From: Ignavibacteriota bacterium
GTDB taxonomy: Bacteria > Bacteroidota > Ignavibacteria > Ignavibacteriales > Ignavibacteriaceae
Assembly (NCBI GenBank): GCA_013285405.1
Contig: CP053446.1
Span: 655,985 to 719,984, forward strand
Length of the DNA stretch: 64,000 bases
Reading direction: 5' to 3'
The notes below the pieces were generated by a model, which was not told the DNA's origin, ran no database searches, and saw only the letters and a list, made by a program, of their open reading frames with translations. Position numbers and translations under genes: made by a program. Below, in pieces: positions 1 through 64,000 of this stretch; within the stretch, counting starts at the first letter, position 1, and every line of letters starts with the position of its first letter.

Positions 1-2
1 TT

Positions 3-722
3 CTGAAAGGAATTAATCTAAAAGTAAAAGCTGGCGAAGTTCATGCAATTATGGGTCCGAACGGTTCCGGTAAAAGTACTCTTGCACAGGTTCTTGCCGG
101 AAGAGAAGAATTTCAGGTGACAGAAGGTGAAGTTTTTTATAACGGAAAAAATCTTCTGGAATTGGCTACAGAAGACAGAGCAAGAGAAGGTGTCTTTCTT
201 GCATTTCAATATCCGGTTGAAATTCCTGGTGTTTCAAATACAAATCTTCTAAAAACAGCTTTGAACGAAATAAGAAAATATCATGGTGAGGAAGAACTCG
301 ACACAATGGAATTCCTTTCCCTAATAAAAGAAAAAATGAAATTAGTTGAACTCGATCAGAAATTTTTAAGCAGGTCTGTTAATGAAGGTTTTTCAGGTGG
401 TGAGAAAAAGAGAAATGAAATATTTCAAATGGCAGTACTCCAGCCAAAGCTTGCAATACTTGATGAAACTGATTCAGGTCTTGATATTGATGCATTAAAA
501 ATTGTTGCTAACGGGGTAAACAAACTTCGATCGAAGGAGAACGCAACGATTGTAGTAACTCACTATCAGCGTTTACTCAATTACATCGTTCCGGATTTCG
601 TTCATGTTCTTTACCAGGGAAAAATAGTAAAGTCTGGTGGAAAAGAATTAGCTCTGGAACTTGAAGCGAAGGGATATGATTGGGTAAAAAATGGTAATAA
701 GGAAGCGGTGGTAAATCAATAA
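3..722 (+). CDS. sufC: Fe-S cluster assembly ATPase SufC (N-terminus cut by window edge)
   Basis: Frame is open from nt 3. Walker A GPNGSGKST, ABC signature FSGGEKKR, Walker B LAILDETDSGLD. Followed by sufD-sufS-sufU. Confidence 0.9.
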   Translation: MKGINLKVKAGEVHAIMGPNGSGKSTLAQVLAGREEFQVTEGEVFYNGKNLLELATEDRAREGVFLAFQYPVEIPGVSNTNLLKTALNEIRKYHGEEELDTMEFLSLIKEKMKLVELDQKFLSRSVNEGFSGGEKKRNEIFQMAVLQPKLAILDETDSGLDIDALKIVANGVNKLRSKENATIVVTHYQRLLNYIVPDFVHVLYQGKIVKSGGKELALELEAKGYDWVKNGNKEAVVNQ

Positions 723-2047
723 TGAATAATCCGGTTGATATAAAAGATTGGTATCTCTCAAATTTTGGTGAGTTTGAGAAACGATTAAACGGCGGAAAAG
801 AAAACTCTATCCATCAAAAAAGAAAAACTGCTCTTTCAAACTTCAGCAAGCTTGAATTCCCGACTATCAAAGATGAAGAATGGAAATACACAAGTATTGC
901 CCCATTGTTAAAATATAATTTTGTACCAAAATTCGTCAGGAAAGTCATCCCAAAAGATTTCATCAAATCATTATTATTTGATGAGATGGAACATAGCCTG
1001 ATAGTATTTATTAATGGAAGAGTCTCCACTGAACACACGGATTTGCTAAATCTTCCGGAAGGTGTTGTTGTTGGAAGTGTTGAAGAACAAACAAAAAAGC
1101 AAAATGAAAATTTTCTGAAGCATTTTGGAAAATATGCAGACGACAACAATCATATTTTCACGGCATTAAGTACAGCGTACACAGATGATGGTGCTTTCAT
1201 TTTCGTTCCCGCGGGAAAAATAGTTGAAGAACCAATTCACATAATTTTTATTACTGATTCAGAAGATGAAAAAATATTAACGCAGCCAAGAAATCTTTTT
1301 ATTGCCGAAAAAAACTCCCAGGTTACAATCATCGAGCATTATGTTGGTTATAAGGAACAAATTTATTTTACTAATACTGTTACTGAAATAGTGGCTGAAG
1401 AAAATGCTGTTGTTGATCACATAAAACTTCAGGAAGAAAGTAAAAATGCATTCCACATTGCAAGAATGGAAGTTGACCAGGAACGAAACAGTAATTTCAG
1501 TTCACATCTGATTTCAACCGGTGCTGAACTTTCACGCAATGATTTCAATGCAAAGTTTAATGGTGAAGGTGGTGAATGTACACTGAATGGATTATATATG
1601 ATCGATGGAACACAATTATTCGATGCTCATACTTTGATGGATCATGCGAAACCACATTGTAATAGTCACGAACATTACAAAGGAATTCTTGATGATAAAT
1701 CACGCGGTGTTTTTAACGGTAAAATTATAGTCAGACCCGACGCTCAAAAGACAAATGCATTCCAGGAAAACAACAGTATTCTTTTATCCGATGGCGCATT
1801 GGTAAATACCAAACCACAGCTTGAAATTTTTGCCGATGATGTTAAATGTTCACATGGTGCTACTATCGGGCAAATGGATGATGAAGCAAAATTCTATCTG
1901 AAATCAAGAGGCATTGGTGAAGAAGCAAGTAAAGGTATTTTATTACACGCTTTTGCAAGCGATGTTATTACATCAATTAAAATTGAAACGATAAGAGATT
2001 ATGCAGAAAAAGTGATAACTCAAAAATTTGATGAGCAGGAAAATTGA
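722..2047 (+). CDS. sufD: Fe-S cluster assembly protein SufD
   Basis: 441 aa with a SufB/SufD-type C-terminal region (PQLEIFADDVKCSHGATIGQ). TAATG overlap with the sufC stop. Sits between sufC and sufS. Confidence 0.85.
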   Translation: MNNPVDIKDWYLSNFGEFEKRLNGGKENSIHQKRKTALSNFSKLEFPTIKDEEWKYTSIAPLLKYNFVPKFVRKVIPKDFIKSLLFDEMEHSLIVFINGRVSTEHTDLLNLPEGVVVGSVEEQTKKQNENFLKHFGKYADDNNHIFTALSTAYTDDGAFIFVPAGKIVEEPIHIIFITDSEDEKILTQPRNLFIAEKNSQVTIIEHYVGYKEQIYFTNTVTEIVAEENAVVDHIKLQEESKNAFHIARMEVDQERNSNFSSHLISTGAELSRNDFNAKFNGEGGECTLNGLYMIDGTQLFDAHTLMDHAKPHCNSHEHYKGILDDKSRGVFNGKIIVRPDAQKTNAFQENNSILLSDGALVNTKPQLEIFADDVKCSHGATIGQMDDEAKFYLKSRGIGEEASKGILLHAFASDVITSIKIETIRDYAEKVITQKFDEQEN

Positions 2048-3306
2048 TGACCACACATGCTGAAACAGCAGTTTCTGTTTCTAAAAATAGTTTTAATGTA
2101 AACAGAATTCGTGAAGACTTTCCGATCCTAAGTAAAAAAGTACACGGCAAAAATCTTGTTTATCTTGATAATGCTGCAACTACTCAGAAACCCGTTTATG
2201 TAATCGATAAGATTAATAATTATTACACGACGATGAACGCAAATATTCATCGTGGAGTTCATGCACTCAGCCAGGAAGCAACGGAAGCTTTTGAAAGTGC
2301 AAGAATCCAAATCAAGCAATTCATCAATGCACTGGGAAAAAACCAGGTAATCTTTACAAGAGGAACAACTGAAGCAATAAATCTTGTTGCAAGTTCATAC
2401 GGAAGAAAAAATATTAAAGAAGGCGATGAAATAATTATTTCACACATGGAACATCACTCCAACATTGTCCCTTGGCAGCTTCTCTGTATTGAAAAAAATG
2501 CAAAGCTGAGAGTAATTCCAATTAACGATGACGGCTCATTGATCTATGATGAATTTGAAAAGATGGTTAACGAGAGAACAAAATTTATTTCGATAGTTTA
2601 TGTGTCAAATTCCTTAGGCACAATCAATCCGATTAGGAAAATAATTAAATACGCTCACCAATTTAATATCCCGGTATTAGTTGATGCTGCACAAGCAGTA
2701 AATCATTTAAGAGTTGATGTTCAGGAACTTGATTGTGATTTTTTAGCGTTCTCCGGACATAAAATTTACGGTCCCACAGGTATTGGTGCTCTTTACGGAA
2801 AAGTTGAACTGCTCGATGCAATGCCTCCATATCAAGGCGGCGGTGATATGATTTCAAAAGTTACATTTGAAGAAACTACTTACAACGAGTTGCCTCATAA
2901 GTTTGAAGCAGGAACACCTGATATTGCCGGGGCAATTGGTCTTGGGGCCGCTATTGAATATGTAAATAAAATCGGAATAGAAAATATAAGAGAGCATGAA
3001 CACAGCTTGCTTGAATATGCAACCACAAAAATTGCTGAAGTACCGGGTTTGAAGATCATTGGAACTGCAAAGGAAAAAACAAGTGTTCTTTCTTTTGTAC
3101 TTGAAAATATTCATCCGCACGACATCGGAACTTTTCTGGATTTTGAAGGAATTGCAATCAGGACCGGACATCATTGCACACAACCACTGATGCAGAGATT
3201 TAATATTCCCGCAACATCACGCGCGTCATTCGCAATGTATAACACAAAACAAGAAATCGATGTTTTAATAAATGGGTTGAAAAAAATATTCGAGGTTTTT
3301 GGATGA
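2047..3306 (+). CDS. sufS: Cysteine desulfurase SufS (PLP-dependent, class V aminotransferase)
   Basis: PLP-lysine motif FSGHKIYGPTGIG and C-terminal active-site Cys loop RTGHHCTQP. The ATG at 2047 overlaps the sufD stop; a TTG at 2044 is the alternative start. Confidence 0.9.
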   Translation: MTTHAETAVSVSKNSFNVNRIREDFPILSKKVHGKNLVYLDNAATTQKPVYVIDKINNYYTTMNANIHRGVHALSQEATEAFESARIQIKQFINALGKNQVIFTRGTTEAINLVASSYGRKNIKEGDEIIISHMEHHSNIVPWQLLCIEKNAKLRVIPINDDGSLIYDEFEKMVNERTKFISIVYVSNSLGTINPIRKIIKYAHQFNIPVLVDAAQAVNHLRVDVQELDCDFLAFSGHKIYGPTGIGALYGKVELLDAMPPYQGGGDMISKVTFEETTYNELPHKFEAGTPDIAGAIGLGAAIEYVNKIGIENIREHEHSLLEYATTKIAEVPGLKIIGTAKEKTSVLSFVLENIHPHDIGTFLDFEGIAIRTGHHCTQPLMQRFNIPATSRASFAMYNTKQEIDVLINGLKKIFEVFG

Positions 3307-3758
3307 ACCGGGAATTGAAAGAACTTTATCAGCAGGTAATTCTTGATCATAACAAAAGCCCGAGAAATTTTCGGAAAATGGAAAACGCTACACAAACCGC
3401 AGAAGGTTATAATTCTCTTTGTGGTGATCGGATTGATGTATTTTTATTTGTGGAAGATGGACTAATAAAAGATGTTTCATTCAATGGTGAAGGTTGTGCA
3501 ATTTCAAAAGCTTCTGCTTCACTAATGACTTCAATATTAAAAGGTAAAAGTGTTGAAGATGCCGAAAAACTTTTTGAAAAATTTCACGATCTTGTAACTG
3601 GAAAACTCGGTGATAACCCTGATACAGATGAACTTGGAAAACTTGCTGTATTTGCAGGAGTTCAGGAATTTCCAGTCAGAGTAAAATGTGCTTCACTTGC
3701 ATGGCACACTATGATCAATGCATTACATAATAAAAATGAAAAAGTGACAACCGAATAA
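3303..3758 (+). CDS. sufU: SufU / NifU-IscU-like Fe-S assembly sulfurtransferase
   Basis: Conserved Cys in LCGD, GEGCAIS and VKCASLAWH. ATGA overlap with sufS. Confidence 0.85.
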   Translation: MNRELKELYQQVILDHNKSPRNFRKMENATQTAEGYNSLCGDRIDVFLFVEDGLIKDVSFNGEGCAISKASASLMTSILKGKSVEDAEKLFEKFHDLVTGKLGDNPDTDELGKLAVFAGVQEFPVRVKCASLAWHTMINALHNKNEKVTTE

Positions 3759-3788
3759 GAGTAAGATTAACAGTATGAGTAAGAAATA

Positions 3789-4109
3789 ATGGTAGAATTA
3801 AACAAACAACAACTGGAAGAAAAAATAATCCAAACTTTAAAAACTTGTTACGATCCTGAAATTCCTGTGGATATTTTCGAGCTTGGTTTAATTTATGAAA
3901 TTATTATTGATGATGAATCTAACGTAAACATTAAAATGACTTTAACTTCACCAGCTTGTCCTGTTGCAGGATCACTTCCACCGGAAGTTGAAGCAAAAGT
4001 AAAAGCCATGCCGGAAGTCAAAAGTGCAAAAGTAGAAGTTGTATGGAGTCCGCCGTGGGATAAGGATATGATGTCAGAAGTTGCAAAAGTTGAATTGGGT
4101 TTTATGTGA
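3789..4109 (+). CDS. sufT: DUF59 (SufT/PaaD-like) Fe-S assembly protein
   Basis: 106 aa with DUF59 signature YDPEIPVDIFELGLIY ... LTSPACP. Last gene of the suf cluster. Confidence 0.75.
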   Translation: MVELNKQQLEEKIIQTLKTCYDPEIPVDIFELGLIYEIIIDDESNVNIKMTLTSPACPVAGSLPPEVEAKVKAMPEVKSAKVEVVWSPPWDKDMMSEVAKVELGFM

Positions 4110-4118
4110 GTTGTCATT

Positions 4119-4175
4119 CCGAATTTATTTCGGGATCTTAAATAGTAATCAAAGATGCTGAAATAAATTCAGCAT
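4119..4175. repeat. Pair of REP-like hairpins downstream of the sufT-like gene
   Basis: CCGAA-N5-TTCGG at 4119-4133 and ATGCTGAA-ataaa-TTCAGCAT at 4155-4175. The second hairpin type recurs at 4746 and inside the 121-bp repeat. Confidence 0.6.
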
Positions 4176-4204
4176 GACTTATAATGAAATAATAAGGAGT
4201 AAAA

Positions 4205-4738
4205 ATGTTCAACATAAGTTCAAGACCACCAATCTACGATCAGAGTTCTGTTCAACCGATGCGGGACGAATTAGTAGCCGTAGGCTTTAATGAATTGTTA
4301 ACGCCCAAAGAGGTTGAAGAAGCTATAAAAGTAAATAACAACGAGACTGTTTTCGTGTTTATAAATTCAGTTTGCGGTTGTGCTGCCGGTAGCGCGAGAC
4401 CAGGAATTTCACTTGCGCTACAGAATAATATTATTCCAGATAAACTTTATACTGTTTTTGCCGGTCAGGAAAGAGATGCTGTTGATAAAACCAGAGAGCT
4501 GATAGGAAATCTTCCACCATCCTCTCCGAGTGTTGCATTATTCAAAAATGGTAAGTTAGTACATTTTATGCATCGTTACGAAATTGAAGGTAGTATGCCC
4601 AAACAGATTTCAGATTATTGGAGAAATATTTTTAATGAGCAATGTTCTAAACAAGGTCCATCAATTCCGGCAGAACATTTTGAGAAAGTTATGTATGCAA
4701 AACAATGTGGTTCGAAGATTCCGTTGTTTCAAGGATAA
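4205..4738 (+). CDS. Bacilliredoxin (BrxA/BrxB, DUF1094) family thiol oxidoreductase with a C-terminal extension
   Basis: Signature FINSVCGCAAGSARPG in a thioredoxin-like context. At 177 aa it is longer than typical family members. Confidence 0.7.
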   Translation: MFNISSRPPIYDQSSVQPMRDELVAVGFNELLTPKEVEEAIKVNNNETVFVFINSVCGCAAGSARPGISLALQNNIIPDKLYTVFAGQERDAVDKTRELIGNLPPSSPSVALFKNGKLVHFMHRYEIEGSMPKQISDYWRNIFNEQCSKQGPSIPAEHFEKVMYAKQCGSKIPLFQG

Positions 4739-4745
4739 GTAGTTT

Positions 4746-4766
4746 ATGCTGAATTTATTTCAGCAT
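4746..4766. repeat. REP-like hairpin ATGCTGAA-N5-TTCAGCAT
   Basis: 8-bp perfect stem immediately after the bacilliredoxin stop. It may also act as a terminator. Confidence 0.55.
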
Positions 4767-4785
4767 CTTAATAAATAATATAAGA

Positions 4786-5198
4786 CCCTGAATCAAGTTC
4801 AGGGTAAATTATTATGAAATTTAGTACACAAGAAAAATCATAATGCTGAACCTGTCTGCCGACAGGCAGGCTTGTTTCAGCATCTCATTGACAAACGAAC
4901 TGGAGTCCCTGAATCAAGTTCAGGATAAATTATTATGAAATTCAGCACATAAGAAAAATCATAATGCTGAACCTGTCTGCCGACAGGCAGGCTTGTTTCA
5001 GCATCTCATTGACAAACGAACTGGAGTCCCTGAATCAAGTTCAGGGTAAATTATTATGAAATTCAGCACATAAGAAAAATCATAATGCTGAACCTGTCTG
5101 CCGACAGGCAGGCTTATTTCAGCATCTCATTGACAAACGAACTGGAGTCCCTGAATCAAGTTCAGGGTAAATTATTATGAAATTCAGCACACAAGAAG
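4786..5198 (+). repeat. Tandem repeat, 121-bp unit, 3 full copies plus a partial fourth that is the true 5-prime end of the Rrf2 gene
   Basis: Units start at 4786, 4907, 5028 and 5149. Each carries the hairpin CCCTGAA-tcaag-TTCAGGG, the start ATGAAATT(C/T)AG(C/T)ACA, a long hairpin ATGCTGAA..cctgtctgccgacaggcagg..TTCAGCAT, and TTGACA. Copies differ by only a few substitutions. Confidence 0.9.
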
Positions 5199-5656
5199 AA
5201 TACGGATTAAGACTTTTACTGAGAATTGCCAAAAGTGATTCTCAGCATGGTCTCACTATTCCTGAACTCAGTGAAGTTGAAGGATTATCACCGGCAAATA
5301 CAGCAAAAATTTTAAGAGCTTTAAGACTTGCCGGTTTCATTGAAAGTGCAAGAGGTCAAACAGGCGGTTACAAATTAAGTCAGGCAGCAGATAAAATTAT
5401 TATCAATGATGTGTTAACTGCGCTTGGTGGTAAACTATATGAATCCAATTTCTGCGATCTTCATTCGGGGATGGAAAATATCTGTACAAACTCCATCGAT
5501 TGCAGTATTCGTTCTGTTTGGAAAACTATTCAAAATGTTCTCGACGGCGTACTGAGTAAATTCACATTACAAGACCTTCTCGGAAAAGAACAGGAAGTTC
5601 AGGCGCTTGCTTTAACTTATGCACAGGAGATGGAATCAAAGTTTAACAAGAATTAA
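5177..5656 (+). CDS. Rrf2 family transcriptional regulator (IscR/NsrR-like, likely Fe-S binding)
   Basis: N-terminal winged HTH (LTIPELSEVEGLSPANTAKILRALRLAGFIESARGQTGGYKL). Cys cluster FCDLHSGMENICTNSIDC in the position of Rrf2 cluster ligands. Confidence 0.85.
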   Translation: MKFSTQEEYGLRLLLRIAKSDSQHGLTIPELSEVEGLSPANTAKILRALRLAGFIESARGQTGGYKLSQAADKIIINDVLTALGGKLYESNFCDLHSGMENICTNSIDCSIRSVWKTIQNVLDGVLSKFTLQDLLGKEQEVQALALTYAQEMESKFNKN

Positions 5657-5961
5657 ATAAACCAATTCTTCCCCCAACTACTACTTTAAGTCAACGATTT
5701 TTTTTAAGTAAACTCTTAATATATTCGCCAAAAATCCTCGTAATTCATTTAAGGATCGCCTTTTAGAAATTATCAAAAGATTATTTTATATATTCAGAGT
5801 GATAAAATACTTGTCTAATAAAAAATGGGAGTCCGGGCTTAATTATTCCTCTGTGGATTGGTGGGATATTAACATAAAACTCATATACTTAAGATTAAAT
5901 ATTACTTTTTCTGAGCAGTAAACTTTTTCTTATAATGATAAGCCATAAATAATAAATAACT

Positions 5962-6675
5962 ATGAACATTTCTAGTCTAAACGTAATTGATATTTCAAAA
6001 TCCAAATTCACCTTACGTGACATTCCGTTATTTTCTGAATTAAGTGTTCAACAGTTAAGACAAATAACTTCTGTCAGTAAGCTTAAAAGGTTTTCAAAAC
6101 ACGAAAATCTTTTCAATGAAGGTGATATCTATTGGGGATTTTATATTTTGTTAAAAGGTGTAATAAAAGTTTATAAAGTCTCACTGTCCGGAAAAGAGTC
6201 AGTCGTACACATTGTAAAACCATTTAATGTTTTTGCTGATATTCCATTGTTTGAAGGAGGAAATTATCCGGTAAGTGCTCAGGCAATTGAAGAAAGTTTG
6301 GTTTTATTTGTTCCGAAAGAAAAATTCCTCGAGTTGATTAAAATTGAACCGGAAATTTCCATGAAGATGCTTGCAGGATTTGCAAAGAGATTGAAATCAT
6401 TGGTAAATCAGCTTGATGATATTGCTTCTAAAGAAGTTCCGAACAGACTTGCAAAATATTTGTTAAAAGAAATTAAGAATACAGGAACAGATAGATTACC
6501 AGAACCATTTTTAAAACTTACGTTACCCAAATCGACAATTGCAGGCTATCTCGGTACAATAACTGAAACATTATCCCGCGCATTTAAAAAACTGCAGAAT
6601 GAAGAAATAATTCGTGTGAACGGTAAAAATATTTTTGTAACAGATATTAAAAGATTAAAAGAACTTTCAAAGTAA
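5962..6675 (+). CDS. Crp/Fnr family transcriptional regulator (Cys-free, Dnr/NnrR/HcpR-like class)
   Basis: cNMP-binding-like beta-roll plus a C-terminal HTH whose recognition helix TETLSRAF has the FNR-type E-x-x-S-R pattern. The protein contains no cysteine at all. Confidence 0.85.
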   Translation: MNISSLNVIDISKSKFTLRDIPLFSELSVQQLRQITSVSKLKRFSKHENLFNEGDIYWGFYILLKGVIKVYKVSLSGKESVVHIVKPFNVFADIPLFEGGNYPVSAQAIEESLVLFVPKEKFLELIKIEPEISMKMLAGFAKRLKSLVNQLDDIASKEVPNRLAKYLLKEIKNTGTDRLPEPFLKLTLPKSTIAGYLGTITETLSRAFKKLQNEEIIRVNGKNIFVTDIKRLKELSK

Positions 6676-6737
6676 ATAATATTCTATCTTCATTATCCGC
6701 ATTACGCATTCACACTACCAGATAAAAAGTTGCAAAT

Positions 6738-6751
6738 CTGACTTAAGTCAA
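6738..6751. promoter_or_regulatory. Candidate FNR/Dnr-type box CTGAC-TTAA-GTCAA
   Basis: Perfect 12-bp palindrome TGACTTAAGTCA at 6739-6750, about 64 bp upstream of the ATG at 6815. Matches the TTGAY-N4-RTCAA architecture. Confidence 0.4.
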
Positions 6752-6814
6752 GAATATCCTCAGCTTCATTAGATAATTTTGGATTGAAATTCCAATTAAA
6801 ACAAAGGAGTAATC

Positions 6815-7042
6815 ATGGATTTAAAACAACTTGATATCAGACCGGTGCCTGTACGTGAAAAGCATCCAACAATTTTCAAAACATTTGATGAATTGAAGAA
6901 TGGCGAAACATTTCAATTAATCAATGATCACGACCCAATGCCGTTATATTACCAGTTCAACGCAGAACGTCCAAATCAGTTTGGCTGGGAGTACGTTGAA
7001 CGTGGTCCGCAGGTTTGGAAAGTTAATATTTCAAAAACCTAA
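6815..7042 (+). CDS. DUF2249 domain protein
   Basis: 75 aa with LDIRPVPVREKHPTIFKTFDELKNGETFQLINDHDPMPLYYQF, which is typical of DUF2249. Confidence 0.75.
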   Translation: MDLKQLDIRPVPVREKHPTIFKTFDELKNGETFQLINDHDPMPLYYQFNAERPNQFGWEYVERGPQVWKVNISKT

Positions 7043-7059
7043 AATCATATCCAGATACG

Positions 7060-7869
7060 ATGATTACGAAAGATATAAAGATATCCAGATTGCTTGCTGA
7101 ACATCCACAAACTCTTGAAGTGCTTGATAAATTTAGTTCGCACTTCGATAAATCAAACAATAAAATACAGTGGAAAGTTATTGCAAGTCGTGTAAATGTT
7201 GAACAAGCTGCAGGTATTGCTGGCGTTGATGTTGCCCGGCTATTGTCTGAGCTGAATGACTCGATAAACGCTAATTATAATGCTCCAGAAATATCCATAA
7301 ATAAGAAAGAAGCAATGAAGACAATAGTAAAACCTGAAAAGCTGAAAGATATACGCGCAGAAAAAATCCTGCAGCTTGATGTTAGACCAGCAATTAACTC
7401 CGGGAAAGATCCGTTTCTGGAAATAATGACAACTATAAAATCATTGAAAGAGGATGAAGTGCTGCACCTGATAAATTCATTTGAACCGATTCCTCTTTAT
7501 TCGGTTCTTGAAAATAAAGGCTACAAGCACTGGACTGAAAATGATGGCAATACATTCAACGTCTTTTTTTATAAAGAGGGTGAGGCGCAAATAGATTCAG
7601 CTAAAGCAGCAACTGACAACAAAAACATTGACAAAGATTTTGAAAACGTGATTGAACTTGATGTTCGCGAATTAGCTCCACCGGAACCGATGATGAAAAT
7701 TCTTGAAAACATTTCACGAGTTGATGACAAAACCATTATGCTGGTCCATCATCACCGCGACCCGATGATGCTTTATCCCAAATTAGAAGAAAGAGGATAT
7801 TCTGCTGTTGCAAATAAGATCAATGAAAACTATTACAAAGTAGTTATCACAAAACAAAAGAGAGAATAA
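7060..7869 (+). CDS. DUF1858 plus two DUF2249-like domains protein
   Basis: N-terminal ISRLLAEHPQTLEVLDKF (DUF1858-like). Two LDVR..P.....L modules follow (LDVRPAINSGKDPF.., LDVRELAPPEPMMKIL..). Confidence 0.65.
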   Translation: MITKDIKISRLLAEHPQTLEVLDKFSSHFDKSNNKIQWKVIASRVNVEQAAGIAGVDVARLLSELNDSINANYNAPEISINKKEAMKTIVKPEKLKDIRAEKILQLDVRPAINSGKDPFLEIMTTIKSLKEDEVLHLINSFEPIPLYSVLENKGYKHWTENDGNTFNVFFYKEGEAQIDSAKAATDNKNIDKDFENVIELDVRELAPPEPMMKILENISRVDDKTIMLVHHHRDPMMLYPKLEERGYSAVANKINENYYKVVITKQKRE

Positions 7870-7870
7870 A

Positions 7871-9136
7871 TTGAACCAGCCAGTTTCAATAGCGTCTGCT
7901 TACTCTCCTCCATTCAGAATTGTTTCTAAATATTTTATTGCTGCAATATTTTCCTTTGTTTTACTTAATTTGTTTTTACTTCTAAATCACTCTGATATTA
8001 CCGGTCATCATTTCAATCCCAAAATTCTGACAATTACTCACATTGCAACACTCGGATGGATTACAATGATAATCTTTGGAGCTTTATTCCAGTTAATCCC
8101 CGTTGTCCTTGAAATAAAACTATTCAGTGAGAAACTCGCAGAAATTCAATTCTGGATTTACACAATTGGTGTAATCGGACTTCTTTATTGTTTTTGGTAT
8201 TTCACTACCGGTTTGTATATGAACATCTCAGCTATTCTGTTAAACACTGCGATGTTCATCTTTGCATTCAATATAATAATGACTTTCACACGTGTTAAAA
8301 AATGGAACATCACAGGTTTATATCTCGGTGCGGCAATTTTCTATCTGATTATTACAGCTATTGCCGGACTTTTACTTGCGATCAATCTCGGAACCCCTTA
8401 TATAAAAATTGATCATCTTCAGTATCTGAATCTTCACGCACATACTGCTTTTATCGGATGGGTGTCCATGGTTGTAATGGGCGTTACTTTCAAATTAATT
8501 CCGATGTTCACTCTATCGCATGGTTATAATTTAAAATTCGGACACTGGGCATTCTGGTTAATCAACATCGGTTTGCTCGGAATCAATTACATATTTCATA
8601 ACGAACGAATTCATTTTCTTTACTATGTACTTACTCCGATGATATCGGTCGGTATAATTCTATTCCTGATTCAGGTTTATATCATTTTTAAAAACAGAGT
8701 AAGAAGAAAGCTTGATACCGGTTTACGGTTTTCCTCATACGCTTATTTGATGTTAGCATTAACAACTCTGCTTGGAACTTTTATTGCTTTTATTGATTAT
8801 CAAAATATCATAAATCTTACTTTAATTTACGGCTACATGATAATTTTCGGCTATCTATCGATGCTTATCGTCGGACAAATGTATAAAATTGTTCCTTTCC
8901 TTGTTTGGTATCACAAATACAGCAGTAAAGTTGGCATTGAAAAAGTTCCGATGTTGAAAGAAATGTTCAATGAGAAAGTTGCACAGTATGGTTTCTACTT
9001 TATGATTACAGCATTATTCGGCTCACTGTTTTCTTTTGCATTCAGCAACCAATACGGATTAATAATTTCATTTGCAGTTATGCTTTTAAGCTCACTAATC
9101 TTTTCATTCAATATGATTACAATATTCAGGACATAA
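7871..9136 (+). CDS. Polytopic membrane protein distantly related to heme-copper oxidase subunit I (function unknown)
   Basis: 421 aa with about 12 predicted TM segments and a TTG start. HAHTAFIGWVSMVVMGVTFKLIP resembles helix X (HxH...GW...G...P) of the CcoN in this window. Two further copies of the G-x6-G-x5-P pattern are present. Confidence 0.5.
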   Translation: MNQPVSIASAYSPPFRIVSKYFIAAIFSFVLLNLFLLLNHSDITGHHFNPKILTITHIATLGWITMIIFGALFQLIPVVLEIKLFSEKLAEIQFWIYTIGVIGLLYCFWYFTTGLYMNISAILLNTAMFIFAFNIIMTFTRVKKWNITGLYLGAAIFYLIITAIAGLLLAINLGTPYIKIDHLQYLNLHAHTAFIGWVSMVVMGVTFKLIPMFTLSHGYNLKFGHWAFWLINIGLLGINYIFHNERIHFLYYVLTPMISVGIILFLIQVYIIFKNRVRRKLDTGLRFSSYAYLMLALTTLLGTFIAFIDYQNIINLTLIYGYMIIFGYLSMLIVGQMYKIVPFLVWYHKYSSKVGIEKVPMLKEMFNEKVAQYGFYFMITALFGSLFSFAFSNQYGLIISFAVMLLSSLIFSFNMITIFRT

Positions 9137-9141
9137 AAACA

Positions 9142-9447
9142 ATGGCACAAAAAGAAGAAATACTTGAAATTCTGAAAGGAGTTATCGATCCTGAAATCGG
9201 AATTAATATCGTTGATCTCGGTTTGGTTTATGAAATTGAATCGACAGATGAAACAAACAAAATAACAATGACGCTTACTACTCCGGGATGTCCGATGCAT
9301 AACACTATTACTACCTGGGTGGAAAATGTAATCAGTCAATTTGAACCAAAGAAAAAAGTAATTGTTGATCTCGTCTGGGAACCGCGCTGGACACCCGATA
9401 AAATGAGTAAAGAAGCAAAACAAGAATTATATCAAAGGAATTTTTAA
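9142..9447 (+). CDS. DUF59 (SufT/PaaD-like) protein, second copy
   Basis: IDPEIGINIVDLGLVY ... LTTPGCPMH. Confidence 0.8.
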   Translation: MAQKEEILEILKGVIDPEIGINIVDLGLVYEIESTDETNKITMTLTTPGCPMHNTITTWVENVISQFEPKKKVIVDLVWEPRWTPDKMSKEAKQELYQRNF

Positions 9448-9903
9448 GTGTTTACAACAGTAAGATATTTCGTAAAAACAAGCATCATTTTTCTTGTGCT
9501 GGGAATTTTAACAGGCGTATTCATGTCGTATTCAAAATATATTGTTGAAAGTGGTTACACTCAGGAATTAATTTCTGCGCACACACATATTATTCTTGTT
9601 GGCTCTGTAATGATGATGATAATGGGAGTTGCGCTTTGGTTTTTTCCGCGTGCCGAGAAAGATGATAAAAAATACAATCCTGATTTAATATTAATTGTTT
9701 ACTGGCTGATGGCTGGTTCAACTTTTGCGAGATTCATTTTCCAGGTTGCAGCTTCATTTACTTATATAAACTGGCTGAATACCTCAATTTTTATTTTTTC
9801 TTCTTTACAGGTTGTAGCAATGATTTTGTTTTTCTACTCAATGTGGGGTAGGATCAGAGGTGTAGGAAGTCAGTATCGTGAAGCAAAAGGAGAAAAGTTT
9901 TGA
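9448..9903 (+). CDS. Small 4-TM membrane protein with an HCO helix-X-like motif
   Basis: GTG start directly after the DUF59 stop. Motif SAHTHIILVGSVMMMIMGVALWFFPR. Confidence 0.45.
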   Translation: MFTTVRYFVKTSIIFLVLGILTGVFMSYSKYIVESGYTQELISAHTHIILVGSVMMMIMGVALWFFPRAEKDDKKYNPDLILIVYWLMAGSTFARFIFQVAASFTYINWLNTSIFIFSSLQVVAMILFFYSMWGRIRGVGSQYREAKGEKF

Positions 9904-10151
9904 TACAAATGATAATTAGTGATGATTGTATTAATTGCTATGCCTGTGCTGTTGAATGTCCAACGTCAGCAATATTCGAACCGGCAGAGAAACGAATAAT
10001 TAACGGAGAAATAATTGAACCTCTTTCATATGAACATTTTTTTATTGCTGAAGAAATATGTGACCATTGTTCCGGTTTAAATGAAATCAGATGCATTGCA
10101 GTCTGCCCGATGGATGCAATAAAAACTGTCGAAGAAATTTGGGTTTATTAA
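9900..10151 (+). CDS. 4Fe-4S dicluster ferredoxin
   Basis: CINCYACAVECP and CDHC...CIAVCP motifs. TTG at 9900 lies 7 nt after AGGAG; the ATG at 9909 is an alternative start. Confidence 0.8.
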   Translation: MIQMIISDDCINCYACAVECPTSAIFEPAEKRIINGEIIEPLSYEHFFIAEEICDHCSGLNEIRCIAVCPMDAIKTVEEIWVY

Positions 10152-10156
10152 TCAAG

Positions 10157-10366
10157 ATGAATAATGATAGTAAAAAATATATTGAAGATTTTCTCGATGA
10201 ATTTATGCAGATTGAATATCATGGCAGAGATCATATTGTAGCACGAGCTCATTATAGGGATGTATTTAATCAACTTCTTCCAAAATATATTCATCCTGAA
10301 AATGAGACGAAGAAAAACATTCTTCAGAAATCAGAAAAAATTAAAACTGTAAATACTGATGAATAG
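10157..10366 (+). CDS. Hypothetical small protein (69 aa)
   Basis: ATG at 10157 just after the ferredoxin stop. The longer track ORF from 10091 overlaps the ferredoxin gene. Confidence 0.35.
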   Translation: MNNDSKKYIEDFLDEFMQIEYHGRDHIVARAHYRDVFNQLLPKYIHPENETKKNILQKSEKIKTVNTDE

Positions 10367-10446
10367 ATCCAAGCGAGACAAACGATTTGTTTAAGCAAAG
10401 AAAACCGTAAACCGATTAATTATTAGAAAATTACAAGGAGACTAAA

Positions 10447-10755
10447 ATGAATACAACAATAAGCGAAACAAAAACTCCAAATCTTAAAGTTTCTAAAAAA
10501 GGAAACACATTTAAAATATTGGAAGTTACTGCTGAAACTGATGCGCTTATGCCGCCGCATTTAAGTACAAATGAAGCGGTTGTGATTGTTCAGGAAGGTG
10601 ATGCAGTTTTGGAAATTAATGGAACAACAAATCACTTAACTCAAAATGATGTATTTGTAGTTCCTGCTGCTACTGCACATACTCTTTCAATCAAAAGTAA
10701 ATTTAAAGCAGTTGTAATTATGGAACTTGATTCTCAAATAGAATTTGTTAACTGA
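10447..10755 (+). CDS. Cupin domain protein
   Basis: 102 aa single beta-barrel pattern (PPHLSTNEAVVIVQEGDAVLEING...VFVVPAATAHTL). AGGAG RBS. Confidence 0.65.
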   Translation: MNTTISETKTPNLKVSKKGNTFKILEVTAETDALMPPHLSTNEAVVIVQEGDAVLEINGTTNHLTQNDVFVVPAATAHTLSIKSKFKAVVIMELDSQIEFVN

Positions 10756-10760
10756 AATAA

Positions 10761-11576
10761 ATGCAGAACAACATTAATTTAATTTTAGAAAGATATGAAA
10801 TGGAGATTAATGATTTTGACAAAGCACAGGGACATTGGATTTTAGCTCGAATGGGTAAGCGAGTTTTAAGACCAGGAGGAAGAGAACTTACACTTAAATT
10901 GATAAAGTCATTAAATATTTCTTCTAAGGATGATATTGTGGAGTTTGCACCTGGAATGGGATTTACTGCATCTTTGACATTGAAGAAAAATCCTAAGTCT
11001 TACACAGCAATTGATTCAGATGAAGATGTTGTAAAATTGATGAGAAAAAATTTTGCAGCAAACAATGTATCAGTTTTTCAAAGAAATGCAGCAGACACTA
11101 ACTTGCCGGATAATAGTGCTGACAAAATATATGGGGAGGCTATGTTAACAATGCATGCAGATCACCGTAAAACTGAGATTGTTCGTGAAGCGCATCGTAT
11201 TTTAAAAAAAGGAGGCTTGTATGCAATACACGAATTGGGATTGACTCCCGATGATTTAGGTGAAGAATCTAAAGCAAAAATTCAAAATGAATTTGCATTA
11301 ACTATCAAAGTTAACGCACGACCGCTTACTGAATATGAATGGAAAGAATTACTTGAAAAAGAAGGATTTAAGATTAAGGAATTCTTTTTGAACCCAATGA
11401 AGTTATTAGAAGTTAAGAGAATAATAAATGATGAAGGGTTATTAAGATCATTAAAAATTGGTTATAATGTTTTGACAACCGCTAAAGCAAGGAAACGAAT
11501 CTTTGCAATGCGTGATGTGTTTCGTAAATATCAATCGCACATAAACGCAATAGCAATTGTGGCGGAAAAATTATAA
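10761..11576 (+). CDS. Class I SAM-dependent methyltransferase
   Basis: Motif I-like VEFAPGMGFTA, and VLRPGGR / LKKGGLYAIHE typical of the type-11 fold. Confidence 0.75.
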   Translation: MQNNINLILERYEMEINDFDKAQGHWILARMGKRVLRPGGRELTLKLIKSLNISSKDDIVEFAPGMGFTASLTLKKNPKSYTAIDSDEDVVKLMRKNFAANNVSVFQRNAADTNLPDNSADKIYGEAMLTMHADHRKTEIVREAHRILKKGGLYAIHELGLTPDDLGEESKAKIQNEFALTIKVNARPLTEYEWKELLEKEGFKIKEFFLNPMKLLEVKRIINDEGLLRSLKIGYNVLTTAKARKRIFAMRDVFRKYQSHINAIAIVAEKL

Positions 11577-11620
11577 AAGAAGAATAATAAATTTTATTAA
11601 ATAAATATGAAGGAACTATC

Positions 11621-12346
11621 ATGAATAATTTCAATAATAAAACTATTGGTGAAATTGTTGCAGAAAATACCAGTGCTGCTAAAATATTTGAGTCTTATAA
11701 TATCGATTTCTGTTGTAACGGTAACAAGAAATTTGATGCGGTAATTAATGAAAAAAAACTTGATCCTCAGAAAATTATTGATGAGCTATCTGTTCTGCAA
11801 AAAGATAAAAACAACCATTCAATGGATTTCAAATCATGGCCACTCGATTTGTTGGCAGATTATGTAGAGAAAAAACATCATCGTTATGTGGAAGAAAAAA
11901 TCCAGGAAATAAAACCGTATCTTGAAAAAATTACACAGGTTCATGGAAGTAATCATCCTGAACTATCCCAAATAAATGAGCAGTTCAATCAGTCCGCAGG
12001 TGAACTGGCAATGCATATGAAAAAAGAAGAATTAATTTTATTTCCTTACATCCGGAAAATGGCTGCCGCAAATCAAAAAAATGAGAAAGTAAATCTGCCG
12101 CAATTTGGAACTGTGGAAAATCCTATTAAAGCAATGATGAGTGAACACGATACCGAAGGTGAACGTTTTAAAAAGATTTCTGAATTATCAAATAATTATA
12201 CAACACCAGATGATGGCTGCAATACTTATCGCCTGACTTATGCAATGCTCAAAGAATTTCAGCAAGATTTACATATACATATTCATCTGGAAAATAATAT
12301 ACTTTTCCCGGCTTCTCTTGAACTTGAAAAACAAATGAAAGCATAA
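11621..12346 (+). CDS. ric: Iron-sulfur cluster repair di-iron protein (RIC; ScdA/YtfE family)
   Basis: ScdA_N motif IDFCCNG followed by hemerythrin-like His/Glu motifs (KKHH.YVEE, HMKKEE..LFP, SEHD, HIHLENNILFP). Confidence 0.85.
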   Translation: MNNFNNKTIGEIVAENTSAAKIFESYNIDFCCNGNKKFDAVINEKKLDPQKIIDELSVLQKDKNNHSMDFKSWPLDLLADYVEKKHHRYVEEKIQEIKPYLEKITQVHGSNHPELSQINEQFNQSAGELAMHMKKEELILFPYIRKMAAANQKNEKVNLPQFGTVENPIKAMMSEHDTEGERFKKISELSNNYTTPDDGCNTYRLTYAMLKEFQQDLHIHIHLENNILFPASLELEKQMKA

Positions 12347-12352
12347 AAGACA

Positions 12353-13768
12353 ATGGCTGTTGAAAGACAAATAGTTCCGGTTAAAACAAAAATTGATGAA
12401 TTGATTGATGAAGACAGTCGGTTAACAAAACTGATTTATTCTTATCTGGTTTCAGCAACGTTTTGGCTGATCTTCGGAACTTTGGTCGGATTATATCTGG
12501 CATTCCGATTTATTTATCCGGACCTGGGTGTTGCTTCATGGCTTTCTTTCGGCAGATTGAGACCGATTCATACGAACGTTGTTTTTTGGGGATGGACATC
12601 TCTTTCGATGATAGCTCTTGCGTTGTATGTCGTACCACGTACAAGTCAAAGACCTCTGTTCAGTATCACACTTGCCAGACGTGCACTTTATGTCATAAAC
12701 GTTTCGTTAATAATTGGTGTTACTTATTTGTTTCTTGGTTACAATAACGGTGGTCAGGAATATCGTGAATTTATTTGGCCTGCGATGATGTTATTTGCGT
12801 TAGGAGTGATTTCACACGCTTTAAATTTTTATAAAACAATTGCTCTTCGAAATACAAATGAAATTTACATTTCAAACTGGTATATACTTGCTGCGTTTTT
12901 ATGGACAACCGTTGTAGTTGTAATAGCATACATACCATGGTATCAGAATGGATTGGGTGAAACGATTATTCAAGGATTTTACATGCACATGGGTGTTGGT
13001 ATGTGGTTCACTCCTCTTGTTTTGGGATTAACATATTATTTCCTTCCAATGCTTCTTAACAAACCGATTTACTCCTATTCACTTGGAGTGTTGGCTTTCT
13101 GGACACAGATGGTATTCTATTCTTTAATTGGTGCGCATCATTTTGTATTCAGTCCCGTACCATGGTGGCTTCAAACTGTCGCAATAGTTTTTAGTTTCGG
13201 TATGATCATTACACTTGCTGCCGGTACCGGAAATTTTCTATTGACAATGAAAGGAAGTTTCGGTCGATTGACAAGAAGCTATTCTTTACCATTTATTCTG
13301 GTTGGTGTGATTTTTTATTTTCTCGCATCGGCACAAGGCTCATTTGAAGCGTTGCGTAGTCTTAATGCTCTCTGGCATTTTACAAATTACACTATTGCAC
13401 ATTCACATTTTACAATGTATGGATTTGTAGTATTTCTAATTTGGGGCGGTATCTACGCTTTATTACCTCGATTGACGGGAAGAGAGCCTTCGCATCTATT
13501 AATCGGAATACATTTCTGGTTCGCATTTCTTGGACTGATGATTTATGTAATTGCTCTTTCCATTGGCGGAACACATCAGGGTGAAAGCTGGATCGCACAA
13601 TTACCGTTTATTAATTCAGTTGAACTTATGGTGCCGTTCTGGATATGGAGATCAATTGGCGGAACATTTATGTTTCTTTCGCATATCATCTTTGCTTATA
13701 ACTTGTATAAAATGAAACCACAGACAGCAGAAAAACCAGCCGTCGAATTAGCAGGTGAACAGATATGA
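12353..13768 (+). CDS. ccoN: cbb3-type (C-family) heme-copper oxidase subunit I
   Basis: FGRLRPIHTNVVFW (helix 2 His), YMHMGVGMWF (helix 6 His), Y-x5-HH in FYSLIGAHHFVF, and HSH in IAHSHFTMYGFVVFLIWGGIYALLPRL. Confidence 0.85.
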   Translation: MAVERQIVPVKTKIDELIDEDSRLTKLIYSYLVSATFWLIFGTLVGLYLAFRFIYPDLGVASWLSFGRLRPIHTNVVFWGWTSLSMIALALYVVPRTSQRPLFSITLARRALYVINVSLIIGVTYLFLGYNNGGQEYREFIWPAMMLFALGVISHALNFYKTIALRNTNEIYISNWYILAAFLWTTVVVVIAYIPWYQNGLGETIIQGFYMHMGVGMWFTPLVLGLTYYFLPMLLNKPIYSYSLGVLAFWTQMVFYSLIGAHHFVFSPVPWWLQTVAIVFSFGMIITLAAGTGNFLLTMKGSFGRLTRSYSLPFILVGVIFYFLASAQGSFEALRSLNALWHFTNYTIAHSHFTMYGFVVFLIWGGIYALLPRLTGREPSHLLIGIHFWFAFLGLMIYVIALSIGGTHQGESWIAQLPFINSVELMVPFWIWRSIGGTFMFLSHIIFAYNLYKMKPQTAEKPAVELAGEQI

Positions 13769-14739
13769 AGTTGAATTTTAGTGAAAATCATAAATTACTC
13801 TTCAGCATTGTTTTCTTTGGATTTATTGTACTATCACTGGTGATCGCAGTTATTCCTGCAATCCAGGTTAATGCAGCAGATCCGATGTGTGGTGTCAATA
13901 CTCTTACTCCTTCAGAGTTCAGAGGATTAACTACTTATGTTTCAGAAGGATGTTTGTACTGCCACACTCAGCAAGTAAGACCACTTAAGCTTGATAAAGT
14001 TTATGGAAGACCATCTTCACCGCTGGATTATTCTTACTTAGTTCCGCTTGATGAAATACGAATGACACCTTCAGTTTTAGGAAGTGAACGAACAGGACCT
14101 GATTTGAGTAATATTGGAAATCGTCAGCCGAGTGAAATCTGGCAGCATATGCATTTGTATAATCCAAGATCAGTTGTAAAGTCTTCAATAATGCAGGCAT
14201 TTCCATGGCTGTACGAAGTGAAAGAAAATCCTACACCGGATGATTTAGTTGTCCCTGTACCTGAAGAATATGCACCAAAAAATGGAAAGGTTGTCGCAAC
14301 ACAAAAAGCAAAAGACCTGGTTGCGTATTTATTATTCCTTAAACAAAAGCCGATGGAAGGATCCACATTATTTGAAGGAGATGCTGAAAACACTTCAACA
14401 AATCTAAGTACATCCGGTGCTCAACTATATAATTCGGATTGCGCCAGTTGTCATCAGCAAAATGGAGAAGGAATAAAAGGAATCTTTCCGCCGTTGAAAG
14501 AATCTGAAACGGTTAATTCAGACAATCCGGAAAAGCAAATAAGAACGATACTTTTTGGTGCTAAAGGAAGAGTTATTAATGGAATTGTTTATCCATCCGA
14601 AATGCCAGCTCATAAAGATAAGTTCAATGATGATCAAATTGCTGCTATAATTAATTATGAAAGAACTAGTTGGGGAAACAATGGAGTAAAAGTAAGCAGC
14701 GATGATGTTAAGAAAATCAGAAACCAGGAGAACAAATGA
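13765..14739 (+). CDS. ccoO: CcoO-like monoheme subunit fused to an extra C-terminal cytochrome c domain
   Basis: N-terminal TM plus CLYCHTQQVRP (FixO/CcoO-type). Second heme site CASCHQQNGEG ... MPAH in the C-terminal 110 aa. ATGA overlap with ccoN. Confidence 0.75.
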   Translation: MKLNFSENHKLLFSIVFFGFIVLSLVIAVIPAIQVNAADPMCGVNTLTPSEFRGLTTYVSEGCLYCHTQQVRPLKLDKVYGRPSSPLDYSYLVPLDEIRMTPSVLGSERTGPDLSNIGNRQPSEIWQHMHLYNPRSVVKSSIMQAFPWLYEVKENPTPDDLVVPVPEEYAPKNGKVVATQKAKDLVAYLLFLKQKPMEGSTLFEGDAENTSTNLSTSGAQLYNSDCASCHQQNGEGIKGIFPPLKESETVNSDNPEKQIRTILFGAKGRVINGIVYPSEMPAHKDKFNDDQIAAIINYERTSWGNNGVKVSSDDVKKIRNQENK

Positions 14740-14984
14740 TATTGAAATTATTTGCCGGCATTTATTTATTGATAACATTAATTCTTCAACACCAGAATAT
14801 GGAAGTGGTTGATAAAAATATCTGGTTTTATCTTGTTTACATTATTTCAGGTTTGATTGTATTACTTGTTTTAATTTTTACAATAAAATATTTAATTAAC
14901 CCGGGCGAAAAATCTGAAGATCATATTAAGCGAATCATATTGCTTGATCAGAAAAAAAATTATGGCAGACATAAAACAAAATAG
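14736..14984 (+). CDS. Small 2-TM membrane protein (possible CcoQ-like accessory subunit)
   Basis: 82 aa with two hydrophobic helices. ATGA overlap with the upstream gene. Called from position only. Confidence 0.35.
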   Translation: MILKLFAGIYLLITLILQHQNMEVVDKNIWFYLVYIISGLIVLLVLIFTIKYLINPGEKSEDHIKRIILLDQKKNYGRHKTK

Positions 14985-15774
14985 AATTGAAATTTTTCTT
15001 GATGAGAATAAAGAATCAATTGCTTCGTATGTACCTCCTGCAAAATTCGACCTTGATACTTCCGAATTGGAAGACGGTGAGCATACTCTCATTATAGTTG
15101 CCTATGGTGATGATGAAAAAAGATCAATAAGGAAAATTAAATTTTTCGTGCGCAATGGTCCCGGAATTGCAATACAGGGACTGAGAGAAAATGATGTTGT
15201 AGAAGGAAAAATTTCATTACTTGTCAATGCTTACGGAGGTTCAACTGCCGAAAAATGGGAACCAACAACAGCAGAAACCCCTGCAGCAATTCCAAGCTGG
15301 ATCTGGATAATGTTTATTCTTATTACAGCCTGGGCTATTTTTTATTTCATTAACGAATGGAAACCAACTGAGGAATTTGCAAATACGCCAACTTACAAAA
15401 ATTTACAAATGCCCGTTGAAAAGAAAGTAGTAGTGAATGAAACAGCAACAAATGGAGCTGATTTGTATCGCAAAAGTTGTTCAAGCTGTCACCAGGAAAA
15501 CGGACAAGGACTAACAAATGTTTTTCCTCCGCTTATGAGTGACGATGTAATTAATTCAGATAAAACTGATCAGCATATAAAAATTGTTTTATTCGGATTG
15601 GAAGGAAAAGTAATTAATGGAGTTAAATATGCAACTCCAATGCCATCATGGGAAAGTCAATTATCTGATGAAGAAATTGCTGCGGTAATTAATCACGAAC
15701 GATCAAGCTGGGGGAACAAAGGTAAATTAGTTTCACCTGAAGAAGTTAGTAAAATCAGAGCAGGTGGAAAGTAA
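14962..15774 (+). CDS. Membrane-anchored monoheme cytochrome c with an N-terminal Ig-like domain (CcoP-like module)
   Basis: CSSCHQENGQG ... MPSW. Its C-terminal domain is clearly paralogous to the C-terminal domain of the CcoO fusion. TM segment IPSWIWIMFILITAWAIFYF. ATG at 14962 preferred over TTG at 14944. Confidence 0.6.
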   Translation: MADIKQNRIEIFLDENKESIASYVPPAKFDLDTSELEDGEHTLIIVAYGDDEKRSIRKIKFFVRNGPGIAIQGLRENDVVEGKISLLVNAYGGSTAEKWEPTTAETPAAIPSWIWIMFILITAWAIFYFINEWKPTEEFANTPTYKNLQMPVEKKVVVNETATNGADLYRKSCSSCHQENGQGLTNVFPPLMSDDVINSDKTDQHIKIVLFGLEGKVINGVKYATPMPSWESQLSDEEIAAVINHERSSWGNKGKLVSPEEVSKIRAGGK

Positions 15775-15827
15775 TCAGCTAAATAATATTAGAATATTGA
15801 AATATTTATTTTGAAAGGAAAATTAAA

Positions 15828-16313
15828 ATGCGATTAAACTGGTATAAAATGTCACCGGAAGGTTACAAAGCAATGCTTGGCTTACAGAAAATTGTTGATG
15901 AAAGTAAAATAGATCACAGACTTTTAGAATTAATTAAAATAAGAGCATCACAGATTAATGGCTGTGCCCACTGTCTTGAGATGCATACAAAAGATTCTTT
16001 AGCTCTTGGCGAAAATGAACAAAGGATTTTTTTACTTTCTGCCTGGCGTGAAGCACCTCTCTACACAAAACGCGAAAGATCCGCACTCGCATGGTGCGAA
16101 GCGTTAACATACTTGCCCCAGTCCGGTGCACCGGATGAAGTTTACAATGAAGTTAAAAATCATTTTGATGATAAGGAACTTGTGGAACTAACAATGGCAA
16201 TTGTTGCAATTAATGCATGGAATAAGCTTGCGGTTGGTTTTAGATCCGAGGTTGGTAATTATGTTTCTAAGTTAACGAAGAAAAATGAATCTTCTAAAAA
16301 ATTAAATACTTAA
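15828..16313 (+). CDS. AhpD-like / carboxymuconolactone decarboxylase family protein
   Basis: CxxC motif in QINGCAHCLEMHTKD, typical of alkylhydroperoxidase AhpD-like proteins. Confidence 0.8.
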   Translation: MRLNWYKMSPEGYKAMLGLQKIVDESKIDHRLLELIKIRASQINGCAHCLEMHTKDSLALGENEQRIFLLSAWREAPLYTKRERSALAWCEALTYLPQSGAPDEVYNEVKNHFDDKELVELTMAIVAINAWNKLAVGFRSEVGNYVSKLTKKNESSKKLNT

Positions 16314-16328
16314 TAGGAGGAATAAACA

Positions 16329-17000
16329 ATGCAGGAATATAAAGTCAAAATAATTGAAATTAAACGTGTTACTCACGATGTAAGATCTTATAAATTTGAA
16401 AAACCAGCCGGGTTTAAATTCACTCCCGGACAAGCTGCTGATGTTTCTATAAACAAACCTGGTTTCGTTGATCTGAAAAGACCATTTACATTTACTTGTC
16501 TGAATGATTGGGATCATCTCGAATTCACAATTAAAAGTTACAATGACCATAATGGTGTTACTAAGGAAATCGGTAAGCTTGTAGTTGGTGATGAGTTAAT
16601 AATCAGTGAACCATGGGGAACAATTAGCTATAAGGGTGAGGGCACTTTTATAGCTGGCGGTGCTGGAGTTACACCATTCATTGCAATATTAAGAGATCTT
16701 GAAAAGAATAAACAAATCGGTAATAACAAATTACTTTTTGCAAATAAAACTGAATCAGATATAATTCTAAAAGACGAATTCGAGAAGATGCTCGGCAAAA
16801 ATTTTATAAACATTCTATCTGCTGAGAAATCTTCTAAGTACGCCTCCGGGATAATTACTAAAGATTTTCTTAAGCGAAATGTGGATGACTTGAGTAAAAA
16901 GTTTTATGTCTGCGGTCCGGATCCAATGATCGCAGCTATGGAAAAGATTTTAATTGATTTAGGTGTTAATAAAACTTTAATAGTAAAGGAGGAATTTTAA
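16329..17000 (+). CDS. Ferredoxin-NADP reductase-like FAD/NAD(P)-binding oxidoreductase
   Basis: RPFTFT (RxYS-type FAD motif), GGAGVTPF (NAD binding) and a C-terminal YVCGP motif. Confidence 0.75.
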   Translation: MQEYKVKIIEIKRVTHDVRSYKFEKPAGFKFTPGQAADVSINKPGFVDLKRPFTFTCLNDWDHLEFTIKSYNDHNGVTKEIGKLVVGDELIISEPWGTISYKGEGTFIAGGAGVTPFIAILRDLEKNKQIGNNKLLFANKTESDIILKDEFEKMLGKNFINILSAEKSSKYASGIITKDFLKRNVDDLSKKFYVCGPDPMIAAMEKILIDLGVNKTLIVKEEF

Positions 17001-17003
17001 ATT

Positions 17004-17225
17004 ATGAATGAAAAATTCAGATCTGAAAAAGAAATTAATACAAATATTATAAATACCATTTTAACTATACAGGAAAAGTATCCGGAACTTTCTGAGTATC
17101 TCGGAGAAATGCCTGTTACAATTCCAATCATCAAAAAGCCTGTGATAGATTTTCAGAACTTGAGTGCTTATTATGATTCACTTAACTCCATGCTGAATAG
17201 TTATGCACAGGCACATCAAAGGTAG
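17004..17225 (+). CDS. Hypothetical protein (73 aa)
   Basis: ORF tightly spaced after the reductase gene. No recognisable motif. Confidence 0.35.
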   Translation: MNEKFRSEKEINTNIINTILTIQEKYPELSEYLGEMPVTIPIIKKPVIDFQNLSAYYDSLNSMLNSYAQAHQR

Positions 17226-17234
17226 GTTACAAAA

Positions 17235-17588
17235 ATGAATATCAATATTAAAAGAATTTATGAAAAACCAGCGCGAACAGATGGGATGAGAGTTCTGGTT
17301 GACAGGCTCTGGCCAAGAGGTCTCACTAAATCTGAAGCAAAAGTTGATCTTTGGCTGAAAGATATCGCACCGAGCAATGAACTGAGAAAATGGTTTCATA
17401 CGCATACTGAAAAATGGAAATTGTTTGAAAAAAAATATGAGAAGGAGCTTGATAATTTACCGGAAGAATTTTCAGAACTAAAAAAACTTGTGAAAAAGAA
17501 TAAAAAAGTAACACTGCTTTTTGCAGCGAAGGATGAAGCTAATAATAACGCAGTTGTACTCAAAAAAATACTTAACGAAGAAAAATAA
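17235..17588 (+). CDS. DUF488 family protein
   Basis: MRVLVDRLWPRGLTKSEAKVDLWLKDIAPSNELRKWF is the characteristic DUF488 motif. Confidence 0.8.
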   Translation: MNINIKRIYEKPARTDGMRVLVDRLWPRGLTKSEAKVDLWLKDIAPSNELRKWFHTHTEKWKLFEKKYEKELDNLPEEFSELKKLVKKNKKVTLLFAAKDEANNNAVVLKKILNEEK

Positions 17589-17776
17589 CTACCTGAGCGT
17601 CTGATATAAGAAAGTTATTCGGTTCGGATAACAGGCATAGTTAAATGCAAACAAACTGAATAACACTTTGTTAAACATCTCATGGGGTTATCTGATATCT
17701 GTTTGAACAAAATTGTTTCAGGTTTTTTAGAAGTCTTTAAATAATAATTTATAAATAAATTTCAGAGGAGTTAAAA

Positions 17777-18370
17777 ATGTTACACAAGACTGTTCTCTCA
17801 ACTTTGATCGCTGTTTTATTTCTTGCAGCGTTAATTTCAGAACCAATCTTTGCGCATTGTGATTCAATGGAAGGACCTGTTGTAAAAGCATCAATAAAAG
17901 CACTTGAAACCGGGAACATAAATTACGTTCTCGTGTGGGTCCGTGCAGAAGATGAACAGGAAATTAAAACTATGTTCGATAAAGTAAATAGTGTGCGAAC
18001 AATTAATGACGAAGCAAAAGAACTTGCAGATATGTACTTCTATGAAACTGTTGTACGAATTCACAGGTTGGGTGAAGGTGTAGGCTATACCGGATTAAAA
18101 CCTGCTGGTTATGAACCCGAAGAAGGAATTGAGGCTGCTGATATAGCCATAGAAAAAAATTCAGTCGATGATATTCTTCAACATCTTGAAGAAGCTAAAC
18201 ACGAAGAAGTCAAACATTACTTCGATGAGCTTCAATCAAAAAGAAATTATGATGTGAATGACCTGACAGCAGGAAGAGATTATGTTGCTTCTTATGTCCA
18301 TTTCATTCATTACGTTGAAGCACTTTATTCAGGTGATACGAAGAGTATGGAACATCAGCATCATCATTAA
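17777..18370 (+). CDS. Secreted protein with HCDSMEGPVV motif and His-rich C-terminus (DUF6448-like, tentative)
   Basis: Signal peptide with mature N-terminus AHCDSMEGPVVKA. Ends in MEHQHHH. GGAG RBS. Confidence 0.45.
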   Translation: MLHKTVLSTLIAVLFLAALISEPIFAHCDSMEGPVVKASIKALETGNINYVLVWVRAEDEQEIKTMFDKVNSVRTINDEAKELADMYFYETVVRIHRLGEGVGYTGLKPAGYEPEEGIEAADIAIEKNSVDDILQHLEEAKHEEVKHYFDELQSKRNYDVNDLTAGRDYVASYVHFIHYVEALYSGDTKSMEHQHHH

Positions 18371-18591
18371 TTAAAAGTTAAACATAAACTTAACTTAATT
18401 GATAATAAAAATAATTTTTAAAATATTTTCTGGTAATAAAACATCATTACAATTTTATTTTACAGAAATACCTGTTTATAAGTAATTATTTTCCGTAGAT
18501 TGAATCTGATTCTAAATTATTTAGGATTCGGGAAGATAACTTAAACTGATCTATCCTGGAATTGAATGTGAATAATTAAAAGGAATGTTAA

Positions 18592-19020
18592 TTGAATAAT
18601 TCTTCGACTGAATTGATTTGGCCCTTGATAGTATATGGAGGTGCAGTAGTGCTTCTTGTAACTATAATGATAGGACTTTCCTATCTGCTCGGTCAAAAGC
18701 ATGAAGAAAAAGAAACTAATGAACCTTTTGAATCGGGAGTAAAGCAAACTGACTCGGCACGTTTGAGATTCCCAATTCATTTTTATATCGTCGCAATGTT
18801 CTTCGTTATTTTCGATCTTGAAGCAGTTTTCATTTTTACCTGGGCAATTTCATTAAAAGAAGTTGGATGGACTGGTTATATCGCAGCATCAATATTCATC
18901 GCAATACTTATTGCGGTATTAATTTACGAATGGAGAATAGGTGCGCTTGACTTTGGCACAAGTGGCAAAAAAATATTAAAAGCAAGAAACAGAATTCTGA
19001 AAGAAAGTAAAAATTTATGA
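18592..19020 (+). CDS. nuoA: NADH-quinone oxidoreductase subunit A
   Basis: ND3/NuoA pattern EPFESGV...RFPIHFY..FDLE with 3 TM segments. TTG start preceded by AGGAA. Confidence 0.9.
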
Positions 19021-19655
19021 AGTGGTGGGTAACAAAAGCTGATCAGGCAGGAATTCCTTTAAAAGGAACCAGTTCACTCGAAGAAACTGTTCAGCAGAGT
19101 ATTGTTTTATCAACAGTTCAGGATTTAGTTGCCTGGGGTCGAAAAAATTCTATGTGGCCATTTAACTTCGGACTTTCCTGCTGTTATGTTGAAATGGCAA
19201 CCTCGCTCACAAGCAAATACGATATCGCCAGATTTGGTGCTGAAGTTATTCGCGGTACACCTCGCGAAGCCGATATTATGATTATTGCAGGAACAGTATT
19301 TATAAAGATGGCTCCGATTATAAGAAGATTATATCAGCAAATGATGGAACCCCGTTGGGTAATTTCGATGGGCTCGTGTGCAAACTCTGGTGGTATGTAT
19401 GATATCTACAGTGTTGTTCAGGGAGTTGATAAATTTATGCCGGTTGATGTTTATGTTCCCGGCTGTCCTCCCAGACCTGATGCATTTATGGAAGGTCTTG
19501 TAATGCTGCAGGATTCTGTCGGCAAAGAAAAGCGTCCGTTAAGCTGGGTAATTGGTCCGCAGGGAATTCAAAAACCTGAAAAGATTTCCATGCGGGATTT
19601 AAAGCGTGATGAAAGAATGAAGATGACAAAAATAACTCCTCCAACTGAAATTTGA
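19017..19655 (+). CDS. nuoB: NADH-quinone oxidoreductase subunit B
   Basis: N2 cluster Cys motifs [15 protein letters not shown] and PGCPP. ATGA overlap with nuoA. Confidence 0.95.
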
Positions 19656-19662
19656 ATTTGTT

Positions 19663-21411
19663 ATGGATCAGATAATTACTATTGATGAAGAAATAAAACA
19701 GAAGTTTGGTGATAAAATTATTTATCAACAGGAAACTAAAGATGAATTCCCGACTATTTGGGTTGGAAGAAATTCATTAGTTACTGTTCTTAATTATTTA
19801 AAGAACGAAATTACAAATCCCTTCCGAATGCTTTATGACATCACTGCAATAGATGAAAGATCGTACAGCAACCGAAATGGTTTACCACAAAGCGATTTCA
19901 CGATAGTATATCATCTTCTGTCATTTGACAGAAATAATGACATAAGAATTAAAGTTCCGTTAAAAGATAATGATGTTAATGTTCCAACGATTACTGACCT
20001 ATGGCAAAATGCAAACTGGTATGAGCGGGAAGCATTCGATATGTTCGGAATAAACTTTAATGGACATAAATATTTGAGAAGATTGTTGATGCCGTTAACC
20101 TGGAATGGTCATCCGTTACGAAAGGATCATCCTGCAAGAGCAACCGAAATGGGTCCGTTTCAGCTTCCGGATGATAAACAAATCAGAGAACAGGATGCGC
20201 TTCATTTTAACCCCGATGAATGGGGAATGCAAAAACATAGCGACGATTCGGATTTTATGTTTCTTAATCTCGGTCCTCAGCATCCGGGTACACACGGTGT
20301 ATTGCGACTTGTTCTTCAACTTGATGGTGAAGATATTGTTGATATTGTACCTGATATTGGATTTCATCATCGCGGCGCTGAGAAGATGGCTGAAAGACAA
20401 TCCTGGCATACTTTCATACCTTACACTGATCGTGTTGATTATCTCGGTGGAGTAATGAACAATCTTGCTTATTGTCTCGGAGTAGAAAAACTTGCGGGGA
20501 TTGAAGTTCCCGACAGAGGGAAAGTAATTCGTGTCATGCTGTGTGAACTATTCAGAATTGCAAGCCATCTTGTTTGGTACGGAACATTTGCACAGGATGT
20601 TGGTCAGCTTTCACCTGTGTTTTACATGTTCACAGACAGAGAGAAAGTTTTTGATATCATTGCTGCGGTATGCGGCGATAGAATGCATCCGAATTGGTTT
20701 CGCATTGGTGGTGTTCAGGATGATTTACCAAATGGATGGGATAAACTTGTAAGAGAATTTGTGAATTATTTTCCAAAACGTTTAAATGAATATGATAAAC
20801 TTGTTATGAAGAACAAAATCTTTAAAGCAAGAACAAAAGGTATCGGAAGTTATACAAAAGAAGAAGCCGTTGAATGGGGAATTACCGGACCGGGTTTACG
20901 TGCTTGCGGATTTGAATGGGACTTCAGAAAAAAAAGACCTTATTCAGCTTATGATCAATTCGAGTTTGATATTCCGATTGCACATAATGGAGATTGTTAC
21001 GATCGTGCTTCTGTTCGTGTTGAGGAAATGAGACAGAGTTTGAAAATAATTGAACAGTGTTTAAACAATATGCCAGAAGGTGAATATAAATCTCATCATC
21101 CGCAGGCAACACCACCCGTTAAAGAAAGAACGATGCACGATATTGAAACTTTAATAACTCATTTTTTAAATGTTACCTGGGGACCTGTAATCCCGCCAGG
21201 AGAAGCTTTCTCAGGAATTGAAGCAACGAAAGGAAACAATGGATACTATCTTATCAGCGATGGAAATACTTCACCATACAGAGTAAGAATAAGAACTCCT
21301 TCCTTTCCGCATATGCAAATGGTGCCTTATATCAGCAGAGGACATACTATTGCGGATCTTCTCGCTATTCTGGGAAGTGTTGATTTTGTATTAGCTGATT
21401 TAGACAGATAA
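19663..21411 (+). CDS. nuoCD: NADH-quinone oxidoreductase fused subunit C/D
   Basis: 582 aa. NuoC part has [15 protein letters not shown]; NuoD part has [14 protein letters not shown] ... RVRIRTPSF. Confidence 0.93.
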
Positions 21412-21455
21412 TAAATAAATGAATATCAAAAGTATAAATATTTATCATTGAGTTT

Positions 21456-21920
21456 ATGCTTACAACAGAGGAACAAAAAGAAATTAACGAGCACATAAAA
21501 GATTATCCTGACAAAAAATCAGCCTGTCTGGAAGCGCTTAAAGTTGTTCAGGAAAAACGACGCTGGATTTCTGATGAAAGTTTAAAGGATATAGCCAGCT
21601 ATCTTGAAATGACCATAGATGATCTGGATGGTGTTGCAACATTTTATAATCTAATCTTCAGAAAACCTGTTGGTAAACATGTTATTCTGATTTGCGATTC
21701 AGTTAGCTGTTATATTATGAGTTATGAAAAAATTCTTGATTACCTGAATAAAAAGCTCGGAATTAAACTCGGTGAAACAACAGAGGATAACAGATTTACA
21801 TTATTACCTATTCCCTGTTTAGGAACCTGTGATCACGCACCGGCTTTAATGATAGACAATGATTTACATCAGGATCTCACCGAAGAGAAGCTGGAAAAAA
21901 TTTTAGATCAATACAAATAA
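21456..21920 (+). CDS. nuoE: NADH-quinone oxidoreductase subunit E
   Basis: 2Fe-2S ligands CDSVSC ... CLGTCDHAP. Confidence 0.92.
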   Translation: MLTTEEQKEINEHIKDYPDKKSACLEALKVVQEKRRWISDESLKDIASYLEMTIDDLDGVATFYNLIFRKPVGKHVILICDSVSCYIMSYEKILDYLNKKLGIKLGETTEDNRFTLLPIPCLGTCDHAPALMIDNDLHQDLTEEKLEKILDQYK

Positions 21921-23200
21921 TGGAAAAACCTTTAACACAACATATTAAAGAAAACAAGCAGCCGCATACCATTAAAGAGTATGAAAATGTTGGCGGATAT
22001 TCTTCCGTAAAAAAAGCTTTGAAAGAAATGAATCCAAAAGAAGTGCAGAAAGTTGTAAAAGATTCTGAGCTTAAAGGAAGAGGCGGCGCAGGCTTTTCCA
22101 CAGGAATGAAATGGAGCTTTGTTCCTATGGGTGAAGCTTCACCATCAAAAATAAAATATTTAATTGCTAACGCTGACGAAATGGAACCCGGAACTTTTAA
22201 AGACAGACTTCTGCTTGAAAGTAATCCGCATCTGTTAATTGAAGGAATGATTGTAAGCGCTTTTGCAATCGAAGCTACAAATGCATATATATTTCTCAGA
22301 TGGGCTTATAAAACTGCAGATAAAATATTAACTAAAGCAATTCAGGAAGCTTACCAATCCGGTTACCTTGGCAAAAATATTTTAGGAACAGGTTATTCAC
22401 TTGAACTTAGAATTCACACAAGTGCGGGACGTTATATCTGTGGTGAAGAAACTAGTCTGTTAAATTCGCTTGAAGGAAAACGAGCAATACCAAGAGCAAA
22501 GCCACCCTTCCCTCAAACAAGTGGATTGTTTGGAAAGCCTACTATTGTAAATAATGTTGAAACTCTCTGTTGTGTTCCCGGAATAATTAATAACGGCGCT
22601 CAATGGTTTAAAGAGTTAAGTATAACCGGAGAAGGCGGAACAAAACTTTATGGTGCAAGTGGTCATGTGAAAAATCCAGGTATATGGGAACTTCCGCTTG
22701 GAACTTCGATGAGAGAAATAATTGAAAAGTATGCTGGTGGAATGAAAGCTGGCTACAAATTTCGTGGTGCTTTACCGGGTGGTGCTTCAACCGATTTTTT
22801 AGTTGAAGAGCATCTTGATACAATTATGGATTATCAGAATGTTCAAAAAGCTGGCAGCAGACTTGGAACAGGAACCATGATTATTCTGGATGATAAAACA
22901 TGTCCTGTTGGTATGGTAAAAAATCTTGAACATTTTTTCGCTCAGGAATCTTGCGGATGGTGTACACCTTGTCGGGAAGGTTTACCATGGGTTGAGAAAA
23001 CACTTGGTGCAATTGAAAACGGCAAAGGTAAAATGGAAGATCTCAATCACCTGTCGTTTCATTCAAAATATCTTGGACCGGGAAATACATTCTGTGCTTT
23101 AGCTCCCGGTGCTGTTGAACCTTTACAAAGTGCTTTAAAATATTTTCGTGAAGATTTTGAAAAGCATATTAATGAAAAGCGATGTCCCTGGAGATCATAA
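21920..23200 (+). CDS. nuoF: NADH-quinone oxidoreductase subunit F
   Basis: FMN/NADH site GRGGAGFSTG and 4Fe-4S motif ESCGWCTPCREG. Confidence 0.95.
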   Translation: MEKPLTQHIKENKQPHTIKEYENVGGYSSVKKALKEMNPKEVQKVVKDSELKGRGGAGFSTGMKWSFVPMGEASPSKIKYLIANADEMEPGTFKDRLLLESNPHLLIEGMIVSAFAIEATNAYIFLRWAYKTADKILTKAIQEAYQSGYLGKNILGTGYSLELRIHTSAGRYICGEETSLLNSLEGKRAIPRAKPPFPQTSGLFGKPTIVNNVETLCCVPGIINNGAQWFKELSITGEGGTKLYGASGHVKNPGIWELPLGTSMREIIEKYAGGMKAGYKFRGALPGGASTDFLVEEHLDTIMDYQNVQKAGSRLGTGTMIILDDKTCPVGMVKNLEHFFAQESCGWCTPCREGLPWVEKTLGAIENGKGKMEDLNHLSFHSKYLGPGNTFCALAPGAVEPLQSALKYFREDFEKHINEKRCPWRS

Positions 23201-25921
23201 ATGCCAAAGATTATTATAGACGAAATAGAATATGAAGTTAAAGACAAGAAAAATTTGTTAGATGCTTGCCTTTCATTAAAACTTGATCTGCCGTATTTCT
23301 GCTGGCATCCAGCTATGAATTCTGTTGGAGCTTGCAGACAATGCGCTGTTACAAAATATAAAGATAAGAACGATACTAAAGGTAAACTTGTAATGGCTTG
23401 CATGGAACCGGTGCAGGATGGTATGAGAATTTCAATGAAGGATAGTGAGTCTGTTGAATTCCGCTCACACATAATTGAATGGTTGATGACAAATCATCCG
23501 CACGATTGTCCTGTTTGTGATGAAGGCGGAGAATGTCATCTACAGGATATGACTGTAATGACAGGACATTCATACAGACAGTTTCGTTTCAATAAAAGAA
23601 CTTACAATAATCAGTATCTCGGACCTTTTATAAATCATGAAATGAACAGATGCATTCAATGTTACAGGTGTGTCCGCTTCTACCGTGATTATGCTGATGG
23701 AAGAGACTTCAATGTATTTGCTTCAAAAAATCATATTTACTTCGGTCGTTCTGAAGACGGCATTCTCGAAAACGAATTCAGCGGAAATCTCATTGAAGTT
23801 TGCCCGACAGGTGTATTTACTGATAAAACATTAAAACAACATTTCACTCGCAAATGGGATTATACAAGTGCACCATCAATTTGCCATAACTGCGGAGTTG
23901 GATGTAATATCATTGCTTCAGAACGATATGATTCACTAAGAAGAATAAGAAGCAGGTATAACGCCAAAGTTAATGGATATTTTATTTGTGACAGAGGACG
24001 ATTTGGATATGAGTGGGTTAATGACAAAAAAAGGATTCTTCAACCATTAATAAAAAGCATAGAAGACAACCGACAAAAAATTGCCGATAGAAAAACGATA
24101 ATTGAAAAAACAGGTAAACTAATTTCATCAACTAAAACAATAGGAATTGGTTCTTCAAGAGCCTCTTTAGAATCAAATTATACTTTAAGAAAGTTAGTTG
24201 GGAAAGAAAATTTCTATTCGAGTTTTAATACAGTTGAAAATAAACTTTATCAAACATCACTGAATATTTTAAGAAAAGGAATTGTCAGAACTCCTTCTTT
24301 AAAAGAAGTTGAAGAATTTGACACTGTATTTATTCTTGGCGAAGACGTTACAAACACAGCACCAATGCTTGCGTTATCAATCCGTCAGGCAATTAAACTT
24401 AAACCAAAAGAAATCGCAGCAGACCTGAATATTCCTCTTTGGCATGATTCCGCTGTAAGAGAAGCAGTTCAGGATGAGAAAGGTCCGCTATACATCGCCT
24501 CGGTTTCAAAAACCAGGCTTGAAGACATTTCTAAAAAAGTAATTCATTCTTCACCAGATGACATAGCACGAATAGGATTTGCTGTTGCAAATATTATTGA
24601 TAACAATTCGCCAACTGTCAGTAATCTTTCGGATGATGAAAAAGAATTCGCAAAAAATGTGGCAGAAGATTTAATGAGTTCAGACAAACCATTAATTATT
24701 ACTGGTTCAGGTTGTATGAATGAAGATATAATAAAAGCATCGTATAATATCTCACTTGCTCTTCATAGAAAAAATAATCGAGCTGAAATCGTGATTACTT
24801 CGTCTGCTGTAAATAGCCTCGGTCTTGCTATGATGGAAGCTGAATCTCTGGATTCTGCTTTTAATGGAATTGATAAAGGAGAAATTGAAACGTTAATAAT
24901 TCTTGAAAGTGATTTGTTCAGGAATAATTCAAAAGAAAAGATTAAAAATGTTTTTGATAAAGTTAAAAATATAATTGTCATCGATAGCATTGAAAATGAA
25001 ACAACACTTGCTGCTGATTACGTTATTCCTGCCGGCACCTTTGCTGAATCTGATGGAACAGTTGTAAATAATGAAGGACGTGCACAGAGATTTTATCAAT
25101 GCTTCCAACCGAAAGAAGATGTGTTCGAAAGCTGGCGTTATCTTACTCTCATATCAATAGCAGCGGGCAGAAAAGATTTCACTGCTCTGAATCATTTTGA
25201 TGATTATGTGAAGTCATTAATTATTGAAATGCCTCAGTTCGATGGAGTTCAGAATACTGCCCCACCTTCGGATTTTAGAAAAGCCGGGCAGAAAATTCCG
25301 CGCGAGTCACATCGTTTCAGCGGACGAACTGCTATGAATGCTGATAAAAATGTAAGTGAACCCAAACCACCTGTTGATGATGATTCCCCACTTTCATTTA
25401 CGATGGAAGGATTCAGAGGACAGCCACCTTCTTCGATAACTCCTTTTTACTGGTCACCCGGATGGAATTCTGTTCAGTCAATTAATAAATATCAGATTGA
25501 AATTGCTGGTCCTTTACACGATGGAGACCCGGGAATAAGATTAATTGAACCTAATGAAAATTCAATTACTCAGTTGAGTTTCTTTAAAGATGTACCGAAG
25601 AAATTCATTTTTAAAGCCGACGAATATTTTCTGGTTCCGCTTTATCATATTTATGGTTCTGAAGAACTTAGCAGTAAATCTCCAGCAATCAAAGAAAGAA
25701 TTCCGGAAATTTATATTGCAATCAATCAGAAAGAATCTGAAAGACTTGGTGTTAAAGAAAAAGAAAATCCTGAGATAATAATTGACGACAAGAAATTGGG
25801 TTTGCAAGTAAAGATTTTAAACGAATTGCCTGATGGTATCGCTGGTTATCCTGTTTACTTACCGGGAATACTGTTTATTGATTTATCTTCCTTTCATAAA
25901 ATAAAAAAAGAAGTTAAATGA
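23201..25921 (+). CDS. nuoG: NADH-quinone oxidoreductase subunit G (long, 906 aa form)
   Basis: N-terminal Fe-S motifs [29 protein letters not shown] and [10 protein letters not shown], followed by a molybdopterin-oxidoreductase-like region. Confidence 0.93.
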
Positions 25922-26874
25922 GTCAGACGATAAGCATATTAATAATTATTGTTGTGGTCTTGCTTGTTATGTTGACTATCGCTGCTGGTTTAATATGGCT
26001 TGAAAGAAGATTGCTTGCTTTATGGCAGGACAGATATGGACCAAACCGTGTCGGACCTTTCGGGCTCCTTCAGGTTCTTGCAGATATGTTAAAAATTTTT
26101 ATGAAAGAAGACTGGGTTCCAAAGTTTGTGGATAAACCAATCTTTGTAATTGCTCCTGCAATTGTTGTTGCAACTGTTTTAATGAGCTTTGCAATTATTC
26201 CTTATGCGTCGGGAATATTTGTTGTTGATTTTAACATTGCACTTCTTTTCTTTCTTGCAATGTCATCACTTGGTGCATACAGCATTGTTCTTGCCGGATG
26301 GTCTTCTAACAATAAATATTCTTTGCTAGGTGCAATGCGTGGTTCTGCTCAGATGATAACTTATGAAGTTTTTATGGGGCTTTCTTTAATGGGAGTAGTT
26401 ATGCTAACTGGTTCATTCAGCCTGGTTGATATTGTTGAAGCACAAAAAGATATCTGGTTTTTCATTCCGCAGTTTGTCGGATTTATAATTTTCTTAGTTG
26501 CAGGTATTGCAGAAACACATCGTCTTCCATTTGATATTCCTGAAGCTGAATCAGAATTGATAGCTGGATATCATTCAGAATATTCAGGAATGAAGTTCGG
26601 AATGTTTTTCGTCGGTGAATATCTCGGAATAACTCTCATCTCTGCTTTGATAGCAACTTTATTTTTTGGAGGCTGGCTTGGACCAGATTTTTTGCCGGGC
26701 ATTGTCTGGTTCCTGATTAAAATGTTTTTCTTTATCGGTCTGTTTATTTTAATGAGAGCTGCTCTTCCGAGACCAAGATATGATCAGTTGATGAGCTACG
26801 GTTGGAAACTTATGCTTCCTTTATCACTTTTAAACTTGCTCGTAACCGGTGCTATAATTTTAGCCGGAAATTAA
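25918..26874 (+). CDS. nuoH: NADH-quinone oxidoreductase subunit H
   Basis: ND1 family ([39 protein letters not shown]). Confidence 0.95.
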
Positions 26875-26911
26875 ATTATGAACAATAAAATATTTAGAAT
26901 ATGAGGAATTG

Positions 26912-27427
26912 ATGTTAAGCCAGTTAAGAAGTTTGTGGGTTACGTTTTTGCACATGTTTGAAAAACGCGTAACAATTCAGTATCCTGATGAAAAACCAAA
27001 ATTACCTGCAAGATGGCGAGGCAGAATTGTTTTAACTCGCGATCCTGATAACGGAGAAAGATGCGTTGCTTGTTATCTGTGTGCTGCAGCTTGCCCTGTT
27101 GACTGCATTTCATTACAGGCAACTGAGGATGGAAATAACAGACGTTATCCTGAATTTTTCAGAATTAATTTTTCCCGATGTATCTTTTGCGGATTTTGCG
27201 AAGATGCCTGTCCGACTTATGCAATACAGTTAATTCCTGATTTTGAAATGTCTGAATACAACAGACAAAACCTTGTTTATGAAAAGGAAGATTTGTTGAT
27301 TAGTGGAGAGGGAAAATATCACGGATATAATTTTTATAAAGTTGCCGGAGTTGCAATTACCGGTAAAGGCAAAGGTGAATCCGAACACGAAAGCCCGCCA
27401 ATTGATATAAAAAGTTTATTGCCGTAA
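26912..27427 (+). CDS. nuoI: NADH-quinone oxidoreductase subunit I
   Basis: Two 4Fe-4S motifs, [12 protein letters not shown] and [15 protein letters not shown] at 26912 preferred over TTG at 26909. Confidence 0.93.
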
Positions 27428-27431
27428 AAAA

Positions 27432-27965
27432 ATGACAATCGCATTTTACATAGCTTCGATAGTTGCAATCATATCTACAATTATGGTTATTACCCGATTG
27501 AATGCCGTTCATGCTTTGCTTTATCTTATAGTTTCCCTGTTGTCAGTTGCGGTAATCTTTTATATTCTCGGTGCTCATTTCGTAGCTGCTCTTGAAGTTA
27601 TAGTTTATGCAGGTGCAATTATGGTTCTTTTCATTTTTGTGGTGATGATGCTTAACCTTGGAAAAGAATCAGAAAATAGTGAACGGAAATTGCTCTCGTC
27701 AAAAATGTTAATCGGTCCCGGAATATTAGTCTTAATTCTCCTGATTGAATTTATAACGATACTGTCATCCTCAACCTCTGAACATCTATTCGAAAAAAAT
27801 ATTACTCCTGCAGAAGTCGGAATCTCATTATTCACAAAATATTTACTTGGAGTTGAACTTACCGCGATGCTTTTGATGGTTGGAATTGTTGGTTCTTATC
27901 ATATCGGAAGAAGAAAGAAAAAAGTTTTACATCGTTTTCTTCAGGAAAAAGAGGAAGCCCAATGA
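27432..27965 (+). CDS. nuoJ: NADH-quinone oxidoreductase subunit J
   Basis: ND6-like 5-TM protein at the conserved operon position. Confidence 0.88.
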   Translation: MTIAFYIASIVAIISTIMVITRLNAVHALLYLIVSLLSVAVIFYILGAHFVAALEVIVYAGAIMVLFIFVVMMLNLGKESENSERKLLSSKMLIGPGILVLILLIEFITILSSSTSEHLFEKNITPAEVGISLFTKYLLGVELTAMLLMVGIVGSYHIGRRKKKVLHRFLQEKEEAQ

Positions 27966-28270
27966 ACATTGTTCCGGTCAGTACAGCATTATTACTTGCA
28001 GGAATATTATTCTTCCTTGGTTTGATTGGTTTGTTAGTAAGACGCAATATTATTTTTATACTTATGTCGCTTGAAATTATGTTAAATGCTGCCGGACTTG
28101 CTTTTGTTGTCGCGGGATCTAAGTGGGCAGAGGCAGATGGACAGGTTATGTTTCTTTTTATTCTTGCAGTCGCTGCTGCTGAAGTTTCCGTCGGGCTTGC
28201 ACTCATAATTCAGGTTTATAATAAATTCAAAACTCTCGACACTGATGTTCTTAATAAGCTAAAAGGTTAA
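27962..28270 (+). CDS. nuoK: NADH-quinone oxidoreductase subunit K
   Basis: ND4L-like, 102 aa, 3 TM, with LEIMLNAAGLAF and AAAEVSVGLAL motifs. Confidence 0.92.
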   Translation: MNIVPVSTALLLAGILFFLGLIGLLVRRNIIFILMSLEIMLNAAGLAFVVAGSKWAEADGQVMFLFILAVAAAEVSVGLALIIQVYNKFKTLDTDVLNKLKG

Positions 28271-30156
28271 TGATGTTTGAATTATTATGGTTGGTTCCTG
28301 GTTTGCCTTTTGCTGGATTTTTAATTCTGGCAATCTTTGGAAAAAGAATGGGACAAACTGCAACTGCAATCACTGGCGTCGGTTCAGTTGGATTATCCGC
28401 ATTATTAACTCTGATAATAGGTATTACTTTTATTACTTCTCCACCCGCAGGAAATTCTTTCGACATAATTTTATGGGAGTGGTTTAACATCGGAGGATTT
28501 AATCCTTCGATTGCATTTCATCTGGATTCATTATCGTTAGTTTTCATGTTCGTTGTTTCCTTCGTTGGATTTCTCATTCATCTTTACTCAGCAGAATTTA
28601 TGATTGATGACGAGGGTTTTTCCCCGTTCTTCGCTTACATGAATTTGTTTGTTGGATCAATGCTGACTCTGGTTCTTGCAGATAATTTTTTACTTCTTTA
28701 TCTCGGTTGGGAAGGTGTTGGTTTGTGCAGTTATCTGCTTATAGGATTCTGGTATAAAGATCCAGTAAACAGTGCTGCTGCTATTAAAGCATTTATTGTT
28801 ACGCGAATTGGTGACACTGCTATGATAATCGGATTATTTATTCTTGTGATGTCTTTTGGTACGCTGAACATCCAATCAATCTTATCAACCGCTTCGGGAA
28901 TTTGGACTGCAGGATCATCAACCGCAGTTGCTGTTGCGTTTTTATTGCTTGGCGGAGCGTTAGGCAAATCTGCACAGCTTCCATTACAAACGTGGCTTCC
29001 TGATGCGATGGCTGGTCCGTCACCCGTAAGTGCTTTGATTCATGCTGCAACTATGGTAACTGCAGGAGTTTATTTAATCGCAAGAACAAACGTGATTTTT
29101 ACACTTGCACCTGTCGTGTTAAATCTTGTAGCGATCATTGGTGCATTAACATTGTTGATTGCCGGCTTTAGTGCTTTAACACAATTTGACATCAAAAGAG
29201 TTCTGGCTTATTCAACCATAAGTCAGATTGGATATATGTTTCTTGCATTGGGTGTTGGTGCCTGGTCTGCAGCAATATTTCATTTTATGATACATGCATT
29301 TTTTAAAGCATTATTATTTCTTGGTGCCGGTGCTGTCATTATTTCAGTTCATCACGAACATAACATGTATAAAATGGGAGGATTGAGAAAAGAACTTCCG
29401 GTAACATTCTGGACATTTTTAATTGCTTCAGCTTCACTTGCAGCTTTTCCACTCGTCACTGCAGGATTCTACAGCAAAGATGCAATTCTTTGGTTTGCTT
29501 GGTCAAGTACAACAAATGGCAGTGAGATATTATGGGCTGCAGGATGGATCGGAGCATTCATTACTGCGATTTATACTTTCCGAATGGTGTTTCTTACTTT
29601 CTATGGAAATAAACGTTCTGAAGTTTCTCATAAACCGGGATGGTTAATAAAAATTCCTTTAATCATTCTTGCAGTATTTGCTCTCATCGGCGGATTTATA
29701 GAACTCCCGGATACACTTGGACATGTAACAATCTTTTCATCTTTTTTAGATTTAACTTTACCTGCGGTGAAAACAATTGAAGGAAGTGTAAGTGAACTCA
29801 CTCTGCAAATTATTGTAGCCATAACTGCTTTTCTGGGAATCTACATCGCATATAGATTATACATAAAAATTCCGGTTAGTGAAGCAGAAGATATTAAACA
29901 GAGTTTAATTCGGAAATTTCTCTTTTCGGGTTGGGGATTTGACTGGCTGTATGATAAAATTTTTATTCGACCGGTTGTATTCTTTGCAAAGATTAATAAG
30001 AACGATTTCATAGATTATATTTATACTTTCATTGCATGGTTAAACAGAATGTTCAATCAAATGTTTGCGATGACACAAACCGGTAAAGTCAGATTGTATG
30101 CAATGGCAATTGTTCTTGGAGCAATAATTACTTTAACAATAGCAGCGTTCTTATGA
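28270..30156 (+). CDS. nuoL: NADH-quinone oxidoreductase subunit L
   Basis: ND5 antiporter-like subunit (LGWEGVGLCSYLLIGFW, GKSAQLPLQTWLPDAMAGPSPVSALIHAATMV). Confidence 0.95.
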   Translation: MMFELLWLVPGLPFAGFLILAIFGKRMGQTATAITGVGSVGLSALLTLIIGITFITSPPAGNSFDIILWEWFNIGGFNPSIAFHLDSLSLVFMFVVSFVGFLIHLYSAEFMIDDEGFSPFFAYMNLFVGSMLTLVLADNFLLLYLGWEGVGLCSYLLIGFWYKDPVNSAAAIKAFIVTRIGDTAMIIGLFILVMSFGTLNIQSILSTASGIWTAGSSTAVAVAFLLLGGALGKSAQLPLQTWLPDAMAGPSPVSALIHAATMVTAGVYLIARTNVIFTLAPVVLNLVAIIGALTLLIAGFSALTQFDIKRVLAYSTISQIGYMFLALGVGAWSAAIFHFMIHAFFKALLFLGAGAVIISVHHEHNMYKMGGLRKELPVTFWTFLIASASLAAFPLVTAGFYSKDAILWFAWSSTTNGSEILWAAGWIGAFITAIYTFRMVFLTFYGNKRSEVSHKPGWLIKIPLIILAVFALIGGFIELPDTLGHVTIFSSFLDLTLPAVKTIEGSVSELTLQIIVAITAFLGIYIAYRLYIKIPVSEAEDIKQSLIRKFLFSGWGFDWLYDKIFIRPVVFFAKINKNDFIDYIYTFIAWLNRMFNQMFAMTQTGKVRLYAMAIVLGAIITLTIAAFL

Positions 30157-31733
30157 TAATTATCTGGATTATATTGATTTTAATTATCACCGGTTTAGCT
30201 GCCTGGTATTCAGGTAAGTTCAATGAAAATTTGCCGCGATGGATTTCTTTAATCGGTTTATTAATTGATTTCATGATTATTCTGATTTTTTGGTTAAGTG
30301 AACCGATTACCATCAACTTAACTTCCAACGATAACTGGTTAGTTCGTTTTAACTCTGAATGGATTCCGCAGTTTGGAATTAGTTTGAATTTTGCACTTGA
30401 TGGTTTGAGTTTGATACTTGTAGTATTGACAATCTTCCTGGGAATTCTTTCAGTCTTAACTTCCTGGACTGAAATTAAAGACCGCATTGGTTTCTTTCAT
30501 TTCAACCTCTTGTGGATACTTGCAGGAATTGTTGGAGTATTTACATCGCTCGATTTATTCCTGTTTTATTTTTTCTGGGAACTGATGTTAGTTCCAATGT
30601 ACTTTCTGATTGGAATCTGGGGACACGAAAAAAGAATTTATGCTGCATATAAATTTTTCATCTTTACACAGGCAAGCGGCTTATTGATGCTTCTGTCAAT
30701 TCTCGGATTATATTTTATTCACGGCAATCAAACAGGAATTTACACTTTTAACTATTTTGAATTATTACTAACTCAACTTCCATCCGGAATGGAATGGCTT
30801 TTAATGTTTGGTTTCCTGATAGCATTTGCTGTCAAACTTCCTCTGGTTCCTGTTCATAACTGGCTTCCTGATGCACATACACAAGCACCAACCGCAGGAA
30901 GCGTAATACTCGCAGGACTTCTGCTTAAAACAGGTGCTTATGGATTATTGAGATTTGTTCTTCCGCTTTTCCCTAATGTATCAATTGAGTTTGCACCTTA
31001 TGCAATGTTTCTGGGAGTTATCGGTATTCTTTATGGTGCCAAACTTGCGTTTGCTCAAAATGATTTCAAAAGACTTGTTGCTTACTCAAGTGTAAACCAT
31101 ATGGGATTTGTTATGCTCGGTGTTTATTCATTCAATGTACTTGCTTATCAGGGAGCTGTGTTTGAGATGATAACTCACGCAATCAGCACAAGTGCGTTAT
31201 TCATTATTGTCGGATTACTCTCAGACAGATTGCATACACGAAACCTGGATGAGATGGGTGGATTATGGGAACAGGTTCCTAAAATGGGTGGAATTGCAAT
31301 GGTCTTTGTAATGGCTTCACTTGGATTGCCCGGACTCGGAAACTTTATCGCAGAGTTTCTTGTTCTTGCCGGAAGTTTTCAGGCTTCAGTTTTATGGTCA
31401 GTACTCGGCTCACTTGGATTGATCGCTTCAGCAATTTACGCTTTAAGGATAATGCAGAAAGTCTGGCACGAAAGAAAAGCCAAAGAATGGAAAATTAAAG
31501 ATTATATTCCAAGAGAACTGATAATACTTGGTTCACTAATTCTTGTTATTGTGTGGCTTGGATTATTTCCACAGAAAATATTTTCAACTATCAGCTCATC
31601 AATTAATTCCATTCACGACAGAATAAACGATGCGAAAATATTGTTGATTAATAATTCTATCAAAACAGAAATAATAACGAACAGTAGTGTGAATAATGAA
31701 ATAAATACCAATCAACAGAAAGATGATAAATGA
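30153..31733 (+). CDS. nuoM: NADH-quinone oxidoreductase subunit M
   Basis: ND4 antiporter-like subunit (KLPLVPVHNWLPDAHTQAPTAGSVILAG). Has an Asn/Ile-rich C-terminal tail. Confidence 0.93.
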   Translation: MIIIWIILILIITGLAAWYSGKFNENLPRWISLIGLLIDFMIILIFWLSEPITINLTSNDNWLVRFNSEWIPQFGISLNFALDGLSLILVVLTIFLGILSVLTSWTEIKDRIGFFHFNLLWILAGIVGVFTSLDLFLFYFFWELMLVPMYFLIGIWGHEKRIYAAYKFFIFTQASGLLMLLSILGLYFIHGNQTGIYTFNYFELLLTQLPSGMEWLLMFGFLIAFAVKLPLVPVHNWLPDAHTQAPTAGSVILAGLLLKTGAYGLLRFVLPLFPNVSIEFAPYAMFLGVIGILYGAKLAFAQNDFKRLVAYSSVNHMGFVMLGVYSFNVLAYQGAVFEMITHAISTSALFIIVGLLSDRLHTRNLDEMGGLWEQVPKMGGIAMVFVMASLGLPGLGNFIAEFLVLAGSFQASVLWSVLGSLGLIASAIYALRIMQKVWHERKAKEWKIKDYIPRELIILGSLILVIVWLGLFPQKIFSTISSSINSIHDRINDAKILLINNSIKTEIITNSSVNNEINTNQQKDDK

Positions 31734-33145
31734 GCAGCGCTGAATTCAAATCAATAATTCCACTGGTAATTTTATCAATCTTCCCGATTGCGATTATGTT
31801 ATCAATAGCAATAAAAAGAAATCACCTGGTAATTTTTGTCACCTCGTTAATAGGTTTTGTTGCTGCTTTTTACAGCTTGTTCTCTGCTTCAATTTACTCA
31901 TCCATTAAAGTAAGCACCTTGTTTATAATTGATGGTTATACAATTTTCTTCTGGGGATTATTAATCGCTTCATCTTTTTTTATAACATTAATTTCATTTA
32001 ACACTTTAAACATTCAGGAAGAAAATAAAGAAGAATATTACATTCTTTTGTATCTCGCATTACTTGGTTCCTGCGTGCTCGTTGCAAGCATTCACTTTGT
32101 TTCTTTTTTCCTCGGACTTGAAATTCTTTCTGTTTCTCTTTATGTGCTTATATCCTATCTAAGAAAAAAAGAAATTGCTGTCGAAGCCGGAGTTAAATAT
32201 CTTATACTTGCAGCTGCATCTTCTGCTTTTCTTTTATTCGGAATGGCATTGATCTATAACGAATTCGGAACGATGGATTTTTACCAGTTCGGAAGTGCAT
32301 TAAAAATAGGCGGCTTTGATGCTTTATCAATCAGCGGTTTTGCAATGATAATTGTTGCCGTTGGATTTAAACTTGCGGTAGTTCCTTTTCATATGTGGAC
32401 TCCTGATGTGTACGAAGGTGCTTCATCTCCCGTATCTGCATTCATTGCTACCATTTCAAAAGGAGGAATGCTTGCATTACTATTTCGCTTATTCAGTATA
32501 ATTGATGGTTACAGATTCTATGAACTGATACTTATCTTCAGCATAATTGCAATCGCTTCAATGTTTATTGGTAACTGGCTGGCATTACTGCAAAACAATG
32601 TTAAAAGAATTCTTGCTTACTCATCAATTGTCCATTTAGGATATTTAACTGTTGCATTTTTAGCTGGAGGAAAATTTGCTGCTGAAGCAATTGCTTTTTA
32701 TCTCGTCGCATATTTTATTACAATGATCGGTGCTTTTGGAGTAGTCGCAATCCTTTCAAACAAAGAAAGAGAAGCATTTAGAATTGAAGATTTTAAAGGA
32801 TTGTATTGGAGACATCCATGGCTTGCAGCAACTTTTACTGCAATGTTATTCTCTCTCGCCGGAATTCCATTAACTGCAGGATTCATAGGAAAGTTTTATG
32901 TACTATCAGCAGGAGTAGATAAAACTTTATGGGCACTTGTAATTATCCTCGCAATCAATAGTGCAATCGGACTTTTTTATTACCTTAGAATTGTTGTGGA
33001 AATGTTCACAAAATCTGAAGCTGAAAAAACGAACGTTAAATTTTCACTTGTAACTTCTGTTGCTTTAACAGTTTTAACGGTATTATTGATTTATCTTGGA
33101 GTTTTTCCTTCTGCTCTTATCAGGATTATTCAAATCATGTTATGA
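31730..33145 (+). CDS. nuoN: NADH-quinone oxidoreductase subunit N
   Basis: ND2 antiporter-like subunit (KLAVVPFHMWTPDVYEGASSPVSAFI). Confidence 0.93.
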   Translation: MSSAEFKSIIPLVILSIFPIAIMLSIAIKRNHLVIFVTSLIGFVAAFYSLFSASIYSSIKVSTLFIIDGYTIFFWGLLIASSFFITLISFNTLNIQEENKEEYYILLYLALLGSCVLVASIHFVSFFLGLEILSVSLYVLISYLRKKEIAVEAGVKYLILAAASSAFLLFGMALIYNEFGTMDFYQFGSALKIGGFDALSISGFAMIIVAVGFKLAVVPFHMWTPDVYEGASSPVSAFIATISKGGMLALLFRLFSIIDGYRFYELILIFSIIAIASMFIGNWLALLQNNVKRILAYSSIVHLGYLTVAFLAGGKFAAEAIAFYLVAYFITMIGAFGVVAILSNKEREAFRIEDFKGLYWRHPWLAATFTAMLFSLAGIPLTAGFIGKFYVLSAGVDKTLWALVIILAINSAIGLFYYLRIVVEMFTKSEAEKTNVKFSLVTSVALTVLTVLLIYLGVFPSALIRIIQIML

Positions 33146-33206
33146 TAGATTTGATGTTGTATTTTCAAGAGAGCAATTATCAGAATTAAAATAATTCAAA
33201 GAAATT

Positions 33207-33641
33207 TTATCTTCTGTTTGTAATATACTGTTCAAGCTGTCCGATTGTAAATTCTTTATGATCCAAAAGTGCTTTAACAACATCACCGATTGAAATCAAC
33301 CCTTTTAATTTTGTCTCTTCATAAACCGGCAGATGACGAATCTTTTTTTCAATCATTAATGCCATACATTCATCAACACTCTCTTCACCCGTTACAAACA
33401 GAACTCTGGAAGACATAATTTCTTTTACGGGTAATTCTTTTGAAGATTTTCCTTCGAGTACAACTTTTCGTGCATAATCTCTTTCAGAAAAAATACCTTC
33501 AACTTTTCCGCTTTCCATCACCAGAACCGCACCTATATTTTTCTCAGCCATTAATTTTAATGCATCATAAACTTTAGAATCAGGTGCAACGGACCAAACA
33601 AATGAACCTTTTGTTTGTAAAATATCATTTACTGTATTCAT
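33207..33641 (-). CDS. CBS domain pair protein
   Basis: 144 aa with two CBS repeats (IGAVLVMESGKVEGIFSERD; IRHLPVYEETKLKGLISIGDV). Confidence 0.8.
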   Translation of the reverse strand: MNTVNDILQTKGSFVWSVAPDSKVYDALKLMAEKNIGAVLVMESGKVEGIFSERDYARKVVLEGKSSKELPVKEIMSSRVLFVTGEESVDECMALMIEKKIRHLPVYEETKLKGLISIGDVVKALLDHKEFTIGQLEQYITNRR

Positions 33642-33891
33642 ATTTATAACTCCTGTATTTAATACTGATGAATATTAGTTTCAGTTTTTTGTAATTGAGC
33701 TATGTGTTTTATCAACTATAAATTTATGACTTATAATACTTAATTGTGTTCATTTATTCAAGTAAATACTTTAGCATATAATTCTACGTTTTTTCAGAGA
33801 CTCCAAGTAAATTTTGAAAGCCTTGTTTGATTATTTGTAGCATTAAAACTTTCATAAGATGATGGTTGGTTAAAATTAGGATTAGTGTAAT

Positions 33892-34242
33892 TTAATCCTC
33901 TCCCCAGCCGCTGCCGGGAACATTGTATCCTTCACCTTTCAAACTATCATAAGATTTATAAATTATTATTTCAATCTGGTTGGTCTGATGAAATCCGATT
34001 GAATTTACCTTCACACCATTAACTTCTTTGCTGATTTTTACTGATGCGTAAAGTTTATCATCGGCGATCAGGTCATTGGAAAGTGAGGCTTTTTTACCGG
34101 GAATATTAGAAAGCGCCCAGTAAATTCCTTTCTTGGCATTTTGATAAGCTGCATTCATATCATCTTCAGTTTTTGTTTGAGCTGATAAAATTAAAGTTCC
34201 GAATAATCCCAGAATTATTATTAATAAATGTTGCCGTTTCAT
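33892..34242 (-). CDS. Hypothetical secreted protein (116 aa)
   Basis: N-terminal signal peptide MKRQHLLIIILGLFGTLILSAQ. No recognisable domain. Confidence 0.45.
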   Translation of the reverse strand: MKRQHLLIIILGLFGTLILSAQTKTEDDMNAAYQNAKKGIYWALSNIPGKKASLSNDLIADDKLYASVKISKEVNGVKVNSIGFHQTNQIEIIIYKSYDSLKGEGYNVPGSGWGED

Positions 34243-34325
34243 AGTTTCCTCTTTTTTTGAAATGAATTTTAATTATTCAGTCTGGAATTAACAACATTTC
34301 ATTTTTTGCCATAAATCACATCTTT

Positions 34326-34394
34326 GGAAACTATGGCTTGACAAATGAGTTTCCACTGACTATTTTAGAAACTAAAAATACGATAATAGTTTCC
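34326..34394. promoter_or_regulatory. Candidate promoter (TTGACA-N17-TATTTT) overlapped by two GGAAACT/AGTTTCC inverted repeats, putative TetR operators
   Basis: TTGACA at 34338-34343 and TATTTT at 34361-34366. Inverted repeats GGAAACT..AGTTTCC at 34326-34354 and AGAAACTA..TAGTTTCC at 34367-34394, directly upstream of the tetR-like gene. Confidence 0.4.
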
Positions 34395-34405
34395 GAGAGG
34401 ATAAA

Positions 34406-35014
34406 ATGGATGATCAGATTAAAATCATTGAACATACTGAAGAAAAATTTTTTCGTGATGGATTTTATAAAACCACGATGGATGAAATTGCAGCGGAATT
34501 AAAAATGAGCAAGAAGACCATCTACAAATTTTTCCCTTCAAAGGAAGACCTTGTAAAAGCAATTGCAAAATATTTTATGAACAAAATGAAAAACACTATT
34601 CTTCCTGCTTTGAATTCAGATAAAAACGCAATTGAGAAACTTGGTGATCTCATTAAAATACTTGCAAAAGTTTCTGAGAAAATTTCAGCCTCGCGTATGG
34701 AGGAACTGAAAAGACACTTCCCTTCTTTATGGAATGACATTGATAGTTTCAGAACAGAAATGATGTTTGGTAATATCACAAAAGTTATTGACCAGGGGAA
34801 AAAAGAAGGTTTATTCATTGATTATCCGACAAATATTATCATGAATGTTCTCGTAGCTTCGATAAGAACAATTGTTAATCCTGATTTTATTATGAATAAT
34901 AATTATTCATTGATTGAAGCAGCCAGATATGCATTCAGAATTGTTATCAGCGGGATACTTACCGACAAAGGGAAAAAAGAATTTAATAAATCATTTAATA
35001 AGGTACTACAATGA
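34406..35014 (+). CDS. TetR/AcrR family transcriptional regulator
   Basis: N-terminal HTH FFRDGFYKTTMDEIAAELKMSKKTIYKFFPSKEDL. Confidence 0.85.
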   Translation: MDDQIKIIEHTEEKFFRDGFYKTTMDEIAAELKMSKKTIYKFFPSKEDLVKAIAKYFMNKMKNTILPALNSDKNAIEKLGDLIKILAKVSEKISASRMEELKRHFPSLWNDIDSFRTEMMFGNITKVIDQGKKEGLFIDYPTNIIMNVLVASIRTIVNPDFIMNNNYSLIEAARYAFRIVISGILTDKGKKEFNKSFNKVLQ

Positions 35015-35982
35015 GAAGTTTCATAATTCTGTCAACAGTGACACTCATTTTTCTGATATCTGGCTGCGGTAATAACAAACAACCAGATTCAATTGACGCA
35101 TCCGGAACTATCGAATCAACAAACGTAATAGTGAGCGCAAAAACTTCAGGTGAAATTTTAATGATTAAATTCACCGAAGGAAGTAAAATAAATGCCGGCG
35201 ATACAATTCTGATTATTGATCACGAACATCTTGATTTGCAGCTTCTTCAGGCAATTGCTGTACAGAATGCCGCTGAAGCTCAGTTAAGGTTAATGCAAAA
35301 AGGTGCCCGCGAAGAAGACATTATTCAGGCAGAACAAAATCTCAACCAGGCAAAAGTAAATTTAGAAACTGCTGAAAAAGATAAAATCAGGATGCAAAAT
35401 TTATTCGACACACATTCTATTACTCAAAAACAATATGAAGATGCTGCTGCAAAATATGATTTAATGAATGCTCAGTATAAATCAGCACAGGAAAATTATG
35501 CTAAAGTGAAAAAGATTTTCCGTCCGGAAGAGATCGATCAGGCAAAAGCAAATCTTGATAAAGCTGTTGCTGGTGTTGAGTTATTACAAAAAAATATTCG
35601 CGATAGTTATGTTACCTCACCCATAAACGGATTCCTCGTAAAAACTTTTATTGAGCGTGGAGAAAGTGTAATACCAATGTCTTCACTTTTCAAAGTGTCT
35701 GATCTCGATATTATCGAGCTGGAGATATATATTTCTGAGGAAGAACTTGGTTACGTTAAGCTGGGACAAAAAGCAGATATATCAGTTGATTCTTTTAAAG
35801 ATAAAACTTTCGAGGGAAAGGTAACTTACATCTCTCCCGAAGCTGAATTCACTCCAAAGAATATCCAGACAAAAGATGAACGGACAAAACTGGTTTATGC
35901 AGTTAAAATTACAATTCAGAACAAAGACTACTATCTTAAATCTGGTATGCCCGCGGATGCTGTAATAAGACTACAATATTGA
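35011..35982 (+). CDS. HlyD-family periplasmic adaptor (membrane fusion protein)
   Basis: Lipoprotein-like signal (LISGC), coiled-coil hairpin and beta-barrel/lipoyl motifs. ATGA overlap with tetR. Confidence 0.85.
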   Translation: MRSFIILSTVTLIFLISGCGNNKQPDSIDASGTIESTNVIVSAKTSGEILMIKFTEGSKINAGDTILIIDHEHLDLQLLQAIAVQNAAEAQLRLMQKGAREEDIIQAEQNLNQAKVNLETAEKDKIRMQNLFDTHSITQKQYEDAAAKYDLMNAQYKSAQENYAKVKKIFRPEEIDQAKANLDKAVAGVELLQKNIRDSYVTSPINGFLVKTFIERGESVIPMSSLFKVSDLDIIELEIYISEEELGYVKLGQKADISVDSFKDKTFEGKVTYISPEAEFTPKNIQTKDERTKLVYAVKITIQNKDYYLKSGMPADAVIRLQY

Positions 35983-36004
35983 AAGATTAAAAATTAAAAG
36001 ATTA

Positions 36005-36919
36005 ATGAATTCGGTAATTAAAATAGAAAACTTAAAAAGAAGCTTTGGCGATATTGTTGCAGTAAATGGTGTTTCATATTCTGTTGACAAAGGTGAAATG
36101 TTCGGACTTGTCGGACCGGATGGTGCTGGTAAAACAACAACAATAAGAATTTTAATCGGTTTATTAAATGCTGATTCAGGGAATGCCGAAGTACTTGGTT
36201 TTAATATTAAATCACAAAAAAATAAAATAAAAAATGAGATCGGTTACCTGTCTCAAAAGTTTTCGCTGTACGGTGATCTGACAGTCGATGAGAACATTGA
36301 ATTTTTTGCTGACATCCACAGAGTAAAGAATTTCAAAGAAAGAAGAAATGAACTACTCGAGTTCACAAGGTTAACTCCGTTTCGTGATCGTCTGGCAGAT
36401 AAGTTATCCGGTGGAATGAAACAGAAACTCGCACTTGCATGCACACTTATCCACAAACCAAAAATAATTTTCCTCGATGAACCAACCACCGGGGTTGATC
36501 CTGTTTCGAGAAGAGATTTCTGGAAAATACTTTCAAATCTCCTTAAAGAAGGAATAACAATATTTATGACCACTCCATATCTTGATGAAGCTGAAAGATG
36601 TAACAGAGTTGCTCTTATGAATAACGGAGAAATAATAAGCTACGATACACCTAAAAATGTTAAAGCTTCACTGAAGGAACAGATAGTGGAAATTGTATGT
36701 TCGCCAATTCGTGAAGCATACAATACAATTAAGGTTAATACTGAATATGAAGTTCAGATGTACGGCGATAGATTGAATGTAGCATTAAAAAATTACGATG
36801 AACAGTATAAAAATCTGGAGAAGCTCTTAACTGATACTAACGTTGTTATTTATGATCATCGAGTTATTCCGCCATCGCTTGAAAATGTTTTTATTCACCT
36901 GATAAGTAAAGCATTATAA
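36005..36919 (+). CDS. ABC transporter ATP-binding protein (ABC-2 type, first ATPase)
   Basis: Walker A GPDGAGKTT, signature LSGGMKQKL, Walker B IIFLDEPTTGVD. Confidence 0.9.
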   Translation: MNSVIKIENLKRSFGDIVAVNGVSYSVDKGEMFGLVGPDGAGKTTTIRILIGLLNADSGNAEVLGFNIKSQKNKIKNEIGYLSQKFSLYGDLTVDENIEFFADIHRVKNFKERRNELLEFTRLTPFRDRLADKLSGGMKQKLALACTLIHKPKIIFLDEPTTGVDPVSRRDFWKILSNLLKEGITIFMTTPYLDEAERCNRVALMNNGEIISYDTPKNVKASLKEQIVEIVCSPIREAYNTIKVNTEYEVQMYGDRLNVALKNYDEQYKNLEKLLTDTNVVIYDHRVIPPSLENVFIHLISKAL

Positions 36920-36933
36920 AAAAGGAAATGGAA

Positions 36934-38238
36934 ATGAAAAAAATATTTTTTATTTCAATCGTATTATCTGTAATTCAATTTGCACAAACAAAAGAATTAA
37001 CGCTTGATGAAAGCCTGCGGATTGGATTGCAAAACAGCCGGCAAATAAAAATATCAGAATCTGTTTTACGAAGTTCTGACGAGAAAATAACCGAGTATTC
37101 TTCTCAAATGCTTCCAAAGCTTAGTCTGAGTGCCGGTTATACATATATGAATCTGAATGATCCAACAGAAATAGGTTTTGGTCCCTTCCCAATGACAGTT
37201 AAAAATCCATTCACTCTGTATGGAATGCAGCTTTCAATTCAACAACCAATTTTCACAGGGTTTCAACTCTCATCATTAAAAAGCTCTGCAGAGAATATTT
37301 ATGAAGCAATGAGTTCAGATCATCAAAAAAATATTAATAATAAAGCTTTTGAGATTTACTCGGCGTACTGGAATTTATTTAAAACACAGAAACAGGTTGA
37401 ACTTATCGAGGAACGGATGACTTCGCTTGATGAAGATCTGAGAAGGACGAAGGATTTTGTTGATAACGGTTTGGCTACAATGAACGATTATTTGAGAATA
37501 GAGTTACAGGTTTCAAATACCAGGCTGCAATTGATTGATGCAAAAAATGCACGTGAAATTTCAAGAGCCGCATTTAATCAATCAATCGGGTTTCCATTGA
37601 ACGATTCAACAAAGATTGATTCTGATTTAGTCTTTCATCAACCAGATTATCCCCAATATGAAGAATTAGTTATGGAAGCAGAAAACAACCGGCAAGAATT
37701 GAAATCAATGGAATTTAAAATTCTTGCTGGTGAAGATAAAATAAGTGCCGCTAACTCCAATTGGTGGCCAAAACTTTATGCATCCGGAAATTTTCTTCTT
37801 TATAATGTAAATGCTGAAACATTTTCAATGGAAAATGAAAAGCTTCAAGCCTGGTTTGCAGGTTTGTCACTGAGTTGGGACTTGTGGAATTGGGGGAACA
37901 CTTCATCAAAATCTGCACAAGCTGAAGAAGAGGTTCTTCAAAACAGAGAATCATTGGAACTTCTGAAAGAGCAAATTGAAATTGAAGTTTATAACACCTA
38001 TCTGGCGTTGAATAGTAATGCTGAAAAAATAAAAGTAAGTCAACTTGCAGTTTTATCGGCAGAGGAAAACTTCCGGATCGTTAATGAAAAGTATGAACAT
38101 CAACTTGCAACCGCAAATGACCTGATTGATGCTGAAGTTGCACTGCTTAACTCCCGGTCAATGCTCACAATTTCTCAGGCGGATTTTGAACTTGTAAAGG
38201 TCAGGTTGAATCTTGCAATTGGCAGGAAAATATATTGA
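36934..38238 (+). CDS. TolC-family outer membrane efflux protein
   Basis: Signal peptide MKKIFFISIVLSVIQFAQT. OEP-type start LTLDESLRIGLQNS and a two-repeat coiled/barrel architecture. Confidence 0.8.
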   Translation: MKKIFFISIVLSVIQFAQTKELTLDESLRIGLQNSRQIKISESVLRSSDEKITEYSSQMLPKLSLSAGYTYMNLNDPTEIGFGPFPMTVKNPFTLYGMQLSIQQPIFTGFQLSSLKSSAENIYEAMSSDHQKNINNKAFEIYSAYWNLFKTQKQVELIEERMTSLDEDLRRTKDFVDNGLATMNDYLRIELQVSNTRLQLIDAKNAREISRAAFNQSIGFPLNDSTKIDSDLVFHQPDYPQYEELVMEAENNRQELKSMEFKILAGEDKISAANSNWWPKLYASGNFLLYNVNAETFSMENEKLQAWFAGLSLSWDLWNWGNTSSKSAQAEEEVLQNRESLELLKEQIEIEVYNTYLALNSNAEKIKVSQLAVLSAEENFRIVNEKYEHQLATANDLIDAEVALLNSRSMLTISQADFELVKVRLNLAIGRKIY

Positions 38239-38365
38239 ATGAATGGAACACAGAATACAGTAATCGAACAGATTTTCTTAGATCAAAATCAGCGATCATT
38301 AGCTAAATCTGCGTCATCTGCCTAATGACAGACAGGTCAGCGTTCTATAAAATATCTATAAAAAA

Positions 38366-39304
38366 ATGAATAGCATAGAAGTAAAAGAGTTAACAAAAAA
38401 ATTCGGCAGATTTACTGCTGTTGATAAAATTTCATTCAACGTCGAGCAAGGTGAAATTCTCGGCTTCCTCGGAGCGAACGGCGCCGGAAAATCAACAGCA
38501 ATCCGAATGATGACGGGAATTCTGGAACCCACATCCGGTGACGCATTAGTTGGGGGTTTCAGCATAATGAAAGAGCCAGACAAAGTAAAAACTCAAATCG
38601 GTTATATGTCACAGAAGTTTTCGTTGTATAATGATCTCACAGTAGAAGAAAATATCCGATTCTTTGCAGGTGTATATGGATTGACAGGACAAAAATTTTC
38701 TGATAGAAAGAAATGGGTTTTGAAGGTCGCTAATCTTGAAGGAAAGGAAAAACTGTTAACTGGTTCTTTACCTGGTGGTATTAAACAAAGACTTGCACTT
38801 GGCACTGCAGTTATACACGAACCAAAAATCGTTTTTTTGGATGAGCCCACCAGCGGTGTTGATCCAATTTCAAGAAGAAATTTTTGGGATTTGATAAATG
38901 AGCTTTCAGCTTCAGGTATAACTGTTCTGGTAACAACTCATTACCTTGATGAAGCAGAATTCTGCAATGATATAATTCTGATAAATGCGGGACGGTTAAT
39001 CGCTCAGGGAAATTCCAAAACATTAAAAACTGATTACATTAAAAACACAATACTTGAAATCGAATCAGATCGTGTGGTTGACAGTATGAGCATTCTTGAA
39101 AAAGAAAATTGGGTCGGCGAGACTTCCATATTTGGTAATTACATTCACATAATACTCAATGACAATTCAAAAACTGAAGCAGATGTCAGGGAAATTCTAA
39201 CAAACAAAAATTCAATAAAAGTACACAGGATTGATAAGATAGTGCCAACGCTGGAAGATGTATTTATTCATTTGCTCGAAAAGGATAAAAAAAATGTTTC
39301 ATAG
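38366..39304 (+). CDS. ABC transporter ATP-binding protein (second ATPase)
   Basis: Walker A GANGAGKST, signature LPGGIKQRL, Walker B IVFLDEPTSGVD. Confidence 0.9.
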   Translation: MNSIEVKELTKKFGRFTAVDKISFNVEQGEILGFLGANGAGKSTAIRMMTGILEPTSGDALVGGFSIMKEPDKVKTQIGYMSQKFSLYNDLTVEENIRFFAGVYGLTGQKFSDRKKWVLKVANLEGKEKLLTGSLPGGIKQRLALGTAVIHEPKIVFLDEPTSGVDPISRRNFWDLINELSASGITVLVTTHYLDEAEFCNDIILINAGRLIAQGNSKTLKTDYIKNTILEIESDRVVDSMSILEKENWVGETSIFGNYIHIILNDNSKTEADVREILTNKNSIKVHRIDKIVPTLEDVFIHLLEKDKKNVS

Positions 39305-40424
39305 AGCTTATGCAATCGCAAGGAAAGAAATCAGACAGTTGAAGCGTGATAAAGAAATGCTTTTTATCGTATTCTTTTTCCCGGTTGTGCTGCTGGCAAT
39401 TTTCGGTTATGCTATCAACTTCGATGTCAAACATATTAAAATTGCAGTTTATGATCAGGATAAATCTGAATACACAAGAGAATATTTAAACGGATTGATA
39501 AGCTCAGAATATTTTAGCCTCATTACTTATATTGATAACGATGCTGAGATTAAAAAATTACTTGACGAAAAAATAGTTCAGGCAGTTATAGTTTTTCCAG
39601 ATGATTTGTCGAAAAGGTTAAATAATAACGAAGAAGTAAAAGTCCAGTATCTGGTTGATGGAGTAGATGGAAACACAGCAAATGTAATCGTCAACTATGT
39701 AAATGCAGCAACATTCGGTTATTCAATAAAGTTGACAAAAGAATATCTGGCAGTAACAGGGAAGCAATCTTATATTCCGATAAATCTTGAACCAAGGTTT
39801 TGGTTCAATCCCGAACTCGAAAGCACTAAGTTTTTAATCCCTGGATTGATGGGAATGATATTAATTATAACAGCCGTGGTTTCCGTTTCATTATCAATAG
39901 TGAGAGAAAAGGAAAGAGGAACAATTGAACAGTTAAATGTATCGCCGCTTTCGTCTTTCGAATTGATTATCGGAAAAACAGCACCATATATCGTTATATC
40001 GCTGATCAATGCCACAATTGTATTACTTGCAGGTTACATTTTATTCGGAATCGTAATTAAGGGAGATATTTTTTTACTCCTGATCAGTACATTAATATTT
40101 TTATTCGCAGCTCTCGGACTCGGTATTTTCATTTCAAGTGTATCCGATTCACAGCAGGTCGCTTTTCAGGCAGCGAATATTACTTCTTTGCTGCCTTCTC
40201 TTATATTATCCGGATTTATTTTCCCGATTGAAAGTATGCCAACGATTATTCAATGGATTACAAATATTACTCCGGCAAAATTTTACATTGTAACATTAAG
40301 AGCAATTTTATTGAGAGGTGTCGGTATTTCAGCTTTCTGGGAACAGTTAATTTATATGTTGATCTTCGGCGTGATCTTTATTGCACTTGCTACTTTTGTT
40401 GACAGAAGAGCTAAGACAACATAA
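39294..40424 (+). CDS. ABC-2 family transporter permease
   Basis: YbhS/YbhR-like: N-terminal TM, large periplasmic loop and a C-terminal 5-TM bundle. ATG at 39294 preferred over the track start at 39258. Confidence 0.85.
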   Translation: MFHRAYAIARKEIRQLKRDKEMLFIVFFFPVVLLAIFGYAINFDVKHIKIAVYDQDKSEYTREYLNGLISSEYFSLITYIDNDAEIKKLLDEKIVQAVIVFPDDLSKRLNNNEEVKVQYLVDGVDGNTANVIVNYVNAATFGYSIKLTKEYLAVTGKQSYIPINLEPRFWFNPELESTKFLIPGLMGMILIITAVVSVSLSIVREKERGTIEQLNVSPLSSFELIIGKTAPYIVISLINATIVLLAGYILFGIVIKGDIFLLLISTLIFLFAALGLGIFISSVSDSQQVAFQAANITSLLPSLILSGFIFPIESMPTIIQWITNITPAKFYIVTLRAILLRGVGISAFWEQLIYMLIFGVIFIALATFVDRRAKTT

Positions 40425-40463
40425 AGAGCAAGTTAATCACTTTATTAACAAGAGAATATTAAA

Positions 40464-41594
40464 ATGAAAACGATTTATGAATTTGTTATAAAAGAACTTC
40501 TGCAATTTAAACGTGATAGAAAAATGCTGGCGGTTGTTTTTATGGCGCCAATACTACAATTAATATTGCTTGGTTATGCTGCTAATATGGATGTTGATGT
40601 TGTTCACACTACAATATTTGATCAGGATAGAACTGCTGCCAGCAGAAAATTTATTAAAAATTTTGATGAGTCCGGTTACTTTGCAATTGATTATTATGCG
40701 TCCAGCTATGCTGAAGTAACTGAACTTATTGATAAAGGTAAAACCCTTGTAGCAATTGTAATTCCTAACGACTTCGAAAAGAAATTATATAGACGAGAAA
40801 CCGTTGCAATTCAAACATTATTCGAAGGATCTGATGGCAATAAGTCTTCAATTGCATTAGGATACATTCAGGGAATAACAAACCGTTATTCACAACTTAT
40901 TGTAAACGAAACTAAAGATAAATATGGAATGAAACTTCCTCTGGCGGGTTCACTCGTCCCTGAAGTAAGAGTGTGGTATAATCCTGAGATGAAAACACAA
41001 AACTATATGGTTCCGGGAATTATGGGACTTATACTGATGATAACAACTTTATCGCTGATGTCAATGGCTGTAGTCAGGGAAAGAGAAATCGGAACACTCG
41101 AACAATTAATTGTTACACCGATAAAACCTTATCAGCTTATTCTTGGTAAGTTGATTCCTTTTACAATTATTGGTTTTGTCGTTATGATAATTGTAATGAT
41201 AATAATGACGCAATGGTTTGGTATTGTTGTACGGGGGAGCAGATTATTTCTTCTGTTCACAGCATTATTATTTGTATTGTCAAATCTTGGGCTAGGCTTA
41301 TTCTTGTCAACAGTTTCTAAAACACAAAACCAGGCAATGATGGCTTCTGTATTTGCATTGATGATGCCGATGATTTATTTGTCAGGATTTGCATTCCCGA
41401 TTGAAAATATGCCTGAAGTAGTACAATACATAACTTATCTTATTCCTTTAAGATATTTTATTACAATACTTCGTGGTATCGTACTGAAAGGTATCGGGTT
41501 TACATCGTTATGGCTGGAAACTTTAATACTTTTCGGAATGGGAGCGGGGATTTTAATTTTAAGCTCATTAAGATTTAGTAAGAAAATTGAATAA
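40464..41594 (+). CDS. ABC-2 family transporter permease (paralog)
   Basis: Same architecture as the preceding gene, with shared motifs (REREIGTLEQL, GFAFPIENMP). Confidence 0.85.
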   Translation: MKTIYEFVIKELLQFKRDRKMLAVVFMAPILQLILLGYAANMDVDVVHTTIFDQDRTAASRKFIKNFDESGYFAIDYYASSYAEVTELIDKGKTLVAIVIPNDFEKKLYRRETVAIQTLFEGSDGNKSSIALGYIQGITNRYSQLIVNETKDKYGMKLPLAGSLVPEVRVWYNPEMKTQNYMVPGIMGLILMITTLSLMSMAVVREREIGTLEQLIVTPIKPYQLILGKLIPFTIIGFVVMIIVMIIMTQWFGIVVRGSRLFLLFTALLFVLSNLGLGLFLSTVSKTQNQAMMASVFALMMPMIYLSGFAFPIENMPEVVQYITYLIPLRYFITILRGIVLKGIGFTSLWLETLILFGMGAGILILSSLRFSKKIE

Positions 41595-41615
41595 TATATC
41601 GAAAGGATAAATAAG

Positions 41616-42062
41616 ATGAAAAATTATAAACCAAAATTCTGGCAAATTATTTTAACTTATGCGATTGTTCTCCTGCTGATGTTAATATTTTACTCATCTG
41701 ATTCAAAAGCACAATCAAAAGAAGATTATAAAATTCTTGATTTGAAAACAGAAATCGGTGAAGGAAAAGATCAGGAAGTAAAAATTCTCTTTGAAGGTGA
41801 AAGAAGAAAAATTGCACAGCTAACTCTCAGGAATGGAAAACGTCTCGAATCTCACAGTGTTGAAGAACCAATAGTTATACAGTGTATTGCAGGCAGTGGT
41901 GAAGTGTTGATCCAAAATGATGAAGCTGAAAAAACAATTGAATTATTACCAGGAAAAACTTTAACTATTGAAGGCAGCGTGCTGCATGATGTAATTGCCA
42001 GACCTGAAGTATCTATTTTGCTGATACGGTTTCTCGATTTCAAAAATGAACCTAAAAATTAA
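41616..42062 (+). CDS. Exported cupin-like protein
   Basis: N-terminal hydrophobic segment plus a single cupin-like barrel (HSVEEPIVIQCIAGSGEVL...GSVLHDV). Confidence 0.45.
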   Translation: MKNYKPKFWQIILTYAIVLLLMLIFYSSDSKAQSKEDYKILDLKTEIGEGKDQEVKILFEGERRKIAQLTLRNGKRLESHSVEEPIVIQCIAGSGEVLIQNDEAEKTIELLPGKTLTIEGSVLHDVIARPEVSILLIRFLDFKNEPKN

Positions 42063-42082
42063 GTCATCCAGATTCAATAAAT

Positions 42083-43933
42083 ATGAAACTCAAAAAGAAA
42101 AAATTAGCACAACTGCTTGAACAGCTTGAAGAAATAAAAGTTCAAGCTTCAGAATTTGAAAAAAAATATTCCAAAGAATTTGAAATGATTCATTCTGCAA
42201 ATCTCACAAGTGCAAAGAATTTAATTCACTATCTCGCACTCCGGAATCAGGATATCCGGGAAATACAAAACACATTATGGCAGCTTGGAATATCACGTCT
42301 CGGAAGAGCCGAAAGCCACGTGATGGCAAGTATTATTTCTGTTCAGAATATCCTTAAAGGAATTTTAAACGAATTACCGGTCGAATCGGGAAAACCGGAA
42401 ATCAGTTTTAAAAAAGGAAGAAAGATTTTAAAAACAAATACCTCTTCCCTGCTTGGTAAAAAACTTAAAGGCAGCAAAGTCAGAATTATGGTTACACTTT
42501 CCACCGAAGCTGCAGATGATTATAAACTGGTTAAAAAACTTTTTAATGCCGGAATGAACAGTGCAAGAATAAATTGTGCACACGATGATGCAATTGTATG
42601 GGAAAGAATGATTAAAAATATTAAAAAAGGAAAAAAGCAGACCGGCAGGAATTGCAAAATATGTATGGACCTTGGCGGACCAAAACTCAGAACCGGTTCA
42701 ATGCGAAGTGGACCCAAAGTTATTCATCTTACTCCGGAAAGAGATCTTATCGGGAAAGTAACTTCACCTGCAGAAGCGTGGCTTATTGCTGAAGGAAGTA
42801 TTCAACTTGAAAAAATCAGAATAGCTGACGAGGAAATTCTGATTCCATTGTCTGAAGAGTTTTTAAACTCGCTCAAACCAAAGGACGAAATTATATTCAT
42901 TGATTCAAGAGATAAAGAAAGAAAGTTTATTGTCGATAAAAAGTTTAACGAAAGAAGATTAGTTCGCTGCTTTGAATCGGCTTACATTAAAACCGGAACA
43001 ACTTTTACATTGAAAAATAAACGCAGCACAAACGGGATGATCGCAAATGTTGGTGATCTTCTGCCACTGGAAGAATCAATAATTTTGAAACAGGGAGATT
43101 GCTTAATTATTCACAGTGAGCCCGTTCCCGGTGAACCTGCAGAATTCAACATCGAAGGTGAATTATTAAAACCTGCACACATCTCCTGCACTTTGCCTGA
43201 AATTTTTAGCGATGTTAAACCGGGTGAAATAATAATTCTCGATGATGGAAAAATTGAAGGAGTAATTAAAAATGTTGAACAGGATAAAATCGAGGTCGAA
43301 ATAACATACTCAAAAGAAGAAGGCTCAAAACTAAGAGCAGATAAAGGAATTAATTTTCCCGAAAGTAAACTCTCTGTAAATGGATTGACTGAAAAAGACA
43401 AAGAAGATCTGAAATTCATTGCTAAAAATTCCGATGTGGTTAACTGTTCGTTTGTGAACTCAGCGGAAGACGTAAAAATTATTCTTGATGAACTTAAAAA
43501 CCTCGACGCAAAGGAGATTGGAATAATTCTGAAAATTGAGACACGAAAAGCATTTGAAAATTTACCCTCAATTTTGATTACCGCTATGCAGCATTATCCA
43601 GTTGGAGTGATGATTGCCCGCGGCGATCTTGCAATTGAATGCGGCTGGAAAGATCTTGCTAAAATTCAGGAAGAAATTTTATGGCTTTGCGAAGCTGCTC
43701 ATCTTCCAATCATTTGGGCAACGCAGGTTCTTGAAACAATGGCAAAAAAGGGAAGACCATCGCGTGCAGAAATTACTGATGCAGCATTTGCAGGAAGAGC
43801 AGAATCAGTAATGCTTAATAAAGGTCCTTATATTTTTGAAGCAATACAAATTCTTGATGTGATTATAAGTTCGATGCAGGATTACCAGGATAAAAAAACT
43901 CCGTTGATGCCAAAGCTAAAATTGAAAAAATAA
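42083..43933 (+). CDS. Pyruvate kinase family protein with an approx 120-aa N-terminal extension
   Basis: PK barrel motifs RIMVTLSTEAA, GMNSARINCAHD, KIETRKAFENL, MIARGDLAIECG and ATQVLETM. Confidence 0.7.
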   Translation: MKLKKKKLAQLLEQLEEIKVQASEFEKKYSKEFEMIHSANLTSAKNLIHYLALRNQDIREIQNTLWQLGISRLGRAESHVMASIISVQNILKGILNELPVESGKPEISFKKGRKILKTNTSSLLGKKLKGSKVRIMVTLSTEAADDYKLVKKLFNAGMNSARINCAHDDAIVWERMIKNIKKGKKQTGRNCKICMDLGGPKLRTGSMRSGPKVIHLTPERDLIGKVTSPAEAWLIAEGSIQLEKIRIADEEILIPLSEEFLNSLKPKDEIIFIDSRDKERKFIVDKKFNERRLVRCFESAYIKTGTTFTLKNKRSTNGMIANVGDLLPLEESIILKQGDCLIIHSEPVPGEPAEFNIEGELLKPAHISCTLPEIFSDVKPGEIIILDDGKIEGVIKNVEQDKIEVEITYSKEEGSKLRADKGINFPESKLSVNGLTEKDKEDLKFIAKNSDVVNCSFVNSAEDVKIILDELKNLDAKEIGIILKIETRKAFENLPSILITAMQHYPVGVMIARGDLAIECGWKDLAKIQEEILWLCEAAHLPIIWATQVLETMAKKGRPSRAEITDAAFAGRAESVMLNKGPYIFEAIQILDVIISSMQDYQDKKTPLMPKLKLKK

Positions 43934-43987
43934 GAATATTGGAAGAAGAGATGACATCCTCTTAAAGATGTTTTCTCTAAATTAATT

Positions 43988-45298
43988 ATGAAATTTTCTG
44001 ATCCGATTACTGAAAATAAATTTTACGAAAAGCATTTTAATCAGGAAATAATGCAGTCGGAACTTCTGCGCGAGTATGTGCTTGGTGGAGTAATTCTTCT
44101 TTTTGCATCCGGTTCTTTTATCAATGTTTTTTTCTTCAGTACAAATTACGGCGATAAAATTCCAGAATTAGTCACTGCCTCTGCATGGATTTTAATTCTT
44201 TTTCTTTTTCTCGTTGTACGCTCATTTGCTGTAAGAAGAATTATAAAAAATCGAATGAAGAAGGGAAAAGAACTTCCCTACTATCTCAGATATGTTAATG
44301 CATTTTTGGAAACTTCTTTTCCAACCATCGGTTTATTAATTCTTTCGATATATTTTGATCCTGCCGCCGTACTCGTTTCGCCCATGCTGATGCTGTACTT
44401 TTTAATCATAATTATTTCAAGCCTTGAACTTGATCCAAGAATTAGTTTTTTTATAGGTGCAGTTGCTGCAATCGAATATCTTTTAATTGTTTTGTTTCTA
44501 ATAAAGGATACTGAATATCACACGCATATTAATGTGCTTGGTTTGCCGATTGCATATTTCGTCAGTAGTGTGATTCTTTTTGTATCCGGTATTTTAGCAG
44601 GAATAGTTTCCATACAGATTATAAAAAAAGTGTTTAATACTTTTCAGGCAGTTGAAGAAAGAAATGAACTGGAGAAAATTTTTGGTCAGCAGGTATCGAA
44701 AGAAATTGTGGATGAATTCATAAAGAACAAAATGATAATTGAGAACCAGACGCGAACGGCTTGTATTATGTTTCTTGATATCCGCGGCTTTTCAAATTTT
44801 TCTGAAGGTAAAACTCCCGAAGAGATAAACAAATATCAGAACAGTACTCTCGGTTTTATGATTGAAATTGTAAATAAGCACAGTGGGATTGTGAACCAGA
44901 TTCTCGGTGATGGTTTTATGGCAACTTTCGGCGCACCAATACAAAAAGAAAATTATTGCATAGATGCTGTTAACGCTTCTCTGGAAATTATTTCTTCACT
45001 GAAAATGAAAAATGAAAACAAAGAAATTCCGTTTACAAATGTGGGAATTGGTTTACACTCCGGTGAAGTGATAACCGGAAATGTTGGTACTGCCGATAGA
45101 AAACAATACTCAGTAATCGGAAACTCTGTGATAATGGCAGCTCGGCTTGAACAGTTAAATAAAGAATACAATACAAATATTTTAATTTCAAAAGAAGTAC
45201 TTGACAAAATTTCAATTCAAAATATCAACGCTGTATTTCTGGGCTCTGTAAATGTAAAAGGAAGATCTGCACCTGTTGAAGTATATAAACTAGCTTAA
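43988..45298 (+). CDS. Membrane-bound class III adenylate/guanylate cyclase
   Basis: About 6 N-terminal TM segments. Catalytic domain motifs IMFLDIRGFSNF, GDGFMATFGAP, GLHSGEVITGNVG and YSVIGNSVIMAARLEQL. Confidence 0.85.
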   Translation: MKFSDPITENKFYEKHFNQEIMQSELLREYVLGGVILLFASGSFINVFFFSTNYGDKIPELVTASAWILILFLFLVVRSFAVRRIIKNRMKKGKELPYYLRYVNAFLETSFPTIGLLILSIYFDPAAVLVSPMLMLYFLIIIISSLELDPRISFFIGAVAAIEYLLIVLFLIKDTEYHTHINVLGLPIAYFVSSVILFVSGILAGIVSIQIIKKVFNTFQAVEERNELEKIFGQQVSKEIVDEFIKNKMIIENQTRTACIMFLDIRGFSNFSEGKTPEEINKYQNSTLGFMIEIVNKHSGIVNQILGDGFMATFGAPIQKENYCIDAVNASLEIISSLKMKNENKEIPFTNVGIGLHSGEVITGNVGTADRKQYSVIGNSVIMAARLEQLNKEYNTNILISKEVLDKISIQNINAVFLGSVNVKGRSAPVEVYKLA

Positions 45299-45376
45299 AT
45301 AAATTCCGCTTAAAATAAAATTCTTCTGTAAGTTAGCTTATAAAATTTTTCCAGTTATTCATGATTTTCATAACCT

Positions 45377-45808
45377 ATGCCCAGAATAAAAATTGAACTT
45401 CCTCAAAAATTTATTTTCAAAACTGAATTAGCACTCCGCATAACAGATATTAACTATGGTGGTCATCTTGGAAATGATTCATTACTTTCTATAATTCATG
45501 AAGCAAGAGTTAGATTTCTCAATCATCTCGGATATTCTGAATCAAATTTAGAAGGAAACGGAATAATAATGATTGACGCAGCCATTCAATATAAATCGGA
45601 AGGATTTTACGGAGATTCATTAATCATCGAAATAGATGTTAACAGTTTTTCGGGGATAGGATGTGATTTTGTTTACCGCATTACAAACAAAAGTAACGGA
45701 AAAGTAATTGCTCTTGCCAAAACCGGAATAGTTTTCTTCAATTATGAAAAAAGAAAAACAGTTTCAGTGCCTTCAGAATTTGCATTGAAGATTGAGAGTT
45801 TAACTTGA
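45377..45808 (+). CDS. Hotdog-fold acyl-CoA thioesterase (4HBT/YbgC-like)
   Basis: 143 aa; YGGHLGNDSLLSIIHEARVRFL is typical of 4HBT-type thioesterases. Confidence 0.65.
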   Translation: MPRIKIELPQKFIFKTELALRITDINYGGHLGNDSLLSIIHEARVRFLNHLGYSESNLEGNGIIMIDAAIQYKSEGFYGDSLIIEIDVNSFSGIGCDFVYRITNKSNGKVIALAKTGIVFFNYEKRKTVSVPSEFALKIESLT

Positions 45809-46752
45809 TTGATAACATTATTTTCACCGGAAATGTTATTGCTCCAGTATTCCTGCTGGTTGCGCTTGGCTACTTTGTAAAGAGAATTAATGTCATAAAC
45901 GAAAATTTTGTTGAAGTGACTTCAAAGTTCGTTTATTCAGTTTCGCTGCCGGCACTTGTATTTATTAACATCGCTAGGATAGATTTAAGCGAAGCAATAG
46001 AATTTGACCAAATTATTTATGTATATGCTGCAACGCTGATCAGCTTTTTTCTAATATGGATTTTTTCAATTCCATTTATTAAAGACGGAAAAAACCTTAG
46101 TGTATTTGTTCAGGGTGCTTATCGAAGCAACTTTGCAATCGTTGGATTGGCAATTATCTCAAAACTATTCGGAGCTTATGCACTTGGTAAAGCAGCCATT
46201 GTTCTCGCTTTCATTTTACCGCTATATAATATTCTCGCTGTAATAATCTTAACTGTTCCGCTTCGTAAGGAAAGAAAGTTAGATATGAAATCAACGGCGT
46301 ATGAAATTTTGTTTAATCCACTGATCATTGCCGTGATAGTAGGTTTGCCCTTCTCATATTATAAAATTGAATTGCCTTATTTCATAAATTTAACAATTGG
46401 TTTTTTATCAGAACTTGCTTTGCCGCTGGCATTAATTGGTATTGGTGGTTCATTAAATATTCAAAATATAAAAAAAGCTTCCGGGCTTGCGTTTACATCC
46501 TCCGCATTAAAAATAACTGTCGTGCCTTTAATCTTAACTCTTGGCGCATACCATTTTGGTTTCAGAGGATTGGATTTGGGGATTATGTTTATCTTGTTTG
46601 CTTCTCCGACTGCAATAGTAAGCTTTATTATGGCAGAAGCGATGGGTGCAAACGGCAAGCTTGCAGGAAATATTGTGTTGATCAGTACTGTTGCATCGGT
46701 TATTACAATTGCATTCGGGATAGTAATTCTGAAGGAACTTTCATTAATTTGA
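45805..46752 (+). CDS. AEC (auxin efflux carrier) family transporter
   Basis: 10-TM protein of 315 aa. TTG start overlapping the upstream stop. Confidence 0.75.
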   Translation: MIDNIIFTGNVIAPVFLLVALGYFVKRINVINENFVEVTSKFVYSVSLPALVFINIARIDLSEAIEFDQIIYVYAATLISFFLIWIFSIPFIKDGKNLSVFVQGAYRSNFAIVGLAIISKLFGAYALGKAAIVLAFILPLYNILAVIILTVPLRKERKLDMKSTAYEILFNPLIIAVIVGLPFSYYKIELPYFINLTIGFLSELALPLALIGIGGSLNIQNIKKASGLAFTSSALKITVVPLILTLGAYHFGFRGLDLGIMFILFASPTAIVSFIMAEAMGANGKLAGNIVLISTVASVITIAFGIVILKELSLI

Positions 46753-46767
46753 AATTAAAATCCGGTT

Positions 46768-47319
46768 ATGTTTTCAATGGCTAAAAAAATAAGTGATGAG
46801 GCAGTAAAAAAACGTACAGGTAAAAACTGGAAGGAATGGTTTTCGGTTTTAAATAAAGCCGGTGCAAAGAAAATGGAACATAAAGAGATAGCTTTATTGC
46901 TTTCTGAAAAATATCATGTGTCCGATTGGTGGTCACAGATGGTTACAGTACAATATGAACAGGATATTAAAGGAAGGAAAAAGCATGAAACTTCAACCGG
47001 ATTTCAGATTAGTAAAAGCAAAACATTTTTGTTTTCAGTATCCAAAATTTTCAGTGCTGTGCAATCTGCTTCTCAAAGAAAATTATGGTTGATGAATAAC
47101 GATTTCAAAATTACTTCTTTAACAAAGAATAAATCTATCAGGGCGAAATGGGTTGACGGTTTCACAAATATTGAAATACAACTTTATGCTAAAGAGAAAT
47201 TCAAAACTCAGCTTGTAGTACAGCACAACAAACTGACATCTGAAAAAGAAGCTGATAAAATGAAAATCTATTGGGAAAAGAAACTGTATAATCTTAACAA
47301 TTATCTGAATAAAAAGTAG
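46768..47319 (+). CDS. Hypothetical protein (DUF4287-like N-terminus, tentative)
   Basis: TGKNWKEWFSVLNKAGAKKMEHKEIALLLSEKYHVSDWWSQMVTVQYEQ. Confidence 0.4.
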   Translation: MFSMAKKISDEAVKKRTGKNWKEWFSVLNKAGAKKMEHKEIALLLSEKYHVSDWWSQMVTVQYEQDIKGRKKHETSTGFQISKSKTFLFSVSKIFSAVQSASQRKLWLMNNDFKITSLTKNKSIRAKWVDGFTNIEIQLYAKEKFKTQLVVQHNKLTSEKEADKMKIYWEKKLYNLNNYLNKK

Positions 47320-47327
47320 AGTATATA

Positions 47328-47624
47328 ATGAAAGTATTATTAGATCTTTGCGTTGTTCCAATTGGCGTAGGTGTATCCGTTTCAGAATATATTGCTGCCT
47401 GTCAGCAAATTCTGAAGCAAGCAGGTCTGAAACACGAAATGCATATGTATGGTACCAACATCGAAGGTGATTGGGATAAAGTAATGACTGCCGTAAAGAA
47501 ATGTCATGAAGTTGTCCATCAAATGGGCGCCCCAAGAATATCCAGTTCAATCAGACTGGGAACCCGAACTGATAAAAATCAAACTATGGAAGATAAAATA
47601 AAAAGTGTGATAGATAAACTTTAA
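47328..47624 (+). CDS. MTH1187/YkoF (DUF77) family thiamine-binding-like protein
   Basis: 98 aa with LCVVPIGVGVSVSEYIAAC...MHMYGTNIEGDWDKVM. Confidence 0.7.
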   Translation: MKVLLDLCVVPIGVGVSVSEYIAACQQILKQAGLKHEMHMYGTNIEGDWDKVMTAVKKCHEVVHQMGAPRISSSIRLGTRTDKNQTMEDKIKSVIDKL

Positions 47625-47709
47625 TAGTGTACCGTACTTTATCAATAAATTGCATTGATTAATTTCTATTATTAAAAGTAAATAGTTTCTTAACATTTAT
47701 GGAGATTTA

Positions 47710-48456
47710 ATGTACAAAATAGTTTTATTACGTCACGGAGAAAGTACATGGAATAAAGAGAATCGTTTTACCGGCTGGACGGACGTTGATCTCTCTGAAA
47801 AAGGTTTTCAGGAAGCAAAAAAAGCCGGACAAGTTTTAAAAGCTGAAGGTTATAAATTTGATATTGCTTATACATCTGTTCTGAAAAGAGCTATCCGGAC
47901 TTTATGGATATCTCTTGATGAAATGGATTTAATGTGGATTCCTGTAATTCGTAACTGGCGATTAAATGAAAGACACTACGGTGCATTACAAGGATTGAAC
48001 AAAGCTGAGACAGCACTAAAGTTTGGTGAAGACCAGGTAAAAATCTGGAGAAGAAGTTATGATATACAGCCACCTTTTTTAGATAAGAATGATGAAAGAT
48101 ATCCGGGTAAAGATCCGCGCTATGCTGATTTAACTGAAAATGAATTACCGTTAACTGAATGTTTGAAGGATACAGTTGCACGTTTCGTTCCTTATTGGGA
48201 AGGAACAATTACTAATTCAATCAAACAAGGAAAAAAAGTTTTAATCACAGCACACGGAAACAGTCTTCGCGCTTTAGTGAAATATCTGGACAATATCCCC
48301 GATAAAGAAATTGTCGAATTGAATATCCCGACAGGAATACCACTTGTTTATGAACTTGATAACAATCTGAAATCAATAAAAAGTTATTATCTTGGTAACC
48401 AGGAAGAAATTGCAAAAGCAGCAGCGGCTGTCGCAAACCAGGGAAAGTCCAAATAA
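47710..48456 (+). CDS. gpmA: 2,3-bisphosphoglycerate-dependent phosphoglycerate mutase
   Basis: [36 protein letters not shown] and [11 protein letters not shown]. Confidence 0.93.
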
Positions 48457-48495
48457 TTTTATCAGGCTTAATGTTCAGCAAAAAAGGAATTAACG

Positions 48496-49107
48496 TTGGG
48501 AATCTCAATTCATTATAAAGGAAAAATCAAAGACACTACTCTTGTATATTCTGTAGTTGATGAACTTAAAGATATCTCTGAAATAATGAATTGGAATTTT
48601 ACTATAATAGATAATAACTGGGATAAGCCGTTGTCTGCTGAACTAACAACCCACGAAAACAGGACTGAAATTACAGGGCACATACCCCTGAAAGGAATTC
48701 TGATGAACTTGCATCCAAACTGTGAACCATTATCAGTTATGTTTGACAGAAATGGTAACTTACAATCAATTTACGGGATAATAGTAAATCAACAGGAAAA
48801 TAATAAACCAGATAGTTATTATCTATCTGTGAAAACACAGTTTGCTCCTCCTGAGACTCACATTGCGATTGTTAAGTTGTTAAAATATCTGAAAAAAAAA
48901 TATATCCAGGATCTGGAAGTATTGGATGAAGGAAGTTATTGGGAAACTGGTGACAAAGAACTTCTGACACAAAAAATTTCATTTATAAACAAGAAAATAG
49001 ATCAGATTGAAGAAATTATTTTATCAACAAAAAATGATCTTTACTCTCTTAGCCCGGATGAAAGAATTTCATTTCTGGAAAAAATCCTTAGAGATAGATT
49101 AAAATAA
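48496..49107 (+). CDS. Hypothetical protein (203 aa)
   Basis: TTG start 9 nt after AAGGA. No recognisable motif. Confidence 0.4.
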   Translation: MGISIHYKGKIKDTTLVYSVVDELKDISEIMNWNFTIIDNNWDKPLSAELTTHENRTEITGHIPLKGILMNLHPNCEPLSVMFDRNGNLQSIYGIIVNQQENNKPDSYYLSVKTQFAPPETHIAIVKLLKYLKKKYIQDLEVLDEGSYWETGDKELLTQKISFINKKIDQIEEIILSTKNDLYSLSPDERISFLEKILRDRLK

Positions 49108-49245
49108 TTGCCTTATAATTAAGAGGAAAATGCTGATAGTGTGGCAATGTTAATTCATCTCATAAAATTAGCCTTGACTTTGTGATTTCCATTAACCATC
49201 TTTTTACAAGATTTTTAACAATTAATGCATTCGGGAGTTTCTTTT

Positions 49246-50292
49246 ATGCTGAAAAAAATATTCTTCATCTCAGTATCCATTCTACTCTCTATCACATCAA
49301 CAAATGCTCAAACAGTTTTCGGTAAATACGCCGGTGAATTTATGGCGATCGGTATCGGCGGAAGACCACTTGGAATGGGTGGAGCGTTTACGGGAATTGC
49401 TGATGACGTAACTTCGGGTTATTACAACCCTGCAGGATTAGCTAATATAAATTATCCTCAACTTTCCCTAATGCATTCGGAACAGTTTGGCAATCTTGTT
49501 AATTATGATTACGGCGCAGTTGCAATTCCTTTTCAGGAAGATATGAGTTTTGGATTAAGTGTAATGCGTCTTGCAGTTGATGGTATTCCCGATACCAGAA
49601 ATGCATTGATTGACGGTCAAACCGGTCAGCTTATTACTGATATCAATAACATGTATGCTCGTCTTGATTACTCAAAGATTACTGAATTCAGCAATCAGGA
49701 TTGGGCAGTCTATCTTTCATTTGCAAAAAGACAATGGAAAGATTTTTACTGGGGCGCAAATGTTAAAATAATCCGCAGAGATATTGCTGAATTTGGCGCA
49801 ACCGGAATTGGATTTGACATTGGAGCGTTCTGGATGCCAATTGAAAATTTAAGCGTAGGTGGAAATCTTCAGGATGCAACAACTACTTTAGTTGCCTGGA
49901 GTACTGGAACTAATGAACTTATTTCTCCAACACTTAAATTAGGAAGTGCTTATAGAATTACTGAAATACTCGGCGGATATATTATGCCCGCTGTTGATAT
50001 TGATGTTCGTTTTGAAAACCGACAATTTGCATCACAATTTAATGTTGGTCCTGTAAGTTTCGATGCTCATGCAGGTCTTGAGTGGAATATTAAAAATCTG
50101 GTTTATGTTCGAGGTGGTTACAGTGATGTAAAGCAATTTACGGTAGGTGCAGGAGTTAAACTGCCAAAGTTAAACATCGATTATTCATTCGCTCGTTTTA
50201 GCCAATCTGAATTAGACAGACTTCCTGACTCACACAGAATTTCACTCATTCTTACACTTGAAGAACCGAGATTTATGAGGGATGGTCTATAG
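49246..50292 (+). CDS. Outer-membrane beta-barrel protein, PorV/PorQ-like (tentative)
   Basis: Signal peptide MLKKIFFISVSILLSITSTNAQ and GGRPLGMGGAFTGIADDVTSGYYNPAGLA, followed by alternating beta-strand pattern. Confidence 0.5.
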   Translation: MLKKIFFISVSILLSITSTNAQTVFGKYAGEFMAIGIGGRPLGMGGAFTGIADDVTSGYYNPAGLANINYPQLSLMHSEQFGNLVNYDYGAVAIPFQEDMSFGLSVMRLAVDGIPDTRNALIDGQTGQLITDINNMYARLDYSKITEFSNQDWAVYLSFAKRQWKDFYWGANVKIIRRDIAEFGATGIGFDIGAFWMPIENLSVGGNLQDATTTLVAWSTGTNELISPTLKLGSAYRITEILGGYIMPAVDIDVRFENRQFASQFNVGPVSFDAHAGLEWNIKNLVYVRGGYSDVKQFTVGAGVKLPKLNIDYSFARFSQSELDRLPDSHRISLILTLEEPRFMRDGL

Positions 50293-50293
50293 A

Positions 50294-50701
50294 CTACTTC
50301 TTCTCATTGATAACTGACGCCACTAATTCTTCAACAGTATCAACTAAACGTTTAGCTTTAATTGGTTTGGTCAGATAGATATCCGCACCAGCTTGTTCTG
50401 CTTTAATTTTATTCTCTGCAAAGATGTGAGCCGATAAACAAATAATTGGAAGATGAGCAGTCATTGTATTATTTCTGATTTCTTTGATCAATTCTACACC
50501 ATCGTTGCCATCTTTTAAAGAAATATCCATAATCACGGCATCGTACTCATTCTCTTTCAACAATTTGTTCATTGATTTTTTAGTATCACAAAAATCTGTT
50601 TCAAATTTTTTTCTAAGAATAATTTCAAAAAATTTCTGATTCTCAACTTCGTCTTCAACGATTAATAAAACTGGTTTTCTGGATTTAGTTGTTGGGTTCA
50701 T
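50294..50701 (-). CDS. Stand-alone response regulator receiver (CheY-like)
   Basis: LLIVEDE ... VIMDISL ... LTKP receiver motifs. Confidence 0.85.
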   Translation of the reverse strand: MNPTTKSRKPVLLIVEDEVENQKFFEIILRKKFETDFCDTKKSMNKLLKENEYDAVIMDISLKDGNDGVELIKEIRNNTMTAHLPIICLSAHIFAENKIKAEQAGADIYLTKPIKAKRLVDTVEELVASVINEKK

Positions 50702-50766
50702 TTTTCAGCCTTTATTTCTTAAAGAATGAAGAGGAATTTGTGTCTGTTTAATCTACACTCAACAGA

Positions 50767-51012
50767 TCACTGAAGTGCTCCATTCTCTGAGTTCCCCTGT
50801 TGGTAATTTGGTGGATAAGGACCCTCTGCCGGGACTTGCCTTGTATTGTTCATTATAAAAAAAATTGTAAGGATGACAAGTATAAGTACGGTCCAAATAG
50901 TACTTTTATGTTTAGCATAAAACTCGGGCTCACTTTTGTCTTCCCTTTTGATTGTTTGTTTGCCAATCGGATAATTAACTTTTGATTGTGAAGATTTATT
51001 TTTTCTTGACAT
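50767..51012 (-). CDS. Hypothetical single-pass membrane protein (81 aa)
   Basis: Basic N-terminus, one TM segment (IWTVLILVILTIFFIM) and a Pro/Gln-rich tail. Confidence 0.35.
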   Translation of the reverse strand: MSRKNKSSQSKVNYPIGKQTIKREDKSEPEFYAKHKSTIWTVLILVILTIFFIMNNTRQVPAEGPYPPNYQQGNSENGALQ

Positions 51013-51651
51013 TATAAGACAATTACATTAATCGAAGATATAGATATATTTTATTTTGTTTATAAAGATAACATGAAAATGGGTATCATCATTAATAAAA
51101 TCAGAATAATTGTTTTAAGATTTTATTATCTTTAATCCATTACAATCGAATAAAAATGACAACCCTCAATATTCATAGCACACGAATAATTGGATTAAAA
51201 CTTTATAGTTCGGTAGCAATTCGTGTAATTTTTACAATTGCTTCAACTTTAATTAATTTGGTAACGCCACACGTAATGAAAACTATTTAACCTTCACAAT
51301 TTTGGATATTAGTCATAACTTAGATTTCAGGTCAGTTGATATACAGATTTTCGATAGATATAGCACCAATTAGGTGTAAAAGCCCTTTCATTTAATTGTA
51401 AATATTTCTGAGAAACATCATTTCATATAATGACTGAGAAGAAAATATCGTGAACATTCGATTTAATCCAAACCTTAACTAAATAATGTATTGGTATGAT
51501 AATTGTTTTTAATTTAGAGCTTTTTTGATTAGTGGTTGAGTCAAATTTACTGAATGTGGAAAAAGATTTTGCATTTCATCTTTAACAATGAACTACAAAT
51601 TTTACTGAATTTGATAATTAAATAATTTTCAAGATTAAATAGAGGACATAG
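51013..51651. other. 640-bp AT-rich non-coding spacer
   Basis: No ORF of 60 aa or more on either strand. Contains the direct repeats AAATTTACTGAAT (51543-51555) and AAATTTTACTGAAT (51597-51610). Confidence 0.6.
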
Positions 51652-52626
51652 ATGCTTAACAGAAAAAAAAATTTGGATAATACCGGTCATACTTTAGTTG
51701 AACCACCGGTAAGAGCAGATGACGGATTAGAAGAAGAACTAGATAGTTTTACGAGAGCAGCGGTAACCAGAATAAGATTTAATACCATAATCAAGCCTGC
51801 AATAATCTCTGCGATTGCATTAGTAATTTCTTTCTTCATTGATGTTGCAAACGTCCCGATTTTAGGTGAAGTGACCTTTGATCTGGCACGTTCATTATTT
51901 CCAGGTTGGCAAGCTCCCATAGAAGCATTTGAGCCATATAGTTTCTGGTGGTTACCAGTAGCCGTTTACGCCCTCTTTATTTTTGTTGCCTATTTAGCAT
52001 ATAACAAACTTAAATTAGAAATTATCCGAACACCTGCCTCAGAAACAATCGACAGGATTATTGAATCTTCAACGAGTGTTGTCGATTCAATCTCTACTGC
52101 ACTTCCTTTGATAGGTGCAGCAATTCTTCTTGTGAGCATCAAGCTTGGTGAAGAAGTGTTTCTTGGTCTTTCAGTACCCTTTGAAATAAAAGCTCTGATT
52201 ATTTTGGCGATGGGAAAATTATTCCAGCCGGTTTTAGATCAGCTTGGTGTGGACTTCCAAAATGTCGTCAACCACGTAAAAGATATCAGAGATAAGTATT
52301 TTTCAAGAATACAGATTGAAAGCTCTAAGAGTCTGATTAAACAGTTTAACCAATCTGGAGTAGGTGGAGCAGCAGTTACAGTACAGGATCTGGAAAAATA
52401 TAAATCACTCGTTACTGAATCTGCACGTTTAAGTGAAATAATGCATAAAAATTTTGCTTCAGTGAGTTCAATGGTGGAAAAGGTAAATTCAATGCAACTT
52501 ATAACTACTGAAAAAATTCAACAGTTGAACACACTTGCAAATTCAATTACACAAGCTTCATCATCACTAACGGATGAAAAAACTCTTATTGGATTAAAGC
52601 ATCTTGAAGCAATTGTAAAAAAGTAA
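51652..52626 (+). CDS. Hypothetical inner-membrane protein with C-terminal coiled-coil
   Basis: 324 aa with 3-4 predicted TM segments (IISAIALVISFFIDV; FWWLPVAVYALFIFVAYLAY; ALPLIGAAILLVSI; ALIILAMGKLF), then about 120 aa of heptad-like sequence. Confidence 0.5.
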   Translation: MLNRKKNLDNTGHTLVEPPVRADDGLEEELDSFTRAAVTRIRFNTIIKPAIISAIALVISFFIDVANVPILGEVTFDLARSLFPGWQAPIEAFEPYSFWWLPVAVYALFIFVAYLAYNKLKLEIIRTPASETIDRIIESSTSVVDSISTALPLIGAAILLVSIKLGEEVFLGLSVPFEIKALIILAMGKLFQPVLDQLGVDFQNVVNHVKDIRDKYFSRIQIESSKSLIKQFNQSGVGGAAVTVQDLEKYKSLVTESARLSEIMHKNFASVSSMVEKVNSMQLITTEKIQQLNTLANSITQASSSLTDEKTLIGLKHLEAIVKK

Positions 52627-52636
52627 AGGTATAAAG

Positions 52637-53584
52637 ATGACCAGACGAGAACGTGATAGTAAATTTGTTATCTACCAGGTACTTTACATTTTTGTAATAA
52701 CGGTACTTGCGCTCAAAGGAGCTGACCTTGATTTGAGAAGAGTTGCTCTTGAAGATGAGACGGTTAAGGTAAGTGTTCGTGATTCTTTGATTTCCGTACT
52801 CGATTCATTATATGCACTTGGCATTGACTTCTCAATTAAAATCGATCCGAATGTAATGGTTGAAAATGAAGAGATGAAAGAACAGATTGCAGCGATGAAC
52901 CGGAAACTTGAAGCTGTTAAGGATTATATCCCTCCTCCAAAGGAAACAGATAAAATAAAAGAAGAACCAAAGGAAGAACAATTAAAAATGCAGCTTCCTA
53001 TTTCACTTAAACAAACATTTATCCAGAACACCTGGAATACTGCAAAGAACAGTGGAACGGTACCTACAACTATTATAGATCCGCGCGACCGGAAAATAAT
53101 TGCGACAATTCCTCCGGGTCAGGAAACTAAATTTGATTTAACCGATCAAACAGAAGTTATCGTGGCATTCGGAAGTCAGGAAGAACGCGTAAAAGTTGGA
53201 CCAAATAAACCACCAGAGATAAAGATTGAGAGAGTGACCACTAAAATGAATGCTCAGGATATTTATGTTCAGGAATTGCAAAGGATAACTGCTTTCAATG
53301 TAACTATTGTTGATAGCCGACCAGATCAATTAAAAGTTAGTTACTCGGGTCCAATTTCCGTTTCTGGTCCTCAGACTGATGCAAATGGTAATAAAGTTTA
53401 CAATGTATCGTTAAAACTTGCAGCAAATGAAAATCAGTATGACGACTGGATCGATAAAAACGAAGGTCTGAGGGAAGCAGATGGAAGATACAAGGCTAAT
53501 TTCTTCTTTACTGTTGTAGATGACAGAACAAAGGACAGGGTTCAGGTTGGTGATTCATTCTTCTTTACAGATTTTGCTAAATAA
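52637..53584 (+). CDS. Hypothetical bitopic membrane protein with a periplasmic beta-rich domain
   Basis: N-terminal TM FVIYQVLYIFVITVLALKG, a short coiled coil, a Pro/Glu/Lys linker and a beta-rich C-terminal half. Confidence 0.5.
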   Translation: MTRRERDSKFVIYQVLYIFVITVLALKGADLDLRRVALEDETVKVSVRDSLISVLDSLYALGIDFSIKIDPNVMVENEEMKEQIAAMNRKLEAVKDYIPPPKETDKIKEEPKEEQLKMQLPISLKQTFIQNTWNTAKNSGTVPTTIIDPRDRKIIATIPPGQETKFDLTDQTEVIVAFGSQEERVKVGPNKPPEIKIERVTTKMNAQDIYVQELQRITAFNVTIVDSRPDQLKVSYSGPISVSGPQTDANGNKVYNVSLKLAANENQYDDWIDKNEGLREADGRYKANFFFTVVDDRTKDRVQVGDSFFFTDFAK

Positions 53585-53601
53585 ATATCAGGTATAACAA
53601 A

Positions 53602-54765
53602 ATGAAATTTCCGAAACTTGTTGTAATAACATTAATCTTAATTGTCTCAACAGCATCGTTCTTATTCTCGCAGGAAGAAGAAGAACAAATAAACTACTTC
53701 CAGATGGAACCGCTTGATGATAGTTTATTCATTCATATCCAGCAAGCCTTATTCATTGATCCACCGGACCCAAAAGCTGAAATTATTGCAGATTTAAGAG
53801 ATGCAAATAATCAGACTATTTCAATCAAAGGATCGCTTTATCCATTTCTTGCTCTGTCGCCGGAAATTAGAGCACGTGTTATCACTTACCCATTCAAAAT
53901 TAATCTTGAAGAAGATATTCATTACGGAAGTGTATTTTCAAGAGTGATCGAAAAAATAAAAATTAATAAAGTTCTTGATCCTCCATCCAAACAACAAATT
54001 TCTTCTACAATGTGGTACATAAATCCATTCTTTGAAATGTTCGGAGGAGAAAGACTTGGAATACCGATTAAGAAAGATATCGGGCTTTCATTTGGTTTGC
54101 TGACCAGGTATGAAGGACCTTTAAATACAAATTTTCTTGAAGCTAATTTTCACATACTTGGAGTTTATGGTGGTGTTTATACTAATGTCGATCCATTAGT
54201 AACATCTTTTAAAGATAATAATCATAATAACCTCATTTTCACAAACGGTTATCAGATTGGCTATGTTTTTCCATTTGGTAACTTTTTTGAAATTAGTTAT
54301 CTCAGTTCTGTTGATGATTTCAGTGAAAGTCAGAAAACATCATTCCTCAATCCGGATAGAGGCGCTACGGTATTTAATAATGACAGCACTATTAGATATC
54401 AAGCATGGCTGGTTGATGATTCTTTCCTCAACTGGGAATTCAGATATCCTGTAAGATTACTTGGCGCTACTAAAGGAAGAGTTTATGCAGCAAGATATTT
54501 GAACGAATGGCATTTTGGATTTGATTTCAGAGAGATGTCACTTGCTGGCAGTACATTTGACTTTTTATTCGATGCGATGACGAGCAGTGAACACAGAAAC
54601 CCCCAATATGTGATGACTCTTACAGTTCAGAAGGTTGCGGAAAGCTGGGCATTCAGTGCGTTTTCATTGGGCCCATCGTTAATACTTTCCAGACTTGAAG
54701 ATGGCAGTTTTGGTGTTTATAAGATTTTCTTGAATATGCGATTTAAGATGGGTTCTTCGTTGTAG
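53602..54765 (+). CDS. Hypothetical exported, beta-barrel-like protein
   Basis: Signal peptide MKFPKLVVITLILIVSTASFLFSQ. C-terminal 250 aa show an alternating aromatic/hydrophobic beta-strand pattern. Confidence 0.45.
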   Translation: MKFPKLVVITLILIVSTASFLFSQEEEEQINYFQMEPLDDSLFIHIQQALFIDPPDPKAEIIADLRDANNQTISIKGSLYPFLALSPEIRARVITYPFKINLEEDIHYGSVFSRVIEKIKINKVLDPPSKQQISSTMWYINPFFEMFGGERLGIPIKKDIGLSFGLLTRYEGPLNTNFLEANFHILGVYGGVYTNVDPLVTSFKDNNHNNLIFTNGYQIGYVFPFGNFFEISYLSSVDDFSESQKTSFLNPDRGATVFNNDSTIRYQAWLVDDSFLNWEFRYPVRLLGATKGRVYAARYLNEWHFGFDFREMSLAGSTFDFLFDAMTSSEHRNPQYVMTLTVQKVAESWAFSAFSLGPSLILSRLEDGSFGVYKIFLNMRFKMGSSL

Positions 54766-54789
54766 AATTTTTCTATACTCCGATTGTTT

Positions 54790-54818
54790 GCCCCGGTTTT
54801 TATTGCCGGGGTTTTTTA
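54790..54818 (+). terminator. Rho-independent terminator
   Basis: GCCCCGG-tttttattg-CCGGGGT followed by TTTTTTATTT, 25 nt after the stop at 54765. Confidence 0.75.
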
Positions 54819-54860
54819 TTTCTACAAATTTAACTGACCATTCTTTGTTAATTTACTATT

Positions 54861-55610
54861 ATGAAAAATCAAATTATTCTTTGGCTGAGCAGTTTTGTAA
54901 TTCTTTTCGTCATTGGATACATAAAAAACATTACAGATAAAGATTATCCTATGACAGGTACATTCGGTATTGAAGGTTATAAAGTTTCTTATAAACTCGA
55001 TAAAGTTTCGTACAATAAATCAACTTACCGGAACATTATCATCAGCGATATTAAAGGTGTAACCGGAAAATTTATTTGGCTTCAGGATGATAAGAAATAC
55101 GAAATGAATATGAACGAAACTGAACGTGGACTGGTTATAGAAATTCCTGTACTAAAAGCGGGTAAGCAGATAAAGTACAAGGTTGTGTTATCTTACAAAA
55201 ATAAAACTTATGAGATACCTGAATCTGGATATGTTACTTTAACTTTTTGGGGCAATATTCCTTCATCTGTTGAAACACTTTATTTTATCCTGCTGTATTG
55301 CGGAATATTAATATCACTTCGGGGAGCGCTGGAATTATTCAATCAGAATAAAAATCTAAAGAAGTATATTATAATAACCTGTTCACTTTTTATATCTCTT
55401 ACAATTATTATTAATCCTCTTTATAATAGTTATAAACTTGGTGCTCTAAACCATTATGTTCCTAAAGTAACTGATTTGCTGGAAACATCAATGTTAATAC
55501 TTTCACTTGTGTGGATAGTGGGTGCAGTTTTAATTTTTAACAGAAAGTTTACCAAAACAATTACTATGCTTATGACTACAGCTACAATAATTATTTTTTT
55601 TCTGCTTTGA
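54861..55610 (+). CDS. Hypothetical membrane protein (249 aa)
   Basis: N-terminal TM, a beta-rich extracytoplasmic segment of about 110 aa, then 4 TM segments. Confidence 0.45.
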   Translation: MKNQIILWLSSFVILFVIGYIKNITDKDYPMTGTFGIEGYKVSYKLDKVSYNKSTYRNIIISDIKGVTGKFIWLQDDKKYEMNMNETERGLVIEIPVLKAGKQIKYKVVLSYKNKTYEIPESGYVTLTFWGNIPSSVETLYFILLYCGILISLRGALELFNQNKNLKKYIIITCSLFISLTIIINPLYNSYKLGALNHYVPKVTDLLETSMLILSLVWIVGAVLIFNRKFTKTITMLMTTATIIIFFLL

Positions 55611-55614
55611 TATA

Positions 55615-56379
55615 TTAATCGTTCAGAATTGAAATTATTTCAGAATGAATTTGGAGCGATGCTGCAACAGCACTCTTCCCTTTTATAGGATCATTTCCCT
55701 GATAATCAGTAATAATTCCTCCAGCACCTTTTATAATTGGAATCAGTGGAAGCAAGTCCCATTGTGCCATAACCGGATCAATCATTATATCAGCATAACC
55801 GGTAGCCAAAAGATAATAACCGTAACAATCTCCCCAATTACGGTAAAGTTTAATTTTTTTTATTAGTTCGTCAAACCTGCTTCTGTCTTGATACTTTTCA
55901 ATATTCAAATGATCTGTTGTAAGTAAGACTGCTTCACTTAAGTTGACACAGTTTCTAACGGTTGTACTAACTCCATTGATCGTTGTTATAGAATTATCCC
56001 CAATTAAAAAATCATTTAGTATTGGATGATTATAAACTCCGAGTATTGGCTGATCATTTTTTAGAAGTCCTATTAAAGTACCAAAACTATATGCACCGCA
56101 AATAAAGCTTTTTGTACCGTCAATCGGGTCGAGAATCCATTTGTAATCAGCATCTTTGTTCGTTTCACCAAATTCTTCGCCAATTATGCCGTGTTCCGGA
56201 AAATATTTTATTATCATTTCCCTCATTGCTTCTTCAGCTTTTTTATCAGCGATAGTTACCGGAGTGTTATCTGCTTTCGATTCGGCTGCGATTCCCGTTC
56301 TGAAATAATGTTTAATAATTCCAGCACTTACAGATGCAAGATCAGAGCAAAATTTTTTTAATTCGTTGAGTTCACTCAT
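55615..56379 (-). CDS. Inositol monophosphatase family protein (IMPase/HisN-like)
   Basis: Motifs IGEEFG, WILDPIDGTKSF and WDLLPLIPIIKGAGG. Confidence 0.85.
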   Translation of the reverse strand: MSELNELKKFCSDLASVSAGIIKHYFRTGIAAESKADNTPVTIADKKAEEAMREMIIKYFPEHGIIGEEFGETNKDADYKWILDPIDGTKSFICGAYSFGTLIGLLKNDQPILGVYNHPILNDFLIGDNSITTINGVSTTVRNCVNLSEAVLLTTDHLNIEKYQDRSRFDELIKKIKLYRNWGDCYGYYLLATGYADIMIDPVMAQWDLLPLIPIIKGAGGIITDYQGNDPIKGKSAVAASLQIHSEIISILND

Positions 56380-56479
56380 AGCGTATTAGATTTTCATTAA
56401 AGATGAATGGAAAATTAACTAAAAATCCTTTGTGCAAAGAGATAACAATAATTATATTTACAGCCCAAAATAAAAAACC

Positions 56480-56557
56480 GAAGAGTTGGCAGAGTCCCCG
56501 CATTTTGCGGGGTAAAGGTTGTTTATCCCGCTTTGCGAGAAATGTGGCGGTCTTAAT
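56480..56557 (+). pseudogene. Degenerate 5-prime half of tRNA-Ser(UGA) with two hairpin insertions (copy 1)
   Basis: GAAGAGTTGGCAGAGT + [CCCCGCATTTTGCGGGGTAAA] + GGTTG + [TTTATCCCGCTTTGCGAGA] + AATGTGGCGGTCTT, colinear with positions 1 to about 34 of the tRNA at 57428. Confidence 0.6.
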
Positions 56558-56872
56558 ATGTTTTACGTTTACATATTGAAAAGCCTAAAAGTTGATCGGT
56601 ATTATATTGGTCAGACTAAGGATTTAGAAAGAAGATTGACAGAGCATAATTCTTGTAAAACTAGATCTACAAAGGCTTATGTTCCTTGGAAAATTGTTTA
56701 TTGTGAAAAATTCCTGACAAAGATTGAGGCTTATCAAAGAGAAATGGAAATTAAAAGTTATAAGTCTGGAATTAAGTTCAAAGAATTATTTAATCGGAGA
56801 GTTGGCAGAGTCCCCGCATTTTGCGGGGTAAAGGTTGTTTATCCCGCTTTGCGGGAAATGTGGCGGTCTTAA
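56558..56872 (+). CDS. GIY-YIG nuclease family protein (small, stand-alone), copy 1
   Basis: MFYVYILKS...RYYIGQTKDLERRLTEHN ... YQREMEIKSYK. The C-terminal 25 aa are read from the next pseudo-tRNA segment. Confidence 0.85.
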   Translation: MFYVYILKSLKVDRYYIGQTKDLERRLTEHNSCKTRSTKAYVPWKIVYCEKFLTKIEAYQREMEIKSYKSGIKFKELFNRRVGRVPAFCGVKVVYPALREMWRS

Positions 56873-56873
56873 T
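56796..56873 (+). pseudogene. Degenerate 5-prime half of tRNA-Ser(UGA), copy 2
   Basis: Same structure as copy 1; starts with GGAGAGTTGGCAGAGT. Confidence 0.6.
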
Positions 56874-57188
56874 ATGTTTTACGTTTACATATTGAAAAGC
56901 CTAAAAGTTGATCGGTATTATATTGGTCATACTAAGGATTTAGAAAGAAGATTGACAGAGCATAATTCTTGTAAAACCAGATCTACAAAAGCTTATGTTC
57001 CTTGGAAAATTGTTTATTGTGAAAAATTCCTGACAAAGATTGAGGCTTATCAAAGAGAAATGGAAATTAAAAGTTATAAGTCTGGAATTAAGTTCAAGGA
57101 ATTATTTAATCGGAGAGTTGGCAGAGTCCCCGCATTTTGCGGGGTAAAGGTTGTTTATCCCGCTTTGCGGGAAATGTGGCGGTCTTAA
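56874..57188 (+). CDS. GIY-YIG nuclease family protein, copy 2
   Basis: One amino-acid difference from copy 1 (Q to H in YYIGHT). Its ATG lies one nt after the stop of copy 1. Confidence 0.85.
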   Translation: MFYVYILKSLKVDRYYIGHTKDLERRLTEHNSCKTRSTKAYVPWKIVYCEKFLTKIEAYQREMEIKSYKSGIKFKELFNRRVGRVPAFCGVKVVYPALREMWRS

Positions 57189-57189
57189 T
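57112..57189 (+). pseudogene. Degenerate 5-prime half of tRNA-Ser(UGA), copy 3
   Basis: Identical to copy 2 by eye. Confidence 0.6.
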
Positions 57190-57474
57190 ATGTTTTACGT
57201 TTACATATTGAAAAGCCTAAAAGTTGATCGGTATTATATTGGTCATACTAAGGATTTAGAAAGAAGATTGACAGAGCATAATTCTTGTAAAACCAGATCT
57301 ACAAAAGCTTATGTTCCTTGGAAAATTGTTTATTGTGAAAAATTCCTGACAAAGATTGAGGCTTATCAAAGAGAAATGGAAATTAAAAGTTATAAGTCTG
57401 GAATTAAGTTCAAGGAATTATTTAATCGGAGAGTTGGCAGAGTGGTTGAATGCGGCGGTCTTGAAAACCGTTAA
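57190..57474 (+). CDS. GIY-YIG nuclease family protein, copy 3 (3-prime end overlaps the intact tRNA-Ser)
   Basis: Same N-terminal 80 aa. The tail RRVGRVVECGGLENR is read from tRNA nt 1-47, with the stop TAA at 57472-57474. Confidence 0.8.
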   Translation: MFYVYILKSLKVDRYYIGHTKDLERRLTEHNSCKTRSTKAYVPWKIVYCEKFLTKIEAYQREMEIKSYKSGIKFKELFNRRVGRVVECGGLENR

Positions 57475-57514
57475 GGATGCAAGTCCTTCCGGGGTTCGAA
57501 TCCCTGACTCTCCG
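57428..57514 (+). tRNA. tRNA-Ser (anticodon UGA), class II with long variable arm
   Basis: Acceptor GGAGAGT/ACTCTCC, anticodon stem-loop GCGGT-CTTGAAA-ACCGT, variable arm TAAGGATGCAAGTCCTTC, T arm CGGGG-TTCGAAT-CCCTG, discriminator G. CCA is not encoded. Confidence 0.9.
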
Positions 57515-57598
57515 CAAATATTTTTTTTGAGATGAAACTATCCGGCTATAAAAGTTTCTAAATTATAGCGGTTCAGTAGAGAAATTAATTTATTGAAT

Positions 57599-57859
57599 CT
57601 ATTTCTTATCCTCCCAACGCATTACCTTTTCCGGATCAAACTGAACTAAGCCAATTGCTCTGCCTTTTTTTCGAATCATAGTTGGTATTGAAAGAAGAGC
57701 TTCATCTGAATTATTTGCTTCGATCATTGCGTATCCGGTATGATCGCCTGATTTGCATCCCCACCAAAAATGGGTCAGATAACCGATAGCTAAAGTTTGT
57801 TTTATTACCGCTGTACATTCCTCGTGAGTGTGCGGTGAGATGATCATAAATTTTTGCAT
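57599..57859 (-). CDS. Hypothetical protein (86 aa)
   Basis: ORF downstream of, and co-oriented with, the kinase/regulator pair. No recognisable motif. Confidence 0.4.
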   Translation of the reverse strand: MQKFMIISPHTHEECTAVIKQTLAIGYLTHFWWGCKSGDHTGYAMIEANNSDEALLSIPTMIRKKGRAIGLVQFDPEKVMRWEDKK

Positions 57860-57908
57860 AGTTTACTCCTGAAATTAAAAATGAACATAAAAAAATATTA
57901 AAAACTGA

Positions 57909-59570
57909 TCACATCTGATCGAGATATTTTCGAACGAATCGTATCGCCATCGCACCTTCTCCAACAGCAGATGAAATCCCTGTGAATGCCGTTGATCTCA
58001 CATCTCCACAAGCAAATATTCCGGGAATATTAGTTTCCGGTAAAAACGGATTTCTCTCTAATTTCCAAAAAGTATTATATGATTTTTCTTTCATCAAATC
58101 ACTTCCGGTAATGATAAATCCTTTTGCATCTTTTAGTATAGTACTATTCAACCAGGATGTACCGGGTTTTGCACCAATATAAATAAATAGTGCTTTGGCA
58201 GGAACAGATTTTTCTTCACCGGTATTTGAATCACGAAAAGTTATTTTTTCTAAAACTTTATCGCCATCGACGGATATAACTTCAGTACTTGTATGGATTT
58301 TTATGTTTGAGGTTTTGGCAATGTTTTCGATTAAATAATTTGCTGCTGTTTTTTTTATTGAATCACGCCTGATTATTATATTAACTTCTTTTGCGAACTT
58401 ACAAATATGCATTGCTGCCTGACAGGCTGAGTTTCCACCTCCTACGATATAAATAATTTCATCTCTGCAAGCATGTGCTTCTACAGATGCTGAACCGTAA
58501 TACACACCTGCACCGGTGAACTTTTCGATTCCAGTAATTTCAAGTTTGGTATATTCAACTCCAGTTGCTACAATAACGGCTTTACTGTGCACCTCGGTGC
58601 CATCAGTCATCTCGGTAATTTTATAACCATCGTGAACCCGAATGTTCCTTACTATCTTGGGTGTTAATATTTCAGTACCAAAACGGAGAGTTTGAGAAAT
58701 CGCTCTGCGTGTTAGATCAGCTCCTGATAATCCTTTAGGAAAACCCAGATAGTTTTCTATACGTGCACTACTGCTTGCCTGTCCACCCGGATTGCTTTTT
58801 TCAACCAAAATCGTTTTCAATCCTTCGCAAGAACCATATACAGAGGCTGCAAGTCCTGCAGGTCCGCCTCCAATAATCAGGACATCATACATTTTTAGAG
58901 ATGCAGTTTGCTGAAGTCCGATTTTTTGAGCCAGATCAGTTAAAGAAGGATCTTTTATCCACGTTCCATCTTTTAAAATAATTAACGGCAGATCATCAAG
59001 GTTTAAATTAGCACTAACGAGATATTTTTCTGCTTCGGAATCATTTTCAACATCCATCCATCTGTATGGAATCAGATTACCGGAAAGAAATTCTTTTAGT
59101 TGATGGGATTTTGGTGACCATTGAAAACCAATAATGCGAATACCTTCATGGTCTGGTTTATATTGAGCCTGCCAATCGTCCAATAAGTCATCAACAATTG
59201 GATAAAGTTTTTCATCAGGCGGATTCCATGGTTTCAATAAATAATAATCAAGCTTCAGGTTATTGATAGATCTTATCGCAACATCAATATCAGAATAAGC
59301 TGTCAGCAAAACTGATTTAGCTTCGGAATACAGCTCCTTTGATTTTTCTAAAAATATTATCCCTTCCATCTCAGGCATACGCTGGTCAGAAATGATTAAT
59401 GCAACAGTTTCATTTTTTAGTTTAAGTTCTTTAATCAGCTCAATAGCTTCATTAGCTGAATCAGTTGCGCTTATACGGTAGTCAGTTTGATACTTTTTAC
59501 GGATATCACGCTGAATTGCTCGAAGCACGTGCTCATCATCATCAACAATTAATATAAATGGCAGTTTCAT
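57909..59570 (-). CDS. Fused response regulator / thioredoxin-fold / thioredoxin-reductase-like flavoprotein
   Basis: REC domain (ILIVDDDE, IISDQRMP, LLKPW), FAD motif VLIIGGGPAGLAAS, NAD(P)H motif IVGGGNSACQAA, C-terminal GIFACGDV. Confidence 0.85.
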   Translation of the reverse strand: MKLPFILIVDDDEHVLRAIQRDIRKKYQTDYRISATDSANEAIELIKELKLKNETVALIISDQRMPEMEGIIFLEKSKELYSEAKSVLLTAYSDIDVAIRSINNLKLDYYLLKPWNPPDEKLYPIVDDLLDDWQAQYKPDHEGIRIIGFQWSPKSHQLKEFLSGNLIPYRWMDVENDSEAEKYLVSANLNLDDLPLIILKDGTWIKDPSLTDLAQKIGLQQTASLKMYDVLIIGGGPAGLAASVYGSCEGLKTILVEKSNPGGQASSSARIENYLGFPKGLSGADLTRRAISQTLRFGTEILTPKIVRNIRVHDGYKITEMTDGTEVHSKAVIVATGVEYTKLEITGIEKFTGAGVYYGSASVEAHACRDEIIYIVGGGNSACQAAMHICKFAKEVNIIIRRDSIKKTAANYLIENIAKTSNIKIHTSTEVISVDGDKVLEKITFRDSNTGEEKSVPAKALFIYIGAKPGTSWLNSTILKDAKGFIITGSDLMKEKSYNTFWKLERNPFLPETNIPGIFACGDVRSTAFTGISSAVGEGAMAIRFVRKYLDQM

Positions 59571-59586
59571 TTTTAATAATATTTCG

Positions 59587-60987
59587 TTAGGAAAGTGGAA
59601 GACATATATGAAATTCTGTTTTACCGGGATATGAACGAACCTTTATCTCACCATTATGTCTTTTGATTATTCTCTGAACTATATCAAGACCTAATCCAGT
59701 TCCCTCTCCAACTTTCTTTGTTGTAAAGAACGGATCAAAAATTCTTGAAATTAATTCTGCAGGAATTCCAGCACCATTATCAATAATGTTTACGTACACA
59801 TTTTTTTGATCACACTTAGTTTCAACAGTAAGCTCACCGCCTTTATCCATAGCGTAAATTGCATTATCAATAATATTAGTCCATACCTGGTTTAGTTCAC
59901 CAACGTATGCCGGAAGCGGAGCAATATCACTGCAAAAAGATTTGTTAACTAAAATATTTTTTTCACGAAGTTTATAGCCAAGAAGCGTCAGAGTGTTTTC
60001 AATATCCTGATGAAGATCAGTCGGTTGTTTTTCATTTGTTCTGTCCATATGAACATGACTTTTTATCGCTCCAACCAGATTCGAAATACGTGCTGAAGCT
60101 TCAGCCAGATCTTTAATGATTCTTTTAGAGCTAAGTAAATTTTCTATCCACAACAAAATCTGAATTAATTCTTCTTTCGGAATATTATTGGAAAAGTTTT
60201 CGAGATCCTCGGAAGAGAAGCCAGACTCCGTGAATGTATCGACTACTTGCTGGTCAGCCGGAAAGCTTTTCTCCTGAAGCCATTGCATCAGTTCATCTTC
60301 CTTATTTATTCTCTGAACAGCACTGAGTTTATTCCTTGGCATGCTTGATTTTTCTTCAATTTTCATTCTCAAATAATTAATATGATCAGCGTCAATCTTT
60401 TGTTTGATCATTTTTTCGGTTAATTCAATATTCAGAAACAATCTGTTCGTCAGATCAAAGGAAATCCTGTTGATTGCAGATGCTGGATTATTCAATTCGT
60501 GAGCGATGCCTGCTGCAAGGTTTCCTAATGCGCTTACTTTTTCCTGCTGCATTTGTGTAGATGCAAAAAACCTCGCCCGTTCGGTCATATAACCAATAAG
60601 CCGTTGAATAAACTCAGGGTTGAGTCGTTCAAGTTCCTGAAAATATTTTTTGTGTATCTTTATTCCACGAATCTTTCCAACCGATATTGAATTTCCCGGA
60701 GAGACTTTCATTCTTGAATAAGGTAACAATCCGGAAACTCCACCTGTTACTTCATCATTAGTAAAATGATAATAATAAACTAATCGTCCGTTTACATTCA
60801 GATAAAAATCAACCTTTCCTTCAATGAGAATGTACATCCATTCAGCAGGATCACCTGTTTTTGCAATTATATCACCATCTTCATATTCAATCGGTTCCGA
60901 ATGATCAGTTATCCAACGAAGATGTTCCTCGGGAAGATCTTTCAGGGCAATAACTTTTTTTAATTCTTCAATAGTAATTTGTTTCAA
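59587..60987 (-). CDS. Cytoplasmic histidine kinase with an N-terminal cyclic-nucleotide-binding domain
   Basis: CAP-effector-like domain in residues 1-140, H-box [17 protein letters not shown] boxes [17 protein letters not shown] and GTGLGLDIV. No TM segment. Confidence 0.85.
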
Positions 60988-61290
60988 ATTATTCGGCAGT
61001 ATTAATTTTTTAGGAGTAACTTATCTAAGGCGAGAAACAATAGTTAGTTGTTCAGGTAATAACAATTAATTGACCGCAGGAAGATTGTTATAAAATTGAT
61101 TACAAGTCAAGAGATATATTCAACTAATCCCAAAAAAATAATTATTTAAAAATCCGATAATATTTAAAGGTCAACAATAGTCAATTAAAAACAGAAGTCC
61201 GGTGTAACTCTTTGATTGTATTGGAATGTATTGAATTGCAGCCGAAATATTTTATTTATCATTAATTAGTAATAGTGATTTTTCCGAAAT

Positions 61291-62841
61291 TCAGCTATTG
61301 TTCATTTGCTTTAAAAGTTTTTGCTTCATTTCCCAGATATTTTTTGAAATTGAAACCTGGTAGTAATGTGGATTGATCAATCTCTTAACTCCAAAATCCA
61401 GAAGACTCAAATCTTTTTCCCTCAAAGTCCTGATTTCCTGCAGTGTTGGGAAATCATTATTTATTTTTCCGTCATTAATTATTTCAATCAATAACGGATC
61501 AAGTTTCAAAATATCTTTTTGTGAAATTTCCCTCCGTTCTTTATCATCCAATGCATTAATCAAAGTCAGATTTTCGTACAAGTGTGGTTTTTCATCCTCT
61601 GAACAAATCAAATCTGCAGTAGCCTTACCAGATTTTTCAATTATTCTCCAAACTTGTTTTTCTCCCGGCAGTGTCATTTTCTTTGCAGTCTCGGATATCT
61701 TCAGTGTTGGAAACCATTCTCCATTATTTTTTACAGCAGCGATTTTATAAACACCACTCAAAGCAGAATCACCCGATGATGTAATCAGATTTGTTCCTAC
61801 TCCAAATATCAGCCTTCTAATGATTTTATCCGGATCTAATCCGTACGATTGCGATTCTTTCTTAATCTGTGAAAGTATCTGCCAGATTCTTAATTCATCA
61901 AGTTCATTTGATAAAATAATTTTAGTTTCAGGGAACCCGGCTTTATCCAATTCAACAGCACATTTAATTGTCAGATATGCCAGATCACCAGAATCCAACC
62001 TGATACCCGCGGGTTTGTGACCGAGTCGTTTAAGTTTTTCAAAAACTTTTATTGCATTCGGTAAACCACTGTTCAACGTATCAATCGTATCAACTAATAA
62101 AACACAATCGTCAGGATATAATTCTGCAAAAGATTCAAATGCATCCAGTTCGGTTTTTCCCAGCGCGAGAAACATTTGAACCATGCTGTGTGCGTGAGTT
62201 CCTTTAGCGGGCAGACCAAGTAAATTTGAGATACCAACATTTGATGTAAAATCAGCACCACCAATTAATGCTGCTCTTGTTCCAGCATTTGCACCACGAT
62301 CTTGAGCTCTCCTCGCACCGAATTCAAGTATGGGTTGTCCTTTTACAATTTCTTTTATCCTTGATGCTTTCGTAGCAATTAGTATTTGATAATTAATTTG
62401 ATTCAGCAGCGAAGTTTCGAGAAGTTGTGCAATTGCCAATGAGCCGGTGACTATCGTAATAGGAACATTTGGATGAATTACTCTTCCTTCAGGAATTGAT
62501 TTAAGATTTATTTGAAGAAGGTTTCCGTTTATCATCAGCCATTTTAAAAAATCATCTTCAAAAAGTCTTTTATTTCCTGTGGATTTACATTCTTTCAAAT
62601 ATTGAATATCTAGTTCAGTGACGTGAGTATTTTCCAGCCAGTCAACAAACCATTCAAGCCCCGCACTTACACAATAACCTGCTTTATGAGATCCGTAATC
62701 GGGATATTTTCTGAAAAAATGTTCAAACTGAACGGATTGTTCGTGAATACCAAGTTTGAAGTATAATTGTGTCATCACCAATTCATAGTGATCTATAAAC
62801 AGGAATCCTTCTGTAACTGTCTGATTGAATTTTTTTAACAT
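61291..62841 (-). CDS. pncB: Nicotinate phosphoribosyltransferase
   Basis: 516 aa with NAPRTase motifs EFGARRAQ, GTHAHSMVQ and GIRLDSGDL. Confidence 0.85.
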   Translation of the reverse strand: MLKKFNQTVTEGFLFIDHYELVMTQLYFKLGIHEQSVQFEHFFRKYPDYGSHKAGYCVSAGLEWFVDWLENTHVTELDIQYLKECKSTGNKRLFEDDFLKWLMINGNLLQINLKSIPEGRVIHPNVPITIVTGSLAIAQLLETSLLNQINYQILIATKASRIKEIVKGQPILEFGARRAQDRGANAGTRAALIGGADFTSNVGISNLLGLPAKGTHAHSMVQMFLALGKTELDAFESFAELYPDDCVLLVDTIDTLNSGLPNAIKVFEKLKRLGHKPAGIRLDSGDLAYLTIKCAVELDKAGFPETKIILSNELDELRIWQILSQIKKESQSYGLDPDKIIRRLIFGVGTNLITSSGDSALSGVYKIAAVKNNGEWFPTLKISETAKKMTLPGEKQVWRIIEKSGKATADLICSEDEKPHLYENLTLINALDDKERREISQKDILKLDPLLIEIINDGKINNDFPTLQEIRTLREKDLSLLDFGVKRLINPHYYQVSISKNIWEMKQKLLKQMNNS

Positions 62842-62973
62842 TATCTTTCTTTTATTTTAATCACATATATTATGTTATAGGTAGAATGAAAATAATAATT
62901 TAATTTGAATTTGTCATGAATAAACTTCATTCTACTTCAAGTTATTAAAATTGAAATCTATTTGGAGAAATTT

Positions 62974-63600
62974 ATGATTTACAAATTTTTACCACTACAG
63001 AGTGTGGCTGTTCCGGAGTTGAAGTTTGAAAATAAAGTATCACTGGATTCCGATAGTACTGCATTAATAATTGTAGATATGCAGAATGATTTTGTACGTG
63101 AAGATGGGAGCCTTTTCGTACCGGCAGCAAAGGAGACGATAGGTAATATCCATAATCTTTTATCAGAAGCAAGAAAACAAAATGTTAAAGTTGTTTACAC
63201 ACAGGACACACATCTTGATGGCGATAAAGAATGGGAAATCTGGCCCAGGCATTGTAAAAAAGGTTCATCCGGCTGGCAAATTATTAATGAGTTGAAACCA
63301 GCTGATCATGATCTGATCATAGAAAAAAACAGATATGACGGTTTTTACGAAACTCCGCTTGAACATTATCTGAGTCATATATGGAATATTAAGAATCTTG
63401 TGATAACCGGAACTGTTAGTAACATCTGTGTTGCGCATACAGCAGCTTCTGCAGGATTGAGATGGTATAATTTAGTAATTCCGGCTGATGGAATTTCTTC
63501 ACTTACCGAATTTGATCATGTGATGACCTTACGTCAAGTATCAACTTTATACTCAGGAAAAATTGTTCAAAATTGTAACGACATAACTTTTACAATCTGA
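62974..63600 (+). CDS. pncA: Nicotinamidase / isochorismatase family hydrolase
   Basis: ALIIVDMQNDF, catalytic Cys in TGTVSNICV. Divergent from pncB. ATG at 62974 preferred over TTG at 62962. Confidence 0.8.
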   Translation: MIYKFLPLQSVAVPELKFENKVSLDSDSTALIIVDMQNDFVREDGSLFVPAAKETIGNIHNLLSEARKQNVKVVYTQDTHLDGDKEWEIWPRHCKKGSSGWQIINELKPADHDLIIEKNRYDGFYETPLEHYLSHIWNIKNLVITGTVSNICVAHTAASAGLRWYNLVIPADGISSLTEFDHVMTLRQVSTLYSGKIVQNCNDITFTI

Positions 63601-63610
63601 AAAAAAATAA

Positions 63611-64000
63611 TTACAGTTCAGACCATGTCATTTTAAGTGCTGAAGCAGTTTGTGGACCGACTATTCCATCATCTGCATTTGGTCCAAATGATGAAGTCTG
63701 AAAATTAAGAACAGCGCGAAGTGTTCGTTCTCCGAAATCACCGTCTAGATTTCCTTCGTAAAAAGATTTGTTCTGTAATGCTTTCTGTAATTTTTTTACA
63801 AGATCGCCTTGAGAACCAAAGCGTAACCTGGCAGAAACTTTTTCAGTGCCTGCGGATATAACTCTAAATGCTTCACGTCCATCGAGTAAAATATAACCAA
63901 AACTTTTTTGTGAAATGTCGTATGCATTTTTCTTGAAAATTTTCCATGCACCGGTTGCTGTTTGTGAACCACGTTTTTGACATTGCGGATATCCAACTAA
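63611..64000 (-). CDS. C-terminal part of a peptidoglycan-binding (PG_binding_1) domain protein; N-terminus lies outside the window
   Basis: Hand translation of the minus strand is open for 129 codons to the window edge. It ends ...LQKALQNKSFYEGNLDGDFGERTLRAVLNFQTSSFGPNADDGIVGPQTASALKMTWSEL with the stop at 63611-63613. Absent from the ORF track because it has no start codon in the window. Confidence 0.7.
   Translation of the reverse strand, partial: LVGYPQCQKRGSQTATGAWKIFKKNAYDISQKSFGYILLDGREAFRVISAGTEKVSARLRFGSQGDLVKKLQKALQNKSFYEGNLDGDFGERTLRAVLNFQTSSFGPNADDGIVGPQTASALKMTWSEL

Follow-up and report, generated by a model that had tools for sequence, protein, structure and literature searches.

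A Slx1-like GIY-YIG nuclease gene tandemly repeated with a partial tRNA-Ser(UGA) gene and twin hairpins: a possible old selfish cassette

Organization of the Locus

In the 64-kb window (the whole stretch of DNA that was analyzed), a gene for a small GIY-YIG nuclease occurred three times, each copy preceded by a pseudo 5' part of a tRNA-Ser(UGA) gene (Table 1). The repeat was detected by Tandem Repeats Finder at 56482-57443, with a period of 316, 3.0 copies and 99% matches. The 316-bp units start at 56480, 56796 and 57112, and unit 3 directly adjoins the intact tRNA-Ser(UGA) at 57428-57515. The repeat scan and the alignment agreed with a first, sequence-only reading, which had described three head-to-tail units with these starts and a layout of fragment and gene, three times over, ahead of the intact tRNA; the module of fragment, nuclease and tRNA was confirmed. 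As that reading also expected, exactly one tRNA was called at the array by ARAGORN and Rfam, a tRNA-Ser(tga) with 57.8 bits, and neither program called a tRNA in the three 5' fragments. The GIY-YIG gene is the sole ORF of the unit.

Each fragment corresponds, as first described, to tRNA positions 1-34 with two palindromic inserts. Its blocks are colinear with positions 1-16, 17-21 and 23-34 of tRNA-Ser(UGA), and the breaks in this colinearity are the inserts CCCCGCATTTTGCGGGG(+TAAA) and (TTTA)TCCCGCTTTGCGGGA. The colinearity stops at CTT, and the ATG of the ORF follows 3 nt on, at 56558, 56874 and 57190. ORFs 1 and 2 are read through across the next fragment and end with a TAA 1 nt ahead of the next ATG, and ORF 3 ends inside the intact tRNA. 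Units 2 and 3, which had looked identical in the first reading, showed 0 differences over 316 bp, and unit 1 differed from them at 6 positions. The base at tRNA position 2 is A in the outermost fragment and G in both inner ones, as in the intact tRNA.

Table 1. Features of the array and its immediate flanks in the window.
Feature	Coordinates	Strand	Remarks
Promoter-like block (TTTG, 20 nt, TATATTTA)	56429..56461	+	Ahead of first fragment; kept in relatives as ctttgtg..ctatatttacagcccaaaata
F1, pseudo-tRNA-Ser(UGA) fragment (5' part, positions 1-34), interrupted in the D-loop by two hairpins	56480..56554	+	Diverged outermost copy, A at position 2
Hairpin A, unit 1 (CCCCGCATTTTGCGGGG)	56496..56512	+	Within F1
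Hairpin B, unit 1 (TCCCGCTTTGCGAGA)	56526..56540	+	Stem weakened by G>A at unit position 59
G1, GIY-YIG ORF, 104 aa	56558..56872	+	Core domain 56558-56791; tail is F2 read-through; H19Q at a near-invariant position
F2, pseudo 5' tRNA part	56796..56870	+	Hairpins 56812-56828 and 56842-56856
G2, GIY-YIG ORF, 104 aa	56874..57188	+	Identical to protein P0001
F3, pseudo 5' tRNA part, identical to F2	57112..57186	+	Hairpins 57128-57144 and 57158-57172
G3, GIY-YIG ORF, 94 aa	57190..57474	+	Last 47 nt overlap the intact tRNA
Intact tRNA-Ser(UGA)	57428..57515	+	By eye, base-for-base match to the tRNA of relatives' empty sites
T-run just past the tRNA	57521..57528	+	Possible end of the transcription unit, read off the sequence; function presumed

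The block ahead of the first fragment, which we take to be a promoter by its Bacteroidota-type consensus, keeps its spacing: where the locus is occupied, it precedes the fragment by as much as it precedes the intact tRNA in L207 and L212, whose sites are empty. It was not flagged by a sigma-70 scan. This block probably drives the whole array plus the tRNA. Terminator-like sites were not found inside the array. TTGAAA/TATTAT matches that resemble internal sigma-70 promoters fall within each ORF and were not counted as evidence. In addition, no 3' half of a resident tRNA was found in the window within 400 nt past the intact tRNA.

An independent assembly of the same species (L082) contained at least three units, in an array interrupted by a 10-N gap, with the same diverged unit 1. 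Thus, the array is not an artifact of one assembly. Counts of two units from short-read assemblies are possibly collapsed, and copy-number differences between assemblies were not used as evidence.

The Nuclease

The ORF matched the Pfam family GIY-YIG (PF01541) with an E value of 2e-14, and its matches in the PDB were 1zg2 (E = 3e-12), 1ywl (1e-10) and SLX1 (about 1e-5). Its AlphaFold model has a beta-beta-alpha-beta-alpha-alpha core, for which the best Foldseek match was 1zg2, followed by Slx1 and then I-TevI. By sequence and predicted fold, the protein is a minimal Slx1-like (UPF0213) GIY-YIG nuclease. The UPF0213 family comprised 6,381 clusters at 50% identity (E <= 1e-10). Residues Y5, Y16, G18, R26, H30, E50 and E62 were invariant in 32 homologs, and the Tyr, Tyr, Arg and Glu of the GIY...YIG...R...E core are presumably catalytic. 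The core ranged from 78 to 86 aa, and residues 82-104 are a tRNA read-through tail that was modeled as disordered. No DNA-binding module is attached to the catalytic domain of ~80 aa. Moreover, Pfam and NCBIfam matches on the protein were of the GIY-YIG type only, with no HUH (Y1) transposase among them. The protein is about as conserved as the product of the neighboring housekeeping gene. A group I intron or an intron-borne endonuclease was rejected, as NCBIfam grpIintron_endo scored 18 bits against a cut-off of 56 and no ribozyme was found.

The Twin Hairpins

The palindromes were first regarded as small insertions. Covariation and family-wide conservation speak against their being merely incidental and mark them as a conserved, covarying twin-hairpin module in tRNA loops, a hallmark of the family and not a sign of decay. 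The stems contained C-G (41), G-C (8) and T-A (4) pairs and one mismatch, that is, 53/54 were paired vs. 35.9 expected. Hairpin covariation and conservation across phyla rule out a decaying pseudogene as the identity of the fragment. A known RNA family is also ruled out by the zero Rfam matches for the fragment and hairpins, at E <= 10 in the window and at E <= 1 in L009.

In the window, the three fragments are the only places with such GC-rich hairpins, which rules out a genome-wide REP-like repeat there. Similarly, the 5-kb flanks of 80 loci from genomes had essentially no such hairpins away from the gene. Their density was 2.18 per kb beside the gene vs. 0.30 per kb elsewhere, and a hairpin of this GC type adjoined the gene in 69/80 loci. 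In the upstream layout, the distance between module and ATG was nearly constant (14-50 nt); in a mirror layout, the module was downstream of the gene, and elsewhere it was far from any gene. Insertion of the hairpins into tRNA loops is precise and without target duplication. Finally, hairpins were gained at new positions within one lineage, and L051, L076 and L139 had hairpin-bearing pseudo-tRNA arrays without the gene.

Linkage to tRNA Genes in Relatives

Among 80 loci from different species, the gene directly adjoined a co-oriented tRNA gene in 68. The tRNA started 0-52 nt past the core in 60 loci (median 12.5), and an intact tRNA lay directly upstream of the gene in 8. Of the remaining 12 loci, most had a tRNA 68-256 nt off or were cut by runs of N or contig ends; most of the sequences are MAG contigs, in which mis-binning and collapsed repeats are possible. 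The adjoining tRNAs were those for Ser (all four anticodons) and Tyr, and rarely those for Thr, Glu, Gln, Gly and Pro. Across the gene from the tRNA, a partial (5' part) copy of the same tRNA was present in 61/64 loci, often with 36/36 identical positions, whichever tRNA it was. The ORF family is joined to partial copies of other tRNAs as well (Ser-GCU, GGA, CGA, Tyr, Thr, Glu, Gln, Gly and Pro), an association that the sequence-only reading had proposed to look for. In 72/81 loci, an uninterrupted core lay beside an assignable tRNA. Nearest-neighbor proteins with identities of up to 79-81% were found at different isoacceptors, which we read as retargeting. The distribution is patchy over phyla and tRNA types, and the tRNA layout recurs across bacterial phyla. 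Among the carriers is the cultivable Melioribacter (protein P0067). No copies were found on plasmids, and only one weak relative was found among 2.9 million viral contigs. A phage or plasmid origin was rejected on these results, which also offer no vehicle for horizontal spread, a point against a selfish reading.

The position of the fragment/ORF boundary in tRNA coordinates varied across loci from ~28 to 47, and the hairpin module was never more than some tens of nt away from the ATG. Because the boundary varies in this way while the hairpins stay near the ATG, it is not a fixed insertion point in the anticodon loop.

The syntenic locus was found in several states. L207 and L212 had an empty tRNA-Ser(UGA) site at the same position, L209, L210 and L211 had a hairpin-bearing fragment without the gene, L208 had one unit and the window's own species had two to three or more. 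Both the empty loci and the variable occupancy, from empty and remnant sites to 1 to 3 or more units, had been named beforehand as things to seek in relatives. By eye, the tRNA beside the gene and that of the empty sites were apparently identical, and no sequence-based immunity was visible. Given this apparent identity, the locus would not be protected from its own enzyme if that were a simple homing nuclease with sequence specificity, a point against the selfish reading. Occupancy was syntenic in genera whose neighboring phosphatase was only 61-65% identical, and for this reason the occupancy is ancient; only the last duplication is recent. The first reading, in which the whole array was either recent or homogenized, was thus right about the last duplication and not about the occupancy.

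Complete Copies and Growth of the Array

In L006, L063 and L070, the anticodon loop of a resident tRNA is split by a hairpin, the nuclease gene, an intact tRNA and a second hairpin, in this order. Deletion from the left to the right hairpin in L006 gave an ARAGORN-valid tRNA-Ser(tga), which differed from the carried intact tRNA at many positions, so that the two are clearly different genes. Removal of the insert from L063 also gave a valid rebuilt tRNA, and L070 did likewise once extra hairpin inserts were removed. L073 had the split-tRNA layout by eye, with no ARAGORN-valid rebuild. Remnants of the 3' part of a tRNA were present in 10 to 13 of 59 loci. The complete copies prove true insertion into the anticodon loop, together with a replacement for the tRNA, which can be of foreign origin.

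The anticodon-loop insertion that was suggested from the window at first is thus upheld by the complete copies elsewhere. It does not describe the array in the window, where the hairpins interrupt the D-loop. Stacking of the units by repeated insertion of this kind is not supported either: it predicts inner fragments without hairpins, and both inner fragments carry both of them. That they do, and that they have the G of the tRNA at position 2, fits recombination or copying within positions 1-16, and the array most likely grew by recombination in the first 16 nt common to fragment and tRNA. Unequal recombination or break-induced re-copying between these 16 nt of fragment and tRNA would give the three units, with an older first duplication (about 2% divergence) and a recent last one (0 differences).

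Comparison With Known Systems

The architecture was not described in the literature found by full-text searching, where the only related items were SegB, HNH-linked tRNA arrays and a 2006 GIY-YIG phylogenomics paper. SegB of phage T4 recognizes the T-psi-C stem-loop, a conserved motif in tRNA genes, and its homing carries neighboring tRNA genes along (PMC2330249). Similar to segB, the gene described here is a GIY-YIG nuclease gene amid tRNA genes, with presence/absence polymorphism between relatives. The state expected of a homing gene, with empty (L207, L212), occupied (L208, window) and remnant (L209-L211) forms, was found at one syntenic site. Different from SegB, a member of the HEase/UvrC lineage with a region for DNA binding, the protein is a bare Slx1-like domain of 80 aa. 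Moreover, the cassette is cellular and not phage-borne, and it has two features missing from the Seg genes, a conserved twin hairpin and a duplicated part of a tRNA.

In both sequence and fold, the protein groups with the UPF0213 proteins BH0048 (1zg2) and EF2693 (1ywl) and with Slx1 of the eukaryotic Slx1-Slx4, an enzyme that cleaves DNA with branches or stem-loops. The cassette, however, is without an Slx4-like partner or a RING domain. Full-text searching found no association with tRNA genes or hairpins, and no function, for bacterial Slx1-like proteins.

Similar to integrase islands and prophages in tRNA genes, the cassette interrupts a gene that is restored by a copy on the element, with a partial repeat at the other end. 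Direct tRNA repeats like those of islands took the form of the 5' part in the 61/64 loci and of both halves in L006, L063, L070 and, by eye, L073. Integrase islands, however, depend on a tyrosine or serine recombinase, and it is normally the 3' part that they duplicate, whereas the cassette is 0.3-0.6 kb long, has no recombinase, duplicates the 5' part or the whole tRNA and has hairpins in tRNA loops as its junctions.

With REP/REPIN-RAYT and IS200/IS605, the cassette shares short, GC-rich, dispersed palindromes, precise insertion next to a motif without target duplication and a single-copy nuclease gene flanked by palindromes. In those systems, however, the enzyme is an HUH Y1 transposase and not a GIY-YIG nuclease; their usual left and right ends are missing here, and the linkage to tRNA is found only here. 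Finally, many family members resemble tRNA anticodon-loop introns, with the interruption at anticodon positions 34-36. Group I introns often carry GIY-YIG genes. Different from these, the cassette has no ribozyme by Rfam, the interrupted copy usually lacks the 3' part and could not be spliced, and rescue comes from a second gene copy and not from splicing.

Proposed Element and Alternative Explanations

We interpret the locus, with a probability of roughly 0.55, as a selfish nuclease cassette of long standing that resides in a tRNA gene duplicated in part. Its full form consists of the resident 5' part, a twin hairpin, a short tRNA-derived leader, the nuclease gene, the intact replacement tRNA, a twin hairpin and the resident 3' part. 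The cassette would interrupt a tRNA loop and keep the host viable by replacing the same tRNA, whole or in its 5' part. The window carries the common trimmed form, with no 3' remnant and with hairpins in the D-loop. No promoter or terminator of its own was seen in the cassette, and it is therefore probably transcribed from the tRNA promoter and released by RNase P cutting at the 5' end of the tRNA. We propose that the 80-aa nuclease is a structure-specific enzyme. Its substrate would be either the twin hairpin, in a cruciform or junction-like state, or TTG|AAA-bearing loop DNA. Such cuts would lead to gene conversion of, or insertion into, cognate tRNA genes and to local changes in copy number; we infer both the cleavage and the mobility throughout.

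The most serious alternative, although an unlikely one, is domestication, in which the host keeps the nuclease and its hairpin site for a function at the tRNA locus and the cassette is now immobile. Candidate roles are to process forks that stall, or R-loops that form, where tRNA genes are highly transcribed, to control the copy number of tRNA genes and to block integrases that target them; the duplicate tRNA pieces would be by-products of nuclease-induced recombination. Vertical, syntenic maintenance across genera with 61-65% identical neighbors and the invariant catalytic residues are consistent with such a role, and the old syntenic occupancy and housekeeping-like conservation fit domestication as well as they fit a selfish element. 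The protein also belongs to the Slx1 clade, whose eukaryotic member Slx1 maintains tandem rDNA repeats and some of whose prokaryotic members are fused to tRNA methyltransferases (PMC1564403). In addition, a sister strain (L081) has a phage integrase island, separate from the cassette, directly after this tRNA-Ser(UGA). However, the close relatives L207 and L212 do without the cassette, L209-L211 retain degenerate remnants without the gene, and occurrence is patchy, both by phylum and by type of tRNA. The split resident tRNAs, whose replacement is foreign, also show invasion and not a local housekeeping role.

It is somewhat less probable still that the twin hairpin is the primary element, a REP- or MITE-like unit of 35-37 nt inserting at TTG|AAA, with the GIY-YIG protein as a single-copy, trans-acting nuclease similar to a RAYT. 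Loops of tRNA genes would be struck for their motif, and a gene in a tRNA duplicate would borrow a strong promoter. In metagenomes, 89 exact twin hairpins were found on 80 contigs, and ~55 of the 89 had neither the nuclease gene nor a tRNA within -700/+1000 nt; given these copies, the hairpin may have a life of its own. The flanks of the twin hairpins have the logo TTG|AAA (-3 T 47/78, -1 G 63/78, +1 A 51, +2 A 64, +3 A 56, +5 C 44). This logo, the precise insertion into loops without target duplication, the gains at new positions and the arrays without the gene all suit a mobile hairpin. Nevertheless, hairpins in the window and around the 80 loci are essentially tied to the gene, and direct repeats of 5-9 nt at 11/87 flanks, vs. 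2% in controls, do not indicate one clean mechanism. Moreover, this explanation overlaps with the selfish cassette and does not exclude it.

An ordinary, vertically inherited gene upstream of a tRNA, with an array formed by one or two local unequal crossovers, is very improbable: the locus is syntenic in the family and recombination in the common 16 nt fully accounts for the array, but the matching fragments in 61/64 loci, the empty and remnant sites and the split resident tRNAs with a different tRNA inside contradict it, as do the covarying, conserved hairpins and the isoacceptor switches at about 80% protein identity. There is equally little chance of an RNA-level device, in which the fragment and hairpins, selected as RNA, would serve either as a guide or decoy or as a structured, tRNA-like leader that regulates or stabilizes the mRNA of the nuclease. 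The leader folds at -34.9 kcal/mol (z = -4.2 vs. shuffled), the hairpin keeps its near-constant distance from the ATG in the upstream layout and the loop insertions leave the tRNA stems able to form; however, the module is found in both orientations with respect to the gene (L096, L138), and also downstream of it or far from genes, the G-U vs. A-C exceptions in the stems are rare and symmetric, Rfam gave no family, and a GIY-YIG domain of 80 aa is unlikely to be RNA-guided.

Returning to the selfish cassette, we tentatively raise the possibility, which we rate as less likely than not, of a new class of prokaryotic mobile element. Such an element would have twin hairpins as its ends, and a minimal Slx1-like GIY-YIG nuclease that recognizes cruciform or loop DNA (TTG|AAA), and not a long sequence, would move it. 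It would destroy a tRNA gene and provide the substitute, and would thereby be addictive to the host; solo hairpins of 36 nt would be its footprints or non-autonomous derivatives, and it might provide a first biological role for UPF0213.

Significance

Structures of UPF0213 proteins have existed since 2005, and the association with tRNA genes offers a concrete candidate substrate for them, the twin hairpin or tRNA-loop DNA. In practical terms, pseudo-tRNA fragments are translated in annotations as spurious N- or C-terminal extensions of these proteins, and a very small nuclease directed by structure or motif could be useful as a tool. The cassette would represent a new way to occupy an essential gene, by neither splicing nor an integrase, in which the gene is duplicated or replaced around a nuclease gene. 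For the evolution of tRNA genes, it means that replacement tRNAs of foreign origin are possible.

Array Structure in the Window

Each unit of the array consisted of a pseudo 5′ tRNA-Ser fragment (F1, F2 or F3, F1 being outermost) with two hairpins, followed by a GIY-YIG ORF. Direct reading of the region, Tandem Repeats Finder, ARAGORN and Rfam confirmed the array as described from sequence alone, with all of its coordinates (Table). The tRNA-Ser(tga) following the array was the single tRNA in the whole 64-kb window, and nothing else was called by Rfam in 55500–58500. Units 2 and 3 were identical in sequence, and unit 1 deviated at six positions. The units started with GGAGAGTTGGCAGAGT (tRNA positions 1–16), which was followed by CCCCGCATTTTGCGGGG+TAAA, GGTTG (17–21), TTTA+TCCCGCTTTGCGGGA and ATGTGGCGGTCTT (23–34). 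ATGTGGCGGTCTT contained one C>T change by which a G-U pair was kept in the D stem; after it came AAT and then the ATG of the ORF, which matched Pfam GIY-YIG with E = 2e-14. ORFs 1 and 2 extended through the next fragment and stopped at a TAA located 1 nt ahead of the following ATG, and ORF 3 stopped inside the real tRNA. The promoter-proximal unit was the diverged one in every strain, marked by A at position 2 and by weakening of hairpin B, and in the window and L082, an assembly of the same species, it also carried H19Q. This unit, the outermost, may be in decay, with the inner units still intact.

Table. Coordinates of features in the window and in loci fetched from genomes and metagenomes (L-numbers)
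Sequence	Positions	Strand	Feature
Window	55615-56379	-	Inositol-monophosphatase-family gene, neighbor of the array
Window	56482-57443		Tandem array, period 316 bp, 3.0 copies, 99% matches (Tandem Repeats Finder)
Window	56513-56516		Nucleotides after hairpin, foreign to host tRNA
Window	56558-56791		Nuclease copy with H19Q (nearly invariant histidine)
Window	56874-57107		Nuclease copy compared with the H19Q copy
Window	57428-57515		tRNA-Ser(tga) (ARAGORN; Rfam, 57.8 bits)
Window	57909-59570	-	553-aa ORF, N-terminal response-regulator receiver domain and thioredoxin-reductase-like pyridine nucleotide-disulphide oxidoreductase; unrelated to array
L019	2433-2447		Nucleotides after hairpin, foreign to host tRNA
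L036	2366-2380		Nucleotides after hairpin, foreign to host tRNA
L051	2886-3220		Gene-less tandem pseudo-tRNA array
L076	2862-2979		Gene-less tandem pseudo-tRNA array
L081	4751-8315		Island directly past the same tRNA-Ser(UGA): phage-type integrase, SEFIR/TIR protein, BrxL-like gene
L091	1151-1185		Solo twin hairpin
L118	3627-3662		Solo twin hairpin

Association of the Nuclease Genes With tRNA Genes

The 80 loci compared, each from a different species, were the best 80 of 407 confirmed matches and came from Ignavibacteriota, Bacteroidota, Patescibacteria, Omnitrophota and others. In 60 of them, a co-oriented tRNA began 0–52 nt past the nuclease core (median 12.5); the types were Ser-tga (19), Ser-gga (12), Ser-cga (10), Ser-gct (9), Tyr (7), Thr (1), Glu (1) and Gln (1). 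Eight loci showed a mirror layout, with an intact tRNA directly upstream of the gene and a 3′ pseudo-copy of that tRNA after it. In the other 12, the tRNA was mostly 68–256 nt distant or the locus was broken by N runs or contig ends. Whichever the tRNA type, 61 of 64 independent loci had a copy of the 5′ part of the downstream tRNA within the 140 nt preceding the gene; the sequence-only reading had suggested a search for such copies of other tRNAs. The copy was often 36/36 identical, with a score well beyond those of 200 control windows per locus. The fragment–nuclease–tRNA layout is characteristic of the family rather than a local chance arrangement. In 39 of 72 cases, the nearest-neighbor protein was linked to the same isoacceptor, against a chance expectation of 13, and switches between Ser-gga and Ser-cga and between Ser-gga and Ser-gct were found at 79–81% protein identity. 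Phage and plasmid collections were essentially negative for the cassette.

A profile of 32 homologs matched the solved UPF0213 proteins BH0048 (1zg2, E = 3e-12) and EF2693 (1ywl, 1e-10) better than eukaryotic SLX1 (about 1e-5). In the AlphaFold model (pLDDT 80), residues 1–81 formed a beta-beta-alpha-beta-alpha-alpha core and the tail was disordered; Foldseek ranked 1zg2 above Slx1 and Slx1 above the I-TevI catalytic domain. The Slx1-like active-site residues were intact, and Y5, Y16, G18, R26, H30, E50 and E62 were invariant among the 32 homologs. The family comprised 6,381 clusters at 50% identity (E <= 1e-10). It is the "minimal" prokaryotic Slx1-like branch, for which tRNA methyltransferase fusions were noted and no function was assigned (Dunin-Horkawicz et al., 2006; PMC1564403). 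In the protein alignment, the C-termini of many homologs (...E(R/S)WQSG) resembled a translated tRNA 5′ end, and some annotated N-termini (MAEWLSSQSEIPLCGKCGGLEM) resembled the translated hairpin-bearing fragment. Public gene calls, including the protein entries P0024, P0037, P0241, P0242 and many more, include translated pseudo-tRNA at the N-terminus (MAEWLSS..IPLCGKCGGLEM) or translated tRNA at the C-terminus (ERWQSG), and some fuse tandem nuclease copies into one ORF. Such extended or fused calls are annotation artefacts masking the tRNA fragments.

The Twin-Hairpin Module

A hairpin of the twin-module type adjoined the gene in 69 of the 80 loci. GC-rich hairpins occurred at 2.18 per kb beside the gene vs. 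0.30 per kb in the rest of the loci, and in the window only within the three fragments. Hairpin 1 was CCACCGCC-n3-4-GGCGGGG, with the variant CATCGCC...GGCGAG and a conserved A that is read as bulged. Hairpin 2 was TCCCGCC-n3-4-GGCGGGA and covaried (TCCCGCC/GGCGGGA, TTCCGCC/GGCGGAA, TGCCGCC/GGCGGCA), the covarying position being paired in 53 of 54 distinct copies (35.9 expected). The palindromes, first described as small insertions, are thus a conserved family hallmark; no Rfam family covered the module.

Beside the nuclease gene, the module was always within a tRNA loop, with three main placements (^, insertion point): the anticodon loop (CTTG^AAAAC, CTTGG^AAAGG, GACTG^TAAATC), the 3′ side of the D-loop (GGTTG^AATGC) and, in inverted orientation, its 5′ side (GCAGA^GTGGTC). 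The lineage of the window has the second, not the anticodon-loop insertion point proposed previously. The module also occurred in the T-loop of pseudo-copies (GGTTCG^AATCC). Since colinearity with the tRNA past the module lasted only 8–20 nt until the ATG, the boundary between fragment and ORF lies near the hairpin, not at a fixed tRNA position. In L019, L036, L210, L211 and the window, a few nucleotides after the hairpin (TAAA, TAAACGCCGT) were foreign to the host tRNA and resembled the 3′ part of the anticodon loop in other tRNAs, which would fit hairpins copied along with a short flank from another tRNA.

When metagenomes were scanned for exact copies of the twin hairpin, at least 89 matches on at least 80 contigs were obtained. 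Among the matches listed, about 25 adjoined a nuclease gene, with the ATG 19–29 nt past the module, and about 55 of the 89 had no gene or tRNA within -700/+1000 nt. The flank logo of the listed solo hairpins was T-T-G ^ A-A-A-n-C, and some were at the apex of other palindromes or between direct repeats of 5–9 nt. The solo hairpins, 35–37 nt long, were found in loci L087–L166 (e.g., L091, L118, L126, and L163) and look like either a tiny dispersed element or footprints. Tandem pseudo-tRNA arrays with periods of about 159, 101, and 122 nt, whose copies had no nuclease gene between them, were also found (L051, L076, L139, L155); each copy carried twin hairpins in the anticodon loop, the T-loop or both.

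Split Resident tRNAs and History of the Locus

In L006, L070, L073 and L063, resident tRNA positions 1–35 were followed by the twin hairpin, tRNA 36–47, a leader, the nuclease gene, an intact tRNA, a spacer, about 9 nt of anticodon stem, the twin hairpin and resident tRNA 36–end. Deleting the insert between the outer hairpin edges of L006 gave an 88-nt tRNA-Ser(tga) accepted by ARAGORN, which differed at many positions from the intact tRNA in the insert (e.g., acceptor stem GGAAGCG vs. GGAGAGG). L063 was rebuilt in the same way, and L070 once extra hairpin inserts were removed; the layout of L073 was visible by eye, but the rebuilt sequence was not ARAGORN-valid. In these loci, the cassette is a true insertion carrying a foreign replacement tRNA, and the sequence-only reading was right that the element replaces part of a tRNA gene. 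Of 59 loci, 10 to 13 had remnants of the resident 3′ part past the intact tRNA, among them L005 and L023 of the window's own lineage. The common form, which is that of the window, has no 3′ remnant and could be derived from the complete form via recombination between the two 3′ parts.

In distant Ignavibacteriaceae MAGs (L001-3, L018, L021, L036, L037), the phosphatase gene was likewise followed by fragment, nuclease and tRNA-Ser(tga). Given this synteny at identities to the window of 61–65% (phosphatase) and 64–77% (nuclease), occupancy of the locus is old. Closer relatives (phosphatase 75–80% identical) had the promoter-like flank in common and differed in state. L207 and L212 were empty, the flank being joined straight to a tRNA that by eye was the same in sequence as the window's. 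L208 had one unit. L209, L210 and L211 had a pseudo-tRNA (1 to about 50) with degenerate D-loop and anticodon-loop hairpins, a spacer and an intact tRNA, and lacked the nuclease gene. Assemblies of the window's species had two units (L081, L083-85) or at least three (window, L082). The empty locus and variable copy number looked for after the sequence-only reading were both present, with 0 to at least 3 units. As the locus is occupied in deep relatives, precise loss via the direct repeat is the simplest explanation of the empty sites. The life cycle expected of a selfish nuclease gene includes just such empty, occupied and decayed states at a single site. In the sister strain L081, an island lies directly past the tRNA, a position taken in the window by an 86-aa ORF and a response-regulator gene; thus the 3′ side of tRNA-Ser(UGA) is a separate integration hot spot.

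A fresh anticodon-loop insertion into an intact tRNA would have displaced a hairpin-free 5′ half upstream. However, inner fragments F2 and F3 had both hairpins and, as in the tRNA, G at position 2. The array data fit exchange within the shared 16 nt, not such an insertion. It may have taken place by unequal recombination between sisters, or through repair of a broken tRNA gene whose end invades the fragment, so that the hairpins, the gene and the 5′ end of the tRNA are copied anew. Divergence was about 2% between units 1 and 2 (old) and 0 between units 2 and 3 (recent). Tandem copies also occurred in L015, L046, L048 and L068, and two-domain fused ORF calls in P0241 and P0242. The earlier interpretation is thus supported in part: replacement of part of the tRNA stands, and the role of the palindromes, the insertion point in this lineage, the way in which the stack was built and its age call for revision, only the duplication that gave units 2 and 3 being recent.

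Possible Mechanism and Comparison With Known Systems

Because a promoter-like block is conserved upstream of the array, a search inside the array found no terminator, and stop and start codons are 1 nt apart, we infer that the cassette is transcribed from the tRNA promoter. As a bare GIY-YIG domain cannot read long sequence, the nuclease probably recognizes structure, with DNA structure as its probable substrate. The twin hairpin, with two near-identical stems, could extrude as a cruciform or junction. TTG^AAA occurs in tRNA-gene loops, and breaks at hairpin or loop sites could lead to insertion into cognate tRNA genes or to their conversion, the conserved tRNA halves offering ready homology across species; breaks could also lead to local amplification.

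Two alternatives to such a selfish element are live: domestication for a host function at tRNA loci and a hairpin-centered REP/RAYT-like system. A plain sequence-specific homing nuclease has the problem that no difference is apparent between the intact tRNA beside the gene and the tRNA of empty sites. An intron, an integrase island and an HUH hairpin element were rejected, the defining feature of each having been tested and found absent.

Among published cases, T4 SegB comes nearest: this GIY-YIG homing endonuclease, encoded in a tRNA cluster, recognizes the T-psi-C motif and takes tRNA genes with it (PMC2330249). A link to mobile tRNA arrays has also been described for HNH endonuclease genes (PMC8421152). 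Similar to segB, the present gene lies among tRNA genes. Different from SegB, its product belongs to an Slx1-like clade without a binding domain, and the twin hairpin also sets the cassette apart, as do nested partial or whole tRNA replacement and a cellular, cross-phylum distribution. Full-text literature searches gave no description of the cassette, although absence from searchable texts is no proof of novelty. The cassette falls under the theme of selfish nucleases and tRNA-targeting elements, of which it is possibly a new class.
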